From Flavobacteriaceae bacterium (lineage in GTDB: Bacteria > Bacteroidota > Bacteroidia > Flavobacteriales > Flavobacteriaceae): a stretch of DNA of 64,000 bases. Positions 1 through 64,000 of this stretch are shown one piece after another. Where the stretch lies: NCBI GenBank assembly GCA_018402385.1, contig JAGYJA010000005.1:1-64000 (forward strand). The letters are read 5' to 3'. The notes under the pieces are model-generated. The model ran no database searches. It worked only from the letters and a program-made list of their open reading frames with translations, and was not told the DNA's origin. The translations under genes and the position numbers were made by a program. Numbering within the stretch: position 1 is the stretch's first letter; each line of letters begins with the position of its first letter.

Positions 1-146
1 CCGTCCTGAAATAGCTATACAGATTAATAAATAAATCCTATAATAGCTATACAAATATAATTGTTAATCCTGAAAGACTATTGATTTAGAATTTTTATAC
101 GGACAAAAATAATACCCCCTCAAGAAAACTCAAGGGGATATTTTAA

Positions 147-2393
147 CTAAAACTTCAAAGTCACCCCTGCCAAAAAGTGAATTCCAGCCTGTGGGTAATA
201 ACCGGCACCTTCAATTGTGGTGATGGTTCCCGGGTCTGAAAAATCATCATCATAAGTGAAAAAGTAACCATTTGACACATACTTTACATCAAAAATATTG
301 TTGACCATTCCGTTGAGTAATATGGATGAGAAGACCGGGATGTCTTTAATTTCATACACGATGTTGATGTCGTTGATGAAAAAGCTGTCCAGTTTGGAAG
401 TCTCACTGTCGATATTCCCCATATACTGTTCGCCTACAAACTTGGACAACCAGCCTACTTGAAACCCTTCAAAGGGTTGGTAAATAAACATGCTGTTTGC
501 TACTAGATTGGGTGAAAAGGAAATGTTGGTTGTTCCCAGATTGACCAATTCACCATCTATGGAGGCCACAAAATTGCGGTTTTTGTTTTGGCTGAAAGCG
601 AAATTAGGCATCCAACGCAATTGGTTGGTCAAACGGATGTCTGCTTCTATTTCAATTCCTGCGCGGTAACTTTCACCACTGGTGGTTCGCAATGGTGCAC
701 CTACATCGTTCAACTCACCAGATAGCACTAGTTGGTCTTTGTAGTCCATATAAAACAGGTTGGTGTTTACATTTACTCTTTCAGAAGTGAAACGCCAGCC
801 CAACTCAAAATCATCCAGTATTTCAGGGGTGTTGATACCTTCTTCAAAATCGTTGCGGGTGGGTTCACGGTGAGCCCTTCCGTAGGAAAGGTAAAACTGA
901 TTGGCCGGGTTGAGTTGATAACTCAGTCCGGCTTTTGGGTTGAAGAAACTGTAACTTTCATCTACATCAATAGAAGCTATATCGGAAGTAATCCCGCCGG
1001 TTTCATAATTGATAAAACGGCCTTGCAAATCACCGTATGCCTGCCATTTATCATTTATTTTATAGGTGGCTTTTGAAAACAGGGTAAACTCACGTTTGGT
1101 TGCATCGCTAAAGTAGTAATTGTCCCTGATTTCAGAACCGGCTGCATATTGTGCCCAGATGATTTCGCCAAAGTGGTCGCCTTCATATAAACTGTAAAAC
1201 AATCCTGAAGTAAGTTCGAGATTTTCTTTTTTATAGGTGGCATTGGCATTGATGACATAGTAGTCATTGTCCAGCCAGCGTCGGCGAATGAGGTTCATAC
1301 TGCTGATGGTGTCGCCTTCCACGACGATGGGTTCAAGTCCATAGGTTTCAAAAGGGTCGTCTTCACGGTATTGCTCAAAAAAGCCTCTGCCATAGGTATA
1401 ATTCAATCCTATTGTTGTTGACCAAAAGTTGTTCCAGCGTTGGTTCCAGTGGAGTTGGTAGTGGTCTTGTTTGTAATCGTCCACTTCGTTGTCGTAAAAT
1501 TTCATATTCCCTTCAGCATCAAAATACATACCCGCAGGATTGAATGTTCTGTCTTCTTCCAGGGTTTCAGCATCAATGCCAAACCAACTTTGATAAGTCA
1601 CCTCATGTCCGCCAAAGGAAATCGCTTTAATCAGGGTATTGTCATCAACATAGGAGCCCTGCAGGAAATAGGATTTTAAATCGGATGATGCTCTGTCAAT
1701 GTATCCATCTGACGCGATAGCTGAAAGTCTTCCTGCGATTTCGATATGCTCGTTGAGCAAACCGGTAGTGAATTTCAAATTGTGCCTGCGGGTGTTAAAA
1801 CTTCCGTAGCTGTTTGAGATTTCACCTCCTGCTTCTTTTGAAACGGCATCTGTAAGCAGGTTTAAACTGGCACCAAAAGCCCCCGAGCCGTTGGTGGATG
1901 TGCCTACACCACGCTGCAATTGCAGGTTTTCAATGGAGGAAGCAAAATCAGGTAAATTCACCCAAAAGGATCCTTGACTTTCAGAATCATTAAAAGGAAT
2001 TCCGTTAAGGGTCACATTTACGCGGGAGGCATCACTACCACGCACACGAATGTAAGTATAACCCACACCAGCACCTGCATCGCTGGTACTCACAACTGAA
2101 GGCAAATAATTTAATAAGATGGGGATGTCCTGCCCTAAGTTGCGTTTTTCTAGTTCTTCTTTGCTTACATTGGAGTGGGTAATAGGCGAATCTGCATCAA
2201 CCCTAACGGACCTGACCAATACCTCGTCCAGTAGTTCGGGTTTGTTAAGGGTGTCGTTTTCCTGTTGCGCAAGAAGCGAGCTAACAGTTAAAAGAGTTAA
2301 ACAAACAAATACTAAAGATTTGCTGGTTTGAAAATAGAAAATTGATTGACGAGATGCCTGCCTACGCAGGCTTGAGTTGAATAAAGTTTTCAT
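147..2393 (-). CDS. TonB-dependent outer-membrane receptor (plug + beta-barrel), under TPP-riboswitch control
   Basis: 748-aa ORF with signal peptide and TonB-box/plug-like N-terminus (DEVLVRSVR...). C-terminal aromatic residue typical of beta-barrels. TPP aptamer and attenuator lie directly upstream on the same strand. Confidence 0.8.
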   Translation of the reverse strand: MKTLFNSSLRRQASRQSIFYFQTSKSLVFVCLTLLTVSSLLAQQENDTLNKPELLDEVLVRSVRVDADSPITHSNVSKEELEKRNLGQDIPILLNYLPSVVSTSDAGAGVGYTYIRVRGSDASRVNVTLNGIPFNDSESQGSFWVNLPDFASSIENLQLQRGVGTSTNGSGAFGASLNLLTDAVSKEAGGEISNSYGSFNTRRHNLKFTTGLLNEHIEIAGRLSAIASDGYIDRASSDLKSYFLQGSYVDDNTLIKAISFGGHEVTYQSWFGIDAETLEEDRTFNPAGMYFDAEGNMKFYDNEVDDYKQDHYQLHWNQRWNNFWSTTIGLNYTYGRGFFEQYREDDPFETYGLEPIVVEGDTISSMNLIRRRWLDNDYYVINANATYKKENLELTSGLFYSLYEGDHFGEIIWAQYAAGSEIRDNYYFSDATKREFTLFSKATYKINDKWQAYGDLQGRFINYETGGITSDIASIDVDESYSFFNPKAGLSYQLNPANQFYLSYGRAHREPTRNDFEEGINTPEILDDFELGWRFTSERVNVNTNLFYMDYKDQLVLSGELNDVGAPLRTTSGESYRAGIEIEADIRLTNQLRWMPNFAFSQNKNRNFVASIDGELVNLGTTNISFSPNLVANSMFIYQPFEGFQVGWLSKFVGEQYMGNIDSETSKLDSFFINDINIVYEIKDIPVFSSILLNGMVNNIFDVKYVSNGYFFTYDDDFSDPGTITTIEGAGYYPQAGIHFLAGVTLKF

Positions 2394-2454
2394 TCGTAAA
2401 AAAAGTTATTACGAATAAAAGGGGCAATTATTCTTTGGTTTAAAATTGATTAAA

Positions 2455-2645
2455 AACTGTATAAAAAAACCCTTAATAAGACGCTCGAGCCGAATTATAA
2501 AGGGGGTCCATACACAGTTGAAGCATTTTGCTTCTGTCCCTTGGCAGCATTACCCGCCCAGGTTCATTGGGTATAATCTCAGCCGATTTGGTAGTTGTTT
2601 ATTAGTTAATGGTTATTAGAAAAACTAACCTCTCACCACTAATAA
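2455..2645 (-). promoter_or_regulatory. TPP (thiamine pyrophosphate) riboswitch with intrinsic-terminator expression platform
   Basis: Minus strand reads GGCUGAGAUUAUACCCAAUGAACCUGGGCGGGUAAUGCUGCCAAGGGA. This carries the conserved THI-element blocks CUGAGA, ACCC, UGAACCUG, GUAAUGC and AGGGA. Downstream are a GAAGC-AAAAU-GCUUC hairpin and a CCCUU..AAGGG stem followed by U7, consistent with an attenuator. Confidence 0.75.
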
Positions 2646-2695
2646 CTCACCACTTCCTCCAGCACCCCTTTGAGATGGGGCAAAGTTACTAGTTA

Positions 2696-3100
2696 TTAAT
2701 CAATTTTTGGAGGTTTTCTAGTTGATTTTTTAAGTGCTTTTTCTTTCTTTGATTTTAGGCGTTTTTCAATGGCTCCTTTTGAAGGTTTGGATTTCTTTCT
2801 CGGTTTCCTGACTTTAAGATTCTCTTTTATGAGGTTCAAAAAGCGTTCAATCACAATGGATTTGTTTTTATGTTGGCTGCGGCTTTCGCTACAGCTTAAA
2901 AGGAGGACATTTTCTTTAGTCAGTCGCGATGCCAGTTTCTCCTGAAGTCTTGCTTTTTCATCCTCTGAAAGCCCTTGCGAATTTTGCAAGTCAAAACTCA
3001 ACTCGATGCGTGAGGCGACTTTATTGACGTGCTGTCCACCGGCACCGCTGCTGCGTGTGGCTTTAAAGGTGAGTTCGTTGAGGAGGACTTCTGGATTCAT
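2696..3100 (-). CDS. arfB: Alternative ribosome-rescue factor ArfB (YaeJ-type peptidyl-tRNA hydrolase)
   Basis: 134 aa with GGQ motif (SSGAGGQHVNKV) and a Lys/Arg-rich C-terminal tail. Confidence 0.8.
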   Translation of the reverse strand: MNPEVLLNELTFKATRSSGAGGQHVNKVASRIELSFDLQNSQGLSEDEKARLQEKLASRLTKENVLLLSCSESRSQHKNKSIVIERFLNLIKENLKVRKPRKKSKPSKGAIEKRLKSKKEKALKKSTRKPPKID

Positions 3101-4629
3101 TAGATTACTTGATGACTGTCTTTCAATAAATCATTCACCGTTTTTACCGGATTGAAGGTGCTTAAAGGCACTTCCACAAAGAGTGTGTTCCAATGCGCCA
3201 TACTTCCGTTCCAAAGGCCCGGGAGTTCCAGTGCTTTGATAGTTTTTCCCTGATGGCTTTTTTGCGAAATGAAACCCGAGTTGGGATTTACGTAGCGTAA
3301 TAAATCAAATTTTTCGCCTTTATAATTTTTAAGTCCGCACACCAAATCCACCGGATTGAAGTGGGTGGCTTCATTAACGATGTTCATTTGATGGGTGTCT
3401 GAGATGTCCACTTGAGATAGCTCGACGATTTGAAGTGTGGTAGTTCCATCCGGTCTTTGAATCCAAAATGGGCCACCACCCGGGGCGCCGGTGTTTTGAA
3501 CCATACCGCAAACGCGGATGGGTCTGTTCAGAATGTCTTTTGCAGTCTCAAGGCTTTCCGGCAGATTTTTAATGTTGAGTTCTGAGGCCATAAATCCGCG
3601 GACGTCCCTTAAAAGTGTTTGGTCTTTTGGGAATTTATCAATGCTTTTTAAAAGCTTAAAGGCCTTGGCCTGAACTTCCAAAAGTTTTCCCGCCAGGATT
3701 TTTTTATGAAATGCGATTTCTTCTACCTGACTTTCAACGACCACATTGTCAATGTTTTTGATGAAAACGAGATCGGCGTCAATGTCGTTGAGGTTTTCAA
3801 TCAAAGCTCCATGACCGGCCGGGCGAAAATGAAAATTCTTTTCAGCGTCTCTAAAAGGTTTATTATTTAAGGTGACGGCAATGGTATCTGTGCTTGATTT
3901 CTGAAAAGAATAAGAGATGTTGAAATGGCATTTTGCTTTTCGTTCCACACGGTTTTTTATATCGATAAACTCACTTTTGAAATTCTCAACATAGTGTTCT
4001 GAAAAAGTAAAATGCAAATAAGATTGGTTTTGGCTTGTGGCATAATGACCGGCTTCCAGTAGTTGTTCTTCAAATGCGGTTGCTGTGTTTTTATTGTAGC
4101 GGTGAAAGGGGATAAGCCCTTTGGGTAAATTGCTGTAATTTAATCCTTCTTCTCCCAGCAGCGTTTTTACTAACAAATATGTGCGTTTACCTTTTTTATA
4201 GAATTTGTAATCGGGATACAGTTTTCTGATTTTTTTGCGAAGGGCTTTGATAAAGGCGAAATGTGGCAAGCCTTTTAAAAAGGCTTCAAGCATTTGCGTT
4301 TCGTTTTCCTTGAGATAAACATTGAGTTTTTGCTCTTCAGGATTGTATGAATCAACAAACTGATGCAAATGTTCAAACATTCTGGTAGCTGCACCTGATG
4401 CCGGAACAAATTTTACTACGGAAAGAGTATCCTGATTTTTTTCATAAAAAGTGACTAAAGCATCTTGATGTTCTTTTGAAAATGTAAGGATGCCATTGTT
4501 ATGGGTTGCAGCACTTATGAGATGTGTAAACGGAATGCCTTCTTCAAACTTAAGTATATCTGACAACACTTTTTCCTCTGTGAGGCCGTGTGCTTTGATT
4601 TGTTCTATTTCTTTTTTGGTAAACTTCAT
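3100..4629 (-). CDS. DUF4301-family protein (conserved partner of PnuC/NRK loci in Bacteroidota)
   Basis: 509-aa ORF overlapping both neighbours. Contains Gly-rich PAGHG and TGAPGGGPFW motifs. Family assignment is from memory. Confidence 0.45.
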   Translation of the reverse strand: MKFTKKEIEQIKAHGLTEEKVLSDILKFEEGIPFTHLISAATHNNGILTFSKEHQDALVTFYEKNQDTLSVVKFVPASGAATRMFEHLHQFVDSYNPEEQKLNVYLKENETQMLEAFLKGLPHFAFIKALRKKIRKLYPDYKFYKKGKRTYLLVKTLLGEEGLNYSNLPKGLIPFHRYNKNTATAFEEQLLEAGHYATSQNQSYLHFTFSEHYVENFKSEFIDIKNRVERKAKCHFNISYSFQKSSTDTIAVTLNNKPFRDAEKNFHFRPAGHGALIENLNDIDADLVFIKNIDNVVVESQVEEIAFHKKILAGKLLEVQAKAFKLLKSIDKFPKDQTLLRDVRGFMASELNIKNLPESLETAKDILNRPIRVCGMVQNTGAPGGGPFWIQRPDGTTTLQIVELSQVDISDTHQMNIVNEATHFNPVDLVCGLKNYKGEKFDLLRYVNPNSGFISQKSHQGKTIKALELPGLWNGSMAHWNTLFVEVPLSTFNPVKTVNDLLKDSHQVI

Positions 4630-5204
4630 TTAGGAACGTTTAAAGCATTTTCAACCAGTTTTTTTGCTGTTTCCAATCGTTTTGAATAATCTCCTTTTAA
4701 GGTGATATATGAACTATTGTTTTTTTTGAGCGCTTCTTCAAAAACTTGAAACATGGCTTCCCGGTCATTGGGTTTGTCTCTTAAATCATCTGCTTCCCAT
4801 GGAATGTCAATATATAATAAAAAATAAAGATCATAGTGGCGACTCTGGGCTTCTTTTTCAATTTCTTTTGGGCAAAAGCCGTTGTAATACACTTCAGAAT
4901 AGGCTTTGAGTTGCAACAGATTGGTATCGTAAAAAACTACTTTATCAGCATTATTTTCGGCGAAAACTTCATTTTTTATTTGTCCTTCTGCGATGGGAAT
5001 TAAATCCTGTTTTTGACAAGTTTCTTTGGAGTCATCCCATTTTTTCTGAAGGTATTCCCTCATATATTCAGCAGCCCAGGTAGTGTTGAAGTGAGCAGCA
5101 AGGTCTTGTGACAAGGTTGTTTTTCCTGTAGATTCCGGTCCAAAAAAGACAACTTTTAAGAGTTTTTTGCCTGAAGTGTTGGGTTGTTGATTATTTTTCT
5201 CCAT
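4626..5204 (-). CDS. NadR-type ribosylnicotinamide kinase-like AAA ATPase (RNK domain only)
   Basis: Walker A motif VVFFGPESTGKTTL and NadR C-terminal kinase-like sequence. The likely start is MEKNNQQ at 5204; the ORF track extends to 5315 and overlaps pnuC. Confidence 0.65.
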   Translation of the reverse strand: MEKNNQQPNTSGKKLLKVVFFGPESTGKTTLSQDLAAHFNTTWAAEYMREYLQKKWDDSKETCQKQDLIPIAEGQIKNEVFAENNADKVVFYDTNLLQLKAYSEVYYNGFCPKEIEKEAQSRHYDLYFLLYIDIPWEADDLRDKPNDREAMFQVFEEALKKNNSSYITLKGDYSKRLETAKKLVENALNVPK

Positions 5205-5797
5205 TCCAGATAGCCGTAAATTGCTATGATTGTAAAAATTAAATATTGCAAGGATGTAAAGGTATAACCTTTGTACAAATATAAGGGTACCGAAATAATA
5301 TCTCCGGCAATCCAAAACAGCCAGTGTTCAATTTTCTTTTTGGCCATGAGCCACATCCCGACAAAAAACAGTGCTGTTGTGAATGTGTCAACAATGGCTA
5401 CCCAGTCATTCCACATATCAAAAAACCGGTACACAAAATAGACAAACAAAAGTGCGGCAATAAAGAGAAAGAGAGACTGTAATTTTTCTTTTTTTATGCT
5501 GAATGTGATGGGGGTTAAGTGGCTTTGATTCACTTTTCTTGTCCAGACATACCAACCGAAAACACTCATGATAAAATAATAACCGTTGATGAGCATGTCA
5601 CCAATGAGTTCCCACTGGTAAAGCAAATAGACAAAAATGAGTGTGCTTACAATGCCCGTTGGAAAAACCAGAATGTTGTCTTTTTTGGCAAACCAAACCG
5701 AAAGCAAACCAAATACAACAGCTACAATTTCAAGAGTTATATAAAGCGTAGAATAGCCGCTATATTGACCAAACAACCAATCAAAAATGAGGAACAT
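5156..5797 (-). CDS. pnuC: PnuC-family vitamin transporter (nicotinamide riboside PnuC, or PnuT-like thiamine transporter)
   Basis: 213 aa, multi-TM, PnuC-like sequence (WLMAKKKIEHWLFWIAGD). Confidence 0.75.
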   Translation of the reverse strand: MFLIFDWLFGQYSGYSTLYITLEIVAVVFGLLSVWFAKKDNILVFPTGIVSTLIFVYLLYQWELIGDMLINGYYFIMSVFGWYVWTRKVNQSHLTPITFSIKKEKLQSLFLFIAALLFVYFVYRFFDMWNDWVAIVDTFTTALFFVGMWLMAKKKIEHWLFWIAGDIISVPLYLYKGYTFTSLQYLIFTIIAIYGYLEWRKIINNPTLQAKNS

Positions 5798-6041
5798 ACT
5801 CGCTGCGGTTTGATTTTACAATCTTAATGTAGAGCACACCTCTTTCAACTGCCTCTAGTGTTGTTTTCATTTCGGAAAGAAGCACTTTCATCACGGTATC
5901 ATAATCGCCATAAATTTGCGTACTAAGTGGATTTTCAACAGTTTTTAATCCGGAATCTCTTAACTTTTTTATAAAATCGATAATGGGTTGTTCATAGTTA
6001 TCCTGAAGGGGGGAAAGCGTTAATTCTACTGAAATATCCAT
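5781..6041 (-). CDS. MTH1187/YkoF-family (DUF77) thiamine-binding protein
   Basis: 86 aa, ISVELTLSPL...DNYEQPIIDFIKKL. First gene of the overlapping operon. Confidence 0.55.
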   Translation of the reverse strand: MDISVELTLSPLQDNYEQPIIDFIKKLRDSGLKTVENPLSTQIYGDYDTVMKVLLSEMKTTLEAVERGVLYIKIVKSNRSEYVPHF

Positions 6042-6101
6042 AGTTTTAATCTATATTGTTTTTTAATAACTCAATAACTCAATAACTCACAAACTCAAAG
6101 A

Positions 6102-7073
6102 CTACTCCTCATAAACATGGAGCTTAGCTCCCATGCCATAATTGTTGTATCCTTTTTTAAGTAATTCTGAATTGGGGTTGTAATTGAAATCAAAGGGCTG
6201 CCATTTTCTATCATTAAAAAAGATGCGCCTTACCAAGGTTTTTTGCCCTGAAATTTGGTTTGTAAGCGGTAACAAAGGTCTGAAAGAAATTGCAATTCTT
6301 TCTATTCCTCTTGGGGTTTCATATTCATTATATGTTTTGGTTTGTACCAAGTTTCCATCAGCATCTGTAGGACCTAACACTTGAATAGAAACAAACAGCC
6401 CGTTTTCGGGTATAAAAATATTGTTTTTGAGCACATCCAATTCATAGACATCCTTTTTTTCTTGTTCGGTGACGTTGAAAATTACATTCCCATAAGAGAT
6501 TTCCATTCCGGGAAGGCCGTTGTTATTTTCATAAAACTTAACACGCATCAAGGTTGAAAATTTCCTTACTTGAATAACTTTTCCGGCAACTTCTTCTTTG
6601 ATGTTGATGGGCAATAAGAGGGTGGTAATTTGTGTGGGTTTGTTGTCAAATTTCGTAAATAAAACTGCCATTTCACTTTCTACGGTTTGAAGCCAGGAGT
6701 CGTGATAACTGGAATGAGTAATGGGTTCTATCTCACGTCTTTTATATTTACCATCTCTTTTGGTCGTGATTACAACTTCTTTTAATTGATCAATCTCCTG
6801 TTTCAAGGCATAGGCTTCTTTAATTTCTGATGTTAGAATAGTTAAGTTTTTGTAGCCTAAAGCCGAAACGAATAGCGTATCAATATCGGGATATCTTTTT
6901 TGTTGATAAAGGAATTCGCCATTAGCATTTGCATGGGTGCCCAGCCCATTACCAAAAGAAACGGTTACAAATGAAACCGGCCCCTTAGTTTCTGCATCAT
7001 AAAATTGCACCATCTGTCCGGAAGCAAAAAAGCTTATAAAAAGAAAGGTAATTGTAAATAGTATATTTTTCAT
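6102..7073 (-). CDS. Hypothetical secreted protein
   Basis: 323-aa ORF with N-terminal signal peptide; no recognised domain. Confidence 0.4.
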   Translation of the reverse strand: MKNILFTITFLFISFFASGQMVQFYDAETKGPVSFVTVSFGNGLGTHANANGEFLYQQKRYPDIDTLFVSALGYKNLTILTSEIKEAYALKQEIDQLKEVVITTKRDGKYKRREIEPITHSSYHDSWLQTVESEMAVLFTKFDNKPTQITTLLLPINIKEEVAGKVIQVRKFSTLMRVKFYENNNGLPGMEISYGNVIFNVTEQEKKDVYELDVLKNNIFIPENGLFVSIQVLGPTDADGNLVQTKTYNEYETPRGIERIAISFRPLLPLTNQISGQKTLVRRIFFNDRKWQPFDFNYNPNSELLKKGYNNYGMGAKLHVYEE

Positions 7074-7817
7074 AATCCTGAGTTGTAATTATCCTTTTCA
7101 AATGCAGTGCCAATAACAGCCAAAGTAGCACCTGCATTATACACCTGCTGTAATTCATTTTCTGATTGGATGCCGCCCCCCACAATAAGGGGAATCGCTA
7201 ATGCCTCACTGACTGCTTTTATAATTTCATTGGAAACACGATTTTTTGCACCGCTTCCGGCTTCTAAATAGATGAGTTTTTTCCCCATATATTGCCCTGC
7301 CAGGGCTGTGTGAACAATTTTTTGAATGTCCTCTTGAGGGAGAGGTTTAGTTTTGCTCACCCGTTCTACGGCACTTTGAATTCCACCGTCAATTAACAAG
7401 TATCCTGTGGGTATAATTTCCATTGTGCTTTCTTTTAAAACGGCAACCGACCTGTATTTGTTGGGTGATTAAATATTCAGGGTTGTTGCCTGAGAGTAAA
7501 CTTAAGAATAAAATGGCATCTGCATTATTGGATATGTGGTCTGCATCTCCCGGAAAAAGAAAAAGGGGGAGTTGGGTTACTTGATTCAAAGCGGCAACGG
7601 TAGATTCTGTTTGTTCTTTTGTAGTTGTACTTCCGCCAACAAAAAGATGGGTGGTGTTTTTTGGTATTTTAGTTAGAAAATGAGTTGCGTTTTGTGAGTC
7701 AAATTTTTCAGGATCAATGAGGATTGCCAGTAGCTTTTGCTTTTTGGAATAGGCGTTTAAAATGTAAGAGTAGTAGTGACTCATAAATTTCTTTTTTAGC
7801 AAATGGCATAAGCACAA
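7070..7817 (-). CDS. Geranylgeranylglyceryl-phosphate synthase family (PcrB/GGGPS-like) protein, interrupted by a 1-nt frameshift near 7449-7456
   Basis: N-terminal ORF 7389..7817 (LLAILIDPEKF...FVGGSTTT...SLLSGNNPEYLITQQ) and C-terminal ORF 7070..7423 (EIIPTGYLLID...IPLIVGGGIQSENELQQVYNAGATLAVIGTAFE) are colinear with B. subtilis PcrB. The alternate frame reads SVAVLKESTMEIIP across the junction. Confidence 0.7.
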
Positions 7818-8422
7818 GTGAATTCTTCAAATTCAAAAAAATGGACTTGGTAGGTGTTTATTTTTCCATTAAAAATAATATCGGCTGTGGTTTGGAGATC
7901 TTCAAATTGAAAATCTTTTACATCAATATGATGTAAAAAGCTCACGCCCGGGTTTGCATACAATTTGTAGAGGGCTTCTTTTGCACACCAAACGATAGTT
8001 AATTTTTGAATGACAGCATCGACATTGGCAAGTGTTCTGTATTCCTTTAACGGCGTAAATTTATTAGCAATTCGCAAAATTTTTTCCCGCTGTTTTTCCA
8101 CATCAATTCCCACTTCATTTTTACTGACTATAATGGCTGAAAACTCGTGTGAATGTGTGATGGAAATGCAGGTTCCGTCTTTTAAATCAGGTTTTCCGTT
8201 TTTGTTATAAACAAGGTCATGGTCAGAATAACCGGCTTCTTTTAGTAAATGGCGCACGCTTAAAAACCCTCTTTTATGAATATCTGAAAGCATTTTTGAT
8301 ATTCTTGATCTACTGTTTTCAGTGAGTTGAATACCCTGAAGCAGCTCATCAAATGATTCTTCAATCTTCCATATGAGCACTTTGGTATTTTGATTTACTG
8401 TTATTGTTTTGTAAAGAGGCAT
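7796..8422 (-). CDS. 4'-phosphopantetheinyl transferase (Sfp/AcpT type)
   Basis: VGIDVEKQ and WCAKEALYK motifs. Confidence 0.75.
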   Translation of the reverse strand: MPLYKTITVNQNTKVLIWKIEESFDELLQGIQLTENSRSRISKMLSDIHKRGFLSVRHLLKEAGYSDHDLVYNKNGKPDLKDGTCISITHSHEFSAIIVSKNEVGIDVEKQREKILRIANKFTPLKEYRTLANVDAVIQKLTIVWCAKEALYKLYANPGVSFLHHIDVKDFQFEDLQTTADIIFNGKINTYQVHFFEFEEFTCAYAIC

Positions 8423-8442
8423 GAGTTTTACTAGATAATCTG

Positions 8443-8450
8443 TATTTTTG
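8443..8450 (+). promoter_or_regulatory. Bacteroidota -7 box (TATTTTTG, TAnnTTTG consensus) upstream of ahcY
   Basis: Consensus match 37 nt before the ahcY ATG. No clear -33 TTG. Confidence 0.35.
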
Positions 8451-8471
8451 TATTCGAAAAAAATTGCTTAA

Positions 8472-9804
<1,333 letters not shown>

Positions 9805-9824
9805 TAATCCTATTTCATTTTATA

Positions 9825-9858
9825 TAAACCTCGCTATTTTTAGTGAGGTTTTTTTTTG
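9825..9858 (+). terminator. Rho-independent terminator after ahcY
   Basis: AACCTCGCTA-TTTTT-AGTGAGGTT hairpin followed by T9. Confidence 0.6.
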
Positions 9859-10019
9859 AATAGCATTTAAGTTTAAGATGATTAAATAAGGTTGGAATTT
9901 AACAATTTAATAAAGAAGAGGTATAGGAGTAAAGGTTTTTATGTTAGATATTTGAATAGTTTGCAAAAGCTTGAAAAGAAAATAGTTAATGATTATTATA
10001 AAATAAATATAACATTAAA

Positions 10020-10971
10020 ATGAGCAATTATTTAAAACTTTTGATGATTCCTCTTGCCTTATTTATGGCTGGATGTCAGGGAAATTCTAATAAAGAAACC
10101 CCCGAAACTAATGAAATCAACTAAAGCAGATACCATTAGTAAAGAAGTATTAGAGTTTTCATTGACCGGAAAGCATGGCGATGAAGATTCCACATTGTTA
10201 CGGGTCGCTTTTATTGGCGACGGTGAACCAAAACCTTGTGCTGAATTCCCCCATACAAATGCTGCTGTTGAACAAATTAATCTGCTTATGGAAACACAAC
10301 CCATCGATTTTGTTATCGGGGTTGGCGATGTTGCTCATAAAGGAACAGAAATACAATATGAAGCGGCAACCGAGGTATTCCAAAAACTAAAAGCTCCCTT
10401 TTATCCTATAATGGGTAACGAAGAACATGGCAGCACGGTGGAGCGCTACCTTGAGTTTGCTCAACAATGGAACAGCGCTATCAAAAATAAAAGTTATGTT
10501 ATCAACCACGATAAACTGGCATTTGTATTTGCTTCTCCTGATCACGGACGTGATTTTGATGACAGTGGCTCTGGGTGGGTTCTTGAACAAATCCAGCGAT
10601 TAGCTCCAAAACCAGTGATTTTAGTGGTTCATGGAGCGCAGCAGGGTGTTTATCCAGAAAACCCGGAAAAGGGCATTAGCAACCAACTATTCATAAATCA
10701 GGTTATACCACAAGCGAATCTTGCAGTAGTTATTTCCGGAGATTTACACATGGATATGGAAAGGGTGAACCATTCCAAAAAAATTGATCACACTCACTAC
10801 CTTCATATTCCCGCTTTGGAACGCACCAAAATTCCCGATGAAACCAATCATACTCCAATGTTCAGGGTGATGACGATTACTAAAGATGGAAATGTGACTG
10901 TCGAAACTTATGCAACTGGGGAAAACACTCCACGAGAAGAACTTGCCTATTCGTTTACACTTGATTTATAG
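10020..10971 (+). CDS. Metallophosphoesterase (calcineurin-like) lipoprotein; signal peptide in a different frame (frameshift at the C5 run 10099-10103)
   Basis: Frame 0 from 10020 encodes MSNYLKLLMIPLALFMAGCQGNSNKETPETNEIN* (lipobox LFMAGC). Frame 1 ORF 10054..10971 carries the phosphoesterase (GDVAHKG...MGNEEHG). Confidence 0.6.
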
Positions 10972-11039
10972 AAAGAGAAACAATCAATTGCAAAAGGTTG
11001 TACAATTATTTACTACTTACTGTGTTTAAATTTTATAAA

Positions 11040-11082
11040 CAAAAAACACCTGCAAAAGATTAATAGTGCAGGTGTTTTTTTA
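11040..11082. terminator. Bidirectional terminator hairpin
   Basis: ACACCTGCA...TGCAGGTGT stem followed by T7. Confidence 0.6.
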
Positions 11083-11098
11083 TAAAATGGAATCTAAT

Positions 11099-12109
11099 TT
11101 ATTGGGTAAGCCCTAATTTGGCTAAATCATAGAAATAAAAATTCTTTTCATCATTCATTGCGACAAACAAGCCATTTTTAAAGGTTTCATTGAGCGGAAT
11201 GGTTACCACTTCACATCCATCAGTCTGTTTTGTGTTTAAGTTGATTTCTTTTATAAAGGTGTTGTCTTTTCGGGAAAACACATTGAAGGTTTCTGCTTGT
11301 TGATTGGACACTATTATATAGCCTTCCCCATTTTCATAAGCAACAATGGCAATTCCTTCATTGTCTCTTTTAAAAGTCTCGCCACCAAAACAAGCCAATT
11401 CTTCATCTCCTTTTGAGGGGTCTGCGTGGTATTTTCTAACACAATGTGTCTCGTCTGAATAGTACACAAAACCCAAGGCGTCGTCAACAGCTATGGCTTC
11501 TATTTCTTTTTTACCACTGAAATTTCCAAATTTCCTCACCAAATTTACAGATACGCCTGTGCTATCTGAATTTACTTCAAACTGGTGTAAATAACCTGTA
11601 TCCGGGCCATTTTTTCTACCCACGATGAGGTATAGGGTACTATCAACTTGTGACTGGTAGAAACTAATTCCCATAGGGAGATCAAATTCAAGTTCTGTTT
11701 CCCCTTCAAAAACCGGAAACCCTCCGTTATCCATGGGTGTCATATCCGGGATTGAAAATAACCTTATTTGCTTACGTTCCCTTTCGGTGAATGCCAATAC
11801 ATCAACTTTGGTAGAATCATTGAGTTTAAAATCATATCTAATGTCCACATTATTGGGTCTTTTTAAACCCCTTATTGTTTTATTTTCTATGATTTTTCCG
11901 TCTAAATCAAAGGCATAAATGGCGCCGTCTGTATCTTTATCTGTTCCAAAGACGATGCTTTCTGATGGGTTTTCTTTATTGACCCAAATTGCCGGATCGT
12001 CAGTATCGTGGAGTGTGGTTTCTGTGATAACATCTGGAGGTGTTCCCGGCAATTTTTTCTGGCAGGAAATTAATAAAACGATACTCAAAAGTAAAAAGGT
12101 GCTTTTCAT
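11099..12109 (-). CDS. Beta-propeller phytase-like (3-phytase family) lipoprotein
   Basis: Lipoprotein signal (LLISCQ) and DDPAIWV motif characteristic of BPP phytases. Confidence 0.65.
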   Translation of the reverse strand: MKSTFLLLSIVLLISCQKKLPGTPPDVITETTLHDTDDPAIWVNKENPSESIVFGTDKDTDGAIYAFDLDGKIIENKTIRGLKRPNNVDIRYDFKLNDSTKVDVLAFTERERKQIRLFSIPDMTPMDNGGFPVFEGETELEFDLPMGISFYQSQVDSTLYLIVGRKNGPDTGYLHQFEVNSDSTGVSVNLVRKFGNFSGKKEIEAIAVDDALGFVYYSDETHCVRKYHADPSKGDEELACFGGETFKRDNEGIAIVAYENGEGYIIVSNQQAETFNVFSRKDNTFIKEINLNTKQTDGCEVVTIPLNETFKNGLFVAMNDEKNFYFYDLAKLGLTQ

Positions 12110-12128
12110 ATTAGAAGTTTTAAGTTAA

Positions 12129-12149
12129 AAGGGCGCTTGTTGCGCCCTT
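12129..12149 (-). terminator. Hairpin between TonB receptor and phytase gene
   Basis: AAGGGCGC-TTGTT-GCGCCCTT; weak T tract. Confidence 0.4.
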
Positions 12150-12176
12150 TGGAAAATTAACTAACAAATAAATATA

Positions 12177-14993
12177 TTAAAATATATCATATTTCAAGCC
12201 CAATGTTAAACGTCTGTCATAAAACTCAACTTGTTGTGTTCTCTCTTTAACACCTTGATAATATCTTAAGGGCTGATTGGTGATGTTATTCAAGTCAGCA
12301 TAGATTCTTAAGTTCTTAGTGAAGGCATATGTAACGTTAAAATCAAGGAAGAATTGCTGGTCATAATACCTGTCTTCAAAATTGTTTCCTCCAAGTTCAT
12401 CTATATAAGCATCAGAAAAGTTTCCTGAAATTCTTGCACTAAATTTACCATCACCATAGGATAAGGAACCGTTGAACATGTTGGGTGAAGCGCCGGGAAG
12501 TTCTAAATCCCCTCTTTGATCACCGTCTTCATTTCTAATTCCATTGGCCTCTGAGGTTAAATACGTATAGTTTAAAAAGATTCCAAAGTTTTTACCTATT
12601 CCCGGGATAAAGTCCAGTTGTCTTTGAAAGGAAACTTCTGCTCCAGCAACATAAGCATCATCTCCGTTTTGGGGTTGGAAGGTTCTAAAGCCGGCATTGG
12701 GTTGTCCGGCAGCTACTTCACCTACTTGTGTATAGATAAAGTCATTAATTCTTTTGTAAAACACACCACCAGAAAGCAGTCCAATGGAGTTAAAGTAATG
12801 CTCCGCCATGATGTCAAAATTCATAGAAGTTGTTGGATCAAGCTCTGAGTTACCTAAAACTATTTCTTCATCTTCAGTAATAACATCAACAGTTGGCACT
12901 AAATCTTCATAATTAGGTCTAGCCAAAGTGTTTGTCCAGGCAAATCTTAAAACTGTTTTGTCTGTTACATCATATTTAAAATGAACACCTGGTAAAATGT
13001 TTGAGTATGAACTCTCATCAGTAATTTGACCGATAAGTTCTTCTTCCTCCAAAATTTGATTCCCAGTAGCAGTTATTTTAGTGGCCTCTAATCTAACACC
13101 AGCTAACACACTAAAATTATCTGATAATTTTTGGTTTGTCATTACATAACCTGCAAATACATCCTCGCTAACCTCATAATTGGCTCTTAAATATTCATCA
13201 GGAACATCTTCAAAGTCAAATAAGTTAGAGTTGCTCAAATCTAAACCTCCCAGAAATCTTGGATCCATAAAGGACCCTGCTGCATATTGCCCGCCTGCAA
13301 GATAATCAGGGTCTGTGTAGTCTCTTACTGGAACATCTGCTAAAGTGCCAAATGCCTGTGGGTTTTCTGCTGTGGGCTCATATTCAAAAAAGTTATTGTC
13401 CCTAAATTTGTTTTTCAATCGCATTCTGGCACCCATTTTAATTGTACCGTCTCCTTTTCCAAAAAAGTCTGCAGGTAATGAAAAGTTTACAAGACCATTA
13501 AAATCTTCTTCTTCAGTATATTGATTTTCTTCTTCAATAGAGTTTAATGTAAATTGATCCAATGTAACTTGACTTGGGTCTGCAGGTGAAAATGAAGGAA
13601 ATTCAGGATCAGAAAAGTCAGCATTTAGCGTGACATCTTTATTACGATATGACGCATATCTTTCATTAAGTCTTTCCTCAGATGCCTTTGCGTAAGAAAA
13701 AAGCCAATCAATTTGTAAATTGTTAATTAAGTGTTCACCATTCAACGTGTAGTTTTGCATACGTTGGTCTTCCAAGCGGGTGTTTTTATTCCTATTATTA
13801 TCAATTCCCCCTTTTGTCTGTCTTCTCATCCTTCCTTCATAGCCCACGATATTTTCTGTTCCAGTTGCAAATAACGGTTCAATATCATCATATCTTAGAC
13901 GCAATCTATTTTCACGGTCATCTCTCCAATTGTACATAGATTTGAAGAAAATGGTATTGTTTTTATCAAATGAATAATCAAAGTTTGCAGAAAAACTTCT
14001 TCTTACACGTTGAACTAAATAAACTCTTATATCACTTTCTTCGACATAAGGATTTACAGTTATATCTTCGCCTGTTATAGGGCTTTCTACTTCATTAGCC
14101 CAAACGGCTTCCACGTTGTCTGAGCCAAAATCGTTGTCATTGATTGAGGCAGCAAGCATCCACCCAAATTTTTTGTTTTCAGATTTATCGCCTACTAAAA
14201 AGGAACCGTTTAAAATGCGTTTATCAGTTATAAAATTTATACCAGAACCCACTGTTGCAGAAAGTCTAAAGTTTTGTGGTGACGAACGTGTAACTAAATT
14301 TACGGAGCCTCCAAGTGCATCACCATCCATATCTGGAGTCACTGCTTTATTCACTTCAATGGTTTGAATCATATCTGATGGAATTAAATCCATCTGTACA
14401 TTTCTATTATCTCCTTCTGCTGAAGGAATTCTACTGCCGTTGAGCGTAACAGAGTTGAGCTCTGGCGCCAAACCTCTCACAATGATATTTCTTGCTTCTC
14501 CTTGATCGACTTGCATAGTGATACCGGGAATACGTTTCATGGCATCGCCGATATTTGCATCGGGAAATTTACCAATCTGATCTGTAGATACAATATTAGT
14601 AATGTTTGCTTTGTTCTTTTGGGTGTTAAGTGCCCTTGCTTGACCTCCCAGAGAGTAGCCAATAATCTCGACAGCATCGAGTTCTTCTGTATTCTCTTTT
14701 AAAACAAAATTTGCCGTAGTTGTTTGACCCGAAATAACAGTCACTTCAATGATGTTGTCATCAAAGCCTAGGTACTTGACAGTTAAATTATGAGTACCTT
14801 CAGGAACATTAAGGATTAAAAATTCGCCATCACCATCAGATATTGAACCTTTTCTAAGTTCTTCAATCAAGACGTTGGCTCCAGGGACATAAATCCCGTA
14901 AGTATCAGTTATAACACCTCGAATGTTTCCATTCTGTGAAGTGCCGACATAAAATGATAGTAAAAATAAAGCTAGTAAGTAGTTTGTTTTCAT
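12177..14993 (-). CDS. TonB-dependent receptor with N-terminal carboxypeptidase-regulatory-like domain (SusC-like)
   Basis: 938 aa with signal peptide, CarbopepD_reg-like N-terminus, plug domain, and a C-terminal Phe. Confidence 0.85.
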   Translation of the reverse strand: MKTNYLLALFLLSFYVGTSQNGNIRGVITDTYGIYVPGANVLIEELRKGSISDGDGEFLILNVPEGTHNLTVKYLGFDDNIIEVTVISGQTTTANFVLKENTEELDAVEIIGYSLGGQARALNTQKNKANITNIVSTDQIGKFPDANIGDAMKRIPGITMQVDQGEARNIIVRGLAPELNSVTLNGSRIPSAEGDNRNVQMDLIPSDMIQTIEVNKAVTPDMDGDALGGSVNLVTRSSPQNFRLSATVGSGINFITDKRILNGSFLVGDKSENKKFGWMLAASINDNDFGSDNVEAVWANEVESPITGEDITVNPYVEESDIRVYLVQRVRRSFSANFDYSFDKNNTIFFKSMYNWRDDRENRLRLRYDDIEPLFATGTENIVGYEGRMRRQTKGGIDNNRNKNTRLEDQRMQNYTLNGEHLINNLQIDWLFSYAKASEERLNERYASYRNKDVTLNADFSDPEFPSFSPADPSQVTLDQFTLNSIEEENQYTEEEDFNGLVNFSLPADFFGKGDGTIKMGARMRLKNKFRDNNFFEYEPTAENPQAFGTLADVPVRDYTDPDYLAGGQYAAGSFMDPRFLGGLDLSNSNLFDFEDVPDEYLRANYEVSEDVFAGYVMTNQKLSDNFSVLAGVRLEATKITATGNQILEEEELIGQITDESSYSNILPGVHFKYDVTDKTVLRFAWTNTLARPNYEDLVPTVDVITEDEEIVLGNSELDPTTSMNFDIMAEHYFNSIGLLSGGVFYKRINDFIYTQVGEVAAGQPNAGFRTFQPQNGDDAYVAGAEVSFQRQLDFIPGIGKNFGIFLNYTYLTSEANGIRNEDGDQRGDLELPGASPNMFNGSLSYGDGKFSARISGNFSDAYIDELGGNNFEDRYYDQQFFLDFNVTYAFTKNLRIYADLNNITNQPLRYYQGVKERTQQVEFYDRRLTLGLKYDIF

Positions 14994-15140
14994 AGTTAAA
15001 TTAGTTTTTTCAAAAATACTATGAAATACAGAGCAAGAGTTTTTCTTAAAATCATTTTAAAGTAAATTTATGTTTAATTTTTAACACAATATTATCAACA
15101 ATTTATTTTGCTTAAAGTTTGCATAACTTATTCTTAATAC

Positions 15141-15178
15141 AAAAAAACCCCTTCAGTAACTGAAAGGGTTTTTGTTTT
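15141..15178. terminator. Terminator hairpin downstream of the DUF3332 gene
   Basis: CCCTTCAGT-AAC-TGAAAGGG flanked by A7/T5. Confidence 0.5.
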
Positions 15179-15192
15179 AAATCAAGAAAGAA

Positions 15193-15771
15193 TTAATTCA
15201 CTGCAAGCATACAATCTTTGTAGTTTACAATGTTTTGTTTAAGAAGAGCCAAACCTTCTTCACGTGGCGCTGTTGGGTCAATTTTCACTTCTTGGCCATC
15301 TGGCATATAAACAATATAAAATCCATCTTCAAAGGATGAAAGTTTGATGATTTCGCCATCAACTTTATGGGCATACCATGTTTGTTCGTCTGGAGCATAA
15401 ACCAATTTTACTTGTTCACCTTTATCTGACCCTTCAATCACTTCAATATTCATTTGGTTTTTAGTTGCTGTTAATAAATAGGTATTTCCATTTTTTTCAA
15501 CTAATTGGGTTTCAATCTCATCTTCATTCATAGCAATAGGGTTTGAACCTGACCAGAATTCAATCACATTAAAGATGATAACATCTCCAAAAAAGAACAG
15601 TCCATAAACAGGAACGATGTTTAAAGCCCAAAAAATCAGGTTATCCAAAAATTTGTTGTCTGTCAATCCATCATTCCAGTCTCTTAAACTATTGAATGCG
15701 CTGAATGAACCCAAACAACTTGTGAATAAAATAGTGCTCGAAAGCGCGGTGCAAATCATTAATTTTCTCAT
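15193..15771 (-). CDS. DUF3332-family lipoprotein
   Basis: Lipoprotein signal (FTSCLGSFSAFN) followed by a hydrophobic segment (IFWALNIVPVYG); pattern recalled for DUF3332. Confidence 0.45.
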   Translation of the reverse strand: MRKLMICTALSSTILFTSCLGSFSAFNSLRDWNDGLTDNKFLDNLIFWALNIVPVYGLFFFGDVIIFNVIEFWSGSNPIAMNEDEIETQLVEKNGNTYLLTATKNQMNIEVIEGSDKGEQVKLVYAPDEQTWYAHKVDGEIIKLSSFEDGFYIVYMPDGQEVKIDPTAPREEGLALLKQNIVNYKDCMLAVN

Positions 15772-15823
15772 ATCTGTTTTATTTAAAAGTTAGAGAATGA
15801 AATTACAACTATTTTAATAAAAA

Positions 15824-15858
15824 TAAAAAAGCCTTTCAAAAATATTGAAAGGCTTTTA
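15824..15858. terminator. Terminator after rpmA
   Basis: GCCTTTCAA-AAATAT-TGAAAGGC perfect 9-bp stem with flanking A/T runs. Confidence 0.7.
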
Positions 15859-15876
15859 AGATTGTATTTAAAAAAA

Positions 15877-16137
15877 CTATGCCTCAAATGGTTCTATTGA
15901 AACAAATGATTTGTTGTCTTTTCTTTTTGAAAATTTAACTAATCCATCCACTTTAGCGTGAAGGGTGTGGTCTTTTCCGGCATATACATTCTCACCTGGA
16001 TTGTGAGTATAGCCTCTTTGTCTTACGATGATATTTCCGGCAATGGCAGCTTGTCCACCAAAAATCTTAACACCAAGGCGTTTTGATTCTGATTCTCTAC
16101 CGTTTTTGGAACTACCAACTCCTTTTTTATGTGCCAT
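15877..16137 (-). CDS. rpmA: 50S ribosomal protein L27
   Basis: [24 protein letters not shown]. Confidence 0.95.
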
Positions 16138-16168
16138 TGTATGTGGTTTTAATTTTTATTAATAATCA

Positions 16169-16849
16169 TTAAGCGGGTTTTCCACCGTTTAGTTCATCTT
16201 GTAATTTCTTTAGCTCATCCATTTTTCCTTCAGCTGCAAGCTTGGCTTGTTGAGGCCAAGTACCCGGGTCTAAATGTTGAACTTTATTTGGTGAAGCGTC
16301 TAATAGGGCTTTAATTGCTTCCGGATTTGATTTTGCGATTTTAGCAAAAGTATCTAATCCTGCTTCAGTCAATGTTTCAGCTGCTTTTGGACCAACTCCT
16401 TCTATAAGAGATAATTTATCACCTTTTTTAGCGGTTGCTTTTTTAGTAGCTTTTGGCGCTTCCGTTTTAACGGCTTCTTTCTTTTCAGTTTTTGGAGTAA
16501 CTACTTTTTCCTCTTTTTTAGCTGATTTTTTTGCACCTGAAGTAAGAATGCTTTCAATTACAATTTCAGAAAGGTATTGACGGTGACCATTTTTCTTTTG
16601 GTAGCCTTTACGTCTTTTCTTTTTGAAAACGATTACTTTATCACCTTTAAGGTGTCTGGTAATTTTTGCTCCTACCTGAGCTCCTTCTATAGCCGGGGCG
16701 CCTAATGTGATATTGTCACCATCTCCGATAAGAAGTACATTGTCAAAAGAAACTGAGGTTCCTTCTTCTTCAGACAAACGGTGAACAAACACTTTTTGGT
16801 CTTTTGCAACTTTAAATTGCTGCCCTGCTATCTCTACAATTGCGTACAT
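16169..16849 (-). CDS. rplU: 50S ribosomal protein L21 with ~120-aa Lys/Ala-rich C-terminal extension containing an HhH-like motif
   Basis: MYAIVEIAGQQFKV... L21 core of ~105 aa, then a KKxAKK-rich tail and LSLIEGVGPKAAETLTEAGLDTFAKIA. Confidence 0.9.
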   Translation of the reverse strand: MYAIVEIAGQQFKVAKDQKVFVHRLSEEEGTSVSFDNVLLIGDGDNITLGAPAIEGAQVGAKITRHLKGDKVIVFKKKRRKGYQKKNGHRQYLSEIVIESILTSGAKKSAKKEEKVVTPKTEKKEAVKTEAPKATKKATAKKGDKLSLIEGVGPKAAETLTEAGLDTFAKIAKSNPEAIKALLDASPNKVQHLDPGTWPQQAKLAAEGKMDELKKLQDELNGGKPA

Positions 16850-16908
16850 AGCTTGTTTTTGTTGATTAAAACTTAATTATACCTTAGAAATTTACTCTAA
16901 AGCGGGCG

Positions 16909-16939
16909 CAAATATACACCTAAAAAATGAATATACAAA
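16909..16939 (-). promoter_or_regulatory. Bacteroidota sigma-A promoter (-33 TTTG / 19 bp / -7 TATATTTG) for rplU-rpmA
   Basis: Minus strand reads ccaTTTGtatattcattttttaggtgTATATTTGcgcccgc. The same GGTGTATATTTGC core recurs upstream of tRNA-Asp. Confidence 0.55.
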
Positions 16940-16968
16940 TGGCTAATAGTCACTTTTTTATTGAAGGA

Positions 16969-17409
16969 TTATTTTTGGTTAGTGTTCCAGGAGTCTTTTA
17001 ACAGCTGCATAAAAGCCAATGTTAGAACAAATGAGGTTGCTAATCCCATTACAAGAACTGAGACAATTAACACAAATGGACCATTACTTATGTTGATGTC
17101 CCAACCTTCAATAATTGTTTTTGAAAACGAGGGTTCGATATGATACATATAAACTGCCATTGAAATTCCAAAGAGCACAGCGGCAAAAAAACCACTTAGT
17201 AACCCCACCTGAAATCCTTTCTCATATTTAAAGTTCTTGTTTGTTTTTTTGAAATTAGTGATGGCTAAATAAATTCCAAATCCAAAAATTACAGCATTAA
17301 AACCACTCAAAACAGTCAAGGTATGTAAATTCAAAAGACGTAAAATCAAAAAATAAGCGATTAACAAAATTGTAATTAACACCCCATATTTAATATATTG
17401 CTTAGTCAT
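16969..17409 (-). CDS. Small integral membrane protein (DUF4199-like)
   Basis: 146 aa with 4 predicted TM segments. Confidence 0.35.
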   Translation of the reverse strand: MTKQYIKYGVLITILLIAYFLILRLLNLHTLTVLSGFNAVIFGFGIYLAITNFKKTNKNFKYEKGFQVGLLSGFFAAVLFGISMAVYMYHIEPSFSKTIIEGWDINISNGPFVLIVSVLVMGLATSFVLTLAFMQLLKDSWNTNQK

Positions 17410-17602
17410 AATATTTTATAGTTTGAAATTTTCACCATTAATATCGTAAAAAATGTAATTGGTTAAGACTAAAACATTGTTAATTTTTTAATTTTCACAA
17501 ATTAAAACGTCTCTATAACTTATATTTGTGGAAAGGGGATAATGTAACAAATCATACCTTTCACACACTAATGTATTACATTTTAAATCAATATTAATTA
17601 CT

Positions 17603-18922
17603 ATGAAAAAAAATCATTTTACCATAGCAATTCTACTTTTTGCGTTTGCTATATTTAACGCTCAAGAAGTTGCTTTTGAGGAGTACACACTTGATAATGG
17701 CTTGCATGTAATTTTGCATCAAGACAATACCGCGCCAGTTGCTATCACCTCGGTGATGTATCAGGTTGGCGCTAAAGACGAAAATCCAGAACGCACAGGA
17801 TTTGCTCACTTTTTTGAACACCTGCTGTTTGAAGGCACAAAAAATATTGAAAGAGGAGAGTGGTTTAAAATAGTCTCTTCTTATGGTGGTTCAAACAATG
17901 CTAACACCAGTGACGATCGCACATATTATTACGAAATATTTCCATCAAATGCAGTCGAAGTAGGGCTCTGGATGGAAAGTGAACGCTTGCTTCATCCCAT
18001 CATTAATCAAATTGGCGTTGATACTCAAAACGAAGTGGTAAAAGAAGAGAAAAGACTTAGAGTTGACAACCAACCTTACGGAAATTTATTTGCTGAGGTA
18101 AAAAAACATATGTTTAAAGAGCATCCTTACAGATGGTCCCCCATTGGTAGTATGGAACACTTAGATGCTGCAACACTTGATGAGTTTCTTGCTTTTAACG
18201 AGAAGTTTTATGTGCCAAATAATGCAACTTTGGTTGTTGCAGGAGATATAAATGTTCCCGAAGTAAAGGAAATGATTCAACAATATTTTGGTCCCATCCC
18301 AAGAGGAGCGGAAGTCCCGAGAGTTAATATAAAAGAAGCACCCATTACAAAACAAATCAATGCAGTTGCTTATGATCCCAATATACAAATTCCAGCAATT
18401 GTTCATGCTTATAGAACTCCTGCAATGAACACTAGGGAAGCAAGAGTATTGGACATGGTCTCCACTATTTTGAGTGACGGAAAAAGTTCCAGACTTTACA
18501 AAAAACTTGTTGATGATAAAAAAATGGCTCTTCAAGTTGCAGCTTTTAATGTTAGTCAGCAGGATTATGGAATGTATTTAACCTTTGCATTACCCTTAAA
18601 TGATGCCTCGCTGGACGATTTGACAAAGGAGATTGATGAAGAAATTGTAAGAATTCAAAATGAATTGATCTCTGAAAGAGAATTTGAAAAATTACAGAAT
18701 GTTTTTGAAAATCGCTTTGTGAATTCAAATGCGACAATTGCTGGAATTGCAAGCTCACTCGCAACTTATCAAATGCTTTATGGAGACATCAATCTTATCA
18801 ACAATGAAATTGATATTTACAGATCCATAACGCGTGAAGAAATCAGAGAAGCAGCAAGAAAATATTTAAACCCCAATCAACGATTGCGATTGGAATATTT
18901 ACCTGAAAATGATAAACAATAA
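17603..18922 (+). CDS. M16-family zinc peptidase (insulinase-like), active subunit
   Basis: Signal peptide and HFFEHLLFEGT (HxxEH zinc motif). Confidence 0.85.
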   Translation: MKKNHFTIAILLFAFAIFNAQEVAFEEYTLDNGLHVILHQDNTAPVAITSVMYQVGAKDENPERTGFAHFFEHLLFEGTKNIERGEWFKIVSSYGGSNNANTSDDRTYYYEIFPSNAVEVGLWMESERLLHPIINQIGVDTQNEVVKEEKRLRVDNQPYGNLFAEVKKHMFKEHPYRWSPIGSMEHLDAATLDEFLAFNEKFYVPNNATLVVAGDINVPEVKEMIQQYFGPIPRGAEVPRVNIKEAPITKQINAVAYDPNIQIPAIVHAYRTPAMNTREARVLDMVSTILSDGKSSRLYKKLVDDKKMALQVAAFNVSQQDYGMYLTFALPLNDASLDDLTKEIDEEIVRIQNELISEREFEKLQNVFENRFVNSNATIAGIASSLATYQMLYGDINLINNEIDIYRSITREEIREAARKYLNPNQRLRLEYLPENDKQ

Positions 18923-18934
18923 AAAAACACATCA

Positions 18935-21001
18935 ATGAAAAATAATATCTTAACTATCCTATTTTGTTTTCTTTTTGTAAGCATATCAAATGCTCAAATT
19001 GACAGAAGTGAACGACCTGTTCCAAAACCTGCACCCACTATCAATTTAACTACTCCACATTCTTATAATTTAGACAATGGAATGAAAGTGATGGTTGTAA
19101 GAAATGCTAAGTTACCTCGTGTTAGAATGCAACTTCAATTGGACAATCCACTTTATGCTTCTCAAGAAAAAGCAGGAGTTGAATCAATTCTCGCAGCAAT
19201 GTTAGGTAACGGAACAACAAACATACCCAAAGATAAATTCAATGAAGAAATAGACTTTTTAGGAGCCAATATAAGTTTTGGTTCTCAAAGCGGTTTTGCA
19301 AGCTCCTTGTCAAAATATTTTGATAGAGTCTTTGAACTTTTTGCAGATGCAGCTAAAAACCCCCTTCTGGTTCAGGAGGAATTTCAAAAAGAAAAAGACA
19401 AGCTACTTGAAGCCTTAAAAAACAATAAAAAGGATGTTTCAAATGTTTCAAGGCAAGTTTCATCTGCGTTGCTTTATGGTAAAAAGCACCCAAAAGGAGA
19501 GTTTGCAACAGAAGAAACGGTTCAAAATATCACCTTAGCAGATGTGAAAAATTATTATGATAATTTTTTCTCTCCAGAAAATGCCTATCTTGTTGTTATT
19601 GGTGATGTTACCTTGCCCAAAGTTGAATCACTTGTGAATCTTCATTTTAAAGAATGGCCAAAAAAGTCGGTACTTGATATTGGCTATTCAATGCCACAAG
19701 ATTTACCAGCTGCACAAATCAATTTTATTGATATGCCCAATGCCGTTCAATCTGAATTAGTTGTTGAAAATGTTGTCAATTTAGAAATGGGTCACCCAGA
19801 TTATCACGCAGTGCTTGTTGCAAACAGCATTTTGGGAGGCGATTTCAATAGCTACTTAAATATGAATTTAAGAGAAGACAAAGGTTGGACTTATGGTGCT
19901 CGTTCCTCAACAGGAGCAGGTAAACACGTTTCAAGATTCTTTGCTTCGACCAGCGTAAGAAACGCTGTTACAGACAGTGCTGTTGTACAAATGCTACATG
20001 AAATTAAAAACATCAGAGAAAATCTGGTTGACAATGACAAACTCACCCTAGCGAAAGCAAAATACACCGGCAACTTTGTTTTAGCACTTGAAAGACCAGA
20101 AACAATAGCAAATTATGCATTGAATATAGAAACGCAAAACTTATCAAAAGACTTCTACGAAAATTACCTCAAAAAAATAAATGCAGTTACTGCAGAAGAT
20201 GTAAAGAGGGTTGCCAATACTTATTTTAAATTAAACAATGCCCGCATTGTTGTAACAGGAAAAGGCTCTGAAGTTCTTGAAGGATTAAAAAAGATTGACC
20301 GAGGAGATGGAGTAATGATACCGGTGCATTATTATGATATTTATGGAAATGAAGTTGAAGAACCCAATTATAACATTGAAATAGATCCCTCAGTAACTGT
20401 TGAAAAAGTTTTAAATGATTACATCAAAGCAATTGGAGGCAAAAATAAACTTGAGACTGTAAATACAGTATTTTCAAGTGCAAGTGCTTCCATGCAAGGG
20501 ATGCAACTAGGTATGGAAATGAAAACAACAACAAAAAATAAAATGTCTCAAGCTATTTTGATGGGAGGAATGCCAATGCAAAAAACTGTCTTTAATGGAG
20601 AAACCGGGTATTCAATGGCACAAGGTCAAAAAACTCAATTTGATGAAAAACAAATCAAGCAAATGAAAGAAAGCGTTGGCCCTTTTCCAGAAATGAATGC
20701 TTCAAACGCAACTCTCAAAAGTCTCGAGAACGTAAATGGGGTCAATGCCTATGCGGTTCAATTTGGAGAAAACAAAGTAAGTTTCTATAGTGTAGAAACC
20801 GGTTTGAAAATTAAAGACGAAACCACTTCAGAAGTAAACGGTATGGAAATGAAATCTTCAGTTTTCTTTGAAGATTACAAAAAAGTTAATGACATTTTGT
20901 TTCCTCACACAATTATAGTTTCTGCAGGGCCTCAAGAGTTAAAATTTGAAGTTTCAGAAATTAAAATCAATGAAGGTGTGAATGAGGCAGACTTTGAATA
21001 A
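18935..21001 (+). CDS. M16-family peptidase, second (non-catalytic-type) subunit with C-terminal extension
   Basis: 688 aa with signal peptide and an M16 fold without HxxEH; gene pair with the upstream M16. Confidence 0.7.
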   Translation: MKNNILTILFCFLFVSISNAQIDRSERPVPKPAPTINLTTPHSYNLDNGMKVMVVRNAKLPRVRMQLQLDNPLYASQEKAGVESILAAMLGNGTTNIPKDKFNEEIDFLGANISFGSQSGFASSLSKYFDRVFELFADAAKNPLLVQEEFQKEKDKLLEALKNNKKDVSNVSRQVSSALLYGKKHPKGEFATEETVQNITLADVKNYYDNFFSPENAYLVVIGDVTLPKVESLVNLHFKEWPKKSVLDIGYSMPQDLPAAQINFIDMPNAVQSELVVENVVNLEMGHPDYHAVLVANSILGGDFNSYLNMNLREDKGWTYGARSSTGAGKHVSRFFASTSVRNAVTDSAVVQMLHEIKNIRENLVDNDKLTLAKAKYTGNFVLALERPETIANYALNIETQNLSKDFYENYLKKINAVTAEDVKRVANTYFKLNNARIVVTGKGSEVLEGLKKIDRGDGVMIPVHYYDIYGNEVEEPNYNIEIDPSVTVEKVLNDYIKAIGGKNKLETVNTVFSSASASMQGMQLGMEMKTTTKNKMSQAILMGGMPMQKTVFNGETGYSMAQGQKTQFDEKQIKQMKESVGPFPEMNASNATLKSLENVNGVNAYAVQFGENKVSFYSVETGLKIKDETTSEVNGMEMKSSVFFEDYKKVNDILFPHTIIVSAGPQELKFEVSEIKINEGVNEADFE

Positions 21002-21029
21002 GCAGTCATAAAAATAATTGATTCTTTGT

Positions 21030-21062
21030 AAAACCGTCCCGTTAAACCGGGGCGGTTTTTCT
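21030..21062. terminator. Bidirectional terminator
   Basis: ACCGTCCCG-TTAAAC-CGGGGCGGT hairpin followed by T5. Confidence 0.6.
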
Positions 21063-21962
21063 TATTCTCTTTTTTCTGTTTGCTAAAATGACACCTAATA
21101 ATATCACTCCACCGGCAACTACTTGAAGTAAACTAAACTGCTCTCCGTCTAAAACTCCCCAAAGCAATGCGACAATGGGAATGGTATATGTTACCGATGT
21201 AGAAAAAACAGGAGTGCTAATTTGTATTAACTTGTTAAAAATAAGCAATGCAAGCGCAGAGCCAAAAATAGCGAGAATAGAAATATAGCCAATGGCTATT
21301 TGTGTTTCTTTATTTTGTAATACCTCAGCACTAAAAAAGCCGGTGCTTGCCAGTATAATGAAAGAGGGTAAAAGTATCGCAAAAAAACTTCCGGCTGAAA
21401 TGCCCAAAGGAGATAACTCCTGTAAATGGGTTTTAATCAAGTTTACATTCATAGCATAGCCCACCGTTGCAAAAAAGATAAATAACACATACCAATAATT
21501 TTGATTGGGATTAATTTCAGCACCTTGCCAAATCAACATCATACATCCTAAAAGGCCTATAATCACTCCAAAAAGCTGTCTTTGCGTAAACCCAATTGAA
21601 AAAATCAATGCTCCAAAAATCAAAGTCATAATGGGTGTGGTGGCGTTTAAAATGGAAGTGATTGCACTATCAATTTCTGTCTGTGCATAAGCAAAGAAAA
21701 AAGCCGGAAAAAAAGTTCCCATAAACCCGGCGATAGCGACCCATTTCCATTGGGTTTTAGTGAGCTTTCTTAAGCGTTTAAAACCAAGAACAAATAAAAA
21801 CAGCCCTGCAATAAAAATCCGAAGTGAACCCACCTGAATGGGAGTTAATCCCACAAGCGCTTTTTTAATAAGTATAAATGAACTCCCCCAAACAATAGAG
21901 AGTATTATGAGGTAAATCCATCTGGTATTTGGGCTTTCCATTTGCTTTTTAAAGAAAAACAA
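21042..21962 (-). CDS. DMT-superfamily (EamA) transporter
   Basis: 10 TM segments and two EamA-like halves (IILSIVWGSSFILIKKAL). Confidence 0.75.
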   Translation of the reverse strand: MFFFKKQMESPNTRWIYLIILSIVWGSSFILIKKALVGLTPIQVGSLRIFIAGLFLFVLGFKRLRKLTKTQWKWVAIAGFMGTFFPAFFFAYAQTEIDSAITSILNATTPIMTLIFGALIFSIGFTQRQLFGVIIGLLGCMMLIWQGAEINPNQNYWYVLFIFFATVGYAMNVNLIKTHLQELSPLGISAGSFFAILLPSFIILASTGFFSAEVLQNKETQIAIGYISILAIFGSALALLIFNKLIQISTPVFSTSVTYTIPIVALLWGVLDGEQFSLLQVVAGGVILLGVILANRKKRIRKTAPV

Positions 21963-22032
21963 AATTCGGCATTTTAAATTTATTAATCATCTGTTTTTGT
22001 AACTTTGTATAAAATTTAAAACACCAAAAACG

Positions 22033-22440
22033 ATGAAAACTTTAAAATATATTTTAGCCCTTTTTATGATTTCCTTTGTTGTAATATCTTGTAAAAATGA
22101 AAGCTCACCCGAGACTAAAACAGTTGAGGTTGCCAGTGAAGAAGTAAAAGAAAAAGTTTTGAACCCTGAGGCAAACTATGTTGCAGCAAAATTTGAAATT
22201 GATGGAATGATGTGCGCAATGGGTTGTGCTAAAGTGATTGAAAAAAATATTGCTCAAATGGACGGAGTAAAAACAGTAGAGGTAGATTTTGAATCAAAAA
22301 CTGCCAGGGTAGAATATGATGAAGAAATGGTCAATAGAGATTTGCTAATCGCAAACGTTAAGAAAACAGGAGACTCTTATGAAGTAACTACCTGGAATGG
22401 TGAAGAACTAAAAATGTCAAAAGAAATCATTGAAGAATAG
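22033..22440 (+). CDS. Heavy-metal-associated (HMA) domain lipoprotein
   Basis: Lipoprotein signal (VVISCK) and HMA fold with MMCAMGC metal-binding motif. Confidence 0.7.
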   Translation: MKTLKYILALFMISFVVISCKNESSPETKTVEVASEEVKEKVLNPEANYVAAKFEIDGMMCAMGCAKVIEKNIAQMDGVKTVEVDFESKTARVEYDEEMVNRDLLIANVKKTGDSYEVTTWNGEELKMSKEIIEE

Positions 22441-22459
22441 TCTTAGTCGATATAATTTT

Positions 22460-22497
22460 AACTCCCCCTGCAAGCAATTGTCAGGGGTTTTTATTTT
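22460..22497. terminator. Bidirectional terminator
   Basis: CCCCCTG-caagcaattgt-CAGGGGG followed by T5. Confidence 0.65.
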
Positions 22498-23381
22498 ATA
22501 ACCACTTTAAAGGTTCTCTGCTTAAAATTTTGTTGATTGAGTTTGAGAATAAAAACCCCGGGTTTTAAATCGCTTAAATCTAATTTTACCTCTCTTTGAT
22601 TGTTTGTCAAAACCGTTTTATAAAGTTTCCCGGTTAAACCGAAAATAGAAACTTGATTCACATTCCGGGCGTTTGTTAGTAAAAATTGATTTCTCTCTGT
22701 TTGTGAGATAAGTTGTACCTCTTTCAAAGAATTTATCATATCTGAAAGTCCAAGAATTGCTGGTTCACAGGCATTAATTGAATCCAGATTAGAGTAAAAC
22801 AATTCTGTATTTTTAAATGAACAACTCAAGTGACCCACAGCATTAATATCAGGATAGCCTCCAGGTGCATTGATGATGGATAAAGACCCAACGCCCTCCA
22901 CCCAAATAGCATTTTGAGAGCTTATCGTGTTTGAAGGAGTGGGCGAAAAATAAAAGTGACGATATGGATTTCCATTTGCCAATGGTATCAGTTGAATGGA
23001 ATCAAGCAAAAAATAGCCTCCGTTTGTTGGAAATGGCGTGATGGGGTTTAGCATCTCTATACTGTCTCCCACTTCCAGAGAAAAATCATATAGTAATAAA
23101 TCCTCTGCAAATTGGGGTTCAAGAATGGTGATATAGACTTTTTTTTCGTTGATGTTTTCACGCAATAAAAGATTGCGGTTTATGAAATGATAGCCGTCGA
23201 GAATCTTGTATGTTTTATTATTAAGCAATGTGTCACCATCTGTGAAGTAAATATCTGTAATACAACCAAAATTACAGGTAGTGAATTGCCATTCATTAAT
23301 CTGATCTAGCATGGGTTCATAACTTTGGGCAAAAAGCCCAGAGGTAGAAAAAAAAGCCAAAAGAAAAGTTTTGAGTCTCAT
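22491..23381 (-). CDS. Secreted protein with T9SS C-terminal sorting domain
   Basis: Signal peptide; C-terminal ~80 aa (KPGVFILKLNQQNFKQRTFKVVIK) resembles the Por/T9SS sorting domain. Confidence 0.55.
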   Translation of the reverse strand: MRLKTFLLAFFSTSGLFAQSYEPMLDQINEWQFTTCNFGCITDIYFTDGDTLLNNKTYKILDGYHFINRNLLLRENINEKKVYITILEPQFAEDLLLYDFSLEVGDSIEMLNPITPFPTNGGYFLLDSIQLIPLANGNPYRHFYFSPTPSNTISSQNAIWVEGVGSLSIINAPGGYPDINAVGHLSCSFKNTELFYSNLDSINACEPAILGLSDMINSLKEVQLISQTERNQFLLTNARNVNQVSIFGLTGKLYKTVLTNNQREVKLDLSDLKPGVFILKLNQQNFKQRTFKVVIK

Positions 23382-23391
23382 TACAAAAATT

Positions 23392-23943
23392 TTATTTCCA
23401 TCGAATACTTTCCATTAGATGTCTCACATCATTCCGTAAATAGAATATTGCAGGCAAAATGGAATCATAATTGGGTTTTGCATTAAAATAAAGTGAACCT
23501 GTTATAAAATGGTTAGTGGTATCGGTTACAAAAAACTGGGAAGGCGTTGCTGCATTTCCTCCTATTTCATAATACATGCCATACACTTTTTTAATGCTGT
23601 CTTCATAAGCGAGATCATCTATAACAGAAGCTTTAATGGTATGGTCATAAGTAAGCTTTTGAGCATCAAAAAGCAACGAGTCTAAATTGTTGTTTACTTC
23701 ACGATAAGTAAGGTGCAGTGTTGCTTTCATGTTAGGATAATCAAGGTTTATCCAGCAGTTTTGCTTTTTAGTCACAGTAGCCAGATAATTTATTTCGAAA
23801 GAATAAGGGCATCCTAAATCAATGAGCTTGTAAACAGGTTCAGGATATTGTAAATGAAGCATTGCCTTGGGTTTTACTGTCACATCTTGACCGCAAGAGT
23901 TGAGTAAAAGCAACATACTAAATATGACAATAAAATACTTCAT
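23392..23943 (-). CDS. gldD: GldD-like gliding-motility lipoprotein
   Basis: 183-aa lipoprotein (LLNSCGQ) matching GldD in size and layout. It lies beside ssb-mutY, as gldD does in Flavobacterium johnsoniae. Confidence 0.45.
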   Translation of the reverse strand: MKYFIVIFSMLLLLNSCGQDVTVKPKAMLHLQYPEPVYKLIDLGCPYSFEINYLATVTKKQNCWINLDYPNMKATLHLTYREVNNNLDSLLFDAQKLTYDHTIKASVIDDLAYEDSIKKVYGMYYEIGGNAATPSQFFVTDTTNHFITGSLYFNAKPNYDSILPAIFYLRNDVRHLMESIRWK

Positions 23944-24008
23944 AAATGATTTCCATTCAAGAGCAAACAGTTTGCAAATTAACGGGTATTATTTGAACAA
24001 ATTATATA

Positions 24009-24461
24009 TTAAAAAGGAAGGTCGTCTTCTTGCTGATTTACCGGTTGATTTTGAGGTGGTGCCGGTTGTTCTGTTTTTTCAGTAGATGGAGACTCCTGTT
24101 TTTGAGGCATTGCATCAGATTCAGACTTTGGAGTTAAAAATGTAAAATCTGTACATTGTATCTCGGTGCTGTATCGCTCATTTCCCTGTTCATCCTGCCA
24201 TTTTCTGGTTTTTAAACGACCCTCAATATAGACTTTATCTCCCTTTTTTAGGTAGCGTTCACAGATTTCGGCGGCTTTGTTTCTCACCACTATATTGTGC
24301 CATTCAGTATTGGATACTTTTTCACCGGTAGTGCGATTTGTATAAGTTTCATTGGTTGCAAGTGGAAATCGACCAATACAATTACCGCCTTCAAAATGAA
24401 TCATTTTTACATCATCTCCGGTATGTCCTATAAGCATAACTTTATTTACTGTACCACTCAT
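24009..24461 (-). CDS. ssb: Single-stranded DNA-binding protein
   Basis: OB-fold N-terminus, Gln/Pro-rich tail, C-terminal DDLPF. Confidence 0.9.
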   Translation of the reverse strand: MSGTVNKVMLIGHTGDDVKMIHFEGGNCIGRFPLATNETYTNRTTGEKVSNTEWHNIVVRNKAAEICERYLKKGDKVYIEGRLKTRKWQDEQGNERYSTEIQCTDFTFLTPKSESDAMPQKQESPSTEKTEQPAPPQNQPVNQQEDDLPF

Positions 24462-24508
24462 AACATGAAATTTTTGTGAACATCAAATATACCTATTTCA
24501 AACGGGTT

Positions 24509-25554
24509 TTAAAAGGAGAATCCCACAATAAAATTATGAATCACAATGGGGACAGGGTATGTATTTATTTCAGAAATCGGGATGCCTTTTGTATGTAAAG
24601 GAGAAATGTAAACCACCCAAAACTGTATATTTAAATGCTGATGCGAAAGTTTATGAACCACAGGTTTATCATTATATAAACTTAAGGACAGAATCTTAAC
24701 ATCACTTAAAGTTTCACTCACTTCCTGAATGGTGATGGCTGCATTTTGCTCTTTCTCTACTAACGGAAATTGATAGAGATTTCTCCAGATACCATTTCCG
24801 GTTCTTTTTTCAGAATTGTTTTTTCATCTTCAGAAAGGAGAACTAAATAATTGAAATAACGGTTTCTCACTTTGGTTTTTGAAGTTTTCACCGGAAGTGT
24901 ATGCACCAATCCATTGTTAAAAGCAACACAAGCTGAATTAAAAATACAATCCTCACAAAATGGGTTTTGCGGTTTGCAATGCGTAGAACCAAACTCCATC
25001 AATGCCTGATTAAATTCTCCCGGATGTTTCTCATCAATCAATTTTTGAGCAAGTTTTTTAAATTCTTTGGCTCCAGCTGATGAATTAATAGGTGTTTTTA
25101 TACCAAAAACCCGTGCCAGCACACGATACACATTTCCGTCCACCACAGCTTGGGGCTCCTCAAAACAAATGGAGGAAATGGCACTGGCCGTGTAGTCTCC
25201 AACGCCCTTTAAGTTTAATAAACCTGAGTGTGTATTTGGAAAAATTCCTTTGTGGTTATTGACAATATGTTGAGCCGTGTGGTGTAGATTTCGTGCGCGG
25301 GAGTAGTAGCCCAAACCTTGCCAAAGTTTTAAAACGTTTTCTTCTTCAGCTTTTGCCAAATCAAAAACAGTGGGATAGGTTTCTATAAAAGCCTCATAGT
25401 ATTTCAAGCCCTGTTCAATGCGGGTTTGTTGTAATATGATTTCTGAAAGCCAAATAGCATAAGGGTCTTTGCGAGCACGCCACGGCAAATCTCTTTTGTT
25501 GCTTTGGTACCAGTCAATAAGTTTTGAAGAAAAGGACATCATACAATTTAACAT
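24509..25554 (-). CDS. mutY: A/G-specific adenine glycosylase MutY, interrupted by a 1-nt frameshift in the A6/T6 run at 24805-24810
   Basis: ORF 24760..25554 is the HhH-GPD/FeS N-terminal part. The alternate frame reads KKRTGNGIWRNLYQFPLVEKE and continues into ORF 24509..24721 (Nudix-like MutY C-terminal domain). Confidence 0.85.
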
Positions 25555-25585
25555 GACAAAAGTAGTGGGTATCTTTTAGTTTACG

Positions 25586-26092
25586 TTGTTTTTTTATGGG
25601 ATTTATGCTTCCTTTGGGATAATGAATTCAAAAGTCTATACTGTAGATGAAGCACTCTCCAAAATGGAGCGCTATTGTGCTTATCAAGAGCGTTGCCATC
25701 AGGAAGTAGAACAAAAGCTGAGGGAGATGCGTCTCATTCAGGAAGCGGTTGATAAAATCATACTCCATCTGCTGGAGCACGATTACATCAATGAAACCCG
25801 TTTTGCAAAGGCCTATGCACGTGGTAAGTTTTCCATTAAAAAATGGGGTAGAAATCGCATTGGTAATGAGTTGAAAAGAAGGAAAATTTCTGCATACAAC
25901 ATCAACGCTGCATTACAAGAAATTGCTGATGAAGACTATATAAAATGCTTTGATGCGCTAGCTGAAAAGCGACTACATCAAATAAAGGAAACTAACAAAT
26001 ACAAAAAACGCAAAAAGCTGGCAGATTATCTTTTATACAGGGGTTGGGAAAGTGAGTTGGTGTATGAAAAAACGACAAGTCTTATCCCTTAA
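25586..26092 (+). CDS. recX: Recombination regulator RecX
   Basis: RecX three-repeat helical pattern (YINETRFAKAYARGKF...). The likely true start is MNSK at 25623. Confidence 0.7.
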   Translation: MFFYGIYASFGIMNSKVYTVDEALSKMERYCAYQERCHQEVEQKLREMRLIQEAVDKIILHLLEHDYINETRFAKAYARGKFSIKKWGRNRIGNELKRRKISAYNINAALQEIADEDYIKCFDALAEKRLHQIKETNKYKKRKKLADYLLYRGWESELVYEKTTSLIP

Positions 26093-26948
26093 TATTTAGT
26101 TTCTTGTGTGTGTTTATGATGGCCATTTCATTTTTAGAATCAATCCATTTTTGCCCTTTTTTTTTGCGCATCAAATTGTCAAAATGACGCATTATAAAAA
26201 TGTTGTAAATAGCCCAACTCAGATGTTTTGGATTTCGTGGAATTCCTCTTAAGCTCATACTAAAACCGGGTGTAATGTACTTCATATAATGCCAGTAACC
26301 TTCGGGCATAAATAAGACCTCACCGTGATTGAGAAATGTTTTATATCCTTCTGCCTTCTTTAGTGCAGGCCATTTTTCATAATCGGGATTTGAAAAATCT
26401 ATGTCTTCTCTTGTGATGAGGGAATGGGGCACCTTATAAAGATATTTTGTTTGGCTTTGGTCAAAAAGGATGATTTCTTTTTTTCCGTCAAAGTGAAAGT
26501 GAAGTATGTTTGCAAAATCAATATCATAATGCATAAATGTAAAAGAATCTCTTCCGCCAAAAAAGAGCATGGGCAAGCCTTTTAAAAATCTAATTCCCAA
26601 ATCCGGAAAAGAGAAATCATTTTGTAACTGAGGAACTTCTTTGAGGACATTCCATAGAAAAATGCGGTAACGGGTAGGTTTTTTTTGAAGAAGAGAGATA
26701 TACTCGCTCATTTTCATTTTGTGGGCAGGTTCATTGAATTTTTTAGAGGCATTTATGGGCTTGTCATCATAAAGCGGCACTATTTTTTCACCCGCAACTT
26801 TTGCCATATAATCAAGATTCCATTTTGAAAAAGCCGGCCAGTCCTCAATACCCTTTTCAATGATAAGTGGTTTTTGAGGTTTTAAATAATTTTGAATAAA
26901 CGCTTGTTTGGTTATCGTTTGAACCCTATTAATTTGACTTAAAATCAT
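26082..26948 (-). CDS. Cupin-like/JmjC-domain protein
   Basis: 288 aa with a Cupin_8-like pattern (WNLDYMAKVAGEKIVPLY...HYDIDF). Confidence 0.55.
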   Translation of the reverse strand: MILSQINRVQTITKQAFIQNYLKPQKPLIIEKGIEDWPAFSKWNLDYMAKVAGEKIVPLYDDKPINASKKFNEPAHKMKMSEYISLLQKKPTRYRIFLWNVLKEVPQLQNDFSFPDLGIRFLKGLPMLFFGGRDSFTFMHYDIDFANILHFHFDGKKEIILFDQSQTKYLYKVPHSLITREDIDFSNPDYEKWPALKKAEGYKTFLNHGEVLFMPEGYWHYMKYITPGFSMSLRGIPRNPKHLSWAIYNIFIMRHFDNLMRKKKGQKWIDSKNEMAIINTHKKLNIKG

Positions 26949-27074
26949 TTAGAAAAACAGTTTTAATCAATTGCTCAATTATACCTTTTTGTAAAACAAA
27001 GTTAGTACAAAAGCGTCAATGTTGCTCTTTTAAGAGGAAAAAGCAACACCAAAGTTAAATTGTAATAGTGCTAA

Positions 27075-28502
27075 TTAAGCGTTAGGTTTTTTGTTAGGGT
27101 CTTTGGAGTTATCGTCTTGATTTTTCAGATTTTCCAAATCTTTTCCTTTGAGATAATCCGGCAGTTGCATGCCAGCCATATTGAACATTTCCTGAAGTGG
27201 CGGTACTGCTTTATACATTCCTGAAATAAAGTTTGAGGTAGCTGTTTTCCCATCAGCTGAAGAGCCGTTTTCCCAAACGGTTACTTTATCAATTTTTATG
27301 TTTTTAATGGCTTCAGACTGAAGTTTGACAAGTTCCGGGAGTTTATCAGCAATAAGAAGTAATGCTGCGTTTTGTGAATCATTACCTGCTGCTTTTACAA
27401 TTTGATCAAGACCTTGTGCTTGTTTGGTAAGAATTTCAAAAATACCTTTTGCTTCGGCTTCGGCTTTAAAGAGTATGGCGTCTGCCTCACCTTTTGCTTG
27501 TCGTCTTATTCTTTCGGCTTCAGCTTCTGCATCGATTTCTACTTTTTGCTTGTCAATTTCGGCTGGAACGATGATATCTGCTACTTGAGTACTCCGTTCT
27601 CTTTCAGAACGGGCGATTTCAGCTTCGCGTTCTGCGGCATACGATTCTTCCAGTGCTTTTGCAGATTGTACTTTTTCTGAAGCAGTTGCAACGCGATCTA
27701 CTTCAGCTTCTCTTTGACGGCGCAAAGAATCTGAATTTGCGATATTGATTTTTGCAATATTTTCTCCTTCTACAGCTTTTGCATTGGCTGCTGCAACCTG
27801 GGTGCGTTCATCTTGTTGTGCATTGGCCTCTCCAATGGAACCGTCTCTGGTTTTTTCAGCTACAGATTTTCTTGCTTCGTTGATGGCGTGTGCAGCGGCT
27901 TCTTTTCCTAAAGCCTCAATATAACCTGACTCGTCGTGAATGTCTGTAATATTTACGTTGATGAGTTTTAAACCCACTTTTCTCAATTCGGCCTCAACAC
28001 TGTGAGAGATATTACTTAAAAACTTGTCTCTATCTGAATTGATTTCTTCGATATCCATTGATGCAACAACAAGACGCAATTGACCAAAAATGATTTCTTT
28101 AGCAATGTCTTGAATTTCCTCAAGCTGAAGTCCGAGAAGACGTTCAGCTGCGTTTTGCATAACCCCATCATCTGTTGCAATACCAATAGTAAAGCGAGAG
28201 GGAACATTGACCCTTATGTTTTGTTTACTCAATGCATTTATTAAATTGACTTCCAGAGAAATTGGAGTTAGGTCTAGATATTGATAATCTTGTATGACCG
28301 GCCAAATAAATGCGGCACCCCCGTGAAGACATTTTGCTGAATGTCCTGTACCCACTTTTCCATAGATAACAAGAATTTTGTCTGAAGGACAACGTTTGTA
28401 TCTTCTTATAAATGAAATTAAAATGATGAATAAAAAGAAAATTGCTAAGCCAATGGCAATAATTCCTGCTGCGGCATCAACTTGTAAGAATAATGTGGAC
28501 AT
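27075..28502 (-). CDS. Flotillin-like SPFH/band-7 protein (YqiK-like)
   Basis: N-terminal TM segment, SPFH domain, long Ala/Glu-rich coiled coil. Confidence 0.85.
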   Translation of the reverse strand: MSTLFLQVDAAAGIIAIGLAIFFLFIILISFIRRYKRCPSDKILVIYGKVGTGHSAKCLHGGAAFIWPVIQDYQYLDLTPISLEVNLINALSKQNIRVNVPSRFTIGIATDDGVMQNAAERLLGLQLEEIQDIAKEIIFGQLRLVVASMDIEEINSDRDKFLSNISHSVEAELRKVGLKLINVNITDIHDESGYIEALGKEAAAHAINEARKSVAEKTRDGSIGEANAQQDERTQVAAANAKAVEGENIAKINIANSDSLRRQREAEVDRVATASEKVQSAKALEESYAAEREAEIARSERERSTQVADIIVPAEIDKQKVEIDAEAEAERIRRQAKGEADAILFKAEAEAKGIFEILTKQAQGLDQIVKAAGNDSQNAALLLIADKLPELVKLQSEAIKNIKIDKVTVWENGSSADGKTATSNFISGMYKAVPPLQEMFNMAGMQLPDYLKGKDLENLKNQDDNSKDPNKKPNA

Positions 28503-28504
28503 AG

Positions 28505-29083
28505 TTACTTTTGGTATTTATTTACAATTAGGATTCCATTGCTCGTTATTTCTGAAACTTTTACGATATTACCTTGCTTGAGATCATAGCTTTCATCAGT
28601 GAGGGCCTCGAGTTCTCTGTAGCCACCCTGAACTTTAATTTGTACTTTTCCTATGGTGCTTCTGTTAGCACCAATTGTGCTGTAAACTTCACCAATTCCA
28701 CCTAAAGCATTTTTAATCTTAAGTGCTCCACCGCTACTATTGAGTTTGCTTAAAAAGTAGAATAAGGAAGCCATGGCAAACATCATCAAAAGTCCACAAA
28801 ATAATGAAATGATAAGTGTTGTACCATAAGAGAGTTCAGCGCTCAAACAAGCGATTCCTGTCCATCCAAAAATGGTAAAAAACCCTACTAAATTTTTAAA
28901 AGATAAAAACTGAAAATCAATGCCGGCATCCAGATCAAGGTCCCCGTCAATGTCACCTATATCATCTGCATCACCCCCTATAAAGGTCAACACCAAAAGG
29001 ATAATAAGTAAAACTGAGCCTATAATTGCAGTAATCCAGTATATTCGCTCAAACAATGTAAGCGCAGAAAACCATTCTTCCAT
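28505..29083 (-). CDS. NfeD-like membrane protein (YqiJ-like) partner of flotillin
   Basis: TM segments plus C-terminal OB-like beta domain; gene immediately upstream of the flotillin gene. Confidence 0.6.
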   Translation of the reverse strand: MEEWFSALTLFERIYWITAIIGSVLLIILLVLTFIGGDADDIGDIDGDLDLDAGIDFQFLSFKNLVGFFTIFGWTGIACLSAELSYGTTLIISLFCGLLMMFAMASLFYFLSKLNSSGGALKIKNALGGIGEVYSTIGANRSTIGKVQIKVQGGYRELEALTDESYDLKQGNIVKVSEITSNGILIVNKYQK

Positions 29084-29166
29084 GGGGTGTTTTTTTACTT
29101 AGGAAAGATACTAACTTTTTAATTTTTTTAGAGTTTTTTTATAAAAATTGTAATGAAGAGATAAAA

Positions 29167-29544
29167 TTAATTTTCTTTTTCCTCGTCCAAATCTTCACTT
29201 CTCAATTCATGAGTTGTTTTTTTGTATTTGCCCTCAAGATCATCAATAACTGATTTTTTCCAAAGCTTAACACCAATAAAATAGGAGGCCCTTCCAATGA
29301 GGTGAGCACCCACCGGAGCAGTTAGTAAAATAAATAAAATAATTGCCAGCACTCTAGAGGTGATAGAAATATCACTAAAATAAACTGCAGCAGCCCCAAG
29401 AATCAAACCAATGCCTAGTGTTGCTGCTTTTGTAGTTACAGAAATGCGCAAATAAGTATCAGGCATTCTTATCACACCCACAGCTGCCAATAAGACAAAG
29501 AGGGTTCCTAAAGTCGCTAATGTACCAATTATTATTTCACTCAT
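29167..29544 (-). CDS. mrpG: Na+/H+ antiporter subunit G (MrpG/MnhG)
   Basis: 125 aa, MnhG-like (GVIRMPDTYLRISVTTKAATLG). Confidence 0.8.
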   Translation of the reverse strand: MSEIIIGTLATLGTLFVLLAAVGVIRMPDTYLRISVTTKAATLGIGLILGAAAVYFSDISITSRVLAIILFILLTAPVGAHLIGRASYFIGVKLWKKSVIDDLEGKYKKTTHELRSEDLDEEKEN

Positions 29545-29812
29545 TTTTGTTTCTTTTTTCGAGGTAATAAGAAAAGGCTACTGTGCCAAGAAATGCAATC
29601 AAAGCAAGTATCATCGCTATATCGAGAAAAGTAGGCTGATTTGTTGTGATACTGTAAATTGCGATAACGCCAATTCCTGTAGTAATTAGCAAATCAAGTG
29701 TAATGACCCTGTCAACTATACTAGGGCCCATTAAAAAACGAACAAATAATAACACAATCGAAAACGAAAGTATGGGTAATAAAATGTAATATAAATACTC
29801 GTATAAGGTCAT
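29537..29812 (-). CDS. mrpF: Na+/H+ antiporter subunit F (MrpF)
   Basis: 91 aa, 3 TM segments, position in operon. Confidence 0.7.
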   Translation of the reverse strand: MTLYEYLYYILLPILSFSIVLLFVRFLMGPSIVDRVITLDLLITTGIGVIAIYSITTNQPTFLDIAMILALIAFLGTVAFSYYLEKRNKNE

Positions 29813-30285
29813 CTTAATATTTCTAATAATCGTTTTTCAAATCCTTGTTTTATACCCTTTATAAATTTTTCTTTATCTGAAACATACATAGCATGGACAT
29901 AAAGTACTTTTCGGTCATTTGAAACATCTAAGCTTAAAGTGCCCGGGGTTAGGGAAATTAAATTTGCTAAAAGTGTAATTTCCATATCTGTTTTTGCGTC
30001 AAGAGGAACCTTAACAATTCCCGGTTTCATATAAAATTTTGGTGTAACCACATCATAAGCCACTTGTATATTTGCCTTAAATAATTCATATAAAAAGAAA
30101 AAAACAAAAGAAACCAATTTTGGTAAAATCTTAAAATATTTATTTTCTCCATTTCCTCTTGAAATGACCCAAAGTATAAAAGTGCTCAATACAAAACCAA
30201 AGAGAAAGTTGAGTAGCGCAAAACTACCTGTTAATGCTACCCAAACTAAAGTTAATAGTATGTTGCTTAAAAATTTACTTCTCAT
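29809..30285 (-). CDS. mrpE: Na+/H+ antiporter subunit E (MrpE)
   Basis: 158 aa, position and size. Confidence 0.7.
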   Translation of the reverse strand: MRSKFLSNILLTLVWVALTGSFALLNFLFGFVLSTFILWVISRGNGENKYFKILPKLVSFVFFFLYELFKANIQVAYDVVTPKFYMKPGIVKVPLDAKTDMEITLLANLISLTPGTLSLDVSNDRKVLYVHAMYVSDKEKFIKGIKQGFEKRLLEILR

Positions 30286-30287
30286 TT

Positions 30288-31796
30288 TTATTTACCTAAA
30301 ACGGCTTGTATATAATTTTCATTATTCATTAACTCTTCACCCACTCTCATTGCCAGTTGTTGAATGTTTTCTGCGCCAAATCCGATATAAAGCGAAATTA
30401 TAGCTAAAAAAACAATGGGTCCTATGATTTCAATTTTCTTTTCAATTTTTAGTAAATGAAAGTACCTGAAGTTTTGAATTTCGGGTATTTTTTTTCCCTT
30501 TTTCCAAAATACTTCTGCCCAAATGCGAGCAACAACAAACAAGGTAATAAAAGTTCCAAATAAAAGAGCCGCTATTAACCAGTAATTATCAATTTTAAAA
30601 CTTTCAGTAATTAATGAAAGTTTAGGCCAAAATCCTGAAAACGGTGGAATTCCCACCAAAGAAAACAAAGGAACAATCATTAATAAAGATAAAAGCGGAT
30701 ACTTTGCATAAATACCCCCCAGATCACGCATACTGTAAGTTCCTTTTATTCTATATATCAAACCACTAACCATAAACAGATTGGTCTTTACAACAATATC
30801 GTGAATGATATAAAAAATAGCTCCTGCAATAGCAGCTTCCGTATATAAACCCAAACCTAAAATCATGTAACCTATATGGCAAATAATCAAATATGAAAAT
30901 ACTTTGGCAATATTATTCTGAGCAAGTGCGCCCAGTGCCCCGGCAACCATCGTAAACCCGGCTAAAACCAGTATGATGTTTTCAAGAAATGCATCTCCCA
31001 CAAAAATTAAGGTAAATACCCTTATGAGTGCATACACACCCACTTTAGTCAAAAGCCCACCAAAAACAGCAGATACTGCCGGAGGGGGCGTATGATAAGA
31101 GGCAGGTAACCAAAAATACAAGGGAAAAATAGCTGCCTTGATGCCAAACCCAATTAAAAACAAGATTGCGGTAACTTCAACCAGTCCCCGGTTTTCAAGG
31201 GCAGCAATTTTTAATGCTAAGTCTGCCATATTCAGTGAGCCTGTCAACCCATACAACACAGCAATAGCTGTTAAAAAGATTATTGAAGCAAAAATATTTA
31301 GAGTAAAATATTTAACAGCCCCTTCTATTTGTTTTTTTTCTCCTCCCAGTGTGATTAAAACAAACGAACTGATGATAATGATTTCAAACCAAACATACAG
31401 GTTGAAAATATCACCGGTTAAAAAGGCTCCATTAAGTCCTAAAAACAAGAAATGTAAAACAGGTAGAAAGCCAAATTTAAGTCGTGCTTTTAAAATGGTT
31501 CCCACTGTAAAAAAGGACACAGCAATACCACTAATAGCAGTGAGTAATACCATTGTTGCAGCAAAAGCATCTGCAACAAAAGTAATTCCAAAAGGTGCCT
31601 TCCAGCCTCCGGCTTGAATGGTTAAAGTGCCTTCATTCCACACGGTAATCATCAAACCTATTGCAACAAGCAAACTTATGATGCTTCCTCCTGCACTAAT
31701 ATACTTCTGTATTTTAACACTATTCCATGAGAAAAGCAACAGTATCGCCAAAAGCAACTGAACAATAATGGGATATAAAACAATGTGCTGTATCAT
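30288..31796 (-). CDS. mrpD: Na+/H+ antiporter subunit D (MrpD, NuoN/NuoM-like)
   Basis: 502 aa, polytopic, proton-pumping antiporter-like. Confidence 0.85.
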
Positions 31797-32146
31797 GAAA
31801 ATTCGTCTGTTGAGTTCATTTGGTCTAAATCGTCTGTCTTAACAACTTTATATGCACGTTTAATTAATACAATCGCAAATGATTGCAAGCCAAAACTAAT
31901 CACAATGGCAGTTAAAATTAATGCCTGCGGTACAGGATCTGCATAGGCATCCAGAAAGTTGTATGATTCTTCAGGAATGATAGGTGGTTTTCCTTTCGTA
32001 ATCCTACCTAGAAGAAAAATCAGCAAATTAGCCCCATTACCTAACAAAATCAAGCCAATGATAAGCTTCACCAAACTGCGGCGCAACATCATATAAAGCC
32101 CAGAAGCATATAAAAGTCCTATTAAAATGGCAAGTAAAAACTCCAT
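31793..32146 (-). CDS. mrpC: Na+/H+ antiporter subunit C (MrpC, NuoK-like)
   Basis: 117 aa, 3 TM segments. Confidence 0.8.
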
Positions 32147-32148
32147 AG

Positions 32149-32562
32149 TTAAGCAGATTCTGTTATAGTGAAAATGATGGTTAATGAAACGCCTATGACA
32201 ACAAGATATACCCCAATATCAAAGAAAAGAGCTGATCCTATCATTCCAATAACCGGTAAGGGCTCTTGAAACCAAATCCCTGTCATAAAAGGAAGATTTT
32301 CAATAAAAATGGGCGATAAACCGGCTAAAGCTGCGACTAAAAGTCCCAAAGGCATTAAGTACCCCGGGTGTAATCTCAACAAGGTTTTTGTGTTTTCTAA
32401 GCCATTAGCAAACGCATGTAAAACAAACGCAATTGAAGCAATAAGACCTCCCACAAAACCACCACCGGGCAAATAATGTCCCCGTAATAAAATAAAAATC
32501 GAAAACAAGAGCAACAAGGGCAATAAATAATCAGAGGCTGTTCTTAAAATAATTGTTTTCAT
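32149..32562 (-). CDS. mrpB: Na+/H+ antiporter subunit B (MrpB)
   Basis: 137 aa, 4 TM segments. Confidence 0.75.
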
Positions 32563-32575
32563 AAAATTCTATATT

Positions 32576-34906
32576 TTATCTTCTATTTTTACTAGTAAGT
32601 CTCAATTTCAATAGTGAAAACACACCAATAGCTGCAATAGTGAGAACGGCAATTTCCATAAAGGTGTCAATTCCTCTAAAGTCAACTAAAATCACATTTA
32701 CTACGTTTTTACCTTTGGCTAAGATATAAGCATTTTCAGCATAATAATCTGTTATCTGCGAGCCTTGAGGTTCACTTAAAACCTCTAGTGCCAAAACCGT
32801 AATTAAAGCACCAAAAACAAGTGATAAAACACCATCTTTAATGCGCACCTTATAATCTGAAAAGTTTAAATATTTTGGAAGTCTATACAAAACAAGTACA
32901 AACAAAATAACGGTCAAAGTATCGATAGAAAACTGAGTCATTGCCAAGTCTGGAGCACTGTAATATACAAATATAAGGCTGATGGCAAGCCCAACAACAC
33001 CCATTGCAGCCACTGCGGCAAGACGTGATTTTGTAAACACAGTAAATAAAATTCCAACAATCATTACTAAAACAGTCAAGACTTCATAAACAGTCAAAGC
33101 CGAAAAAGAATCATAATCAATTACATACTTTGTATTCTGAATTAGGGTGTAACCTGTCAAAAGAACTAAAAATAATATTATGACAGAGACATAATATCTC
33201 AAATAACCATTTTGAATGATTCCTGTTGTAAATCTTGAAAACTTACCAAAGCCAACTCCAAATTTTTCAACAATTGTTTGTGGCGCAATAAATTCAAGCT
33301 TAGCAATTCCTTTTTCAAGTTTTTGAGAAGGTTTCAAAATAAAATACAACAAAGCACCCACACCAATTGTAGTCGCGCTCAAGGCTAATATCAAGTTAAA
33401 TCCATGCCAAAGCTTTAATTGAACTTCGTTGCCACTTTCGCCCAGAGCAGTCACAGCAGGCTGAATCAACGCTCCCTGTATGATGGAAGGAAAAACACCA
33501 ATAACAATACCCAATGTGGCTAAAATTAAAGGAGGTAACCACATTAAAAAACTGGGCAAATGTACTTTTTCGAAAGCTGCCGGTAGCTTTCCGGTAAAGG
33601 GTTTAATTCCAGCTAAAAAACCGGCATAAAGCAACAATATGTTTGTGACAATTGCCAAAACAGTGAGTATCAAAGCCGAACTTCCAAAATGAAGGGTAGC
33701 TTCATAAATTAAATCTTTTCCTAAAAATCCAAAACTTGGCGGTATCCCCGCATTTGAAATTGCTGCTAATACACCTGCTATCGCTACAGGCAATAAAACT
33801 TTCCTAAGCCCTGAAAGTGCTGTTATATCACGGGTGCCTGTCTCGTGGTCAATAATGCCTGTAACTAGGAATAATGTGGCCTTATACAAAGCATGTACCA
33901 GGATAAAAACGCAGGCAGCTAAAAGAGCGTCCTGTGTTCCGAGACCGATTAAAAACACTAAAATTCCCAAAGCTGATATTGTGGAATAAGCCAGTATTCC
34001 TTTTAGATCAGTTCTAAAAATCGTATGTATGGCAGCATAAACCATCGTTGTTGCTCCCACAATGATTAAAGTAGAATTCCATAACTCTGTACTTCCCAAA
34101 ACAGGCGTAAAACGCATCAGTAAATACACACCTGCTTTTACCATAGTAGCAGAATGCAGATAAGTAGATACCGGAGTAGGCGCTTTCATCGCGCCGGGCA
34201 ACCAAAAGTGAAATGGAAATTGAGCCGATTTTGTAAAGGCAGCCCCAAAAATGAGGAGGACAATAAGAATATAATGTGCACTGTCTGCAATCACTTCTTT
34301 AGAGGAAAGCATTTCAGCAATGCTATATGTGCCGGCAACATTCCCTAGAATTAAAACCCCTGCAAGTAGTAAAAGACCTCCTGTCCCTGTAATGGCTAAA
34401 GCTAAAATAGCCGATTTTCTGGAAGCTTCTTCTTTGTTGTTGAAACCAATGAGAAAAAACGAACTAATACTGGTCAATTCCCAAAAAACAAAAAGCGAAA
34501 TGATATTGTCTGAAAGCACCACACCCAGCATGGCCGCCATAAAAATTCCCAAATAACCATAAAAGCGGTCTAAGTATTCATGTCCTTTTAGATAGGCCGC
34601 AGTATAAACAAACACCAAAAACCCAATACCGGTAATCATTAATGTAAAGATGAGCGAAATTCCATCCAGTGTAAACCCGAGATTTACTCCCAGTGAAGGC
34701 ACCCATTCATAAGTTTGAGAAATTATTTCACCGTTTGCTATGCGCTTTGAAAATTGTAAGAAATATACAAAGAGTCCTAAAGGAACTAGCGCAGAAAGAA
34801 TGGCGAGCTTGCCCTTTAGATACTTACCGGCAACAACCAATAAAATTGAGAAAAGAAAACCTGTGAGTATTGCTATTAGCATAAGTTTGTAAAGTGTCAA
34901 TAGCAA
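32576..34906 (-). CDS. mrpA: Na+/H+ antiporter subunit A (MrpA, NuoL-like with MrpB-like C-terminal domain)
   Basis: 776 aa, polytopic, first gene of the 7-gene operon. Confidence 0.85.
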   Translation of the reverse strand: MLLTLYKLMLIAILTGFLFSILLVVAGKYLKGKLAILSALVPLGLFVYFLQFSKRIANGEIISQTYEWVPSLGVNLGFTLDGISLIFTLMITGIGFLVFVYTAAYLKGHEYLDRFYGYLGIFMAAMLGVVLSDNIISLFVFWELTSISSFFLIGFNNKEEASRKSAILALAITGTGGLLLLAGVLILGNVAGTYSIAEMLSSKEVIADSAHYILIVLLIFGAAFTKSAQFPFHFWLPGAMKAPTPVSTYLHSATMVKAGVYLLMRFTPVLGSTELWNSTLIIVGATTMVYAAIHTIFRTDLKGILAYSTISALGILVFLIGLGTQDALLAACVFILVHALYKATLFLVTGIIDHETGTRDITALSGLRKVLLPVAIAGVLAAISNAGIPPSFGFLGKDLIYEATLHFGSSALILTVLAIVTNILLLYAGFLAGIKPFTGKLPAAFEKVHLPSFLMWLPPLILATLGIVIGVFPSIIQGALIQPAVTALGESGNEVQLKLWHGFNLILALSATTIGVGALLYFILKPSQKLEKGIAKLEFIAPQTIVEKFGVGFGKFSRFTTGIIQNGYLRYYVSVIILFLVLLTGYTLIQNTKYVIDYDSFSALTVYEVLTVLVMIVGILFTVFTKSRLAAVAAMGVVGLAISLIFVYYSAPDLAMTQFSIDTLTVILFVLVLYRLPKYLNFSDYKVRIKDGVLSLVFGALITVLALEVLSEPQGSQITDYYAENAYILAKGKNVVNVILVDFRGIDTFMEIAVLTIAAIGVFSLLKLRLTSKNRR

Positions 34907-34993
34907 ATATAGTAGAATTTAGGAATTTTTGAAATAAAGGAATCACTTTAAAACCCAATATTTAAAAGGTTTAACAGGTTGATAACATTATGT

Positions 34994-35030
34994 AAAAAAA
35001 AACCCGATAATATCGATTATCGGGAGGTTT
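34994..35030 (-). terminator. Rho-independent terminator after atpC
   Basis: CCCGATAAT-ATCG-ATTATCGGG perfect stem; minus strand followed by T9. Confidence 0.75.
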
Positions 35031-35051
35031 ATTTTTCATTAAAAATGGATA

Positions 35052-35330
35052 TTAATCTGCAAGAATGATTACTTTGTTGTTATTCATTTCCAAAGTTCCA
35101 CTATTGATGAAAAGTGTCCATCTGCCTTCATCATTTTTAGTAAACTTCTTTTTCACATTCTCATTGATTGTGATGTTACCATCTATTTTGATAAGCCCTT
35201 CCTGTAAAATGGAGACGATAGGTGCGTGATTATCAAGAATTTGAAACTCACCATTCACACCGGGCACTGCAACAGATTTTACATCAGCTTGCAATAAAAC
35301 GGCTTCGGGTGATATAATTTCTAATTTCAT
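35052..35330 (-). CDS. atpC: F0F1 ATP synthase epsilon subunit
   Basis: MKLEIISPEAVLLQADVKSVAVPGVNGEFQIL. Confidence 0.9.
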   Translation of the reverse strand: MKLEIISPEAVLLQADVKSVAVPGVNGEFQILDNHAPIVSILQEGLIKIDGNITINENVKKKFTKNDEGRWTLFINSGTLEMNNNKVIILAD

Positions 35331-35408
35331 TTGTTATTTGGTTAATGGTTAAGTGCTATTGGTTAACAGCTAAAATGAAAACTATTAACCAATAACTATT
35401 AACTAATT

Positions 35409-36920
<1,512 letters not shown>

Positions 36921-37049
36921 CTATTTATTGTTTAGCAAATTAATTATCTAAAAAACCTAAGAAAATAGGTTACGATTTTCACGGTGCAAAGATAGTTTTT
37001 TTAATTGAAATAAAATGAAAGGAAATTGAGATTTTTTGCTGAAAAATAT

Positions 37050-37243
37050 GCCACGAATGCACGAATGATTTTTGATGTTCTGTTTTGGAAAAAACACCAC
37101 AAAATTGATATTATCAAATTGGCACATTATTTTTTTTTAGACTTTTGTTTTTATTAAAAAGTCACAAACCAACCTTTGGAGCAGAGCAGTTCTTGTAAAA
37201 GCTGAAGCTAAAGCTCAAAAAATAGCATTAGTGCATTCGTGGC
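37050..37243. repeat. Perfect 13-bp inverted-repeat pair (GCCACGAATGCAC / GTGCATTCGTGGC) 168 bp apart; possible MITE-like insert
   Basis: Exact reverse complements at 37050-37062 and 37231-37243; adjacent 16-bp palindrome TCTCTATATATAGAGA at 37245-37260. Confidence 0.45.
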
Positions 37244-37312
37244 AATCTCTATATATAGAGAATGACAGATTTATGTAATGCATTGTATGGTTTGAAATTA
37301 AAATAAGGTTGA

Positions 37313-37954
37313 TTATTCATTTACCGAAAAGTCTTCCCATCCCCAAGAGGGTTCAGGGATTTCAACTTCTTGAGTCAAATCAAATGAAACTGTAAAAACA
37401 CGCTCGGTACCCAATCTTCTTAAATTATAGGTATAAGCATTTTCATCAACGGTTACCCACCACACATTGGTAGCTGCCGGTTCAATAACCTCAAGCGTTT
37501 CTTCATCTGCAGGAAAAACTGCTATTCCGGGAATACCGCTGTTTGTGGATGTCCCGCCATACATCGTTAGTTCATCATCGCTGCCATCTTCCATTCGGTG
37601 GTCGTGTTTTAAAGTGATGCGATCATCTTTATAAGTAAAAATCCAGGTGCGCGAACGGTTATCACCCACATTAAAAGGAATCAAAATTTGCTCATCGTCA
37701 CAGGATAAAACATGCATTACAAGTCTTTTTCCGGCAAAATCATCATTGGTAGGTGCACTCACAAGTTCGCCTTCAAAAGCTTTTCCACAAAGCGCTTTGA
37801 GGGAGTTCCAGAATTCTTTGGCGCCTGCGGTTTCATTAATTGTTTCCTGTGTTTCCACTTCATCTTCTTTTATCTCTTCCTTGTTTTCTTTTTTTTCTTC
37901 GCCACAGGCAAATAAAAGTGTGCTAATAAAAAGGAGTACAAAAATGTTTTTCAT
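37313..37954 (-). CDS. Hypothetical lipoprotein
   Basis: Lipoprotein signal (LLFACGEEKKENKEE), acidic N-terminal linker. Confidence 0.4.
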   Translation of the reverse strand: MKNIFVLLFISTLLFACGEEKKENKEEIKEDEVETQETINETAGAKEFWNSLKALCGKAFEGELVSAPTNDDFAGKRLVMHVLSCDDEQILIPFNVGDNRSRTWIFTYKDDRITLKHDHRMEDGSDDELTMYGGTSTNSGIPGIAVFPADEETLEVIEPAATNVWWVTVDENAYTYNLRRLGTERVFTVSFDLTQEVEIPEPSWGWEDFSVNE

Positions 37955-38001
37955 AATTTTTTATTTTTGGTTTAGTGTCCATAAAAGTAGTTAAATGATT
38001 T

Positions 38002-39780
38002 TTAATCATCCACTATTTTCATTTTTCGTAAAAGAAAAGATGCATTCATATTTTGAGCAATACCGTTTTTAAGGGTGTAGTCAAAATGGAGCTCGTCGTT
38101 TATGATTTCTGCATCAAAATAGTAGTTTTTCACTTCGTCGTGGTCTTTTTCCACTTCACATAAGCTCAAATCGTGCGTGGCAATGATACCTGTGGAATGA
38201 GACGCAACAAGCTTTTCTATAAATTTTCTCGACCCCAACGCCTTGTCGGTGCTGTTGGTTCCTTTTAAAATTTCGTCTAAGATGATGAAATAATTATCCT
38301 CTTGGATTTTGTCAACGATAAATTTTAAGCGCTTTAATTCCGAAAAGAAATAAGATTCATCATCAGTCAAGGAATCTGAGGTGCGCATGCTGGTGATCAA
38401 CTTTATGGGCGAATAAGAAAAAGAAGAAGCACACACCGGTAATCCCAGATTGGCCATTAAAATCCCCAGTGATACTGTTCGTAGAAATGTACTTTTTCCA
38501 GCCATGTTGGCACCGGTGATGATAAAGAATTGCTGGTTTTCAATGCTGAAATTATTGGTCACCGCCTTTGCCGGGTCTAAAAGCGGATGCACAAAGTCAC
38601 GTGCTATTATAACGCTTTTACCTTCAGTGATTTCAGGGAATGTATAGTTTGGATGGTTGAATGAAAAGTTTGCCAGTGAGTTGAATGCATCTATTTTGGC
38701 GATGACCGCAAACCAGTCTTCTGCCTTTTGTCCATAGCTTTTAATCCATTGTTCAATGTGAAAGGATTGATAAAGATCCCACAACAAAAATCCGTTTGCA
38801 AAAATGCCAAATAACATATTGTTACGTTGATCGAGCGCATCGAGTTTTCGGGAAAATATATGGGCGATTTTAGAAGCTTTTTCGTTTTCAACGGCAATTT
38901 TCTTCTGCAAATCGTTTAATTTCGCTGAAGCGAAATGGGTTGTTTCAATTTGCATCAATAAATAGTGGTACTGTTGAAATACTTCCTGAATTTTACTCGT
39001 TTTCGCAGAAAGGTCATTTACTTTTTTTATGTAAATGCCCGAAATTCCCAAACCTACAAAAAACCATAAAAGCACTTGTTTGAATCCAATAAAATCAAGA
39101 AACAAAGCGGCAAAAACACCCACTGAAAGCACTGAAAAAACAAGGGGTAACACCTGCATTATTTTCGGAATAAAAAAGGAATGGTTTTTTAAAAGATGCA
39201 AAACAGTTGCGGTGGAGGTTTCAGATTTTGAAAGGGCTGCATAGGCCGAAAAATCCTGACGCCAGGCTGCTTTTTCTGAAAGTTCTTGGATAGCTTCTTG
39301 CTTATTTTTAATATTATCAATAGCGTTGCTTTTTAACTTTTTAGCTAAAGCGGTTGCCCCTTCACCCGTGGCGGTGCGGTTGAGGTATTGATAGAAAGAA
39401 CCTTTGCCAAACAGGTCAATATCCTGACTGTAATAGTGCATATCTTCCTTAAATTCATTCCCTTCGTGAAAGTCAAACACTTCCCTTTTTAAAGCCTTGA
39501 GTTCTTTTTTGTTGATAGCAATAAGCTCCTGAAATAGTTTTTTTTGAAAAGTAAGGTCGCTGTGCCGCGAAATCAAAAATAAAAACAGGGCACTGCCTAA
39601 AATAAGTGTAGCAACAACCCCTCTGGCATCACCAAAAAAGAAATACACCCCAAAACAAATCAATACAAACACCCCCAATCGAAGCATACTGGAAGCAAAC
39701 AATTTTTGTTTGATGGTTTTGAGTTGCCTTTGAAAGGTTTTGGTTTGAGAACTATAAAACTCTTGTGGTTGCTGCGCCAT
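38002..39780 (-). CDS. MutS-related ATPase (MutS domain V) with N-terminal membrane region
   Basis: TGANMAGKSTFLRTV Walker A, DEILKGTN and THD motifs of the MutS ABC ATPase; two N-terminal TM helices. Confidence 0.7.
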   Translation of the reverse strand: MAQQPQEFYSSQTKTFQRQLKTIKQKLFASSMLRLGVFVLICFGVYFFFGDARGVVATLILGSALFLFLISRHSDLTFQKKLFQELIAINKKELKALKREVFDFHEGNEFKEDMHYYSQDIDLFGKGSFYQYLNRTATGEGATALAKKLKSNAIDNIKNKQEAIQELSEKAAWRQDFSAYAALSKSETSTATVLHLLKNHSFFIPKIMQVLPLVFSVLSVGVFAALFLDFIGFKQVLLWFFVGLGISGIYIKKVNDLSAKTSKIQEVFQQYHYLLMQIETTHFASAKLNDLQKKIAVENEKASKIAHIFSRKLDALDQRNNMLFGIFANGFLLWDLYQSFHIEQWIKSYGQKAEDWFAVIAKIDAFNSLANFSFNHPNYTFPEITEGKSVIIARDFVHPLLDPAKAVTNNFSIENQQFFIITGANMAGKSTFLRTVSLGILMANLGLPVCASSFSYSPIKLITSMRTSDSLTDDESYFFSELKRLKFIVDKIQEDNYFIILDEILKGTNSTDKALGSRKFIEKLVASHSTGIIATHDLSLCEVEKDHDEVKNYYFDAEIINDELHFDYTLKNGIAQNMNASFLLRKMKIVDD

Positions 39781-39816
39781 CTTTACTAATTAGAAGCTCC
39801 GAAATTACAGCTAAAA

Positions 39817-40182
39817 TTATAAATTGGCTAATTCGGCTTGCAGTTTTTTGGTAAGGCTTGCAACGATTAGATCATAAGAATGGTCAATGAGCTCCCATAT
39901 CATTTCATCTGGCACATCAATATTGATTGCCACTGTGTTCCAAAGGTTTTTGTTCATATGATAGCCGGGTTGGACGGCTTCATATTCTTCCCGCAATTCC
40001 AAGGCACGATTAGGGTCACATTTTAAGTTTACTGAAGGCGTGCCTTCTTCCCATTTTTTGACAGATGAAAGCGCAAACATTTTTCCCATCACTTTAAAGA
40101 CCAACACGTCTTCGTCAAACGGAAAGTGTTCGGTAACGCCTTTTTTGTTGATGCAGTAGTTTCGGTATTGTTCTATGTTCAT
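39817..40182 (-). CDS. MmcQ/YjbR-family protein
   Basis: 121 aa with the characteristic opening HFPFDEDVLVFKVMGKMFA. Confidence 0.55.
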   Translation of the reverse strand: MNIEQYRNYCINKKGVTEHFPFDEDVLVFKVMGKMFALSSVKKWEEGTPSVNLKCDPNRALELREEYEAVQPGYHMNKNLWNTVAINIDVPDEMIWELIDHSYDLIVASLTKKLQAELANL

Positions 40183-40215
40183 TTTAGTATTGTTTTAGAC
40201 GTCACTTCGACAAGC

Positions 40216-40605
40216 TCAGTGACCGAACTCTCCGGACCCTGAGCCTGTCGAAGGGTCATTTCCAATCTCCCCCAAATGAGTAAATCTAAACCCTTTATCA
40301 TATTTCAAACCATAACCAAAAATTCTGTCCATTGCAGCGTGTGAAAATAAAATGACACCTATAAACTGTGTGATTTCTGATTGTGTATAGACACCGATTA
40401 AATAAATCGCAACAGCAATTCCGCGATGGTGAAAAATATTATAAGAAATTGCACCTGCCTTATTTCCGAAAAGATATCCCAGCATCCCAATATCAGGGGT
40501 TAAGATTAAGACCAAAAACCACCACCAGGCAAAAGTTAGTTGGGAAAACAGAAAAATGCCTAAAAGGAATAGAGCGAGTTCTTCAAGTTTTAGGGTTGTT
40601 TTCAT
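40216..40605 (-). CDS. DUF4260-like small membrane protein
   Basis: 129 aa, 4 TM segments. Confidence 0.4.
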   Translation of the reverse strand: MKTTLKLEELALFLLGIFLFSQLTFAWWWFLVLILTPDIGMLGYLFGNKAGAISYNIFHHRGIAVAIYLIGVYTQSEITQFIGVILFSHAAMDRIFGYGLKYDKGFRFTHLGEIGNDPSTGSGSGEFGH

Positions 40606-40666
40606 AGGTAATTCAAATTTTCATATTTCAAATTTTCTAATTTTTGAATCATCTCACCTCTACTAA

Positions 40667-41422
40667 CTAACCTCTCACCACTTCATACAATACCGGCTTG
40701 CTCGGCGAGGCGTCATTGACAAAAGATGCCATTTGTAAATTTAAAAAATAAGTGCCGTCTTTGATGTCGTTTTTCACATAAATAAATTCGGTGATGGTGG
40801 CATTTTTTCTTGGCTTATCCGGGTAATTCCAGAAAGCACGGTGTGCCAGCAGTTCGCCATCGTCTTTTTCACGGTCCACAGAGGGCATGTCAATAAGCAG
40901 GTGCTCTACCCCAATATTTCTCAGGTACAATGCTGCATCTTCCAACAGGTAAGGCCAGTTGGTGTGGGAGTATTGCATGGAACGTTTCTCTAGCGTATTG
41001 GGGATGGTGCGAATGACAATGGCTTGTGGTGTTGCACCTTTTAAAGCTTTTTCAATTTGCTTTTTGGAAATGACTTTGTCTTCTTCTCCAAATGACTCAG
41101 GAGCCACCGTGATGACTTCTGCCAGAAAGAAAAACTGTTTCAAGGCTTTGTTTACAGAGTAAAACTCTTCAGAGATGTGACCGTAACTCTCGGTATGGGT
41201 ACCGTGTGCGTGGGGATTAAACTCAATATTGTTAAAGTTGATGGAGGCCCCTTCACTCACTTTTGCGACCCAGCCATCGTCTTCTACCGGTTCGATTTTA
41301 GGTTGCCCAATGTACCAGGCATTCGGGTTTTTGTTGCTTGCTACTAGGGGGATGGAGATGTCCAAAGGCTTGGACAGGTCGATGGTGTAGGTTTTGTTAT
41401 GGCTGGAAATTTTTGTAATCAT
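40667..41422 (-). CDS. Cyclase-family (arylformamidase-like) protein
   Basis: HAHGTHTESYGH resembles the HxGTHxDxPxH cyclase motif. Confidence 0.5.
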   Translation of the reverse strand: MITKISSHNKTYTIDLSKPLDISIPLVASNKNPNAWYIGQPKIEPVEDDGWVAKVSEGASINFNNIEFNPHAHGTHTESYGHISEEFYSVNKALKQFFFLAEVITVAPESFGEEDKVISKKQIEKALKGATPQAIVIRTIPNTLEKRSMQYSHTNWPYLLEDAALYLRNIGVEHLLIDMPSVDREKDDGELLAHRAFWNYPDKPRKNATITEFIYVKNDIKDGTYFLNLQMASFVNDASPSKPVLYEVVRG

Positions 41423-41513
41423 TCGGATTAAATAATATTTGAAAATAATCAGCGATAATCAGCATGCTCTGCGGGCTAAAATTTCCCGCTGATTTTGCAG
41501 ATGTGCGCTGAGC

Positions 41514-42641
41514 TTATAAATTTAGTAAAAACAAATCACTCGAAATGCCATCACTCAAAAATTTACCTTTTTTAGTTACAAGCAAGATGTCGCCGTCCAG
41601 ATAGAGCAGGTGTTCTTCCAGGTGTTTTTGTGCCTGTTGTAAGAGATATTCCTTATATTTTGTTCCAAATTCTTCTTCCACACGTTTCACAGAAACACCC
41701 CACATTGTTCGTAACCCCGTCATTATATACTCATTATAACGATCGGTGGTAGAGAGGGTTTCGGTTTCTGAGGGGAGTTCATTTTTTTCGATATATTTGA
41801 TATATAAAGTGTTGTTGCGCACATTCCAGCTTCGGGTTTTACCGTCAAAGGAATGAGCTGAAGGACCAATACCTAAATAGGGTTTTCCTTGCCAATAAGC
41901 CGTGTTGTTTTTGCTGAAAAAACCTTCTTTTCCAAAGTTTGATAGTTCATAATGTACAAACCCCTTTCGCGTAAGCGTGTCTATCAAGGTGTGAAAATGT
42001 AGTTCTGCGATTTCTTCGTCAATGGGCTGAACGATCCCTTTTTTGATGAAGTTTTCTAATGCGGTTTTGGGTTCTACTGTAAGCGCATAACTGGATATAT
42101 GGGGAATGCCAAACGACAATGCTTTATGGATGTTTTGCTGCCACCGCTCAATGGACATCTCAGGGATACCGTAAATTAAATCCAGGGAAATATTATTAAA
42201 GTAGCTCATTGCCAGATTCAAACAATCTTCAGCTTCTTTAGCATTGTGTGCCCTGTTCATCAACTTTAAATCTTCTTCAAAAAAAGATTGGATACCGATG
42301 CTCAACCGGTTGATGGGGGAGTCTGCCAATTGTTTTATTTTTTCTTCAGTAAGATCATCCGGGTTGGCCTCGAGGGTTATTTCGACAGGCTTAGCAACCG
42401 TGTAATGCTCATAAATGGTTTTGAAAATTTGAGCGAGTTCTTCCCGTGTTAACAAACTGGGTGTGCCACCGCCAAAGTAAATGGTTTCTATGGTGCCTTT
42501 TATTTCGCTTTTTCGTAAAACGAGTTCGCGGCAAAGGGCTTCCACGAGCTCTGTTTTCTTTTTCAAGGAAGTCGAAAAATGAAAGTCGCAGTAATGACAG
42601 GCTTGCTTGCAGAAGGGAATATGTATGTAAATTCCGGACAT
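41514..42641 (-). CDS. hemW: Radical-SAM heme chaperone HemW (HemN-like)
   Basis: YIHIPFCKQACHYCDF CxxxCxxC radical-SAM motif; 375 aa. Confidence 0.85.
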   Translation of the reverse strand: MSGIYIHIPFCKQACHYCDFHFSTSLKKKTELVEALCRELVLRKSEIKGTIETIYFGGGTPSLLTREELAQIFKTIYEHYTVAKPVEITLEANPDDLTEEKIKQLADSPINRLSIGIQSFFEEDLKLMNRAHNAKEAEDCLNLAMSYFNNISLDLIYGIPEMSIERWQQNIHKALSFGIPHISSYALTVEPKTALENFIKKGIVQPIDEEIAELHFHTLIDTLTRKGFVHYELSNFGKEGFFSKNNTAYWQGKPYLGIGPSAHSFDGKTRSWNVRNNTLYIKYIEKNELPSETETLSTTDRYNEYIMTGLRTMWGVSVKRVEEEFGTKYKEYLLQQAQKHLEEHLLYLDGDILLVTKKGKFLSDGISSDLFLLNL

Positions 42642-42647
42642 GTTTTA

Positions 42648-43106
42648 GTGTTCAGTGTTCAGTGGCAGTGTTCAGTTTTCTATTTTAACTCCAAACTTTT
42701 CTGGGTTTAAAATCATAAAATTTAATAGTTTACGGACTTCTTCACTTTCTGAAGTGAGCTCGTCAAATGTTGTTTTGTCAATATACTCACATTCCAGAGC
42801 AAATTCAAGCCAAACCTGGGTTTCAGAGTTTTCAGCATCGCTATCTGTTAATTTGTACACATAACTTTTATTATAGCTTCACTTTCTATATGCTTCTGCC
42901 AAGTTAGCACAAACACTGCGTGAGCTTCTTCTAATCTGATCGGTTAGTGAATATTTTTCTTCTTTTGGAAAGGACTTAGAAAGATGAAATATTTTCATAG
43001 ATAATTGAAATCCTTTTTTGTAAGCTATCAAATCTTGAAATCTCATAACCTAATTTTTTTTTAACTTATACTTATTTACTGAACACTTCCACTGCCCACT
43101 GATCAC
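42648..43106. mobile_element. IVS-like element: 29-bp imperfect inverted repeats (25/29 match) flanking a four-helix-bundle pseudogene, inserted between hemW start and ruvC stop
   Basis: Left arm 42648-42676 GTGTTCAGTGTTCAGTGGCAGTGTTCAGT. Right arm 43078-43106, reverse complement GTGATCAGTGGGCAGTGGAAGTGTTCAGT. Confidence 0.5.
42672..42998 (-). pseudogene. Four-helix-bundle (23S rRNA intervening-sequence protein family) gene with in-frame TGA
   Basis: N-terminal MKIFHLSKSFPKEEKYSLTDQIRRSSRSVCANLAEAYRK, then TGA, then SYNKSYVYKLTDSDAENSETQVWLEFALECEY...NPEKF in the same frame. Confidence 0.6.
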
Positions 43107-43660
43107 TTTTTCCCAACCCGTCCCTCATTCTGTTTCACAAACGCCCCCCAACCCGTATAACTTTTTTCACCCGTGGTTTTACCCATATTGTAAAAGTGGC
43201 ACACGGCTGCTGCGAGTCCGTCTGTGGAGTCGAGGTTTTTGGGGAGTTCTTTTAGTTCCAAAAGGCTTTGAAGCATTTTGGCGACTTGCTCTTTGCTGGC
43301 GTTTCCGTTGCCGGTGATGGCCATTTTGATTTTTTTTGGGGAATATTCCGTGATGGGGATTTGTCTTGAAAGTCCGGCTGCCATAGCAACGCCTTGAGCC
43401 CTTCCAAGCTTTAACATTGACTGTACATTTTTTCCGAAAAATGGGGCTTCAATGGCGATTTCATCGGGATGGTGTGTGTCAATGAGCTCGATGGTGCGTT
43501 CAAAAATGAGTTTTAACTTGACATAATGGTCGTCATATTTTTTGAGTTGGAGTTCGTTGAGCTGCATAAATTGCATCTTTTTTTTCACCACTTTTACGAG
43601 TCCGAAGCCCATAATGGTGGTTCCGGGGTCGATGCCTAATATAATTTTTTCAGTGTTCAA
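43103..43660 (-). CDS. ruvC: Crossover junction endodeoxyribonuclease RuvC
   Basis: ILGIDPGTTIMGFGLV and conserved RuvC acidic residues. Confidence 0.9.
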   Translation of the reverse strand: MNTEKIILGIDPGTTIMGFGLVKVVKKKMQFMQLNELQLKKYDDHYVKLKLIFERTIELIDTHHPDEIAIEAPFFGKNVQSMLKLGRAQGVAMAAGLSRQIPITEYSPKKIKMAITGNGNASKEQVAKMLQSLLELKELPKNLDSTDGLAAAVCHFYNMGKTTGEKSYTGWGAFVKQNEGRVGKK

Positions 43661-43686
43661 GAAATATAGTACTTTGGTTACTGCTT

Positions 43687-44646
43687 ATGGGTGCCTACAA
43701 ATCTAAACAATATCTGTTTGTTCTGCTAAAAGTTATTGTGGTAATTGCCGCCTTAGGGTTTATTTATTACAAGGTTCATTCTCAGGAGGTTTTTACTTTC
43801 GCAGCTTTTAAGGAATTTTTTCTTTCTTCATCCCTGTTTCAGATACAAAATATCGCACTGCTTGTGTTACTTTACTTTTTAAACTGGTTTTTCGAAATAA
43901 TGAAATGGCAGGTTTTGGCAAGCAAACTGCAAAAAATTTCCATTCCCGAAAGTGCCAAACAGGTATTAACAGCGCATACTTCATCGATATTCACGCCCTT
44001 CAAAATAGGCGAATATGGCGCAAAAACACTCTTTTTCGGTAAAAAACAAGTAAAAAAGGTTCTTTTTTTAAACTTTTTGGGCAATATGGCACAGTTGAGT
44101 ACCACCCTGTTTTTTGGGATCATTGGCCTGTTTTTCTTTATCAAATGGAATTTCACACAATGGTTGGAATTGTATATGCTTGTTTTGGGTATAGGATTCC
44201 TATTTTTTTTTCTTGGAAGGCGCCGAGTTTCCATTGGAGAAATAAAAATAAAAGGATTTTCATTTAAAAAAATCACTGAGTTTATTAAGGGCATCCCGAA
44301 AAGCGACCTAATAAAAATAAGTGGTTTCAGTGTGGCGCGCTATGTGTTTTTCTCGTTTCAGTTTTGTTTTTTGCTATCCTTGTTCACGCCTGTCACCTGG
44401 TTTGAGGTCTTGCCTTTGGTTTTTACGATGTATTTGTTGAGTAGTTTGTTACCGGTGTTGCAGCTTTTTGATTTTGCTATTAAAGGCGGAGTGGCTGTTT
44501 TGATTTTTTCTGCAATTCCTGCACAAATTGTGGTTTCAGTAGCTTTTATAATGTGGTTGTTGAACGCGATGCTTCCGGCATTGGCGGGGTCTTGGTTTGT
44601 GCTTTTGTTTGACACAAAAAAACTTTTAAAACCAGTTACAAAATGA
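43687..44646 (+). CDS. Lysylphosphatidylglycerol-synthase-TM-like (flippase-like) membrane protein
   Basis: 319 aa, ~8 TM segments; overlaps and precedes the GT2 gene, a conserved Flavobacteriia pairing. Confidence 0.5.
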   Translation: MGAYKSKQYLFVLLKVIVVIAALGFIYYKVHSQEVFTFAAFKEFFLSSSLFQIQNIALLVLLYFLNWFFEIMKWQVLASKLQKISIPESAKQVLTAHTSSIFTPFKIGEYGAKTLFFGKKQVKKVLFLNFLGNMAQLSTTLFFGIIGLFFFIKWNFTQWLELYMLVLGIGFLFFFLGRRRVSIGEIKIKGFSFKKITEFIKGIPKSDLIKISGFSVARYVFFSFQFCFLLSLFTPVTWFEVLPLVFTMYLLSSLLPVLQLFDFAIKGGVAVLIFSAIPAQIVVSVAFIMWLLNAMLPALAGSWFVLLFDTKKLLKPVTK

Positions 44647-45770
44647 CCTGGTTTCTCCTTATATCAATTGGTCTGTATGTGGTTTTGATGGGATTGTTTG
44701 GGATTGGGTTCTTTCGGTTAAAAACCTTCGCTGCTCAAAATGGGAAACCCAAAACCAAATTCACATTGATTATCCCTTTTCGGAATGAGGAAGAGAACCT
44801 TCCGGCATTGATGCAATCCATTTCAAAATTGAAATATCCTGAGAAACTTATTGAAATCCTTTTTGTCAATGATGCTTCTGAAGATGCTTCGGTAACGGTC
44901 ATTCAGAAATTTATTTTAAAACGAAAACCTAAAGACTGGTCGCTTATTGATAATGAGCGCAAAAGCAGTTCGCCTAAAAAAGACGCCATCACTCTAGCTA
45001 TTTCCAGAGCAAAACACGATTGGATTTGTACCACTGATGCCGACTGCACACTTTCTGAAAACCTTTTGAAAAACCTTGATACATTCATTCAAAATAACCC
45101 CTCAAAATTGATTGCGGGACCGGTTTTGGCATTGCCTGATAATCGTTTTTTTATCAGTCATTATCAGCTTTTGGAAAGTCTTACACTTGCGGGAGTGACA
45201 ATGGGTGCTTTTGGAATGGGAAAACCTTTGATGTGCAATGGCGCGCATTTGGCTTATAAAAAGGCTGCATTTGAGGCCGTAAATGGATTTGAAGGGAATG
45301 ACCATATCGCCAGCGGTGATGATTTATTTTTATTGGAGAAGATGCAAGCTGCATTTCCCGGAAAAGTTCATTTTTTGAAAAATAAAACTCAGGTTGTTTA
45401 TACAATGGCAGAGAAAAAATGGTCTGCAGTTGTGCAACAACGGGTGCGGTGGGCTGCAAAAACTACGGGATCTAAAAATATATTTAGTAAAGTTACAGGT
45501 GTCGTTGTGCTAGCGGCCAATGTGAGTTTGCTTATTTTATTTTGGATGCTTTTTCAATCTGAAAGCGGTGTATTCTTTTTGATACTTATTATATTGAAAT
45601 GGGGAGCTGATGAGATTTTTCTATATCAAATAAATGCATTTTTTAAGCGTGAAATTCACTGGGTATATTTGCGGTTGATGGCTTTTTTGTATCCTGTTTT
45701 GACTACTTATATAGCTGTAAGGGCTTTATTTGGAAGTTATAAGTGGAAAGGAAGGACGTTTAAAAAATGA
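44643..45770 (+). CDS. Family-2 glycosyltransferase with C-terminal TM region
   Basis: LIIPFRNEEENL...VNDASED GT-A motifs; DxD-like region. Confidence 0.75.
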   Translation: MTWFLLISIGLYVVLMGLFGIGFFRLKTFAAQNGKPKTKFTLIIPFRNEEENLPALMQSISKLKYPEKLIEILFVNDASEDASVTVIQKFILKRKPKDWSLIDNERKSSSPKKDAITLAISRAKHDWICTTDADCTLSENLLKNLDTFIQNNPSKLIAGPVLALPDNRFFISHYQLLESLTLAGVTMGAFGMGKPLMCNGAHLAYKKAAFEAVNGFEGNDHIASGDDLFLLEKMQAAFPGKVHFLKNKTQVVYTMAEKKWSAVVQQRVRWAAKTTGSKNIFSKVTGVVVLAANVSLLILFWMLFQSESGVFFLILIILKWGADEIFLYQINAFFKREIHWVYLRLMAFLYPVLTTYIAVRALFGSYKWKGRTFKK

Positions 45771-45917
45771 TTTTTAAATCAATTTATTTTTTAACTTAGC
45801 TAAAATTATGCCTTATGGGCCCATTCCCCAATTAAGTTGAGGAGGGCAATTAAAATGAAAATTTATTGCCGAACGGCTTAATTTATGCTAAATCAATGGT
45901 TTATTAATTCTTATACT

Positions 45918-46781
45918 ATGAAAGCCCTAAAAAATCTATGCGTCATTTTTGTTTTTCTATTTGCTGCAACCACTTTAGCTCAGGAAAACTACACTGTAAA
46001 TGGAAGTACTTATTCCCTGAAAACCGAAGTGGAAGGTCCCTTGACCTTGCTTTGGAATGTCATTGATAACGAGTACCGTTATTTTGCCAAAAAAGGGAAT
46101 GCTATTGTGGAATTGAAAAATACCCGGATTGATGGTAAATATCAAGAAGAATACAAGCAAACCTTAACTGAATTAACAGTCGATTATCCTGTTGATGCTT
46201 CAAAAACAAACCTGACTTTAGTGGGATTGCGGTCTTATTTTAATAAATACAACAAGTTAGCAGATACAAACTATGTTGAGCGAAGCAGTAGTGTTGACTT
46301 GGAAACCCGTTTGGGTGCTTTTGGGGGCATTTCCAATAACAACTCTACCACAAACCCTGAAAATGTTTTTGCACCTTTATTGGGTGTTGAATATGAAATC
46401 ACAGACAATGTGGTGTTGAAGAGACATGCTATTGTTGTGCAGTTTCGTCATTCCTTTGAAGCTACAGATTATGACTTAACCTTTTCACAATTTGCATTGA
46501 ATTACAGATTTAAGTTTATTCATAATGAACGACTATCTGTTTTCGCGCAAGCGAAATTTTTTACGTTGACCTTTAGTGAACTAGCTGAAGATAATGTAGA
46601 TGGTTTGGAAGAGTTGTCAAAAACCTCTTTGAATGCCCCTATAAGCCTTGGTCTTGGAATGGATTACAAGATTGGCAATGGGTATTTGACATTTGGTTTG
46701 AATGATCTCGTCTCACCAGGTCTTGATACCAATGGCGAGTTTTCAGTAGATGTGACTTTGGGATATAAGTTTGTTTTATAA
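45918..46781 (+). CDS. Hypothetical outer-membrane beta-barrel-like protein
   Basis: Signal peptide (FAATTLAQ), alternating beta pattern, C-terminal ...YKFVL. Start chosen at MKALK; the ORF track begins at 45885. Confidence 0.35.
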   Translation: MKALKNLCVIFVFLFAATTLAQENYTVNGSTYSLKTEVEGPLTLLWNVIDNEYRYFAKKGNAIVELKNTRIDGKYQEEYKQTLTELTVDYPVDASKTNLTLVGLRSYFNKYNKLADTNYVERSSSVDLETRLGAFGGISNNNSTTNPENVFAPLLGVEYEITDNVVLKRHAIVVQFRHSFEATDYDLTFSQFALNYRFKFIHNERLSVFAQAKFFTLTFSELAEDNVDGLEELSKTSLNAPISLGLGMDYKIGNGYLTFGLNDLVSPGLDTNGEFSVDVTLGYKFVL

Positions 46782-46783
46782 AA

Positions 46784-47263
46784 TTACTCGGTTTTTATCA
46801 CCAAAGGCAATACAAACTTAGTACTTACCGGAACACCTCTTTTTAGTGCAGGGGATACTTTGGGCAGTGATGCCATACTTTCATAAAGTTGGTTTTGCAA
46901 ATTTGGGAAGGTATCAAAGGTTAAAGAATCACCTAAAATTTCTGTGATTAGAAATTCGCTGTCTTTTGATATGCTTAAGTGAATTAAAAGGGTATCATCA
47001 ATTAAAACACTGCTTACTAATTCTTGTTTGTGTATAAATTCATTAAAATGATTGTGTAAAGTGGTTTCAAAGCAACTTTGCTGATTGATTTTAGTTTCAC
47101 GCTCATCACAATCTGAAAAAAGTGGGTAGGTGTCCACCTCATTCCAATTGATTGTTTTGAGCTCTTCCACAAGGAACTCATCTGAAGTTTTTTTTTGGTT
47201 TAAAAAGTTGTCACAAGAACTCCAGAGAACCGCAAGAAATAATAAAAAGACACAAGGTTTCAT
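46784..47263 (-). CDS. Hypothetical lipoprotein
   Basis: Lipoprotein signal (LWSSCDN). Confidence 0.35.
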   Translation of the reverse strand: MKPCVFLLFLAVLWSSCDNFLNQKKTSDEFLVEELKTINWNEVDTYPLFSDCDERETKINQQSCFETTLHNHFNEFIHKQELVSSVLIDDTLLIHLSISKDSEFLITEILGDSLTFDTFPNLQNQLYESMASLPKVSPALKRGVPVSTKFVLPLVIKTE

Positions 47264-47362
47264 TTCGTCTGGTATAATGACGAAAATTACAATATTTTAG
47301 GGGAATATAGAAAAACTTTTATGTAACAAAAAAATGTATCTTAGACTTACTTAAAAAAATGT

Positions 47363-47860
47363 ATGGATATTTTATTAGTTAGCATTGGTTTTATTTTAAT
47401 GCTCGTGGGTATTCTGGGAAGTGTGCTTCCTGTTTTACCGGGAGTGCCCATAAGCTGGTTGGGCTTGTTGATGATTTATCTGGCACCTTCAGTGCCTATG
47501 GATTGGGTTTTTTTGAGTATCACGCTGGTATTGGCAATTTTTCTATATGTCTTGGATTATATTATTCCGGCTATTGGAACTAAACGTTTTGGAGGTAGTC
47601 GTTATGGAATGATAGGGGCAACCCTTGGACTTGTTATTGGGATCATTGCCCCCATCCCTTTTGGAATAATTATAGGTCCGTTTGCTGGGGCCTATTTAGG
47701 AGAACTCTTAAGTGTGAAAACCCGGCACAACGCTATGAGGGCTGCTTTTGGTTCGTTTGTGGGGTTTTTGGCCTCTACTTTTATGAAGCTTTTTGCTTCT
47801 TTTGTTTATTTGGGCTTGTTTATCTATAAAGTCTGGGCTTATAGTGATAAACTTTTTTAA
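47363..47860 (+). CDS. DUF456-family membrane protein
   Basis: ILGSVLPVLPGVPISWLGLL opening typical of DUF456; 4 TM segments. Confidence 0.55.
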   Translation: MDILLVSIGFILMLVGILGSVLPVLPGVPISWLGLLMIYLAPSVPMDWVFLSITLVLAIFLYVLDYIIPAIGTKRFGGSRYGMIGATLGLVIGIIAPIPFGIIIGPFAGAYLGELLSVKTRHNAMRAAFGSFVGFLASTFMKLFASFVYLGLFIYKVWAYSDKLF

Positions 47861-48411
47861 AGCCAAATGGTTTTATTCTCTATACTGCTTTTGCGAAATC
47901 CTTCCGGCAACTCCTCCTCATAATACCCCATATAGAAAAATCCGAGACAGGTTTCGCCTGGAGCGAAATCAAAAAATTCGTGCATATGTTTGATCAATCC
48001 CGGCGAACTCCAATAGGCCCCAATGTTCATTTCAGTACACAGCAACCACATATTTTGAACTGCCATAGCAGTGGCTGCAATTTCTTCCCATTCTGGAACT
48101 GATTCTTTGGGATCGCGTTGCATGCAAATCGCGATAATGCAGGCAGCTTTCGTGGGGTTTTCTTTGAGCTTGTCGTATTGAAAATCAGAAAATTTATCAG
48201 TTGTCTCCTTAAATTTTTCAGCTAAAAATTCACCTAATTTTACTAAACTCTTTCCTTGAAGCACTTTAAACCGCCAGGGTTCGGTGCGTTTGTGAGTAGG
48301 AGCCCAGTTGGCTGCTTCCAGAACTTGAAGGATGTTTTCTTTTGAAATGGGTTTTTGGTTGTATTGTGCCGGAAATACTGCACGCCGTTTTTTAATTGTT
48401 TCGAATATCAT
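47857..48411 (-). CDS. Nitroreductase-family protein
   Basis: AANWAPTHKRTEPWRFKV nitroreductase N-terminal motif. Confidence 0.7.
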   Translation of the reverse strand: MIFETIKKRRAVFPAQYNQKPISKENILQVLEAANWAPTHKRTEPWRFKVLQGKSLVKLGEFLAEKFKETTDKFSDFQYDKLKENPTKAACIIAICMQRDPKESVPEWEEIAATAMAVQNMWLLCTEMNIGAYWSSPGLIKHMHEFFDFAPGETCLGFFYMGYYEEELPEGFRKSSIENKTIWL

Positions 48412-48559
48412 CAGAATTGGGTTTTAATTGCTAAAGTTATTAAAAAACAAAAGGAGGAGTTTAAAATAATACTTATTTTTAGTTACAAGAAATTTTCAAA
48501 ACTAACTGATGCTTAAAAGGTTCTTTACTTACACTTTTAACAAAACCACTTAAGACCCA

Positions 48560-49816
48560 ATGAAAGACCACTACATACTCCTGGCAAGTTTGGGTTTTGC
48601 TACCCTTTTAATGGCTTGGCTTCCGTCTATTTCTGAAAAAATTAAAGTGAGTTCACCGGTTATTTTATTGCCCATAGGTATTTTACTTTATTTGGTGGAT
48701 GTTCCTCTGGGTTGGACAGAATTGTTATGGAGTGATAACGCTATGATGATTTTTTCTGAAGCCATCGTGATTATTTCATTAATGGGAGCGGGATTAAAAA
48801 TAGGAAGCAATTATAGTTTCAAAGCCTGGAAGCGGCCGTTGTTATTGATAGCCATCACGATGCCTTTGACGATGCTTTCAGCTTATTTGCTGGGGGTTTA
48901 TTTTTTAACGCTCAGCATACCGGCATCGCTTTTACTGGCTGCTGTTTTAGCTCCCACAGATCCGGTGTTGGCTTCTGATGTGCAATTGGACGACCCGGAC
49001 AGAGAGGATAAACTGAAGGATAAAATCAGATTTTCACTCACTGCAGAAGCGGGCTTAAACGACGGTATGGCCTTCCCATTTACATTTCTTGCGGTTATGG
49101 TTGTTCAGGCCGGCAGTTTTGCTGCTTTTAGTTTTAGTGATTGGTTTTGGGACAAATTGCTTCTTAAAATTGCAATAGGTGTTGCTGTGGGGATTTTGAT
49201 TGGGAGGTTGATTGGCTATGTCCTTACGCACCTAAAGAAATGGAAAGGAATCAAAACCTATGATGGTTTTTTGGCACTCTCTTTAACCTTTGCCGTTTAC
49301 GGGTTAAGTGAGTTGGTTCATGGGTATGGGTTTATAGCAGTGTTTTTTACCGGGTTGAGTATTCGTTATTCTGAAAATGTTAGTGGGAGTTACAAAAAGA
49401 AAATTCACGACTTTAGTCATGAGATTGAAAGGCTCCTAATCGTAGTTTGGATCATTCTTTTTGGAGGAACAATCATGAACGGAATTTTAGAAATGACAGA
49501 CTGGAAAGGCATTCTTTTTAGTGCTGCTTTTGTTTTAATTGTAAGGCCTTTAGCAGGAATGATTGCTTTAATTGGTATCAAAGACTCTATTAAAAACAAA
49601 CTTGCCATCAGTTTTTTAGGAATCAGGGGAGTGGGTACTATATTTTACCTTTCGTGGGCTTTTATGCAAACCGAACTTTTTGAAAATAAATATGAGCTCT
49701 ATTCCATCGCGGCTTATATTATATTGTTCTCCATCGTTTTACACGGAGTTACCGCGCCTTCAATCATTCGGTACTTTAGAAAAAACCCGAAGCGGCATGG
49801 GTTGGATGATGTTTAA
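48560..49816 (+). CDS. Cation:proton antiporter (CPA1 Na+/H+ exchanger family)
   Basis: 418 aa, ~12 TM segments, AGLNDGMAFPF motif. Confidence 0.8.
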   Translation: MKDHYILLASLGFATLLMAWLPSISEKIKVSSPVILLPIGILLYLVDVPLGWTELLWSDNAMMIFSEAIVIISLMGAGLKIGSNYSFKAWKRPLLLIAITMPLTMLSAYLLGVYFLTLSIPASLLLAAVLAPTDPVLASDVQLDDPDREDKLKDKIRFSLTAEAGLNDGMAFPFTFLAVMVVQAGSFAAFSFSDWFWDKLLLKIAIGVAVGILIGRLIGYVLTHLKKWKGIKTYDGFLALSLTFAVYGLSELVHGYGFIAVFFTGLSIRYSENVSGSYKKKIHDFSHEIERLLIVVWIILFGGTIMNGILEMTDWKGILFSAAFVLIVRPLAGMIALIGIKDSIKNKLAISFLGIRGVGTIFYLSWAFMQTELFENKYELYSIAAYIILFSIVLHGVTAPSIIRYFRKNPKRHGLDDV

Positions 49817-49884
49817 AAAGTGGATGTATTCCTAAGTGTACACCTAAAACCATCCAAAACTTACTATTTAGCAATCTGCCTTAA

Positions 49885-49953
49885 AACAAAAAAAGCTCTA
49901 CGCACAAAGGCGAAAAGCTTCTCATCGGCTCTATCCCCAAGTTTACTTGGGGA
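49885..49953 (-). repeat. Degenerate copy A of the tRNA-Asp 3'-flank/terminator module
   Basis: AAACAAAAAAAGCTCTACGCACAAAGGCGAAAAGCTTCTCATCGGCTCTA..CCCCAAGTTTACTTGGGGA, ~90% identical over ~69 nt to copies B and C. Confidence 0.7.
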
Positions 49954-50012
49954 CCTTTCCGCCTTCCTTCGAACAATTGAACCTTTTCATTAACGTTCAC
50001 AAGATTACTTGG

Positions 50013-50032
50013 TGTGACAGGCAGGAATTCTA
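50013..50032 (-). pseudogene. tRNA-Asp remnant (anticodon-arm fragment)
   Basis: GTGACAGGCAGGAATTCTA matches 19/20 nt of the intact tRNA-Asp anticodon-stem/D-arm segment; the rest is unrecognisable. Confidence 0.5.
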
Positions 50033-50296
50033 TTATTTTTTAAGAATGTTTTTAGGCGACTTAATAAGTTGTTGGATTTGAGAATGGCTATATTTTTTTA
50101 AAACTTTTTCTCTTATTAATGCTAGTTTTTTTGTTTCAAGGCATTCAATATATATTAATTCCCAAGGCCCTTTGTTCTTGGTATAGTTGCTCTCGTTTTT
50201 ATTGTGGGAGATTATCCTTTTATATGGGTCTGTTGAATACCCCCTATAATATTTAGAAGAATTTTGACTAAAAATTATGTAAACGTAGTGTTCCAT
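50033..50296 (-). CDS. Small GIY-YIG nuclease-family protein
   Basis: YVYIIFSQNSSKYYRGYS...R...E (GIY-x10-YRG); 87 aa. Confidence 0.7.
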   Translation of the reverse strand: MEHYVYIIFSQNSSKYYRGYSTDPYKRIISHNKNESNYTKNKGPWELIYIECLETKKLALIREKVLKKYSHSQIQQLIKSPKNILKK

Positions 50297-50309
50297 TCGG
50301 AACTAATTT

Positions 50310-50441
50310 AAACAAAAAAAGCTCTACGCACAAAGGCGAAAAGCTTCTCATCGGCTCTACTACAAGCCTTTCCCCAAGTTTACTTGGGGACAACACAACA
50401 TCTTGACGGCTACTGAGCGTAGTCGAAGTATGCGGTCTGGA
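50310..50441 (-). repeat. Copy B of the tRNA-Asp 3'-flank/terminator module plus 9-nt tRNA 3' stub (island distal junction)
   Basis: 131/132 nt identical to copy C except CAAAGG versus AATAAT. Ends in CGGTCTGGA, the reverse complement of tRNA 3' end TCCAGACCG. Confidence 0.8.
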
Positions 50442-50448
50442 AGTTTCT

Positions 50449-50906
50449 GTAGCTGAGATATATTCAGCTAACAGATTTCCTTCTAAATCAAATTGGAGCA
50501 CTGGTTTTTTTCTGTTATCCTCTACTTTGTAATTCAAATACAGTTTAAAACTCCAAAAGAAGTCTTTACAACTTTTGTTTTTTCCCAAACAAGTATTGCT
50601 TATGGTTTTTTTATCTGCATTGACTGCATTGGCTACACTTTCTAGGGAATCATACTCAGAAACTAAGTTTTCATCTAAATCATACTGATAGACTGATTTT
50701 TTGAACCCTCCACCAACATCCCTGTTATATCCTTCTTCCTTACTGTTGTATTTAAAAATATACTCCTTTTCTTTTTCAGCTAAGTTCAAACGATTTTTTA
50801 GTTCTTCTTCAAACTGATGATCTCTGACTTGTTTTAATATATCAGCATAACCTGCTTCATCAACCTTAAAGGCCTTATTACAATTAGGGCGAATAATTTC
50901 ATTCAT
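50449..50906 (-). pseudogene. NUMOD1-repeat DNA-binding protein, 3' end truncated by the island boundary
   Basis: Two NUMOD1-like repeats (VYQYDLDENLVSEYDSLESVANAVNADKKTISNTCLGK; VLQFDLEGNLLAEYIS). The ORF has no stop of its own and reads through repeat copy B to 50268. Confidence 0.45.
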
Positions 50907-51106
50907 TTCATTATCTTTTAGTTAGTTACTTTCAATCTACCACAACATAAAATAATCATCAAGTTCAGCTTATTATAGTTGTTGCTTTCTTGTCTAATTT
51001 TGTTAATTAATAGCCAATCAAATATAAAAACTACAGCTATGATTTATAGTCTAACCTCCGAGTTGTTTTTGGATTAAAAAGTATATTAAATCTAAAAGTT
51101 TTTTCT

Positions 51107-51547
51107 TCAATCGATAATCATTAGAAATTCTTCTGGATGGCTAAGATAGTGGTCTATTTCTTTTAATTGATGAATTTTACTTTTCAGCCCAATGAGCTCA
51201 TGTAAAAACGCATTTTCAGCTTTTAAACTTGAATGATGCATTAGTTGTATGGTATGCATGCCCCTTTTTTCGTAGTGTAAACAAACTGCCTTATTCTCAT
51301 TGATTTTTTCTAAAAAAGCATCAATAGTTCTGGTATTAAACGTGCTTTTAATTGCATTGAATTGTTTTATTAAATGGGCTATGCGCTTTTTTCTTGAGTT
51401 GATGCCTTGTTTAAAATACCATGACTGCCCATCAGGATCTTCAAGCTTTCGTTTTAAGATGGCATACTCCATGAGAAGGCCAGCCAAACTCGAATGGTTT
51501 TGCTTTTTTACAAATAAGGCTTCTAACTTTTTAGCATCTAAAGGCAT
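51107..51547 (-). CDS. Hypothetical protein (island)
   Basis: 146-aa ORF predicted helical; no recognised domain. Confidence 0.3.
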   Translation of the reverse strand: MPLDAKKLEALFVKKQNHSSLAGLLMEYAILKRKLEDPDGQSWYFKQGINSRKKRIAHLIKQFNAIKSTFNTRTIDAFLEKINENKAVCLHYEKRGMHTIQLMHHSSLKAENAFLHELIGLKSKIHQLKEIDHYLSHPEEFLMIID

Positions 51548-51675
51548 GTTTGTGTCGTTTATATTTTACTTGAAAATGTACTACAAAAACATAAAATTGT
51601 AAAAGGTGAGATTAACATATTAAAATTTCGGGTAACAGCGTCTTAATAAAAGCTGCTATAAGTTCAAATACTATT

Positions 51676-52440
51676 TTAAGATTTTGTTAAATACTTGTTT
51701 TTAAGATGTTTATCCCTATAGTCTAGGAGGTTATCAATTTTTTCTTTCCAGTTTGTTGGTAAGCTTGGCTCTTTCCATTCAATGTCATTATACCATTCAG
51801 GTGCAAATAAGTTGTTAGATTCACCTATTCCTATTAAATTATTACCATATAAATTTAAATGACGTTTATAGAAACATTTTTTAACGTTTATCATTTGGTC
51901 AGTTGGTTTGGCAAAACCCTTAGGAATTAATACAACATTAGATGCAGACGTAAAAAGAGAATATGGTTTGGTAGAATGATCAAAATTCTCAAAGACTTCC
52001 TTTTCTAAATCTCTTTCACTTTCCTTGTGACCAAACACATGTGCTAACTCAAAATAATTCAAACCACTTTGTATCCAACTACCACTAGAATAAGTCTTAT
52101 TTAGAGACAAATAAGTCCATAAATGCCTTGGATAAGTATTATCATTAAAAATTGTTCCGTCTTTTTCATAAATATTATTTTTCCATCTTTTTAGATGTTT
52201 TTTTTCAATATTAATAGGTCTTCGAATCCCTGGAAATATACAATCTGAGCCTTCGTAAAAAAAATCATCAAAATTCAATTTTGGGTGACAAAACCCCTTA
52301 AAGCTTTCTTTAAAGTCAATATTTCTTTCTGAAATATATTTTACAATTTCAGGGTGTATATGATGTGTGACTAGACCTAATATTATTGCTAATTCCCTTT
52401 CAACTTCTTCAGACTTATTTTCAAATTTAAAATTTTCCAT
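51676..52440 (-). CDS. Hypothetical protein (island; 8 bp downstream of the DUF2779 gene)
   Basis: 254-aa ORF with HxxxH-like ELAHVFGH segment; no family recognised. Confidence 0.3.
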   Translation of the reverse strand: MENFKFENKSEEVERELAIILGLVTHHIHPEIVKYISERNIDFKESFKGFCHPKLNFDDFFYEGSDCIFPGIRRPINIEKKHLKRWKNNIYEKDGTIFNDNTYPRHLWTYLSLNKTYSSGSWIQSGLNYFELAHVFGHKESERDLEKEVFENFDHSTKPYSLFTSASNVVLIPKGFAKPTDQMINVKKCFYKRHLNLYGNNLIGIGESNNLFAPEWYNDIEWKEPSLPTNWKEKIDNLLDYRDKHLKNKYLTKS

Positions 52441-52447
52441 ATTTATT

Positions 52448-54433
52448 TTATTCTATTATTTCTTTCAAATGCTCAAACACCATCACCATTGCTAAGGTAT
52501 CTAACTCACAATACTTCAATAGGGCATCGCGCAGCTTACCTCTTTCTAAATCGCTCATATCAGTATATTGGGTTAACCCGTAAGCGGTTAAAGCGGCACC
52601 ACCATTATTGATTTCTTCAATATCACTTTTACGCTCAAAATCCGGATCCCAATCTTTAAACGGTTTATCTAAAGATTTATAAGGATCTTCTATTTCACCG
52701 TCTTTTATACGCAACCACTCGTGATCACTCGGAAAATTCTCACTCGTCATATTAATGTCTGCAATCGGTTGACTGTACTTTTCTTTGATGAATTCAGAAG
52801 TTTTGAAAATAGCCGGCAAAATAGCCTTAATGGAATTACTCCCTTTGGTATGTGGGTTGTAGTAATAGGCTTTGATTACTTCACAAAGGTCAATCATGCC
52901 TCTTTCGGGTTGCCAAAGTTCGCCTTTGTAATCCTTGTCCTTTGGTGGCGTGGTCAATGTCTTAATGAAGTTGATTAAGCTTTCTTTATCTGGCTCAGTT
53001 GAAGCTTCCAATTGCCGTTTGACTTGATTTAAGGTAGAATTTTCATAGGGCGAAAACTGAAACACAGAACCGTTGTTTAATTCTAAGGCTGCTTTTAGTG
53101 CTCTTATAAACTCAAAATTGGGGAACTCACCGGGGTTCACATTAATAAATTCTTTAGCGTGTTCTATACGTCCATCTTCATGGTAGATATGGTGAGAAAA
53201 TTGAAATACTACTTTTTCATAAGGATGCTGACCTTTATAAAAAGGGAGAGCCACTGTAGAAGCTTCAAAGTCAATAAAATTATAAGGCGGTGTCCAAGAA
53301 GCCATTTCACTTTTCAATTCTTGATCTAAAATTTCAAAAGTGAAATTATCAGGGTCTAATGCTTTCTGTTTTTGTAAAATTTGCCTTTCGTAAAGCGACC
53401 AACCATTCAAAACCTGTTTTGATTCACTTTTTGGTTGTAATTGTTCATCATTTATGTCTTCTAATTTTAGGACATTAAATTCATTGAATCCTCTAAGTTT
53501 GGTGTGATGCAGCTTTGAGATTTCAAAAGCATTTGGTGCTTTAAAATCTTCTTCTTTCCAACCTAATTGCTTTTGAAAACATTCTTCAAAGCCTGATTTT
53601 TTATCTTTTGAGGCTGCATCTGTTTTAAACTCACAATGCTTGCATTTTCCAAAGTTGAGGGGATAACCAAAATAGCGGTCTTCTAGATAGGCTTTAGATA
53701 AGACTTCAATAGCATCTTCAAATTCATAATCTCCTAAAATGCGATGTTCTCCTGTTTCAATTTTAGTAATGATCTCCGAGACATCTTTAAGGGATAAGAC
53801 CGAGTCTTCTGGTAGGTTTAACTGAGCTAATTGGTCTTTCTTTATATATATTCCAGTCCTACTATTACTGTTCTTTTTAATTCGAAACATTTGGTTTAAT
53901 CCATCTACAGATGCTGTTTTAAGTTGGTCGGCTAGCATTAAGTAGGGCTTGACACTAAATTGTGGATGTGCTTTTTCTATAACGTATTTTTGAAAAGCCA
54001 CATCAAACAAATACAAACTCCAATCAGAGTTATATTTCACATCCTTCTTCTTATCCCCTTCTTTAAATGACTTGGCCTTCACTTCAATTAAATTGATGTG
54101 ATTGCCTTTTTTCTCTAAAATATCAACACGGATAAACAAATTATTGTATTTAAAAGCAGCCTCATAAATCACTACATTCTCCTTTTGCAGTTGTTCATTC
54201 GTTTCAGCTACTTTTTGTTCATAATCATAATGGGCAGATTTATCATCATCAACTAAATAACCACCAGGGTAATGCATACGTGCTAATTCTTCTACCTGAA
54301 AGCCGCCTTTAGCCAAAGCTTCTAAAAACGGATTATTGTTTTTTTGATTAGCATAGTCATCTTTCTTGGTGTAAAACAATTTATTAGGGCATTCAAGGCC
54401 TAATTTAAAATATGATTTGGTTAAGTATCTCAT
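52448..54433 (-). CDS. DUF2779-family predicted nuclease: N-terminal PD-(D/E)xK (RecB/Cas4-like) domain plus C-terminal RNase-H-like/DEDDy-like domain
   Basis: MRYLTKSYFKLGLECPNKLFY start; FIRVDIL...NLIEVKAK (D...ExK); later FIDFEAS (DxE) and KYCELDTLAM (YxxxD). Confidence 0.5.
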   Translation of the reverse strand: MRYLTKSYFKLGLECPNKLFYTKKDDYANQKNNNPFLEALAKGGFQVEELARMHYPGGYLVDDDKSAHYDYEQKVAETNEQLQKENVVIYEAAFKYNNLFIRVDILEKKGNHINLIEVKAKSFKEGDKKKDVKYNSDWSLYLFDVAFQKYVIEKAHPQFSVKPYLMLADQLKTASVDGLNQMFRIKKNSNSRTGIYIKKDQLAQLNLPEDSVLSLKDVSEIITKIETGEHRILGDYEFEDAIEVLSKAYLEDRYFGYPLNFGKCKHCEFKTDAASKDKKSGFEECFQKQLGWKEEDFKAPNAFEISKLHHTKLRGFNEFNVLKLEDINDEQLQPKSESKQVLNGWSLYERQILQKQKALDPDNFTFEILDQELKSEMASWTPPYNFIDFEASTVALPFYKGQHPYEKVVFQFSHHIYHEDGRIEHAKEFINVNPGEFPNFEFIRALKAALELNNGSVFQFSPYENSTLNQVKRQLEASTEPDKESLINFIKTLTTPPKDKDYKGELWQPERGMIDLCEVIKAYYYNPHTKGSNSIKAILPAIFKTSEFIKEKYSQPIADINMTSENFPSDHEWLRIKDGEIEDPYKSLDKPFKDWDPDFERKSDIEEINNGGAALTAYGLTQYTDMSDLERGKLRDALLKYCELDTLAMVMVFEHLKEIIE

Positions 54434-54463
54434 GCTTGCAGCTTAAAATTTATTTCAGATGTA

Positions 54464-54943
54464 TTATCCATTTAGTTTAAAATAATCTAAAATGGCTTCC
54501 CAATTCGGGTAGTTATTGAATTTGTTATTGATGTAATCCCAACCAAAATGAAGGTGCGTTCCCTTAAAATTGCCTGCGCCGTTAGCTGTTCTATCATCGA
54601 TTAAATAGTCGCCAATCAGTAAATCCTTTCTGTGCGTAATAATCAATTTCTTATGAAAAATGTCCCCAAAATGTTCTTCAATCCAGTTGCGCTTGTGCAT
54701 CCATGCGGTAGGATTGTCCCAGGGTGCTGTAGTTAAAACAAATAGGTCGTATGTATTGGATAAATACAGTTTACGAATAGCTTCTTTTGCACCTGGAACT
54801 ACTTCCAAATTTGCAAAAATGCCATGAATATTGTCAGGATTATCTTTATACTTTAAATAATCTGACTTAGGATGAGTCTTAATCGCCTTTGAAAAATCAG
54901 CTAGGACTCCATCCATATCAATGTAAATAATCGGTTGATTCAT
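54464..54943 (-). CDS. HAD-superfamily 5'(3')-deoxyribonucleotidase (NT5C-like)
   Basis: IYIDMDGVLADF HAD motif I; 159 aa typical of NT5C. Confidence 0.65.
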   Translation of the reverse strand: MNQPIIYIDMDGVLADFSKAIKTHPKSDYLKYKDNPDNIHGIFANLEVVPGAKEAIRKLYLSNTYDLFVLTTAPWDNPTAWMHKRNWIEEHFGDIFHKKLIITHRKDLLIGDYLIDDRTANGAGNFKGTHLHFGWDYINNKFNNYPNWEAILDYFKLNG

Positions 54944-55466
54944 TTACTATTAGTGGTTAAACTTTTAGAGGGCTTTTATAAAATGAAATAATACACTATC
55001 CATAAAACCCACTTATCTTATTAAGATTTTCACTTAAACCTTCTACTGTGTACTTGGTGTAATCTCTTGCCATGTTAAATTAAATTTTAGTTCTATATGT
55101 TAAATTTTATAATTGAAATTTCAATATGCTTTTGTCACTTTTAGGATAATAAAATTGGTAATTTTACAAACTATTGAATGTAAGAATTAGTTTTTTTTGG
55201 TAAAATGGGTTATTAAACTGAAAAAACTATTTTTATTAAGATGTTATTTATTGTTATGTAGAAATAATAATAAAACTCTTGAATTTACGAATAGAGTTTA
55301 CTTAAGAAAAGCAGCTATTTTAGAATCTCTAAACGATATACTTTAAATCTTTAAAGATTAAAATCCAATGATTTTAAATAAAACTTAAAAAGATATTGGA
55401 AGCTTATAAAACAATTGTTTACCTTATAAATAATCTATTTTTATATTTTTGTAAAAAAAACAATTA

Positions 55467-56597
55467 ATGATTTTTAAACAACTACTTTTAAGTTTAATAC
55501 TTTCTACACAGATTTCACCAAAAGTTTTTTTAGACGACAACGGAATTACCATAAGATGTAATACAAATGCTAAGGTAGGTGAAACTTATAATTTTAATGG
55601 AACACCTTATTTAATAGTTGACAATGAGCTATTAAAAAAATTAGTGAAAAACAAAGAGCCTCTAGAAAATGTTGTCACTACTTTTGTTACAGATATGAGC
55701 TACCTTTTTTATAAAAACAAAAATTTTAACGATAATATAAGCCATTGGGATGTTTCTAATGTTACCACTATGAGCTGGATGTTTGGTTTTTGCGAAGAAT
55801 TTAATGGGGATATAAGTAATTGGAATACTGAAAATGTAGAGTTTTTTAACGACATGTTTCATGGTACAAAAAATTTTAATGCAGACTTATCTAAGTGGAA
55901 TGTTAGTAAGGGTATACTATTTAATGGTATGTTTTTTGAAAGTTTTTTTAATAATGACATTAATTCTTGGGATGTTTCTAATGCTACTAATTTGAGTGGT
56001 ATGTTTGATAATGCTTTGGACTTTAATAAACCCTTATCTAATTGGGATGTTTCTAATGTTAAATTAATGGGAGGTATGTTTGCTGAAGCCATTAAATTTA
56101 ATCAAGATATAAGCATGTGGGATGTAGGTAAAGTTACTGATATGACAAACATGTTTAGAAATGCTGTTAAATTTGAATACGATTTATCATCTTGGTCACC
56201 AAGAATTTACATTACTCCAAAAAATTTTAATTTCAATAGCCCTGTTATAGGACCAGAGTTTAAAAAATCTACAAATATTTATTTACCTTCAATTATAACA
56301 GCAATATTTTTTACTCTAATTTATTTTTATAAAGTTTATCGTTTTAAGAGAAAAGAGGAATTTAAAGAGTATAATACCATTGTTAAGAAACTGATAAATA
56401 ACAAAAAAATTAATAATCATCACTTAACAAAAAGCGATTTGGATGAAATATTTGCCCTAACGCATTTAGAATATGAAAAACAAAAAGCCAAAAGATCTTC
56501 TTTAATTAAAGAGATTAATAATTACAAACCTGGATTAATTGATAGGGTGAGAGATCCAGAAGACAAACGCTCTTTTTTATATAAAATAAATTCTTAA
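55467..56597 (+). CDS. DUF285 / 26-residue-repeat surface protein (BspA-like) with C-terminal TM anchor
   Basis: About 8 tandem repeats of the form FNxDISxWDVSNVTxMxxMF, then a TM helix (IITAIFFTLIYFY) and a basic tail. Confidence 0.6.
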   Translation: MIFKQLLLSLILSTQISPKVFLDDNGITIRCNTNAKVGETYNFNGTPYLIVDNELLKKLVKNKEPLENVVTTFVTDMSYLFYKNKNFNDNISHWDVSNVTTMSWMFGFCEEFNGDISNWNTENVEFFNDMFHGTKNFNADLSKWNVSKGILFNGMFFESFFNNDINSWDVSNATNLSGMFDNALDFNKPLSNWDVSNVKLMGGMFAEAIKFNQDISMWDVGKVTDMTNMFRNAVKFEYDLSSWSPRIYITPKNFNFNSPVIGPEFKKSTNIYLPSIITAIFFTLIYFYKVYRFKRKEEFKEYNTIVKKLINNKKINNHHLTKSDLDEIFALTHLEYEKQKAKRSSLIKEINNYKPGLIDRVRDPEDKRSFLYKINS

Positions 56598-56971
56598 ACA
56601 TACAAAATAAAAATTCTAATAGTAATTGAACTAGATTAGGAATAGTAAGTTTTTAAGGTAAAATACCTTTAATATCCACCTCTATTTACATTCAAAACTC
56701 TTGCTGGATAGGGCGGACAAAGTGAGCATCAGTAAATTATCAATAAATCTTTCTATTGCAATAGTTTACTGTCGTAAACCACATGGCTCAAATTATCCGC
56801 TGCGAGTAGTTAGGTTATCCACCCCATCCAATTGTAAGCTTACCTACCTAATCAGAAATCTTATTGGATTAAACTCCTTTGATAAGATTCCCCTTCTTTT
56901 CTTATCATACAGATTTCCTTTTGTAAAGAAAATCGATTTTTTTATACATAATGAATTTTTTATATGATAAA

Positions 56972-57018
56972 ACATATAATATGAATTTAAATGACCTAAA
57001 TATATGTTTTTACATATA
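56972..57018 (+). promoter_or_regulatory. Two tandem palindromes TATATG-N6-CATATA (putative HipB operators) upstream of the HTH gene
   Basis: 56972-56989 TATATGATAAAACATATA and 57001-57018 TATATGTTTTTACATATA, centres ~29 bp apart, 40-90 bp before the HTH start. Confidence 0.45.
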
Positions 57019-57058
57019 ATTTTATATATTTGTATTTAATTATATTTTTAAGCATATA

Positions 57059-57268
57059 ATGAGTGGTTTATCAGAATTTGTAAAGCAACGTAGAAAAAGT
57101 GTCAATCTCACCCAAGAGGAATTTGCCGAACGTGCCGGTGTGGCACTGACCGTTATACGTAAGATTGAACAGGGAAAGACCAACCTGAACATGGAAAAGG
57201 TAAATCTGGTATTGAACATGTTCGGACATGAACTGGCTCCCGTTCAGATAAAAAGACAGGATAAATGA
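57059..57268 (+). CDS. XRE-family HTH regulator (HipB-like)
   Basis: 69-aa ORF with an HTH segment LTQEEFAERAGVALTVIRKIEQGK. Confidence 0.75.
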   Translation: MSGLSEFVKQRRKSVNLTQEEFAERAGVALTVIRKIEQGKTNLNMEKVNLVLNMFGHELAPVQIKRQDK

Positions 57269-57600
57269 GACAGGGCCTTGTATATTATAACGACCATTTG
57301 GCTGGAACCATCACAGAAACAAATGATGGAGAATACATCTTTCAGTATGATGATAAGTATGTTGAGCAATATCCTAATGACTTTATCACCTTTACCATGC
57401 CCGTAGCCCATACTCCCTATAAAGACAAACGACTGTTCCCTTTTTTTGAGGGTCTTATACCTGAGGGCTGGCTGTTGAACATAGCCTCTGAAAACTGGAA
57501 AATAAACCGAAATGACCGCATGGGACTTTTATTGGCATGTTGCCATAATTGTATTGGTGCGGTGAGTGTTGAACCTATAATCAAGGAGAATGAAAGGTAA
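57265..57600 (+). CDS. HipA N-terminal subdomain protein (HipS-like)
   Basis: 111-aa ORF with a HipA_N pattern (LVYYNDHLAGTI...FQYDDKY...LFPFFEGLIPEGW); overlaps both neighbours. Confidence 0.7.
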   Translation: MRQGLVYYNDHLAGTITETNDGEYIFQYDDKYVEQYPNDFITFTMPVAHTPYKDKRLFPFFEGLIPEGWLLNIASENWKINRNDRMGLLLACCHNCIGAVSVEPIIKENER

Positions 57601-58531
57601 GTGCTTATATTGTTATGGTGAGACAACCGGTGGAAAGGACTTTCACGATAAGTGCTCTATGGCGTTTTTTGGGTCCACAAGTCCCCCAACAATAGATTAC
57701 TCCTTGAACCAAATGGACGAATTGGCCAAGAGCGTTGTGGAGCGCAGTGTTGCCGTTCCCGGTGTGCAACCCAAGCTGTCCATGTCACTAATAAAGGAAA
57801 CACGGGAAAAGGCCGACACAAGACTCACCGTGATTGGTGCGTTGGGCGGTGAGTTCATTCTAAAACCACCATCGGAGCTTTATCCTGAAATGCCAGAGAA
57901 CGAACACCTGACCATGAAAATAGCGGAACGCTTGGGAATAAAGACTGTTCCCTGTTCCCTTATCAGATTGGCATCAGGTGAACTCTCATATATTACAAAG
58001 CGGATTGACAGAACGCCTGATGGTAAAAAGGTCCATATGTTGGATATGTTCCAAATAACGGAGGCCTTTGACAAATACAAAAGTTCGATGGAAAAAATAG
58101 GCAAGGCCATCGACCTATACTCCAGTAATACGCTCCTAGACAAAGTCCTGTATTTTGAATTGGTCGTTTTTTCATTCATTACCGGTAACAATGATATGCA
58201 CCTGAAGAACTTTTCCTTGATAAAAGACCCTGTTGGCTGGACTTTGTCCCCTGCTTATGATTTACTGAACGCATCCATTGCGAATCCGGATGATGATGAA
58301 GAGCTTGCCCTAACACTTAACGGTAAAAAAAGAAAATTAAGGTCTGATGATTTTGTTGCTTTGGGCAAGGGAATGGAGCTATCGAACAAGCAGATAAAAG
58401 GGGCTTTCAAAAGAACCGTTGATAAGTTAGCTGTAATAACAGAATGGATAGATAAATCCTTCTTGTCGGCAGACATGAAAGGAAAATATAAAGAAATTAT
58501 ATCCTCAAGAACCAAGGCAATAGGGTTGTAA
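57590..58531 (+). CDS. HipA-like Ser/Thr kinase core (HipT-like) with N-terminal CxxC...H..C motif
   Basis: 313-aa ORF with VPGVQPKLS and DMHLKNFSL (HipA catalytic-loop type) motifs. Its ATG lies 10 nt before the upstream stop. Confidence 0.7.
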   Translation: MKGKCLYCYGETTGGKDFHDKCSMAFFGSTSPPTIDYSLNQMDELAKSVVERSVAVPGVQPKLSMSLIKETREKADTRLTVIGALGGEFILKPPSELYPEMPENEHLTMKIAERLGIKTVPCSLIRLASGELSYITKRIDRTPDGKKVHMLDMFQITEAFDKYKSSMEKIGKAIDLYSSNTLLDKVLYFELVVFSFITGNNDMHLKNFSLIKDPVGWTLSPAYDLLNASIANPDDDEELALTLNGKKRKLRSDDFVALGKGMELSNKQIKGAFKRTVDKLAVITEWIDKSFLSADMKGKYKEIISSRTKAIGL

Positions 58532-58558
58532 AACAACAATATATCTCTACCTACTGAT

Positions 58559-59485
58559 TTAACTTAGCAATGGGTTATCCCACCGCATAAACCAATTCAA
58601 AATAATCGTTCCGTTTGATATTGTCAAACACTTCCAGCCCGGTCCTATTGTTGAACAGGTCTCCAAAGTTCTCGGCGAGCATCTCCCAGCCCTGCATCCC
58701 GACCTCGTAAGAATTCGGAAGAGGTCTGATAGTATGTTTTTTTCATGCAAAAAAACGATTTCTTTTTTACCTGTTTTATTTTTAAAAGCCAAAAAGGGAT
58801 CTTTACCTAAGTATTCATTAACAATGACATATTTAATCACCTTTCTAAAGCGTTGAATTACCTTATTAATGGTACTTTGCTGAAAGCTTTTTTCAGTTAC
58901 CAAGTAGTATTGTAAATCATCTAAAAATGAACCTTTAAGTTGTTTTAATAAGATATCTGAGGTTTTAAATTTCCACTTGATAAAGCTTTCAATGTGAGTG
59001 TAAGTTTCTAAGTATTTACTGTATGTGACCTGTTGAATTTCTTTACCTACAAGGTTTTTGATGTGTTCGTTGTGTAAGTTGAAGGTAGCAAGAACTCCCA
59101 TTTCTTCAGTAGTACTTTCTCCTTTGTATTTAGAGAGGATATCAACAATTGTAAAGGAAGCTCCGGCTAGTTTTAATTTAAGGTAAGAATCTTGAAGCTT
59201 TTGCCTGATTAATGTGATGTTGTCATTAATATAATCACTGTCTTCTTGGTCTTTCGCAAACTGGCTATTAATATCCCAGTTTTCAGGTTTAATAAAGAGT
59301 CCTGTTGAGAATTCCTTAATATTTCTATCAACAGTAATTCTACAACGAATGGGGCACTTGCCAGATTTGTTGATTTTGGATTTTTGAATGACATACAAAA
59401 TTCCTAATGTGCTACTTTTCATACTTTTAGGTGTTAGAAAAGTGGGGCACTCGAAAATATTTTGGGGCACTAAAATGACTCCCAA
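58559..59485 (-). pseudogene. Tyrosine-recombinase/integrase remnant: N-terminal arm/SAM-like domains only, fused to an unrelated GC-rich fragment
   Basis: Bacteroidota-type integrase N-terminus (KSGKCPIRCRITVDRNIKEFSTG...). The catalytic domain is absent. The last ~60 codons are GC-rich and unrelated; the alternate frame ends ...NRTGLEVFDNIKRNDYFELVYAVG*. Confidence 0.55.
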
Positions 59486-59532
59486 AATTTATAAAAACCA
59501 TCCAAAACTTGCTTTCTAGCAGAAATGACTAT

Positions 59533-59664
59533 AAACAAAAAAAGCTCTACGCAATAATGCGAAAAGCTTCTCATCGGCTCTACTACAAGCCTTTCCCCAA
59601 GTTTACTTGGGGACAACACAACATCTTGACGGCTACTGAGCGTAGTCGAAGTATGCGGTCTGGA
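59533..59664 (-). repeat. Copy C of the 3'-flank/terminator module (native downstream region of the intact tRNA-Asp)
   Basis: CCCCAAGT-TT-ACTTGGGG perfect hairpin; AGCTTTTCGC..GCGTAGAGCT stem followed by T7 on the tRNA strand. Confidence 0.8.
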
Positions 59665-59729
59665 CGGGACTCGAACCCGCGACCCCCTGCGTGACAGGCA
59701 GGTATTCTAACCAACTGAACTACCAGACC
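59656..59729 (-). tRNA. tRNA-Asp (anticodon GTC)
   Basis: GGTCTGGTAGTTCAGTTGGTTAGAATACCTGCCTGTCACGCAGGGGGTCGCGGGTTCGAGTCCCGTCCAGACCG; cloverleaf with 7-bp acceptor stem and GTC anticodon; CCA not encoded. Confidence 0.9.
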
Positions 59730-59841
59730 AAAATAAATTTTAAATTCTGACAACAGTCAGATACAACCCAGGTTGCTTTATTTTGCACTTTTTTGAACGT
59801 TTCCATCTGAATAAATCAGAGGGATTGCTTATTAGCGAGGG

Positions 59842-59872
59842 CAAATATACACCCTATTTTAGTTTACACAAA
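59842..59872 (-). promoter_or_regulatory. Bacteroidota sigma-A promoter (-33 TTTG / 19 bp / -7 TATATTTG) upstream of tRNA-Asp
   Basis: Minus strand reads aaattgTTTGtgtaaactaaaatagggtgTATATTTGccctcgc. Confidence 0.5.
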
Positions 59873-59899
59873 CAATTTTTAAAAAAAAAGATACAATCT

Positions 59900-60829
59900 T
59901 TAAGTGAACTTTTGTCTTTCAATCAAATAGGTGGTTAAAATCTTTGAAAAGCCTTCATTGATATCGGCTTCTACATACTTGATGCGGTATTGTGCGCATT
60001 TGAGCTTAAGTTCTTTGAAATAAGACGAAACGGCCTTTTCATAATTATCTTTTACCGTGTCAGGATATATATTAATAAAATCGCCGGTTTCCACGTCAAC
60101 AAACCTTCTGGGCTTGTTGTCATAATCAAAACTAAGCTCTTTACTTTTATCAATGGTGTGGAAAAGAATTACTTCGTGCTTGTTGTACTTCAAATGCTGT
60201 AATGCTTCAAAAAGCTTTTCCTCTTCCAGGCTGTCCTGAAACATATCTGAAAACAAAAACACGAGCGAACGACGTTTCATTTTTTCAGCAATGAGATGCA
60301 GAAATTGATAGGTTTCGGTTTTTTTGTCTTTTGATTTTGTGGTGACGGCTTCGTTGAGTTTGTCAAGTAACATCTGGTGATGGCGTTCACTTCCTTTTTC
60401 TGGTGCATAAAACTCATATTCATCAGAATAAATACTAAGACCCACGGCATCACGTTGCCTTTTGAGCAAGTTCATCACTGCAGCTGCGGCTAAAGCCGAA
60501 AATGCAATTTTATTTAAAGAATTGATATGGAATTCCTTTTTTTCAGGATAGTGCATCGAGGTGGAATTGTCCATGATGAGGTGGCAACGCAGGTTGGTTT
60601 CCTCTTCATACCGCTTGGTAAAAAGCTTGTCTGTTTTTGCATAAAGTTTCCAGTCGATGTGTTTTGTGCTTTCACCGGAATTATACACTTTATGTTCTGC
60701 AAATTCTGAAGAAAACCCGTGAAACGGACTCTTGTGCAAACCCGAAATAAACCCTTCCACCACTTGTGTGGCGAGGAGTTCCAGGTTTTTAAAGCCTGTT
60801 ATTTCGTTGATTTGACTTTGAATATCCAT
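59900..60829 (-). CDS. DUF58-domain protein (vWA-like, MoxR-associated family)
   Basis: SPFHGFSSEFAEHKVYNSGESTKHIDWK typical DUF58 N-terminal motif. Confidence 0.7.
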   Translation of the reverse strand: MDIQSQINEITGFKNLELLATQVVEGFISGLHKSPFHGFSSEFAEHKVYNSGESTKHIDWKLYAKTDKLFTKRYEEETNLRCHLIMDNSTSMHYPEKKEFHINSLNKIAFSALAAAAVMNLLKRQRDAVGLSIYSDEYEFYAPEKGSERHHQMLLDKLNEAVTTKSKDKKTETYQFLHLIAEKMKRRSLVFLFSDMFQDSLEEEKLFEALQHLKYNKHEVILFHTIDKSKELSFDYDNKPRRFVDVETGDFINIYPDTVKDNYEKAVSSYFKELKLKCAQYRIKYVEADINEGFSKILTTYLIERQKFT

Positions 60830-60854
60830 TTTATCAACCCTTCAAGGGTTATGT

Positions 60855-61400
60855 TTATTTTATTAGTTTGTCAACAATCCCATAATCCACAGATTCCTTG
60901 GCATCCATCCAATGATCGCGATTAAAATCCTTGAGGATTTTTTCCACTTTTTGACCGCAATTTTCAGCGAGTATTTTTGCGCTCAATTCTTTGGTTTTTA
61001 AAATTTCCTGAGCTGTGATTTCAATATCACTTGCAGGTCCGCGTGCACCGCCACTGGGTTGATGAATCATCACCCGGGCGTGAGGCTGGATAAAACGTTT
61101 TCCCTTGGTTCCTGCAGAGAGCAAAATCGAGCCCATGGAAGCGGCAAAACCGGTGCAAATGGTTGAAACATCACTTTTTAAGGATTTCATACAATCATAT
61201 ATGGCAAAACCTGATGTGACATAACCTCCCGGGCTATTGATATATAAATGAATGTCTTTTTTTTCGAGTGCATCGAGATACATTAGACGGTCAATCACAT
61301 GCTTGGCCGAATCATCATCTACCTGTCCCCAAAGAAAAACTTTTCTGTCTTCCAGTAATTTGGAGTCAATAATCTCCTGAACTTTATTTGGTTTACTCAT
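60855..61400 (-). CDS. clpP: ClpP-family serine peptidase (short N-terminus)
   Basis: Catalytic Ser (GFAASMGS), His (MIHQPSGG) and Asp (NRDHWM) are all present; 181 aa. Confidence 0.7.
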   Translation of the reverse strand: MSKPNKVQEIIDSKLLEDRKVFLWGQVDDDSAKHVIDRLMYLDALEKKDIHLYINSPGGYVTSGFAIYDCMKSLKSDVSTICTGFAASMGSILLSAGTKGKRFIQPHARVMIHQPSGGARGPASDIEITAQEILKTKELSAKILAENCGQKVEKILKDFNRDHWMDAKESVDYGIVDKLIK

Positions 61401-61479
61401 CGTTGTTTAAATTTTGACTAAAAATAAAAAAAGGTTTAACAACACGCTAAACCTTTTCAATTAATTTGTGATTTATTTA

Positions 61480-61797
61480 TTACAATAGTGCATCCAATGC
61501 TTCTGCATAGGTTGTTTTAGGAGCAACACCCACTTGGCGCCCCACAACTTCTCCGTTTTGGAAAACCAAAACTGTGGGGATGTTTCTCACACCAAATTTT
61601 GCAGCAAACTCCTGGTTTGCATCCACATCTACTTTGCCTACAACGGCCTTGCCTTCATAGTCATTGCTAATTTCATCGATGATGGGTCCCACCATTCTGC
61701 AAGGACCACACCAGGCCGCCCAAAAATCTACCATTACTGGTTTATCACTTTTAAGCACCATTTCTTCAAACGTTGCATCTGTTATTTCTAATGCCAT
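61480..61797 (-). CDS. trxA: Thioredoxin
   Basis: WAAWCGPCRM active site; 105 aa. Confidence 0.9.
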   Translation of the reverse strand: MALEITDATFEEMVLKSDKPVMVDFWAAWCGPCRMVGPIIDEISNDYEGKAVVGKVDVDANQEFAAKFGVRNIPTVLVFQNGEVVGRQVGVAPKTTYAEALDALL

Positions 61798-61899
61798 AAT
61801 TTTTTGTTTTAATAGTTTACAAATTTAGTCAAAATAGTTCCCATAACTTACAAAATACAAATCAGTTTTGATTATGAATGCATTAATTAAAGTTATTTT

Positions 61900-64000
61900 T
61901 TAATTAAGCTTGTACAAAAAGCTTTCCTTGTCTAGAGCATCAAGAAGCTCTTGTGAAATTTGAACCTTTTGTTTTCTACTACTCAATTGTAATTGAATGT
62001 TTTCTTCTGGCTCAAAAAAATAGAAATCAAGGGAATGTTTTCCCTTATGAGATTTCAATAAGTTTTTCAACGCTTCAACTTGTGCGTCGAGAACTTCATC
62101 CATCTTAAGCTGAATGGTAAGTCTCTTGGAATTGTTTTCTAAAATATCTTGTAGCAACTGAATGGATGTAAATTGAATACGTGTATCTGTTTTTTCACCG
62201 GTATTTTTATTGACCCACCCTTCTTTGGTAAAAACCCTGCAGAATAAAAATCCGTTGGGAATAAGAAAATGACGAAATTTGAGATACTCCTCACCAAAAA
62301 TTCTGAATTCAAAAGAATCACTATAATCTTCTATGATAAAGGAAGCCCAGCCTTTCCCATTTTTGGAAACGCGATGCTGTACCTCTGTGATGACCCCTCC
62401 AAAAATAAGTTCCTTGTTGATGAAGTTTTCTATATGATAAAAGTCCGCAATGCGGTTTCTGCAAAAGGTATTTATTTCGGTTTTAAAGTCGTCGAGTGGG
62501 TGCCCTGAAATATAGATGCCCACCACTTCTTTTTCCAATTTGAGCTTTTTCATAGTACCCCATTCTTCACAGGGAGGCACTTCCGGTTCCGGAATCTGGA
62601 CATCACTGGCTTCCCCAAACAAACTGATTTGTGAAGAGTTTTCATTCTCCTGAAACTTAGCGGCATAGCGCAACACTTTTTCAAGAAAAATAATACCATC
62701 GCCCTCATCGTGTAAATACTGTGCCCTGTGGGTGTCAAAACTGTCAAAGCCACCGGCCAAAGCAAGGTTTTCAAAGGCTTTTTTGTTTGCTGATCTTAAA
62801 TCGATGCGTTTTGCCAAATCAAAAACCGATTTGTATTTACCGTCTTTTCTATTCTCAACAATGGTTGCAACGGCATTGCCGCCCACACCTTTTACAGCAC
62901 CCATCCCAAACCTTACTGCACCCTGGTCATTGACTGTGAATTTGTAGAAGGATTCATTGACATCAGGACCCAATACTTCTAAGCCCATACGCTTACATTC
63001 TTCCATGAATTTTGTAACTTCCTTGATGTCATTCATGTTGTTTGACAGCACAGCCGCCATATATTCTGCGGGATAATTGGCCTTGAGATAGGCGGTTTGA
63101 TACCCAATCCACGCATAGCAGGTGGAATGTGACTTGTTGAAGGCATAACTGGCGAAGGCTTCCCAGTCTTTCCAGATTTTTTCCAGAGTATCCACAGGAT
63201 GCCCATTGGCATTTCCACCTTCCAGGAATTTGGGTTTCATCTTTTCCAGTACCGAAAAGATTTTTTTACCCATCGCTTTCCGCAAGACATCGGCATCACC
63301 TTTGGTAAAACCGGCAAGTTCTTGCGAAAGCAACATCACCTGCTCCTGATAAACCGTAATACCGTAGGTTTCCTTCAGGTATTTTTCCATGATGGGAAGG
63401 TCATAAGTGATTTCTTCCTCACCGTTTTTTCTTCGGATAAAACTGGGTATGTATTCTATGGGACCCGGCCGGTAAAGTGCATTCATCGCAATCAAATCTG
63501 CAAAAACCGTGGGTTTCAGGTCTTTCATGTATTTCTGCATTCCGGCAGATTCATACTGGAACGTAGCGACCGTTTCCCCACGTTGAAACAATTCATAGGT
63601 TTTTTCATCGTCAAGCGGAAACGTGTCCGGGTCAAGGTCGATGTTTCTTTTAATCTTCACCAGCTCAACTGCGTCCTTGATGATGGTCAGGTTTTTCAGT
63701 CCTAAAAAGTCCATTTTCAGGAGTCCGGCTTCTTCAACGACAGAGTTGTCAAACTGGGTGACATAGAGGTCGGAGTCTTTTGCGGTTGCCACCGGAACAT
63801 AGTTGGTGATATCACCGGGCGTAATAATCACACCACAGGCGTGGATTCCTGTATTTCTGACAGAACCCTCCAAAATCCGCGCCTGATTAATGGTCTGCGC
63901 CTGGAGGTTATCACCTTTTGATATGGTGATCAATTCATTAACTTTTTCAAGATCCTCAGCGCGGAAGGCTTTGCGGAGTTCACTTTCTGAATACCCAAAG
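61900..64000 (-). CDS. dnaE: DNA polymerase III alpha subunit, C-terminal portion (gene continues beyond window end)
   Basis: Finger/beta-binding/OB regions of DnaE (GHPVDTLEKIWKDWEAFASYAFNKSH...). The reading frame is open to coordinate 64000. Confidence 0.9.
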   Translation of the reverse strand, partial: FGYSESELRKAFRAEDLEKVNELITISKGDNLQAQTINQARILEGSVRNTGIHACGVIITPGDITNYVPVATAKDSDLYVTQFDNSVVEEAGLLKMDFLGLKNLTIIKDAVELVKIKRNIDLDPDTFPLDDEKTYELFQRGETVATFQYESAGMQKYMKDLKPTVFADLIAMNALYRPGPIEYIPSFIRRKNGEEEITYDLPIMEKYLKETYGITVYQEQVMLLSQELAGFTKGDADVLRKAMGKKIFSVLEKMKPKFLEGGNANGHPVDTLEKIWKDWEAFASYAFNKSHSTCYAWIGYQTAYLKANYPAEYMAAVLSNNMNDIKEVTKFMEECKRMGLEVLGPDVNESFYKFTVNDQGAVRFGMGAVKGVGGNAVATIVENRKDGKYKSVFDLAKRIDLRSANKKAFENLALAGGFDSFDTHRAQYLHDEGDGIIFLEKVLRYAAKFQENENSSQISLFGEASDVQIPEPEVPPCEEWGTMKKLKLEKEVVGIYISGHPLDDFKTEINTFCRNRIADFYHIENFINKELIFGGVITEVQHRVSKNGKGWASFIIEDYSDSFEFRIFGEEYLKFRHFLIPNGFLFCRVFTKEGWVNKNTGEKTDTRIQFTSIQLLQDILENNSKRLTIQLKMDEVLDAQVEALKNLLKSHKGKHSLDFYFFEPEENIQLQLSSRKQKVQISQELLDALDKESFLYKLN

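Follow-up and report, generated by a model that had tools for sequence, protein, structure and literature searches.

Proteins of the DUF2779 family (Pfam PF11074) are predicted to combine a Cas4-like PD-(D/E)xK nuclease domain with an RNase H-like DEDD(y) domain (Majorek et al. 2014; PMC3985635). The same two-domain architecture has been described for MMSYN1_0389 of JCVI-syn3.0, and the protein is quasi-essential in this minimal Mycoplasma cell (PMC13621843), which, for that organism at least, points to a housekeeping function in DNA metabolism. Neither a defense role nor an NT5C-type partner is reported for DUF2779 in papers on RNase H-like classification, JCVI-syn3.0 annotation, or a Mycoplasma bovis transposon screen. 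Likewise, these papers do not mention tight linkage between NT5C and nuclease genes. Among defense effectors, Upx is described as a dual-nuclease protein with dual PD-(D/E)xK domains (PMC13099982).

We examined a DUF2779 gene within a window of 64,000 nucleotides (contig JAGYJA010000005.1 of a Flavobacteriaceae bacterium). Four co-oriented open reading frames of 159, 661, 254, and 146 amino acids occupy positions 51107–54943 on the minus strand. Their tight packing and coordinates agree with the original prediction, whereas the intergenic gaps, from gene 1 to gene 4, are 30, 7, and 128 nt rather than 30, 8, and 129. Pfam searches and conserved residues also show that its domain calls were correct: The first gene (54464..54943) encodes an NT5C-type HAD phosphatase, and the second (52448–54433) a PD-(D/E)xK plus DUF2779 protein. 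The other two proteins, p254 (51676..52440) and p146 (51107..51547), indeed have no recognizable family in Pfam, NCBIfam, or PADLOC.

The 661-amino acid protein matches PF11074 over residues 386–534 (E = 7.7e-22, 78.3 bits vs. a cut-off of 23.3), and this domain is present in 120 of 120 DUF2779 homologs among the matches listed. With the NCBIfam UU173 model it scores 21 bits versus a cut-off of 225. The N-terminal half (approximately residues 1–300; 53534..54433, minus strand) has a Cas4-like PD-(D/E)xK nuclease fold and carries a four-cysteine motif. The C-terminal half (approximately residues 380–661 including the stop codon; 52448..53296, minus strand) corresponds to an RNase H-like DEDDy-type 3′–5′ exonuclease domain. 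The predicted structure is of moderate quality (pLDDT 74.5). In an alignment of 21 sequences, the RVD/IEVK triad (D104, E117, K119), the cysteines C15, C264, C267, and C285, and the FIDFE (D388, E390) and YCELD (Y641, D645) residues are all invariant. The features of DEDD(h/y) exonucleases are present, namely the ExoI DxE, an acidic ExoII residue, and the ExoIII (H/Y)x3-4D. Judging from motif position, the ExoII residue appears to be Glu (E464 in FSPYEN) and not the usual Asp. The four cysteines, one N-terminal and three C-terminal as in Cas4, probably bind an Fe–S cluster.

MMSYN1_0389 keeps two Cas4 cysteines (PMC13621843), whereas the window protein has all four. The former is quasi-essential, whereas the latter is island-borne and has a conserved HAD phosphatase partner. 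Otherwise, the window protein has the architecture of DUF2779/PF11074 proteins, including MMSYN1_0389 and the Ureaplasma UU173 family, and it retains the D-E-K triad, the acidic exonuclease residues, and the Tyr-x3-Asp of this family.

The exonuclease domain differs from DEDDh and DEDDy exonucleases such as MrfB, Pol III epsilon, ERI1, TREX1, Cas2-DEDDh, and Cap18 in that it shares its polypeptide with a second nuclease. Cas4 normally occurs as a free-standing protein or as a fusion with Cas1. Unlike the Cas4 of CRISPR adaptation or solo-Cas4, the Cas4-like domain of the window protein is joined to a DEDDy exonuclease. The locus also lacks the cas1/cas2 genes and CRISPR array that accompany CRISPR-associated Cas4: No tandem-repeat array of CRISPR-like period occurs within the 64-kb window, and no Cas families were found among ten proteins scanned around the locus (Pfam, NCBIfam). 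Helicase-independent or multi-nuclease defense effectors, including Upx and those that follow the end-destruction logic of RecBCD/AddAB, likewise have two nuclease sites per polypeptide. They resemble the window protein in their defense-island-type setting and presumed DNA-end target. The window protein differs from them in its combination of Cas4-like and DEDDy domains, and in being without a helicase or a PADLOC system match.

The NT5C protein (PF06941; E = 1.1e-19, 71.5 bits vs. a cut-off of 24.8) shares its Pfam family and HAD motifs I–IV with cdN/mdN-type 5′(3′)-deoxyribonucleotidases. Enzymes of this activity are also its nearest solved structures (3bwv at 9e-14; human cdN and mdN), and matches to PDB entries 3bwv, 2jao, and 4l57 fall between 1e-12 and 1e-14. 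The motif residues, D9/D11 (I, DMDGV), T71/T72 (II), K106 (III), and D116/D117 (IV), are invariant across 25 distinct DUF2779-linked homologs. The catalytic residues predicted for the two enzymes are present and invariant in both alignments. The active-site region aligns with that of cdN, and DMDGVLADF is common to both, with GIF in the window protein versus GFF in cdN. The cap is where the proteins diverge. The segment from motif I to GIF comprises ∼19 residues (22–40), versus ∼40–46 in solved cdN/mdN-type chains, and by alignment the cap falls short of those of 3bwv and 2jao by about 20–27 residues.

We compared 84 DUF2779 loci from a pattern-based scan that is biased toward relatives sharing 48% identity or more, most of them from marine Bacteroidota. 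Of the 75 loci whose upstream sequence is long enough, 28 carry an NT5C gene upstream of DUF2779. Paired NT5C genes sit 3–50 nt ahead of DUF2779, and 23 of the 28 pairs are on the same strand with a gap of <60 nt. DUF2779 and NT5C identities co-vary, from 94%/75% to 48%/45% (r = 0.93); many loci are near-duplicates, so these counts and this correlation do not represent independent samples. The paired loci are distributed over three separate clades of the DUF2779 tree, with a lowest DUF2779 identity of ∼48%. A different phosphatase appears in a separate clade, made up of L052–L055 and the second DUF2779 paralog of a Mesoflavibacter zeaxanthinifaciens island (L026), where DUF2779 is followed by a 59-amino acid gene and then by a NIF-type HAD phosphatase. 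In about 60% of related DUF2779 loci, a HAD phosphatase gene is not found next to the nuclease gene, which indicates that the nuclease can work alone.

The proposal that all four genes form one conserved unit is not upheld by this comparison. Only NT5C recurs across the 84 loci; p146 is found in six, and p254 in one besides the window. The complete set of four is confined to the window and L026, with 77%–81% identity for the first three genes and 59% for p146. The conserved unit is two genes, NT5C and DUF2779. Flanking genes vary among most DUF2779 loci, and the tRNA sites of the module differ (Asp in the window, Asn in L026, and Ala in L033). The pair moves between variable genomic islands.

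The window copy lies within a decayed integrative island at tRNA-Asp. Direct repeats of 173 nt that are 88% identical flank a region of ∼9 kb. The left copy (50269..50441) keeps the last 10 nt of the tRNA-Asp 3′ end, and the right copy (59492–59664, minus strand) runs into an intact tRNA-Asp (59655–59729, minus strand; ARAGORN, Rfam), the two together spanning 59492..59729. GC content is 24%–34% over 50–57 kb versus ∼37%–40% in the flanks. A HipA-type kinase module is located nearby at 57059–58531. At the island end is a tyrosine-integrase remnant (58559..59485, minus strand; PF17293 at 2.3e-16, PF13102 at 2.1e-12) that retains only Arm-DNA-binding and SAM-like domains, with no catalytic domain found by Pfam. 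These features bear out the mobile-island context noted earlier for this DNA.

The two family-less proteins behave as passengers of the pair. The p254 gene is an independently mobile orphan gene that forms an exact intergenic insertion between DUF2779 and p146; it is an unrelated solo gene inserted in the spacer and not part of the conserved module. No structure in PDB or BFVD matches the fold of its product significantly. Identification as an HNH/His-Me finger or PD-(D/E)xK nuclease is not supported: no recognizable fold or profile match was obtained. The p146 gene, which encodes a conserved QSWYFK motif, is a lineage-specific accessory gene. It lies directly downstream of DUF2779 in L026–L028 and L030–L032, all close relatives. 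The only match for either protein is a weak PHROG match of p146 (2.6e-4). The wider p146 family comprises 167 representative clusters, all of ∼146 amino acids, and an HMM of this family revealed no additional copies in other DUF2779 loci. The product of p146 may act as a regulator or inhibitor. An alignment of the window, L026, L027, and L031 indicates that the 128-nt spacer ahead of p146 (51548..51675, minus strand) arrived with p254. A TAnnTTTG-like motif in this spacer, TATGTTTT, is also conserved in L026 and may act as a Bacteroidetes-type promoter that drives p146.

The original prediction knew of no named defense system that pairs these enzymes, and this remains so: PADLOC-DB 2.0 (systems to 2023) yields no matches for NT5C, p254, or p146 and holds no model for the pair, and no such system is named in the DUF2779 papers mentioned above. 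DUF2779 itself has only a marginal PADLOC match, to CARF_PDDEXK (E = 0.0025). Restriction-modification genes are among the variable neighbors of DUF2779 loci, and the 128 non-redundant neighbor proteins comprise, among others, type I and II methyltransferases, DRT reverse transcriptases, GmrSD, HEC-05/06, E1-E2, mad2, and WYL regulators. This defense signal is qualitative: a control set of p254 neighbors likewise matched PADLOC many times, in part through cross-hits of housekeeping proteins. A putative anti-phage role of the cassette is plausible.

We tentatively favor a mobile two-gene module that is predicted to degrade DNA ends, probably in defense. The role of the pair is predicted to be, most likely, the destruction of foreign or broken DNA. 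In the proposed mechanism, both heads of DUF2779 would attack DNA ends, with the 5′ strand as target of the Cas4-like domain and the 3′ strand as target of the DEDDy domain; these polarities are suggested by analogy with Cas4, RecE, MGME1, and DEDDh exonucleases. With one head acting per strand, linear or nicked DNA could be destroyed without a helicase. For the substrate of the phosphatase, we infer two options. NT5C family membership suggests that the enzyme might dephosphorylate released dNMPs and thereby prevent their reuse. Alternatively, the truncated cap and the capless NIF-type HAD phosphatase in another DUF2779 clade suggest that it might strip the terminal phosphate from DNA ends so that the exonuclease can engage. 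Phage T5 couples host-DNA degradation to a 5′-deoxyribonucleotidase, which offers a possible functional analogy to the pair. Biologically, the pair would most likely serve to restrict foreign DNA as it enters, whether phage, plasmid, or ICE, and would thus be a defense-type module. A more far-reaching version, which we regard as unlikely, is that NT5C-DUF2779 and NIF-DUF2779 constitute an undescribed anti-mobile-element immune module in which a capless HAD phosphatase would prepare or dispose of DNA termini or nucleotides to serve a helicase-free, two-headed exonuclease, and that, separately, p254 represents a new-fold family of solo DNA-acting enzymes. If true, this immune module would reveal the biochemical job of the quasi-essential minimal-cell DUF2779 gene, and the p254 family would be one that hitch-hikes across phyla, its members sitting at the ends of operons unrelated to one another.

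Some of the same observations could be explained by an accessory module for DNA repair or end processing, in which the HAD enzyme cleans blocked, phosphorylated termini, so that repair or recombination can proceed from damaged ends or gaps that the two-headed exonuclease has resected. In its N-terminal domain, DUF2779 also resembles AdnAB, RecE, MGME1, and Exo5, an ATP-dependent DNA ligase and RmuC are encoded near DUF2779 in some loci, and the conjugative plasmid pPAES01 carries an SOS-response-associated peptidase gene close by. The shortened NT5C cap and the capless NIF alternative would also fit a macromolecular substrate. WYL-HTH regulators adjoin DUF2779 in 12 loci, and some WYL regulators control DNA-damage responses; however, they are equally common in defense systems, and PADLOC lists WYL as CRISPR-associated. 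Moreover, the genomic position is not conserved, and a location in islands at different tRNAs, next to recombinase genes, is unusual for core repair genes. L026 has two DUF2779 paralogs within 10 kb. We consider a repair role somewhat unlikely. A function that benefits the element and not the host is improbable. DUF2779 and the phosphatase would then help the mobile element to establish itself, for example through processing of its own DNA ends or degradation of DNA from the host or from competitors. Consistent with this, DUF2779 is found on islands and on 26 plasmids, and in L026 the gene is flanked by recombinase genes. On pPAES01 it lies among genes for H-NS, a thermonuclease, and a protein with a zincin-like metallopeptidase domain, a domain that occurs in ArdC-type antirestriction proteins. 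However, most of the plasmids are non-mobilizable and encode DUF2779 proteins that share only ∼24% identity with that of the window, and across 78 loci no association with genes for transfer or replication is conserved.

It is also quite doubtful that the four genes make up one integrated system with p254 and p146 as obligatory sensor, effector, or immunity subunits. They are adjacent and co-oriented both in the window and in L026, a contig identical in p254 (L110) has p254 followed by p146, and a 3123-nt contig appears to hold 89%–90% homologs of DUF2779 and p254 together. In addition, p254 begins 7 nt past the DUF2779 stop codon and is probably co-transcribed with it. Against this, the closest relatives, 93%–94% identical in DUF2779, are without p254 and have p146 beginning 9–12 nt past DUF2779; p254 occurs elsewhere as a solo gene in 25 genomes, with no DUF2779 neighbor and no conserved partner; and p146 is missing from every paired locus below ∼75% identity. 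Least probable, to the point of being very hard to credit, is that a prophage left behind an ordinary block of phage genes for nucleotide metabolism or replication. Phages commonly encode NT5C-like proteins (PHROG 420 at 7.6e-20, PHROG 2643 at 1.5e-11), two NT5C copies in L027 have a DnaB_C fragment between them, and one IMG/VR contig encodes a distant DUF2779 with 42% identity. However, tblastn of DUF2779, p254, and p146 against 50,697 phage records gave no match, p254 was not found in IMG/VR, and no phage structural or lysis families were found by Pfam and PHROG in the scanned island proteins or in the neighbor sets of related loci. The suggestion of a phage-derived system is not supported; NT5C alone has clear PHROG relatives.

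The left end of the island also holds a chimeric remnant open reading frame (50268..50906, minus strand). It consists of a DUF2130 start, a NUMOD1 homing-endonuclease fragment in the middle (1e-11, Pfam), and a tail read from the tRNA-flank repeat, which the frame overlaps at 50269–50441. Its first ∼47 amino acids are 74%–79% identical over 47 residues to DUF2130 starts in L067–L069 and L072 (tblastn), and a DUF2130 gene (3.8e-86 to the Pfam family) lies downstream of DUF2779 in other loci.

Four co-oriented open reading frames follow one another on the minus strand of the window, separated by gaps of 30, 7, and 128 nt. The first (54464–54943, 159 aa) encodes a HAD phosphatase that matches the Pfam family NT5C (E = 1.1e-19) as well as solved 5′(3′)-deoxyribonucleotidases, among them 3bwv (9e-14) and the human enzymes cdN and mdN. 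The second (52448–54433, 661 aa) matches the Pfam family DUF2779 (E = 7.7e-22). The third and fourth, called p254 (51676–52440, 254 aa) and p146 (51107–51547, 146 aa), have no family in Pfam, NCBIfam, or PADLOC, and p146 has only a weak PHROG match. The original prediction was right about the positions and motifs of these genes. Its interpretation, an undescribed four-gene nuclease/nucleotidase operon, stands in part: A comparison of 84 loci reveals that the pairing of phosphatase and dual nuclease recurs, but that the four genes do not form one unit.

Both nuclease active sites of the DUF2779 protein belong to known types and are intact. Among 21 aligned homologs (55–94% identity), the PD-(D/E)xK triad D104/E117/K119, the cysteines C15, C264, C267, and C285, and the exonuclease motifs D388/E390, E464, and Y641/D645 are all invariant. 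The N-terminal half matches Cas4 structures (7mi4 at 11.6, 4ic1 at 9.7, and 8d3l at 9.6), and RecE, MGME1, Exo5, and AdnAB were also matched. A sequence-profile search of the PDB returned no result for this protein, and no record was found by exact sequence look-up. A Cas4-like protein could belong to a CRISPR locus, and this possibility was rejected by a repeat scan of the window.

This two-domain architecture is already known. DUF2779 has been classed with the RNase H-like 3′–5′ exonucleases and found together with the PD-(D/E)xK-like domain DUF83 (Majorek et al. 2014; PMC3985635), and a 2026 paper describes MMSYN1_0389, which is quasi-essential in a minimal synthetic cell, as a Cas4-like plus DEDDy protein (PMC13621843). 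The family is widespread, with more than 5700 matches in a single search. It has no experimentally established function despite that quasi-essential member, and these two papers and a Mycoplasma bovis transposon screen mention neither a tested function nor a phosphatase partner.

The 84 loci were fetched because they encode DUF2779 relatives (42–94% identity); they were searched with the window proteins, and their neighbors were clustered. Among the partners, only NT5C recurs widely. Of the 75 loci whose upstream sequence is long enough, 28 have it upstream of DUF2779, and in 23 of these 28 the two genes share a strand and are <60 nt apart. The identities of the two proteins fall in parallel, from 94% for DUF2779 and 75% for NT5C to 48% and 45% (r = 0.93). 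On the DUF2779 tree, the paired loci form three separate clades with a few apparent losses within them, and HAD motifs I–IV are invariant across 25 distinct NT5C partners. In another clade (L052–L055 and a second paralog in the Mesoflavibacter zeaxanthinifaciens island L026), DUF2779 is followed by a gene for a hydrophobic, probably membrane-bound protein of 59 aa and then by a 157-aa HAD phosphatase of the NIF type. The Mesoflavibacter island holds both arrangements, with the DUF2779–NIF copy (L026 1–2627) 8 kb upstream of the NT5C–DUF2779 copy. There is genetic linkage between DUF2779 and an intact HAD phosphatase, and across all loci ∼40% have a HAD phosphatase within a few genes of DUF2779.

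Two further arrangements were observed among these loci. Among the closest relatives, at L027 (8402–9970) and also at L028 and L030, the NT5C ortholog (94% identical) is cut to 115 aa. After it come a 208-aa DnaB_C-like fragment and then a second, full NT5C gene (75% identical) that abuts DUF2779. It seems that the phosphatase gene was locally duplicated or replaced. In one DUF2779 clade (L056, L085, L096–L099, L104, and L106), a trio consisting of 200-aa and 247-aa proteins without a Pfam family and a 449-aa ATP-dependent DNA ligase recurs within a few genes of DUF2779. These three genes may form a module of their own or may have a functional link to DUF2779.

The other two genes of the window have a much narrower association with DUF2779. 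The p146 family is real, since an exhaustive search yielded ∼146-aa proteins in 167 representative clusters. Its members follow DUF2779 in six loci only, every one a close relative, and an HMM of the family found no additional copy in the remaining DUF2779 loci, which rules out p146 as a general partner. In this comparison, the p254 gene is present only in the window, in the Mesoflavibacter island (which has all four genes), and on two short contigs. It is missing from four loci (L027, L028, L030, and L031) whose DUF2779 proteins are 93–94% identical to that of the window, and there p146 begins 9–12 nt past the DUF2779 stop codon. DNA alignment identifies p254 plus its 128-nt tail as an exact intergenic insertion. 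The real unit is a two-gene module of phosphatase and dual nuclease, carrying two passengers in the window. This module is a new combination built from known kinds of parts, and no description of it was found in the literature searched.

The p254 protein is a separate lead. Its family has 193 detectable members, with identities of 55–65% across Bacteroidota, Nitrospinota, Gammaproteobacteria, and Desulfobacterota and ∼40% in Planctomycetota and Chloroflexota. Among 25 genomic loci of p254, DUF2779 is never a neighbor and no neighbor family is conserved; housekeeping, transposase, toxin–antitoxin, and defense genes are mixed, and in 21 of 21 loci p254 has the same direction as the gene upstream of it. 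No copy was found in IMG/VR, GenBank phages, or PLSDB plasmids. His, Cys, Asp, and Glu are frequent among the 74 invariant positions, a pattern suggestive of a metal-dependent enzyme. The predicted structure is confident and has no significant match in PDB or BFVD. A PDB sequence-profile search gave nothing useful, and longer homologs, examined for domain fusions, gave no Pfam clue. A FELAH...SNVVLIP motif and the clean intergenic insertion raised the idea of an HNH-type homing endonuclease, which found no fold or profile support; no target-site duplication is visible.

How the two conserved proteins might work together can be outlined from their families. The Cas4-like head of DUF2779 would degrade DNA starting at 5′ ends and its DEDDy head starting at 3′ ends, and the two heads together would therefore destroy linear DNA without a helicase. 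The phosphatase could then convert the dNMP products to nucleosides, a role proposed because of its membership in the NT5C family. Phage T5 offers an analogy, as it couples DNA breakdown to a dNMP nucleotidase. Alternatively, the phosphatase may strip terminal phosphates from DNA ends. This option is raised by the NT5C cap, which is ∼20 residues shorter than in solved NT5C enzymes, and by the alternative partner NIF, a member of the capless HAD class, whose usual substrates are macromolecules. The recurrence of a HAD partner, NT5C in three clades and NIF in another, is a clue that the job of the nuclease involves end-cleaning or product disposal.

A defense-type role for the NT5C–DUF2779 module is a tentative reading, which we hold at slightly below an even chance. 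DUF2779 neighborhoods vary between loci, and a WYL-HTH gene adjoins DUF2779 in 12 of them; both observations count for defense. So does the makeup of the 128 nonredundant neighbor proteins, among which are type I and II methyltransferases, DRT reverse transcriptases, GmrSD, HEC-05/06, E1-E2, mad2, a type ISP enzyme, and WYL regulators. The PADLOC neighbor scan yields family tallies, so this signal is qualitative. Counted as against or neutral are the lack of a PADLOC model for NT5C–DUF2779, the presence of DNA ligase, RmuC, or an SOS-associated peptidase near DUF2779 in some loci, and the quasi-essential member in a Mycoplasma (PMC13621843). An accessory role in repair is the rival explanation, and we judge it less likely.

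The suggestion that the genes are phage-derived was not borne out, as DUF2779, p254, and p146 are all lacking from 50,697 phage genomes. Plasmids do carry DUF2779, in 26 cases. On one conjugative plasmid, pPAES01 of Prosthecochloris aestuarii (L113, 6989–8980), a DUF2779 gene (41% identical) sits among genes for H-NS, a zincin-like metallopeptidase-domain protein, an SOS-response-associated peptidase, and a thermonuclease. Few defense systems of marine Bacteroidota are known to have been tested experimentally. Should the pair prove to restrict phages or plasmids, a helicase-free "Cas4 plus DEDD" effector would join the defenses known from these bacteria.

The contig belongs to a Flavobacteriaceae genome close to Planktosalinus and Psychroflexus, and the four genes reside in an island next to a tRNA-Asp gene (59655–59729). 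A 173-nt segment, comprising the last 10 nt of the tRNA and its downstream flank (repeat plus tRNA, 59492–59729), has a second copy at 50269–50441 (88% identity) and a third, partial copy at 49846–49954 beside a pseudo-tRNA fragment. The second copy (B) retains only the last 10 nt of tRNA-Asp; after the third (C) comes a degraded tRNA-like piece in which the anticodon-arm sequence GTGACAGGCAGGAATTCTA is present. These copies suggest that tRNA-Asp genes once stood in tandem here or that the site was used for integration more than once. Related modules adjoin tRNA-Asn and a serine recombinase in the Mesoflavibacter island and tRNA-Ala in L033, so the module moves between islands.

The two main repeats enclose, in this order, a chimeric remnant ORF, the four genes, a DUF285/PARCEL protein, an HTH plus split-HipA module, and an integrase remnant. 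A GIY-YIG protein of 87 aa (3.8e-16), small and stand-alone, is encoded next to the chimeric ORF, between copies C and B. The chimeric ORF joins 47 aa of a DUF2130 gene start to a NUMOD1 homing-endonuclease fragment, and five other loci (L063 and L067–L070) have an intact DUF2130 gene downstream of DUF2779. The region (50033–50906, minus strand) appears to be what is left after a homing endonuclease inserted into the DUF2130 gene usually found after DUF2779. The DUF285/PARCEL-repeat surface protein (55467–56597, plus strand; 376 aa, 2.9e-57) is encoded divergently from NT5C, with 75-nt periodic DNA repeats and the lowest GC content of the window (24–27%). Similar genes occur upstream of DUF2779 in L102 and L105.

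The neighboring "kinase toxin module" consists of three genes (57059–58531, plus strand). The first encodes an HTH protein of 69 aa, the second a HipA N-terminal domain that stands alone (111 aa; Couple_hipA, 1.4e-25), and the third a kinase of the HipA_C family (313 aa, 7.6e-43). Genes two and three each overlap the preceding gene by a few bases. The layout corresponds to the tripartite HipBST toxin–antitoxin rather than to classical HipBA, and PADLOC matches the module to the candidate system PDC-M03A/B. In a scan for sigma-70 promoters and terminators, which is uninformative for Bacteroidota, the number of sites did not exceed that in shuffled sequence. The HTH gene is immediately preceded by an imperfect, AT-rich tandem repeat (56997–57060, periods 20 and 26), which may be an operator region.

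What the first reader, a model, noticed from the sequence alone, without database searches (positions are those of the whole stretch)
57059..58531. Tripartite HipB / HipS-like / HipT-like kinase toxin-antitoxin module
The layout is an HTH regulator (69 aa), a stand-alone HipA N-subdomain-1 protein (111 aa), and a HipA kinase core lacking that subdomain (313 aa, starting with a CxxC..H..C motif). All three overlap: ATGA-type coupling, with the kinase ATG 10 nt before the upstream stop. This mirrors the HipBST architecture of enteropathogenic E. coli, where the split-off N-terminal piece (HipS) is the antitoxin. The overlapping starts argue for genuine separate cistrons, not a frameshift artefact.
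Basis: partly seen in the sequence, partly recalled or inferred. Interest (0 to 1): 0.65.

Follow-up and report, generated by a model that had tools for sequence, protein, structure and literature searches.

The report
Ordinary three-gene HipBST toxin-antitoxin cassette
This is an intact but very common three-gene toxin-antitoxin cassette (DNA-binding repressor, small antitoxin, kinase toxin) of the Legionella HipBST type, widespread in Bacteroidota; its only mildly new features are a probable zinc-binding knuckle on the kinase and a missing self-phosphorylation serine.

Summary
Three overlapping + strand genes encode a 69-aa HTH protein (57059-57268), a 111-aa stand-alone HipA N-subdomain-1 protein (57265-57600) and a 313-aa HipA-core kinase (57590-58531).

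- **Closest relative.** The kinase is much closer to Legionella HipT-Lp (E 3e-46, TM 0.89) than to E. coli O127 HipT (1e-19).
- **Target.** The HipT-Lp clade has an unknown target (neither TrpS nor GltX), so the proposed TrpS/GltX target is unsupported.

The split is genuine. In 79 of 79 related loci with upstream DNA the order HTH-HipS-HipT is kept, mostly with the same 4-nt and 11-nt overlaps. The catalytic residues (K92, D202, H204, N207, D224) and the HipS inhibitory Glu-Gly-Trp are conserved.

I also found the likely control region: three 20-bp palindromes (TTATAT-N8-ATATAA) 40 nt apart, at -99, -59 and -19 from the start codon, with a Bacteroidota -7 box between the last two. These are conserved across about 70 loci.

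The family is very large (at least 579 species genomes), and its spread in Bacteroidota is already published. Two variant features:
- **Cys/His motif.** C5, C8, H19 and C22 are kept all-or-none (111 of 118 sequences keep all four), but the motif is absent from the solved HipTs.
- **Autophosphorylation position.** It is Ala here.

Verdict: a new member of a known kind; low interest.

The parts
56960..56979 (.). Distal putative HipB operator (TTATATGATAAAACATATAA), at -99 from the hipB ATG
   Evidence: Palindrome TTATAT-N8-ATATAA. It is one of only three such sites (at most 1 mismatch) in the 64-kb window. A site at the equivalent position is present in most of 75 related upstream regions.
57000..57019 (.). 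Middle putative HipB operator (ATATATGTTTTTACATATAA), at -59
   Evidence: Spacing between sites is 40 nt in 110 of 127 intervals across the loci. Only 5 such sites occur in the remaining 570,768 nt of locus DNA.
57025..57032 (+). Putative Bacteroidota-type -7 promoter box TATATTTG (TAnnTTTG)
   Evidence: An exact TAnnTTTG lies at -34 in 46 of 72 aligned upstream regions, with column conservation of 0.69-0.99. The assignment as a promoter is inferred from the known Bacteroidota sigma-A consensus.
57040..57059 (.). Proximal putative HipB operator (TTATATTTTTAAGCATATAA); its last base is the A of the hipB ATG
   Evidence: The last site starts at -19 in 71 of 75 loci, and columns -19 to +2 are 0.94-1.00 conserved.
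57059..57268 (+). hipB-like gene: 69-aa Xre/HTH_3 regulator (Y4mF / couple_hipB type)
   Evidence: PF01381 8.8e-12; TIGR03070 1.1e-19. Identical to WP_166400472.1 of Psychroflexus maritimus. 75-90% identical across 78 loci.
57265..57600 (+). hipS-like gene: 111-aa stand-alone HipA N-subdomain-1 protein, the putative antitoxin
   Evidence: PF13657 1.4e-25; TIGR03071 1.2e-27. HipS-Lp 5.7e-13, HipS-Ec 6.5e-11.
57460..57471 (+). Codons for P66-E67-G68-W69 of HipS-like, equivalent to the inhibitory Glu63/Trp65 of HipS-Ec
   Evidence: Aligned to 'PEGW' of HipS-Ec; invariant in 80 of 80 HipS-like sequences. The role of Trp65 is taken from PMC10627512.
57590..58531 (+). hipT-like gene: 313-aa HipA-core Ser/Thr kinase lacking N-subdomain-1, the putative toxin
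   Evidence: PF07804 7.6e-43. HipT-Lp 3.3e-46, HipT-Ec 1e-19. AF2 pLDDT 93.1, Foldseek TM 0.89 to 7wcf.
57602..57655 (+). Codons for C5-x2-C8 ... H19-x2-C22: putative treble-clef-like zinc knuckle in the N-terminal minidomain
   Evidence: Invariant in 117 of 117 close homologues. In the diverse alignment C5 is invariant and C8, H19 and C22 are at least 90% conserved. All four ligands are kept in 111 of 118 diverse representatives and one or none in the other 7. In the model, a hairpin (3-4 / 11-12) is followed by helix 20-27, with pLDDT 91-96.
57746..57775 (+). Codons for the Gly-rich (P-) loop S53-V-A55-V-P57-G-V-Q-P-K62
   Evidence: Aligned to HipT-Ec G-M-S57-I-S59-G-Y-Q-P-K and HipT-Lp K-M-S54-V-Q-G-V-Q-K-K. 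Position 55 is Ala in 88 of 117 homologues, Ser in 27 and Thr in 2; P57 and G58 are invariant.
58193..58210 (+). Codons for the catalytic motif D202-M-H204-L-K206-N207
   Evidence: Aligned to the NNDMH motif of HipT-Ec (D210/H212). D202 and K206 are invariant and H204 and N207 at least 90% conserved in 88 diverse sequences.
58259..58261 (+). Codon for D224, the Mg2+-binding Asp (equivalent to HipT-Ec D233)
   Evidence: Aligned 'YD' motif; invariant in the diverse alignment.
58559..59485 (-). Context: tyrosine-integrase remnant (Arm-DNA-binding and SAM-like domains only)
   Evidence: PF17293 2.3e-16 and PF13102 2.1e-12, with no catalytic domain. tblastn with an intact 414-aa integrase matches only its residues 1-225, at 59422-58748.
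59655..59729 (-). Context: tRNA-Asp (GTC), the probable integration site of the island that carries the cassette
   Evidence: ARAGORN; Rfam RF00005, 69.6 bits.
59532..59664 (.). Context: right copy of the 133-nt direct repeat; includes the last 10 nt of tRNA-Asp
   Evidence: 97.7% identical to 50309-50441; extends to 173 nt at 88% identity.
50309..50441 (.). Context: left copy of the 133-nt direct repeat bounding the ~9.1-kb island

Best explanation
This is an intact tripartite type II toxin-antitoxin operon of the HipBST kind, in the Legionella HipBST-Lp lineage that is common in Bacteroidota. It is carried as a self-contained mobile cassette, here on a decayed island at tRNA-Asp in a Psychroflexus-like flavobacterium.

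Shown here:
- Three translationally overlapping genes, with all domains and motifs intact.
- Gene order and overlaps conserved across related loci.
- A conserved array of three palindromes plus a -7 box upstream of hipB.

Inferred by homology with the experimentally studied E. coli O127 and L. pneumophila systems:
1. HipB dimers bind the three operators (-99, -59, -19), which bracket the -7 box and cover the start of the transcript, and so repress the operon.
2. HipS binds the N-lobe of HipT and, through its Glu67-Gly-Trp69 motif, holds the Gly-rich loop in an ejected state that cannot bind ATP.
3. When HipS is lost or outnumbered, HipT (K92, D202, H204, N207, D224) phosphorylates an essential protein, probably in translation, and arrests growth.

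The target is unknown for this lineage. The canonical autophosphorylation serine is Ala here, so control probably rests on HipS and HipB rather than on self-phosphorylation. The N-terminal Cys2-His-Cys knuckle most likely binds zinc and stabilises the minidomain.
For: - ORFs and overlaps.
- Domain assignments.
- Best solved relatives are HipT-Lp / HipS-Lp, then HipT-Ec / HipS-Ec, and only weakly HipA.
- Confident model (pLDDT 93.1) with TM 0.89 to HipT-Lp, 0.83 to HipT-Ec and 0.64-0.70 to HipA.
- Catalytic and ATP-binding residues are invariant or at least 90% conserved in 117 close and 88 diverse homologues.
- HipS P-E-G-W is invariant in 80 of 80 sequences.
- The arrangement is kept in 79 of 79 loci, with overlaps of -4 and -11 nt predominating.
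- Operators: three sites in 51 of 75 loci and two in 19; 40-nt spacing in 110 of 127 intervals; 5 sites in 570 kb of control DNA; no other site in the window.
- Conserved TAnnTTTG box.
- Published precedent: HipB-Lp binds three evenly spaced operators with 6-nt inverted repeats (PMC10653801), and the same layout is visible in L. adelaidensis and on a Runella plasmid.
- Mechanism of HipS inhibition: PMC10627512 and PMC9325769.
- Mobility: near-identical cassettes sit in unrelated contexts, homologues occur on 13 plasmids including a conjugative one, there is no conserved fourth gene, and in the window the cassette lies in a repeat-bounded tRNA-Asp island with higher GC than its flanks.
Against: - Nothing here tests function. 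Toxicity, neutralisation, DNA binding and metal binding are all inferred.
- The position equivalent to the autophosphorylated Ser of HipA, HipT-Ec and HipT-Lp is Ala55, and the second position is Pro57. Regulation may therefore differ from both studied systems.
- HipB-like scores 70.1 bits against TIGR03070, just below that model's 71.65 cut-off.
- The unusually high conservation of all three proteins across orders (59-90% identity) is atypical for fast-evolving TA modules. It could mean a role beyond simple addiction.
Confidence: 0.85

Rival explanations
1. The same three genes act mainly as an abortive-infection anti-phage system, with the kinase released on infection, rather than as an addiction or persistence module. 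This concerns the biological role and is compatible with the same molecular mechanism.
For: - Weak PADLOC hits to the candidate defence pair PDC-M03A (2.9e-11) and PDC-M03B (2e-4).
- HipA-family kinases have been validated in phage defence in another architecture, HipAD / DS-6 (PMC13092281).
- The cassette is mobile and sits in a horizontally acquired island.
Against: - No recognised defence genes flank it, either in the window or recurrently in 78 related loci.
- The PADLOC matches are partial and to candidate systems only.
- No HipBST system has been shown to defend against phage in the papers read here.
Confidence: 0.25
2. The two HipA pieces are a frameshifted or decaying hipA gene (a sequencing or assembly artefact, or a pseudogene), not two real cistrons.
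For: Fused ~440-aa relatives exist in the same clade and are collinear with HipS-like + linker + HipT-like, so a fused ancestor or relative is plausible.
Against: - The split is present in 79 of 79 independent genomes, with the same 11-nt overlap in most.
- The kinase start Met and the residues after it (M1, C5, L6, C8) are invariant, and the length is 312-315 aa.
- The fused forms contain a 25-35-aa linker that is entirely absent here.
- Both proteins are under clear purifying selection.
Confidence: 0.01
3. The kinase is a domesticated, non-toxic signalling or regulatory kinase. HipS and HipB would then be its regulatory partners rather than antitoxins.
For: - Very high conservation across orders, with the HTH protein the most conserved (75-90%).
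- Loss of the canonical autophosphorylation Ser.
- A conserved extra Cys/His module that could sense metal or redox state.
Against: - Patchy, context-free distribution, plasmid carriage and island location are hallmarks of selfish TA cassettes.
- The closest characterised homologue, HipT-Lp, is toxic and remains toxic as S54A (PMC10653801).
- All catalytic residues are intact.
Confidence: 0.07

Closest known systems
HipBST-Lp of Legionella pneumophila (Lpg2368-Lpg2369-Lpg2370; PDB 7vkb, 7vkc, 7wcf, 8ezr)
   Same: - Gene order HTH-HipS-HipT with overlapping genes.
- It is the best sequence match (HipT 3.3e-46, HipS 5.7e-13) and the best structural match (TM 0.89 over the full length, including the N-terminal minidomain).
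- Residues that bind HipS and cradle the P-loop are kept: R138, D140 and R141 correspond to R131, D133 and R134 in HipT-Lp.
- Three evenly spaced HipB operators with 6-nt inverted-repeat arms lie upstream.
- The lineage is already reported as widespread in Bacteroidota.
   Different: - About 38% identity only.
- Operator sequence and period differ: TTATAT-N8-ATATAA every 40 nt here, against TTACTG-N6-CAGTAA every 72 nt in Legionella.
- The proximal operator abuts the start codon.
- The P-loop reads A-V-P instead of S-V-Q, so there is no Ser54 equivalent.
- HipS has Trp at the inhibitory position, as in E. coli, where HipS-Lp has Ile.
- HipT here has the full C-C-H-C set, whereas Legionella HipT keeps only the first Cys.
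HipBST of enteropathogenic E. coli O127:H6 (PDB 7ab3-7ab5)
   Same: - Tripartite architecture.
- HipS Glu-x-Trp inhibitory motif.
- HipT catalytic Asp/His, Mg-binding Asp and the Lys-Tyr pair (K162/Y163 here correspond to K161/Y162).
- N-terminal minidomain.

   Different: - More distant: E 1e-19, about 22% structural-alignment identity, TM 0.83.
- The S-I-S double autophosphorylation motif is absent here.
- TrpS is the E. coli target but is not established for this lineage.
- According to PMC10653801 the E. coli promoter lacks the Legionella-type operators.
Canonical HipBA (E. coli K-12 and Shewanella oneidensis HipA)
   Same: Same kinase fold and catalytic motifs, and an HTH partner that represses through upstream palindromes. 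HipS-like corresponds to HipA N-subdomain-1.
   Different: - The N-subdomain-1 is a separate protein here.
- HipA matches only at about 1e-5 (kinase) and 0.3 (HipS-like), with TM 0.64-0.70.
- In HipBA the antitoxin is HipB, whereas in HipBST it is HipS.
- There is no Ser150 equivalent.
Fused ~440-460-aa HipA-type kinases of the same clade (e.g. P0180, P0203; probably the 'HipBA-Bu' type used as a seed in PMC10653801)
   Same: Collinear with HipS-like (33-52% identity) followed by the Cys/His knuckle and the kinase core (34-44% identity).
   Different: They are a single polypeptide with a 25-35-aa linker between the HipS-like part and the knuckle. I did not examine their operon partners.

Membership tests
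HipBST tripartite toxin-antitoxin | Three co-directional, tightly coupled genes in the order hipB (HTH), hipS, hipT | tested here: met
   ORFs with 4-nt and 11-nt overlaps; the same order in 79 of 79 related loci.
HipBST tripartite toxin-antitoxin | HipS: a stand-alone protein of about 100 aa homologous to HipA N-subdomain-1 | tested here: met
   PF13657 1.4e-25 and TIGR03071 1.2e-27. HipS-Lp 5.7e-13, HipS-Ec 6.5e-11, HI_0666 6e-10. Aligns to the N-terminus of fused relatives.
HipBST tripartite toxin-antitoxin | HipT: a HipA core kinase that lacks N-subdomain-1 and has a short N-terminal minidomain | tested here: met
   HipA_C covers residues 56-279. 313 aa. Full-length structural match to apo HipT-Lp, TM 0.89.
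HipBST tripartite toxin-antitoxin | [quoted passage not shown] | tested here: met
   G58, Q60, K62, K92, D202, H204, N207 and D224 are present and are invariant or at least 90% conserved. I did not separately delimit the activation loop; K162/Y163 (HipT-Ec K161/Y162) are invariant.
HipBST tripartite toxin-antitoxin | Accessory, not defining: Ser/Thr at the autophosphorylation position next to the Gly-rich loop (HipT-Ec S57/S59, HipT-Lp S54, HipA S150) | tested here: not met
   The aligned residues are Ala55 and Pro57. Position 55 is Ala in 88 of 117 close homologues. 21 of 118 diverse family members also lack S/T at both positions. Ser53, two residues upstream, is conserved in 110 of 117 and could substitute. 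HipT-Lp S54A remains toxic, so this feature is not required for membership.
HipBST tripartite toxin-antitoxin | HipS inhibitory motif inserted next to the Gly-rich loop (Glu63 / Trp65 in HipS-Ec) | tested here: met
   P66-E67-G68-W69 aligns with PEGW of HipS-Ec and is invariant in 80 of 80 sequences.
HipBST tripartite toxin-antitoxin | HipB autoregulates through upstream operators (Legionella: three evenly spaced sites with 6-nt inverted repeats) | tested here: met
   The architecture is met at sequence level: three TTATAT-N8-ATATAA sites 40 nt apart, conserved across loci and absent elsewhere. Binding itself was not tested.
HipBST tripartite toxin-antitoxin | HipT is growth-inhibitory; HipS (not HipB) neutralises it | not testable with these tools
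   Requires expression and rescue assays.
HipBST tripartite toxin-antitoxin | Target is an aminoacyl-tRNA synthetase (TrpS for HipT-Ec) | not testable with these tools
   For the nearest characterised relative, HipT-Lp, neither TrpS nor GltX rescues toxicity and the target is unknown (PMC10653801).
Canonical HipBA | N-subdomain-1 covalently part of the kinase; two-gene operon | tested here: not met
   N-subdomain-1 is a separate cistron here and in 79 of 79 loci.
Treble-clef / zinc-knuckle metal site (N-terminal minidomain of HipT-like) | CxxC knuckle on a beta-hairpin, with the second ligand pair at the N-terminus of a helix | tested here: met
   C5/C8 lie between strands 3-4 and 11-12; H19/C22 lie at the start of helix 20-27; pLDDT 91-96. 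The four ligands are kept all-or-none: 111 of 118 keep all four, 7 keep one or none, and no sequence keeps two or three. I could not obtain coordinates to measure ligand distances.
Treble-clef / zinc-knuckle metal site (N-terminal minidomain of HipT-like) | Actual binding of Zn2+ | not testable with these tools
   Needs metal analysis of purified protein or a crystal structure. Neither solved HipT lineage has the full ligand set: a Legionella HipT (L. adelaidensis) keeps only the first Cys, and the N-terminal 67 aa find no HipT in the PDB.

The most novel reading that the evidence does not exclude
The invariant Cys2-His-Cys knuckle in the HipT N-terminal minidomain, possibly together with the near-invariant C92-C93-x-x-C96 cluster of HipS, is a zinc- or redox-sensitive switch. 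It would control HipS release or kinase activity and replace Gly-rich-loop autophosphorylation, whose serine is absent here, as the regulatory input. Both crystallised HipTs would then be atypical members that lost this element. For comparison, I put the simpler claim, that the motif is a structural zinc site not yet described for Hip kinases, at about 0.6.
Probability: 0.12. Interest if true: 0.5.

Novelty: new member of a known kind. Interest (0 to 1): 0.25.

Why it matters
The locus adds little by itself. It is one more copy of a cassette found in at least 579 species-level genomes, and its presence in Bacteroidota is already published.

The comparative work around it gives three modestly useful points for people who study Hip kinases:
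1. **A likely missed metal site.** Most members of the HipT-Lp lineage carry an all-or-none conserved Cys2-His-Cys knuckle that the two lineages with solved HipT structures lack. The structural picture of the 'minidomain of unknown significance' is therefore probably missing a metal site.
2. **Autophosphorylation is not universal.** About a fifth of diverse family members, including this one, have no Ser/Thr at either autophosphorylation position. This agrees with the finding that HipT-Lp S54A is still toxic, and argues that autophosphorylation is not a universal control.
3. **A testable operator/promoter layout.** The Bacteroidota cassettes have a very regular three-operator array with a 40-nt period, wrapped around a -7 box and ending at the start codon. 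This is easy to test and extends the Legionella operator model.

Tried and rejected
- **First structure prediction.** The AlphaFold run with 42 close homologues gave pLDDT 44.6 and I discarded it. A diverse 88-sequence alignment fixed this.
- **Source contig.** The exact-sequence look-up for the window kinase found nothing, so the source is inferred as Psychroflexus-like from an identical HipB and a 94%-identical kinase.
- **N-terminus against the PDB.** A search with the N-terminal 67 aa gave only chance hits.
- **Zinc literature.** Searches linking HipA/HipT with zinc or treble-clef motifs returned nothing relevant. The Gerdes 2021, Zhen 2022 and Lin 2023 papers do not mention zinc.
- **Promoter and terminator scan.** The sigma-70 promoter and terminator scan was at background (9 promoter-like sites against 7.3 expected; 2 terminator-like sites against 2.0 expected) and is not informative for Bacteroidota.
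- **Fourth gene.** A search for a conserved fourth gene in the flanks of 78 loci found none; the best cluster was integrases, in 5 loci.
- **Other RNA genes.** An Rfam scan of 49-60.5 kb found only tRNA-Asp.
- **DnaE.** The apparent mid-domain start of DnaE at 61900-63933 is only the gene running off the window edge.
- **Second copy.** There is no second hipA-like copy in the window.
- **Frameshift reading.** Considered and rejected.
Full report
**1. Observation**

The window carries three + strand ORFs exactly as reported: 57059-57268 (69 aa), 57265-57600 (111 aa) and 57590-58531 (313 aa). The first junction is an ATGA overlap. At the second, the kinase ATG (57590) lies 11 nt inside the preceding ORF.

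Pfam and NCBIfam assign:
- HTH_3 and couple_hipB (Y4mF type; 70.1 bits against a cut-off of 71.65) to the first;
- Couple_hipA (1.4e-25) to the second;
- HipA_C (7.6e-43) to the third.

The kinase begins M-K-G-K-C5-L-Y-C8 ... H19-D-K-C22.

**2. What it is**

Against all PDB sequences, the kinase is closest to Legionella pneumophila HipT-Lp (3.3e-46 over residues 46-311), then E. coli O127 HipT (1e-19). It matches HipA of Shewanella and E. coli only at 1e-6 to 1e-4. The 111-aa protein is closest to HipS-Lp (5.7e-13), HipS-Ec (6.5e-11) and H. influenzae HI_0666 (6e-10), and matches the N-terminus of HipA only at E 0.3.

A first AlphaFold model from close homologues was unusable (pLDDT 44.6). A model from a diverse 88-sequence alignment is confident (pLDDT 93.1, pTM 0.92). 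It superposes on apo HipT-Lp at TM 0.89 over the full length, on HipT-Ec at 0.83 and on HipA at 0.64-0.70.

The module is therefore a HipBST system of the Legionella lineage rather than the EPEC lineage.

**3. Is the split real?**

Yes.
- In the 80 loci fetched, all 79 that have upstream DNA carry a HipS-like gene directly upstream of the kinase and an HTH gene upstream of that. The S-T overlap is 11 nt and the B-S overlap 4 nt in most.
- Kinase homologues are 312-315 aa with an invariant start region.
- The 50%-clustered library also contains fused relatives of about 440-460 aa. They are collinear with HipS-like (33-52% identity), a 25-35-aa linker, and then the Cys/His motif and kinase core (34-44% identity).

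Together the two proteins do cover one HipA-type protein, and split and fused forms coexist in this clade. The frameshift reading is rejected.

**4. Functional residues**

In 117 close homologues:
- K92, G58, Q60, K62, D202 and N207 are invariant.
- H204 is kept in 116 of 117 and D224 in 116 of 117.

In the diverse alignment (mean column identity 38%):
- The only invariant columns are C5, K162, Y163, D202, K206 and D224.
- C8, H19, C22, G58, Q60, K62, K92, H204 and N207 are at least 90% conserved.

D202/H204 and D224 align with HipT-Ec D210/H212 and D233. K162/Y163 align with K161/Y162, which contact the phosphoserines in HipT-Ec. In HipS-like, P66-E67-G68-W69 is invariant in 80 of 80 sequences. 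It aligns with the Glu63/Trp65 motif that HipS-Ec wedges next to the Gly-rich loop.

The kinase looks catalytically competent, and the antitoxin has the known inhibitory motif.

**5. Two variant features**

(a) *The Gly-rich loop.* It reads S53-V-A55-V-P57-G-V-Q-P-K. The position aligned with HipA S150, HipT-Ec S57 and HipT-Lp S54 is Ala55, and the HipT-Ec S59 position is Pro57. Among close homologues position 55 is Ala in 88, Ser in 27 and Thr in 2, while Ser53 is kept in 110. Among 118 diverse representatives, 21 have no Ser/Thr at either canonical position.

[quoted passage not shown] A-psi-P is a further state. Because HipT-Lp S54A and S54D remain toxic (PMC10653801), this probably means that autophosphorylation is dispensable in this lineage, not that the kinase is dead.

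(b) *The Cys/His motif.*
- C5, C8, H19 and C22 are invariant in 117 of 117 close homologues.
- Across 118 diverse representatives, 111 keep all four, 7 keep one or none, and none keep two or three. This all-or-none pattern is what a single metal site would give.
- In the model the CxxC lies on a beta-hairpin and the HxxC at the start of helix 20-27, which is the treble-clef arrangement, with pLDDT 91-96.
- A Legionella HipT (L. adelaidensis, 'lpg2370 family') keeps only the first Cys (MKHCPITYEKIS...NYSQRGL). A Runella plasmid copy keeps all four.
- The N-terminal 67 aa find no HipT in the PDB.
- None of the Hip papers I read mentions zinc. Zhen et al. did note that residues 4-28 of HipT-Lp resemble part of the E3 ligase FANCL.

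I infer a structural zinc site that is ancestral or widespread in this lineage and has been lost in the proteobacterial HipTs studied so far. Metal binding itself is untested.

**6. Control region (outside the reported coordinates)**

Upstream of hipB there are three copies of a 20-bp palindrome, TTATAT-N8-ATATAA, at 56960, 57000 and 57040. These are -99, -59 and -19 from the ATG, and the last copy ends on the A of the start codon.
- The same palindrome occurs in 72 of 75 related upstream regions.
- At one mismatch or fewer, 51 of 75 regions have three sites and 19 have two.
- Spacing is 40 nt in 110 of 127 intervals, and the last site starts at -19 in 71 of 75.
- Only 5 sites occur in the other 570,768 nt of locus DNA, and none elsewhere in the 64-kb window.
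- Between the middle and proximal sites lies a conserved TAnnTTTG box (57025-57032; exact in 46 of 72). This matches the Bacteroidota -7 promoter element (established knowledge) and would put the transcription start just upstream of the proximal operator.

This mirrors the experimentally shown Legionella arrangement: three evenly spaced operators with 6-nt inverted repeats, bound by HipB-Lp in EMSA, the proximal one 24 nt upstream of the HipB start codon (PMC10653801). In L. adelaidensis I read TTACTG-N6-CAGTAA three times with a 72-nt period. On the Runella plasmid I read three TACCC...GGTATAAA sites with a period of about 40 nt, the last abutting the ATG. The architecture is shared, and the operator sequence tracks the HipB lineage.

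**7. Context**

- The cassette (GC 42-46%) lies in low-GC DNA (22-33%).
- Next to it on the minus strand is an integrase remnant that keeps only the Arm-binding and SAM-like domains. An intact 414-aa integrase matches only its residues 1-225.
- Beyond the remnant lies tRNA-Asp.
- A 133-nt direct repeat (97.7% identical) at 59532-59664 and 50309-50441 brackets about 9.1 kb. Its right copy includes the last 10 nt of the tRNA.
- The bracketed DNA holds the remnant, hipBST, and genes for DUF285, NT5C, DUF2779 and NUMOD1 proteins.
- Near-identical cassettes (94-96%) in P. maritimus and in metagenomes sit in unrelated neighbourhoods.
- No fourth gene is conserved.
- Homologues occur on 13 plasmids, including a conjugative Runella plasmid with the same three-gene layout.

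The cassette behaves as a self-contained mobile unit.

**8. Mechanism (inferred)**

- HipB represses the operon through the three operators.
- HipS holds the HipT Gly-rich loop ejected through Glu67/Trp69.
- Free HipT phosphorylates an essential protein and stops growth.

The target is unknown. For HipT-Lp neither TrpS nor GltX rescues toxicity, and phosphoproteomics gave only candidates such as PheS. An anti-phage role is possible: there are weak PADLOC PDC-M03A/B hits, and HipA-family kinases have been validated in defence in a different architecture. That role is untested, and no defence genes surround the cassette.

**9. Comparison and novelty**

Every defining HipBST feature that can be read from sequence is met. 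The accessory autophosphorylation serine is not.

Lin et al. 2023 already state that HipBST-Lp homologues are widely distributed in the FCB superphylum. The protein databases bear this out:
- 5,371 representatives at E below 1e-3.

This is a new member of a known kind. The Cys2-His-Cys knuckle, the A-V-P loop and the 40-nt operator array are lineage-level variants worth a note to specialists, but they are not specific to this locus.

**10. Verdict**

The finding is real and was correctly interpreted, but it is ordinary. Interest 0.25.

Noticed in passing
window 50309-50441 and 59532-59664 (also 49846-49954 and 50014-50032): A 133-nt direct repeat (97.7% identical) brackets a ~9.1-kb low-GC island next to tRNA-Asp. 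The right copy contains the last 10 nt of the tRNA. A partial third copy (81%) and a 19-nt tRNA-Asp-like fragment lie just left of the island, which suggests tandem or successive integrations.
   Followed up: partly
window 58559-59485 (-): Tyrosine-integrase remnant. Only the Arm-DNA-binding and SAM-like domains remain (homology to residues 1-225 of a 414-aa integrase). The catalytic half is missing, so the island is probably immobilised.
   Followed up: yes
window 57538-57552 (HipS-like residues C92, C93, C96): The HipS-like protein has a near-invariant C-C-x-x-C cluster (0.99, 1.00 and 1.00 in 80 sequences), just before the conserved I-G-A-V motif. HipS-Lp and HipS-Ec have no Cys there. Its significance is unknown; it could relate to the Cys/His knuckle of the kinase.
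   Followed up: no
L001-L080 (hipB-like genes) compared with window 57059-57268: The HTH protein is the most conserved of the three (75-90% identity across orders, against 63-79% for HipS-like and 59-70% for the kinase), and its operators are conserved too. This is the reverse of the usual pattern, in which antitoxins and regulators diverge faster than toxins.
   Followed up: partly
window 55467-56597 (+): A 376-aa DUF285 repeat protein with a C-terminal hydrophobic segment lies immediately upstream of the cassette in extremely low-GC DNA (22-29%). It contains four ~62-nt internal DNA repeats (55724-56157).
   Followed up: no
window 50268-50906 (-): A NUMOD1-domain ORF (homing-endonuclease-associated DNA-binding domain) has its 3' end running into the left island repeat. 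A short ORF (59470-59619) overlaps the corresponding part of the right repeat.
   Followed up: no
P0149, P0180, P0189, P0191, P0200, P0201, P0203, P0217, P0226, P0233, P0265: These are fused HipS-linker-HipT proteins (~440-460 aa) within the same clade. They carry the CxxC...HxxC motif at about residues 130-150, which shows that gene fission or fusion has occurred inside the HipT-Lp-like lineage.
   Followed up: partly
L023 (Saccharospirillaceae MAG), L036 (Delongbacteria MAG), L006 and L052 (Chlorobiota MAGs): Cassettes 65-68% identical to the window's, with the same operators, occur in MAGs assigned outside Bacteroidota. This is consistent with horizontal transfer, or with binning errors.
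   Followed up: no
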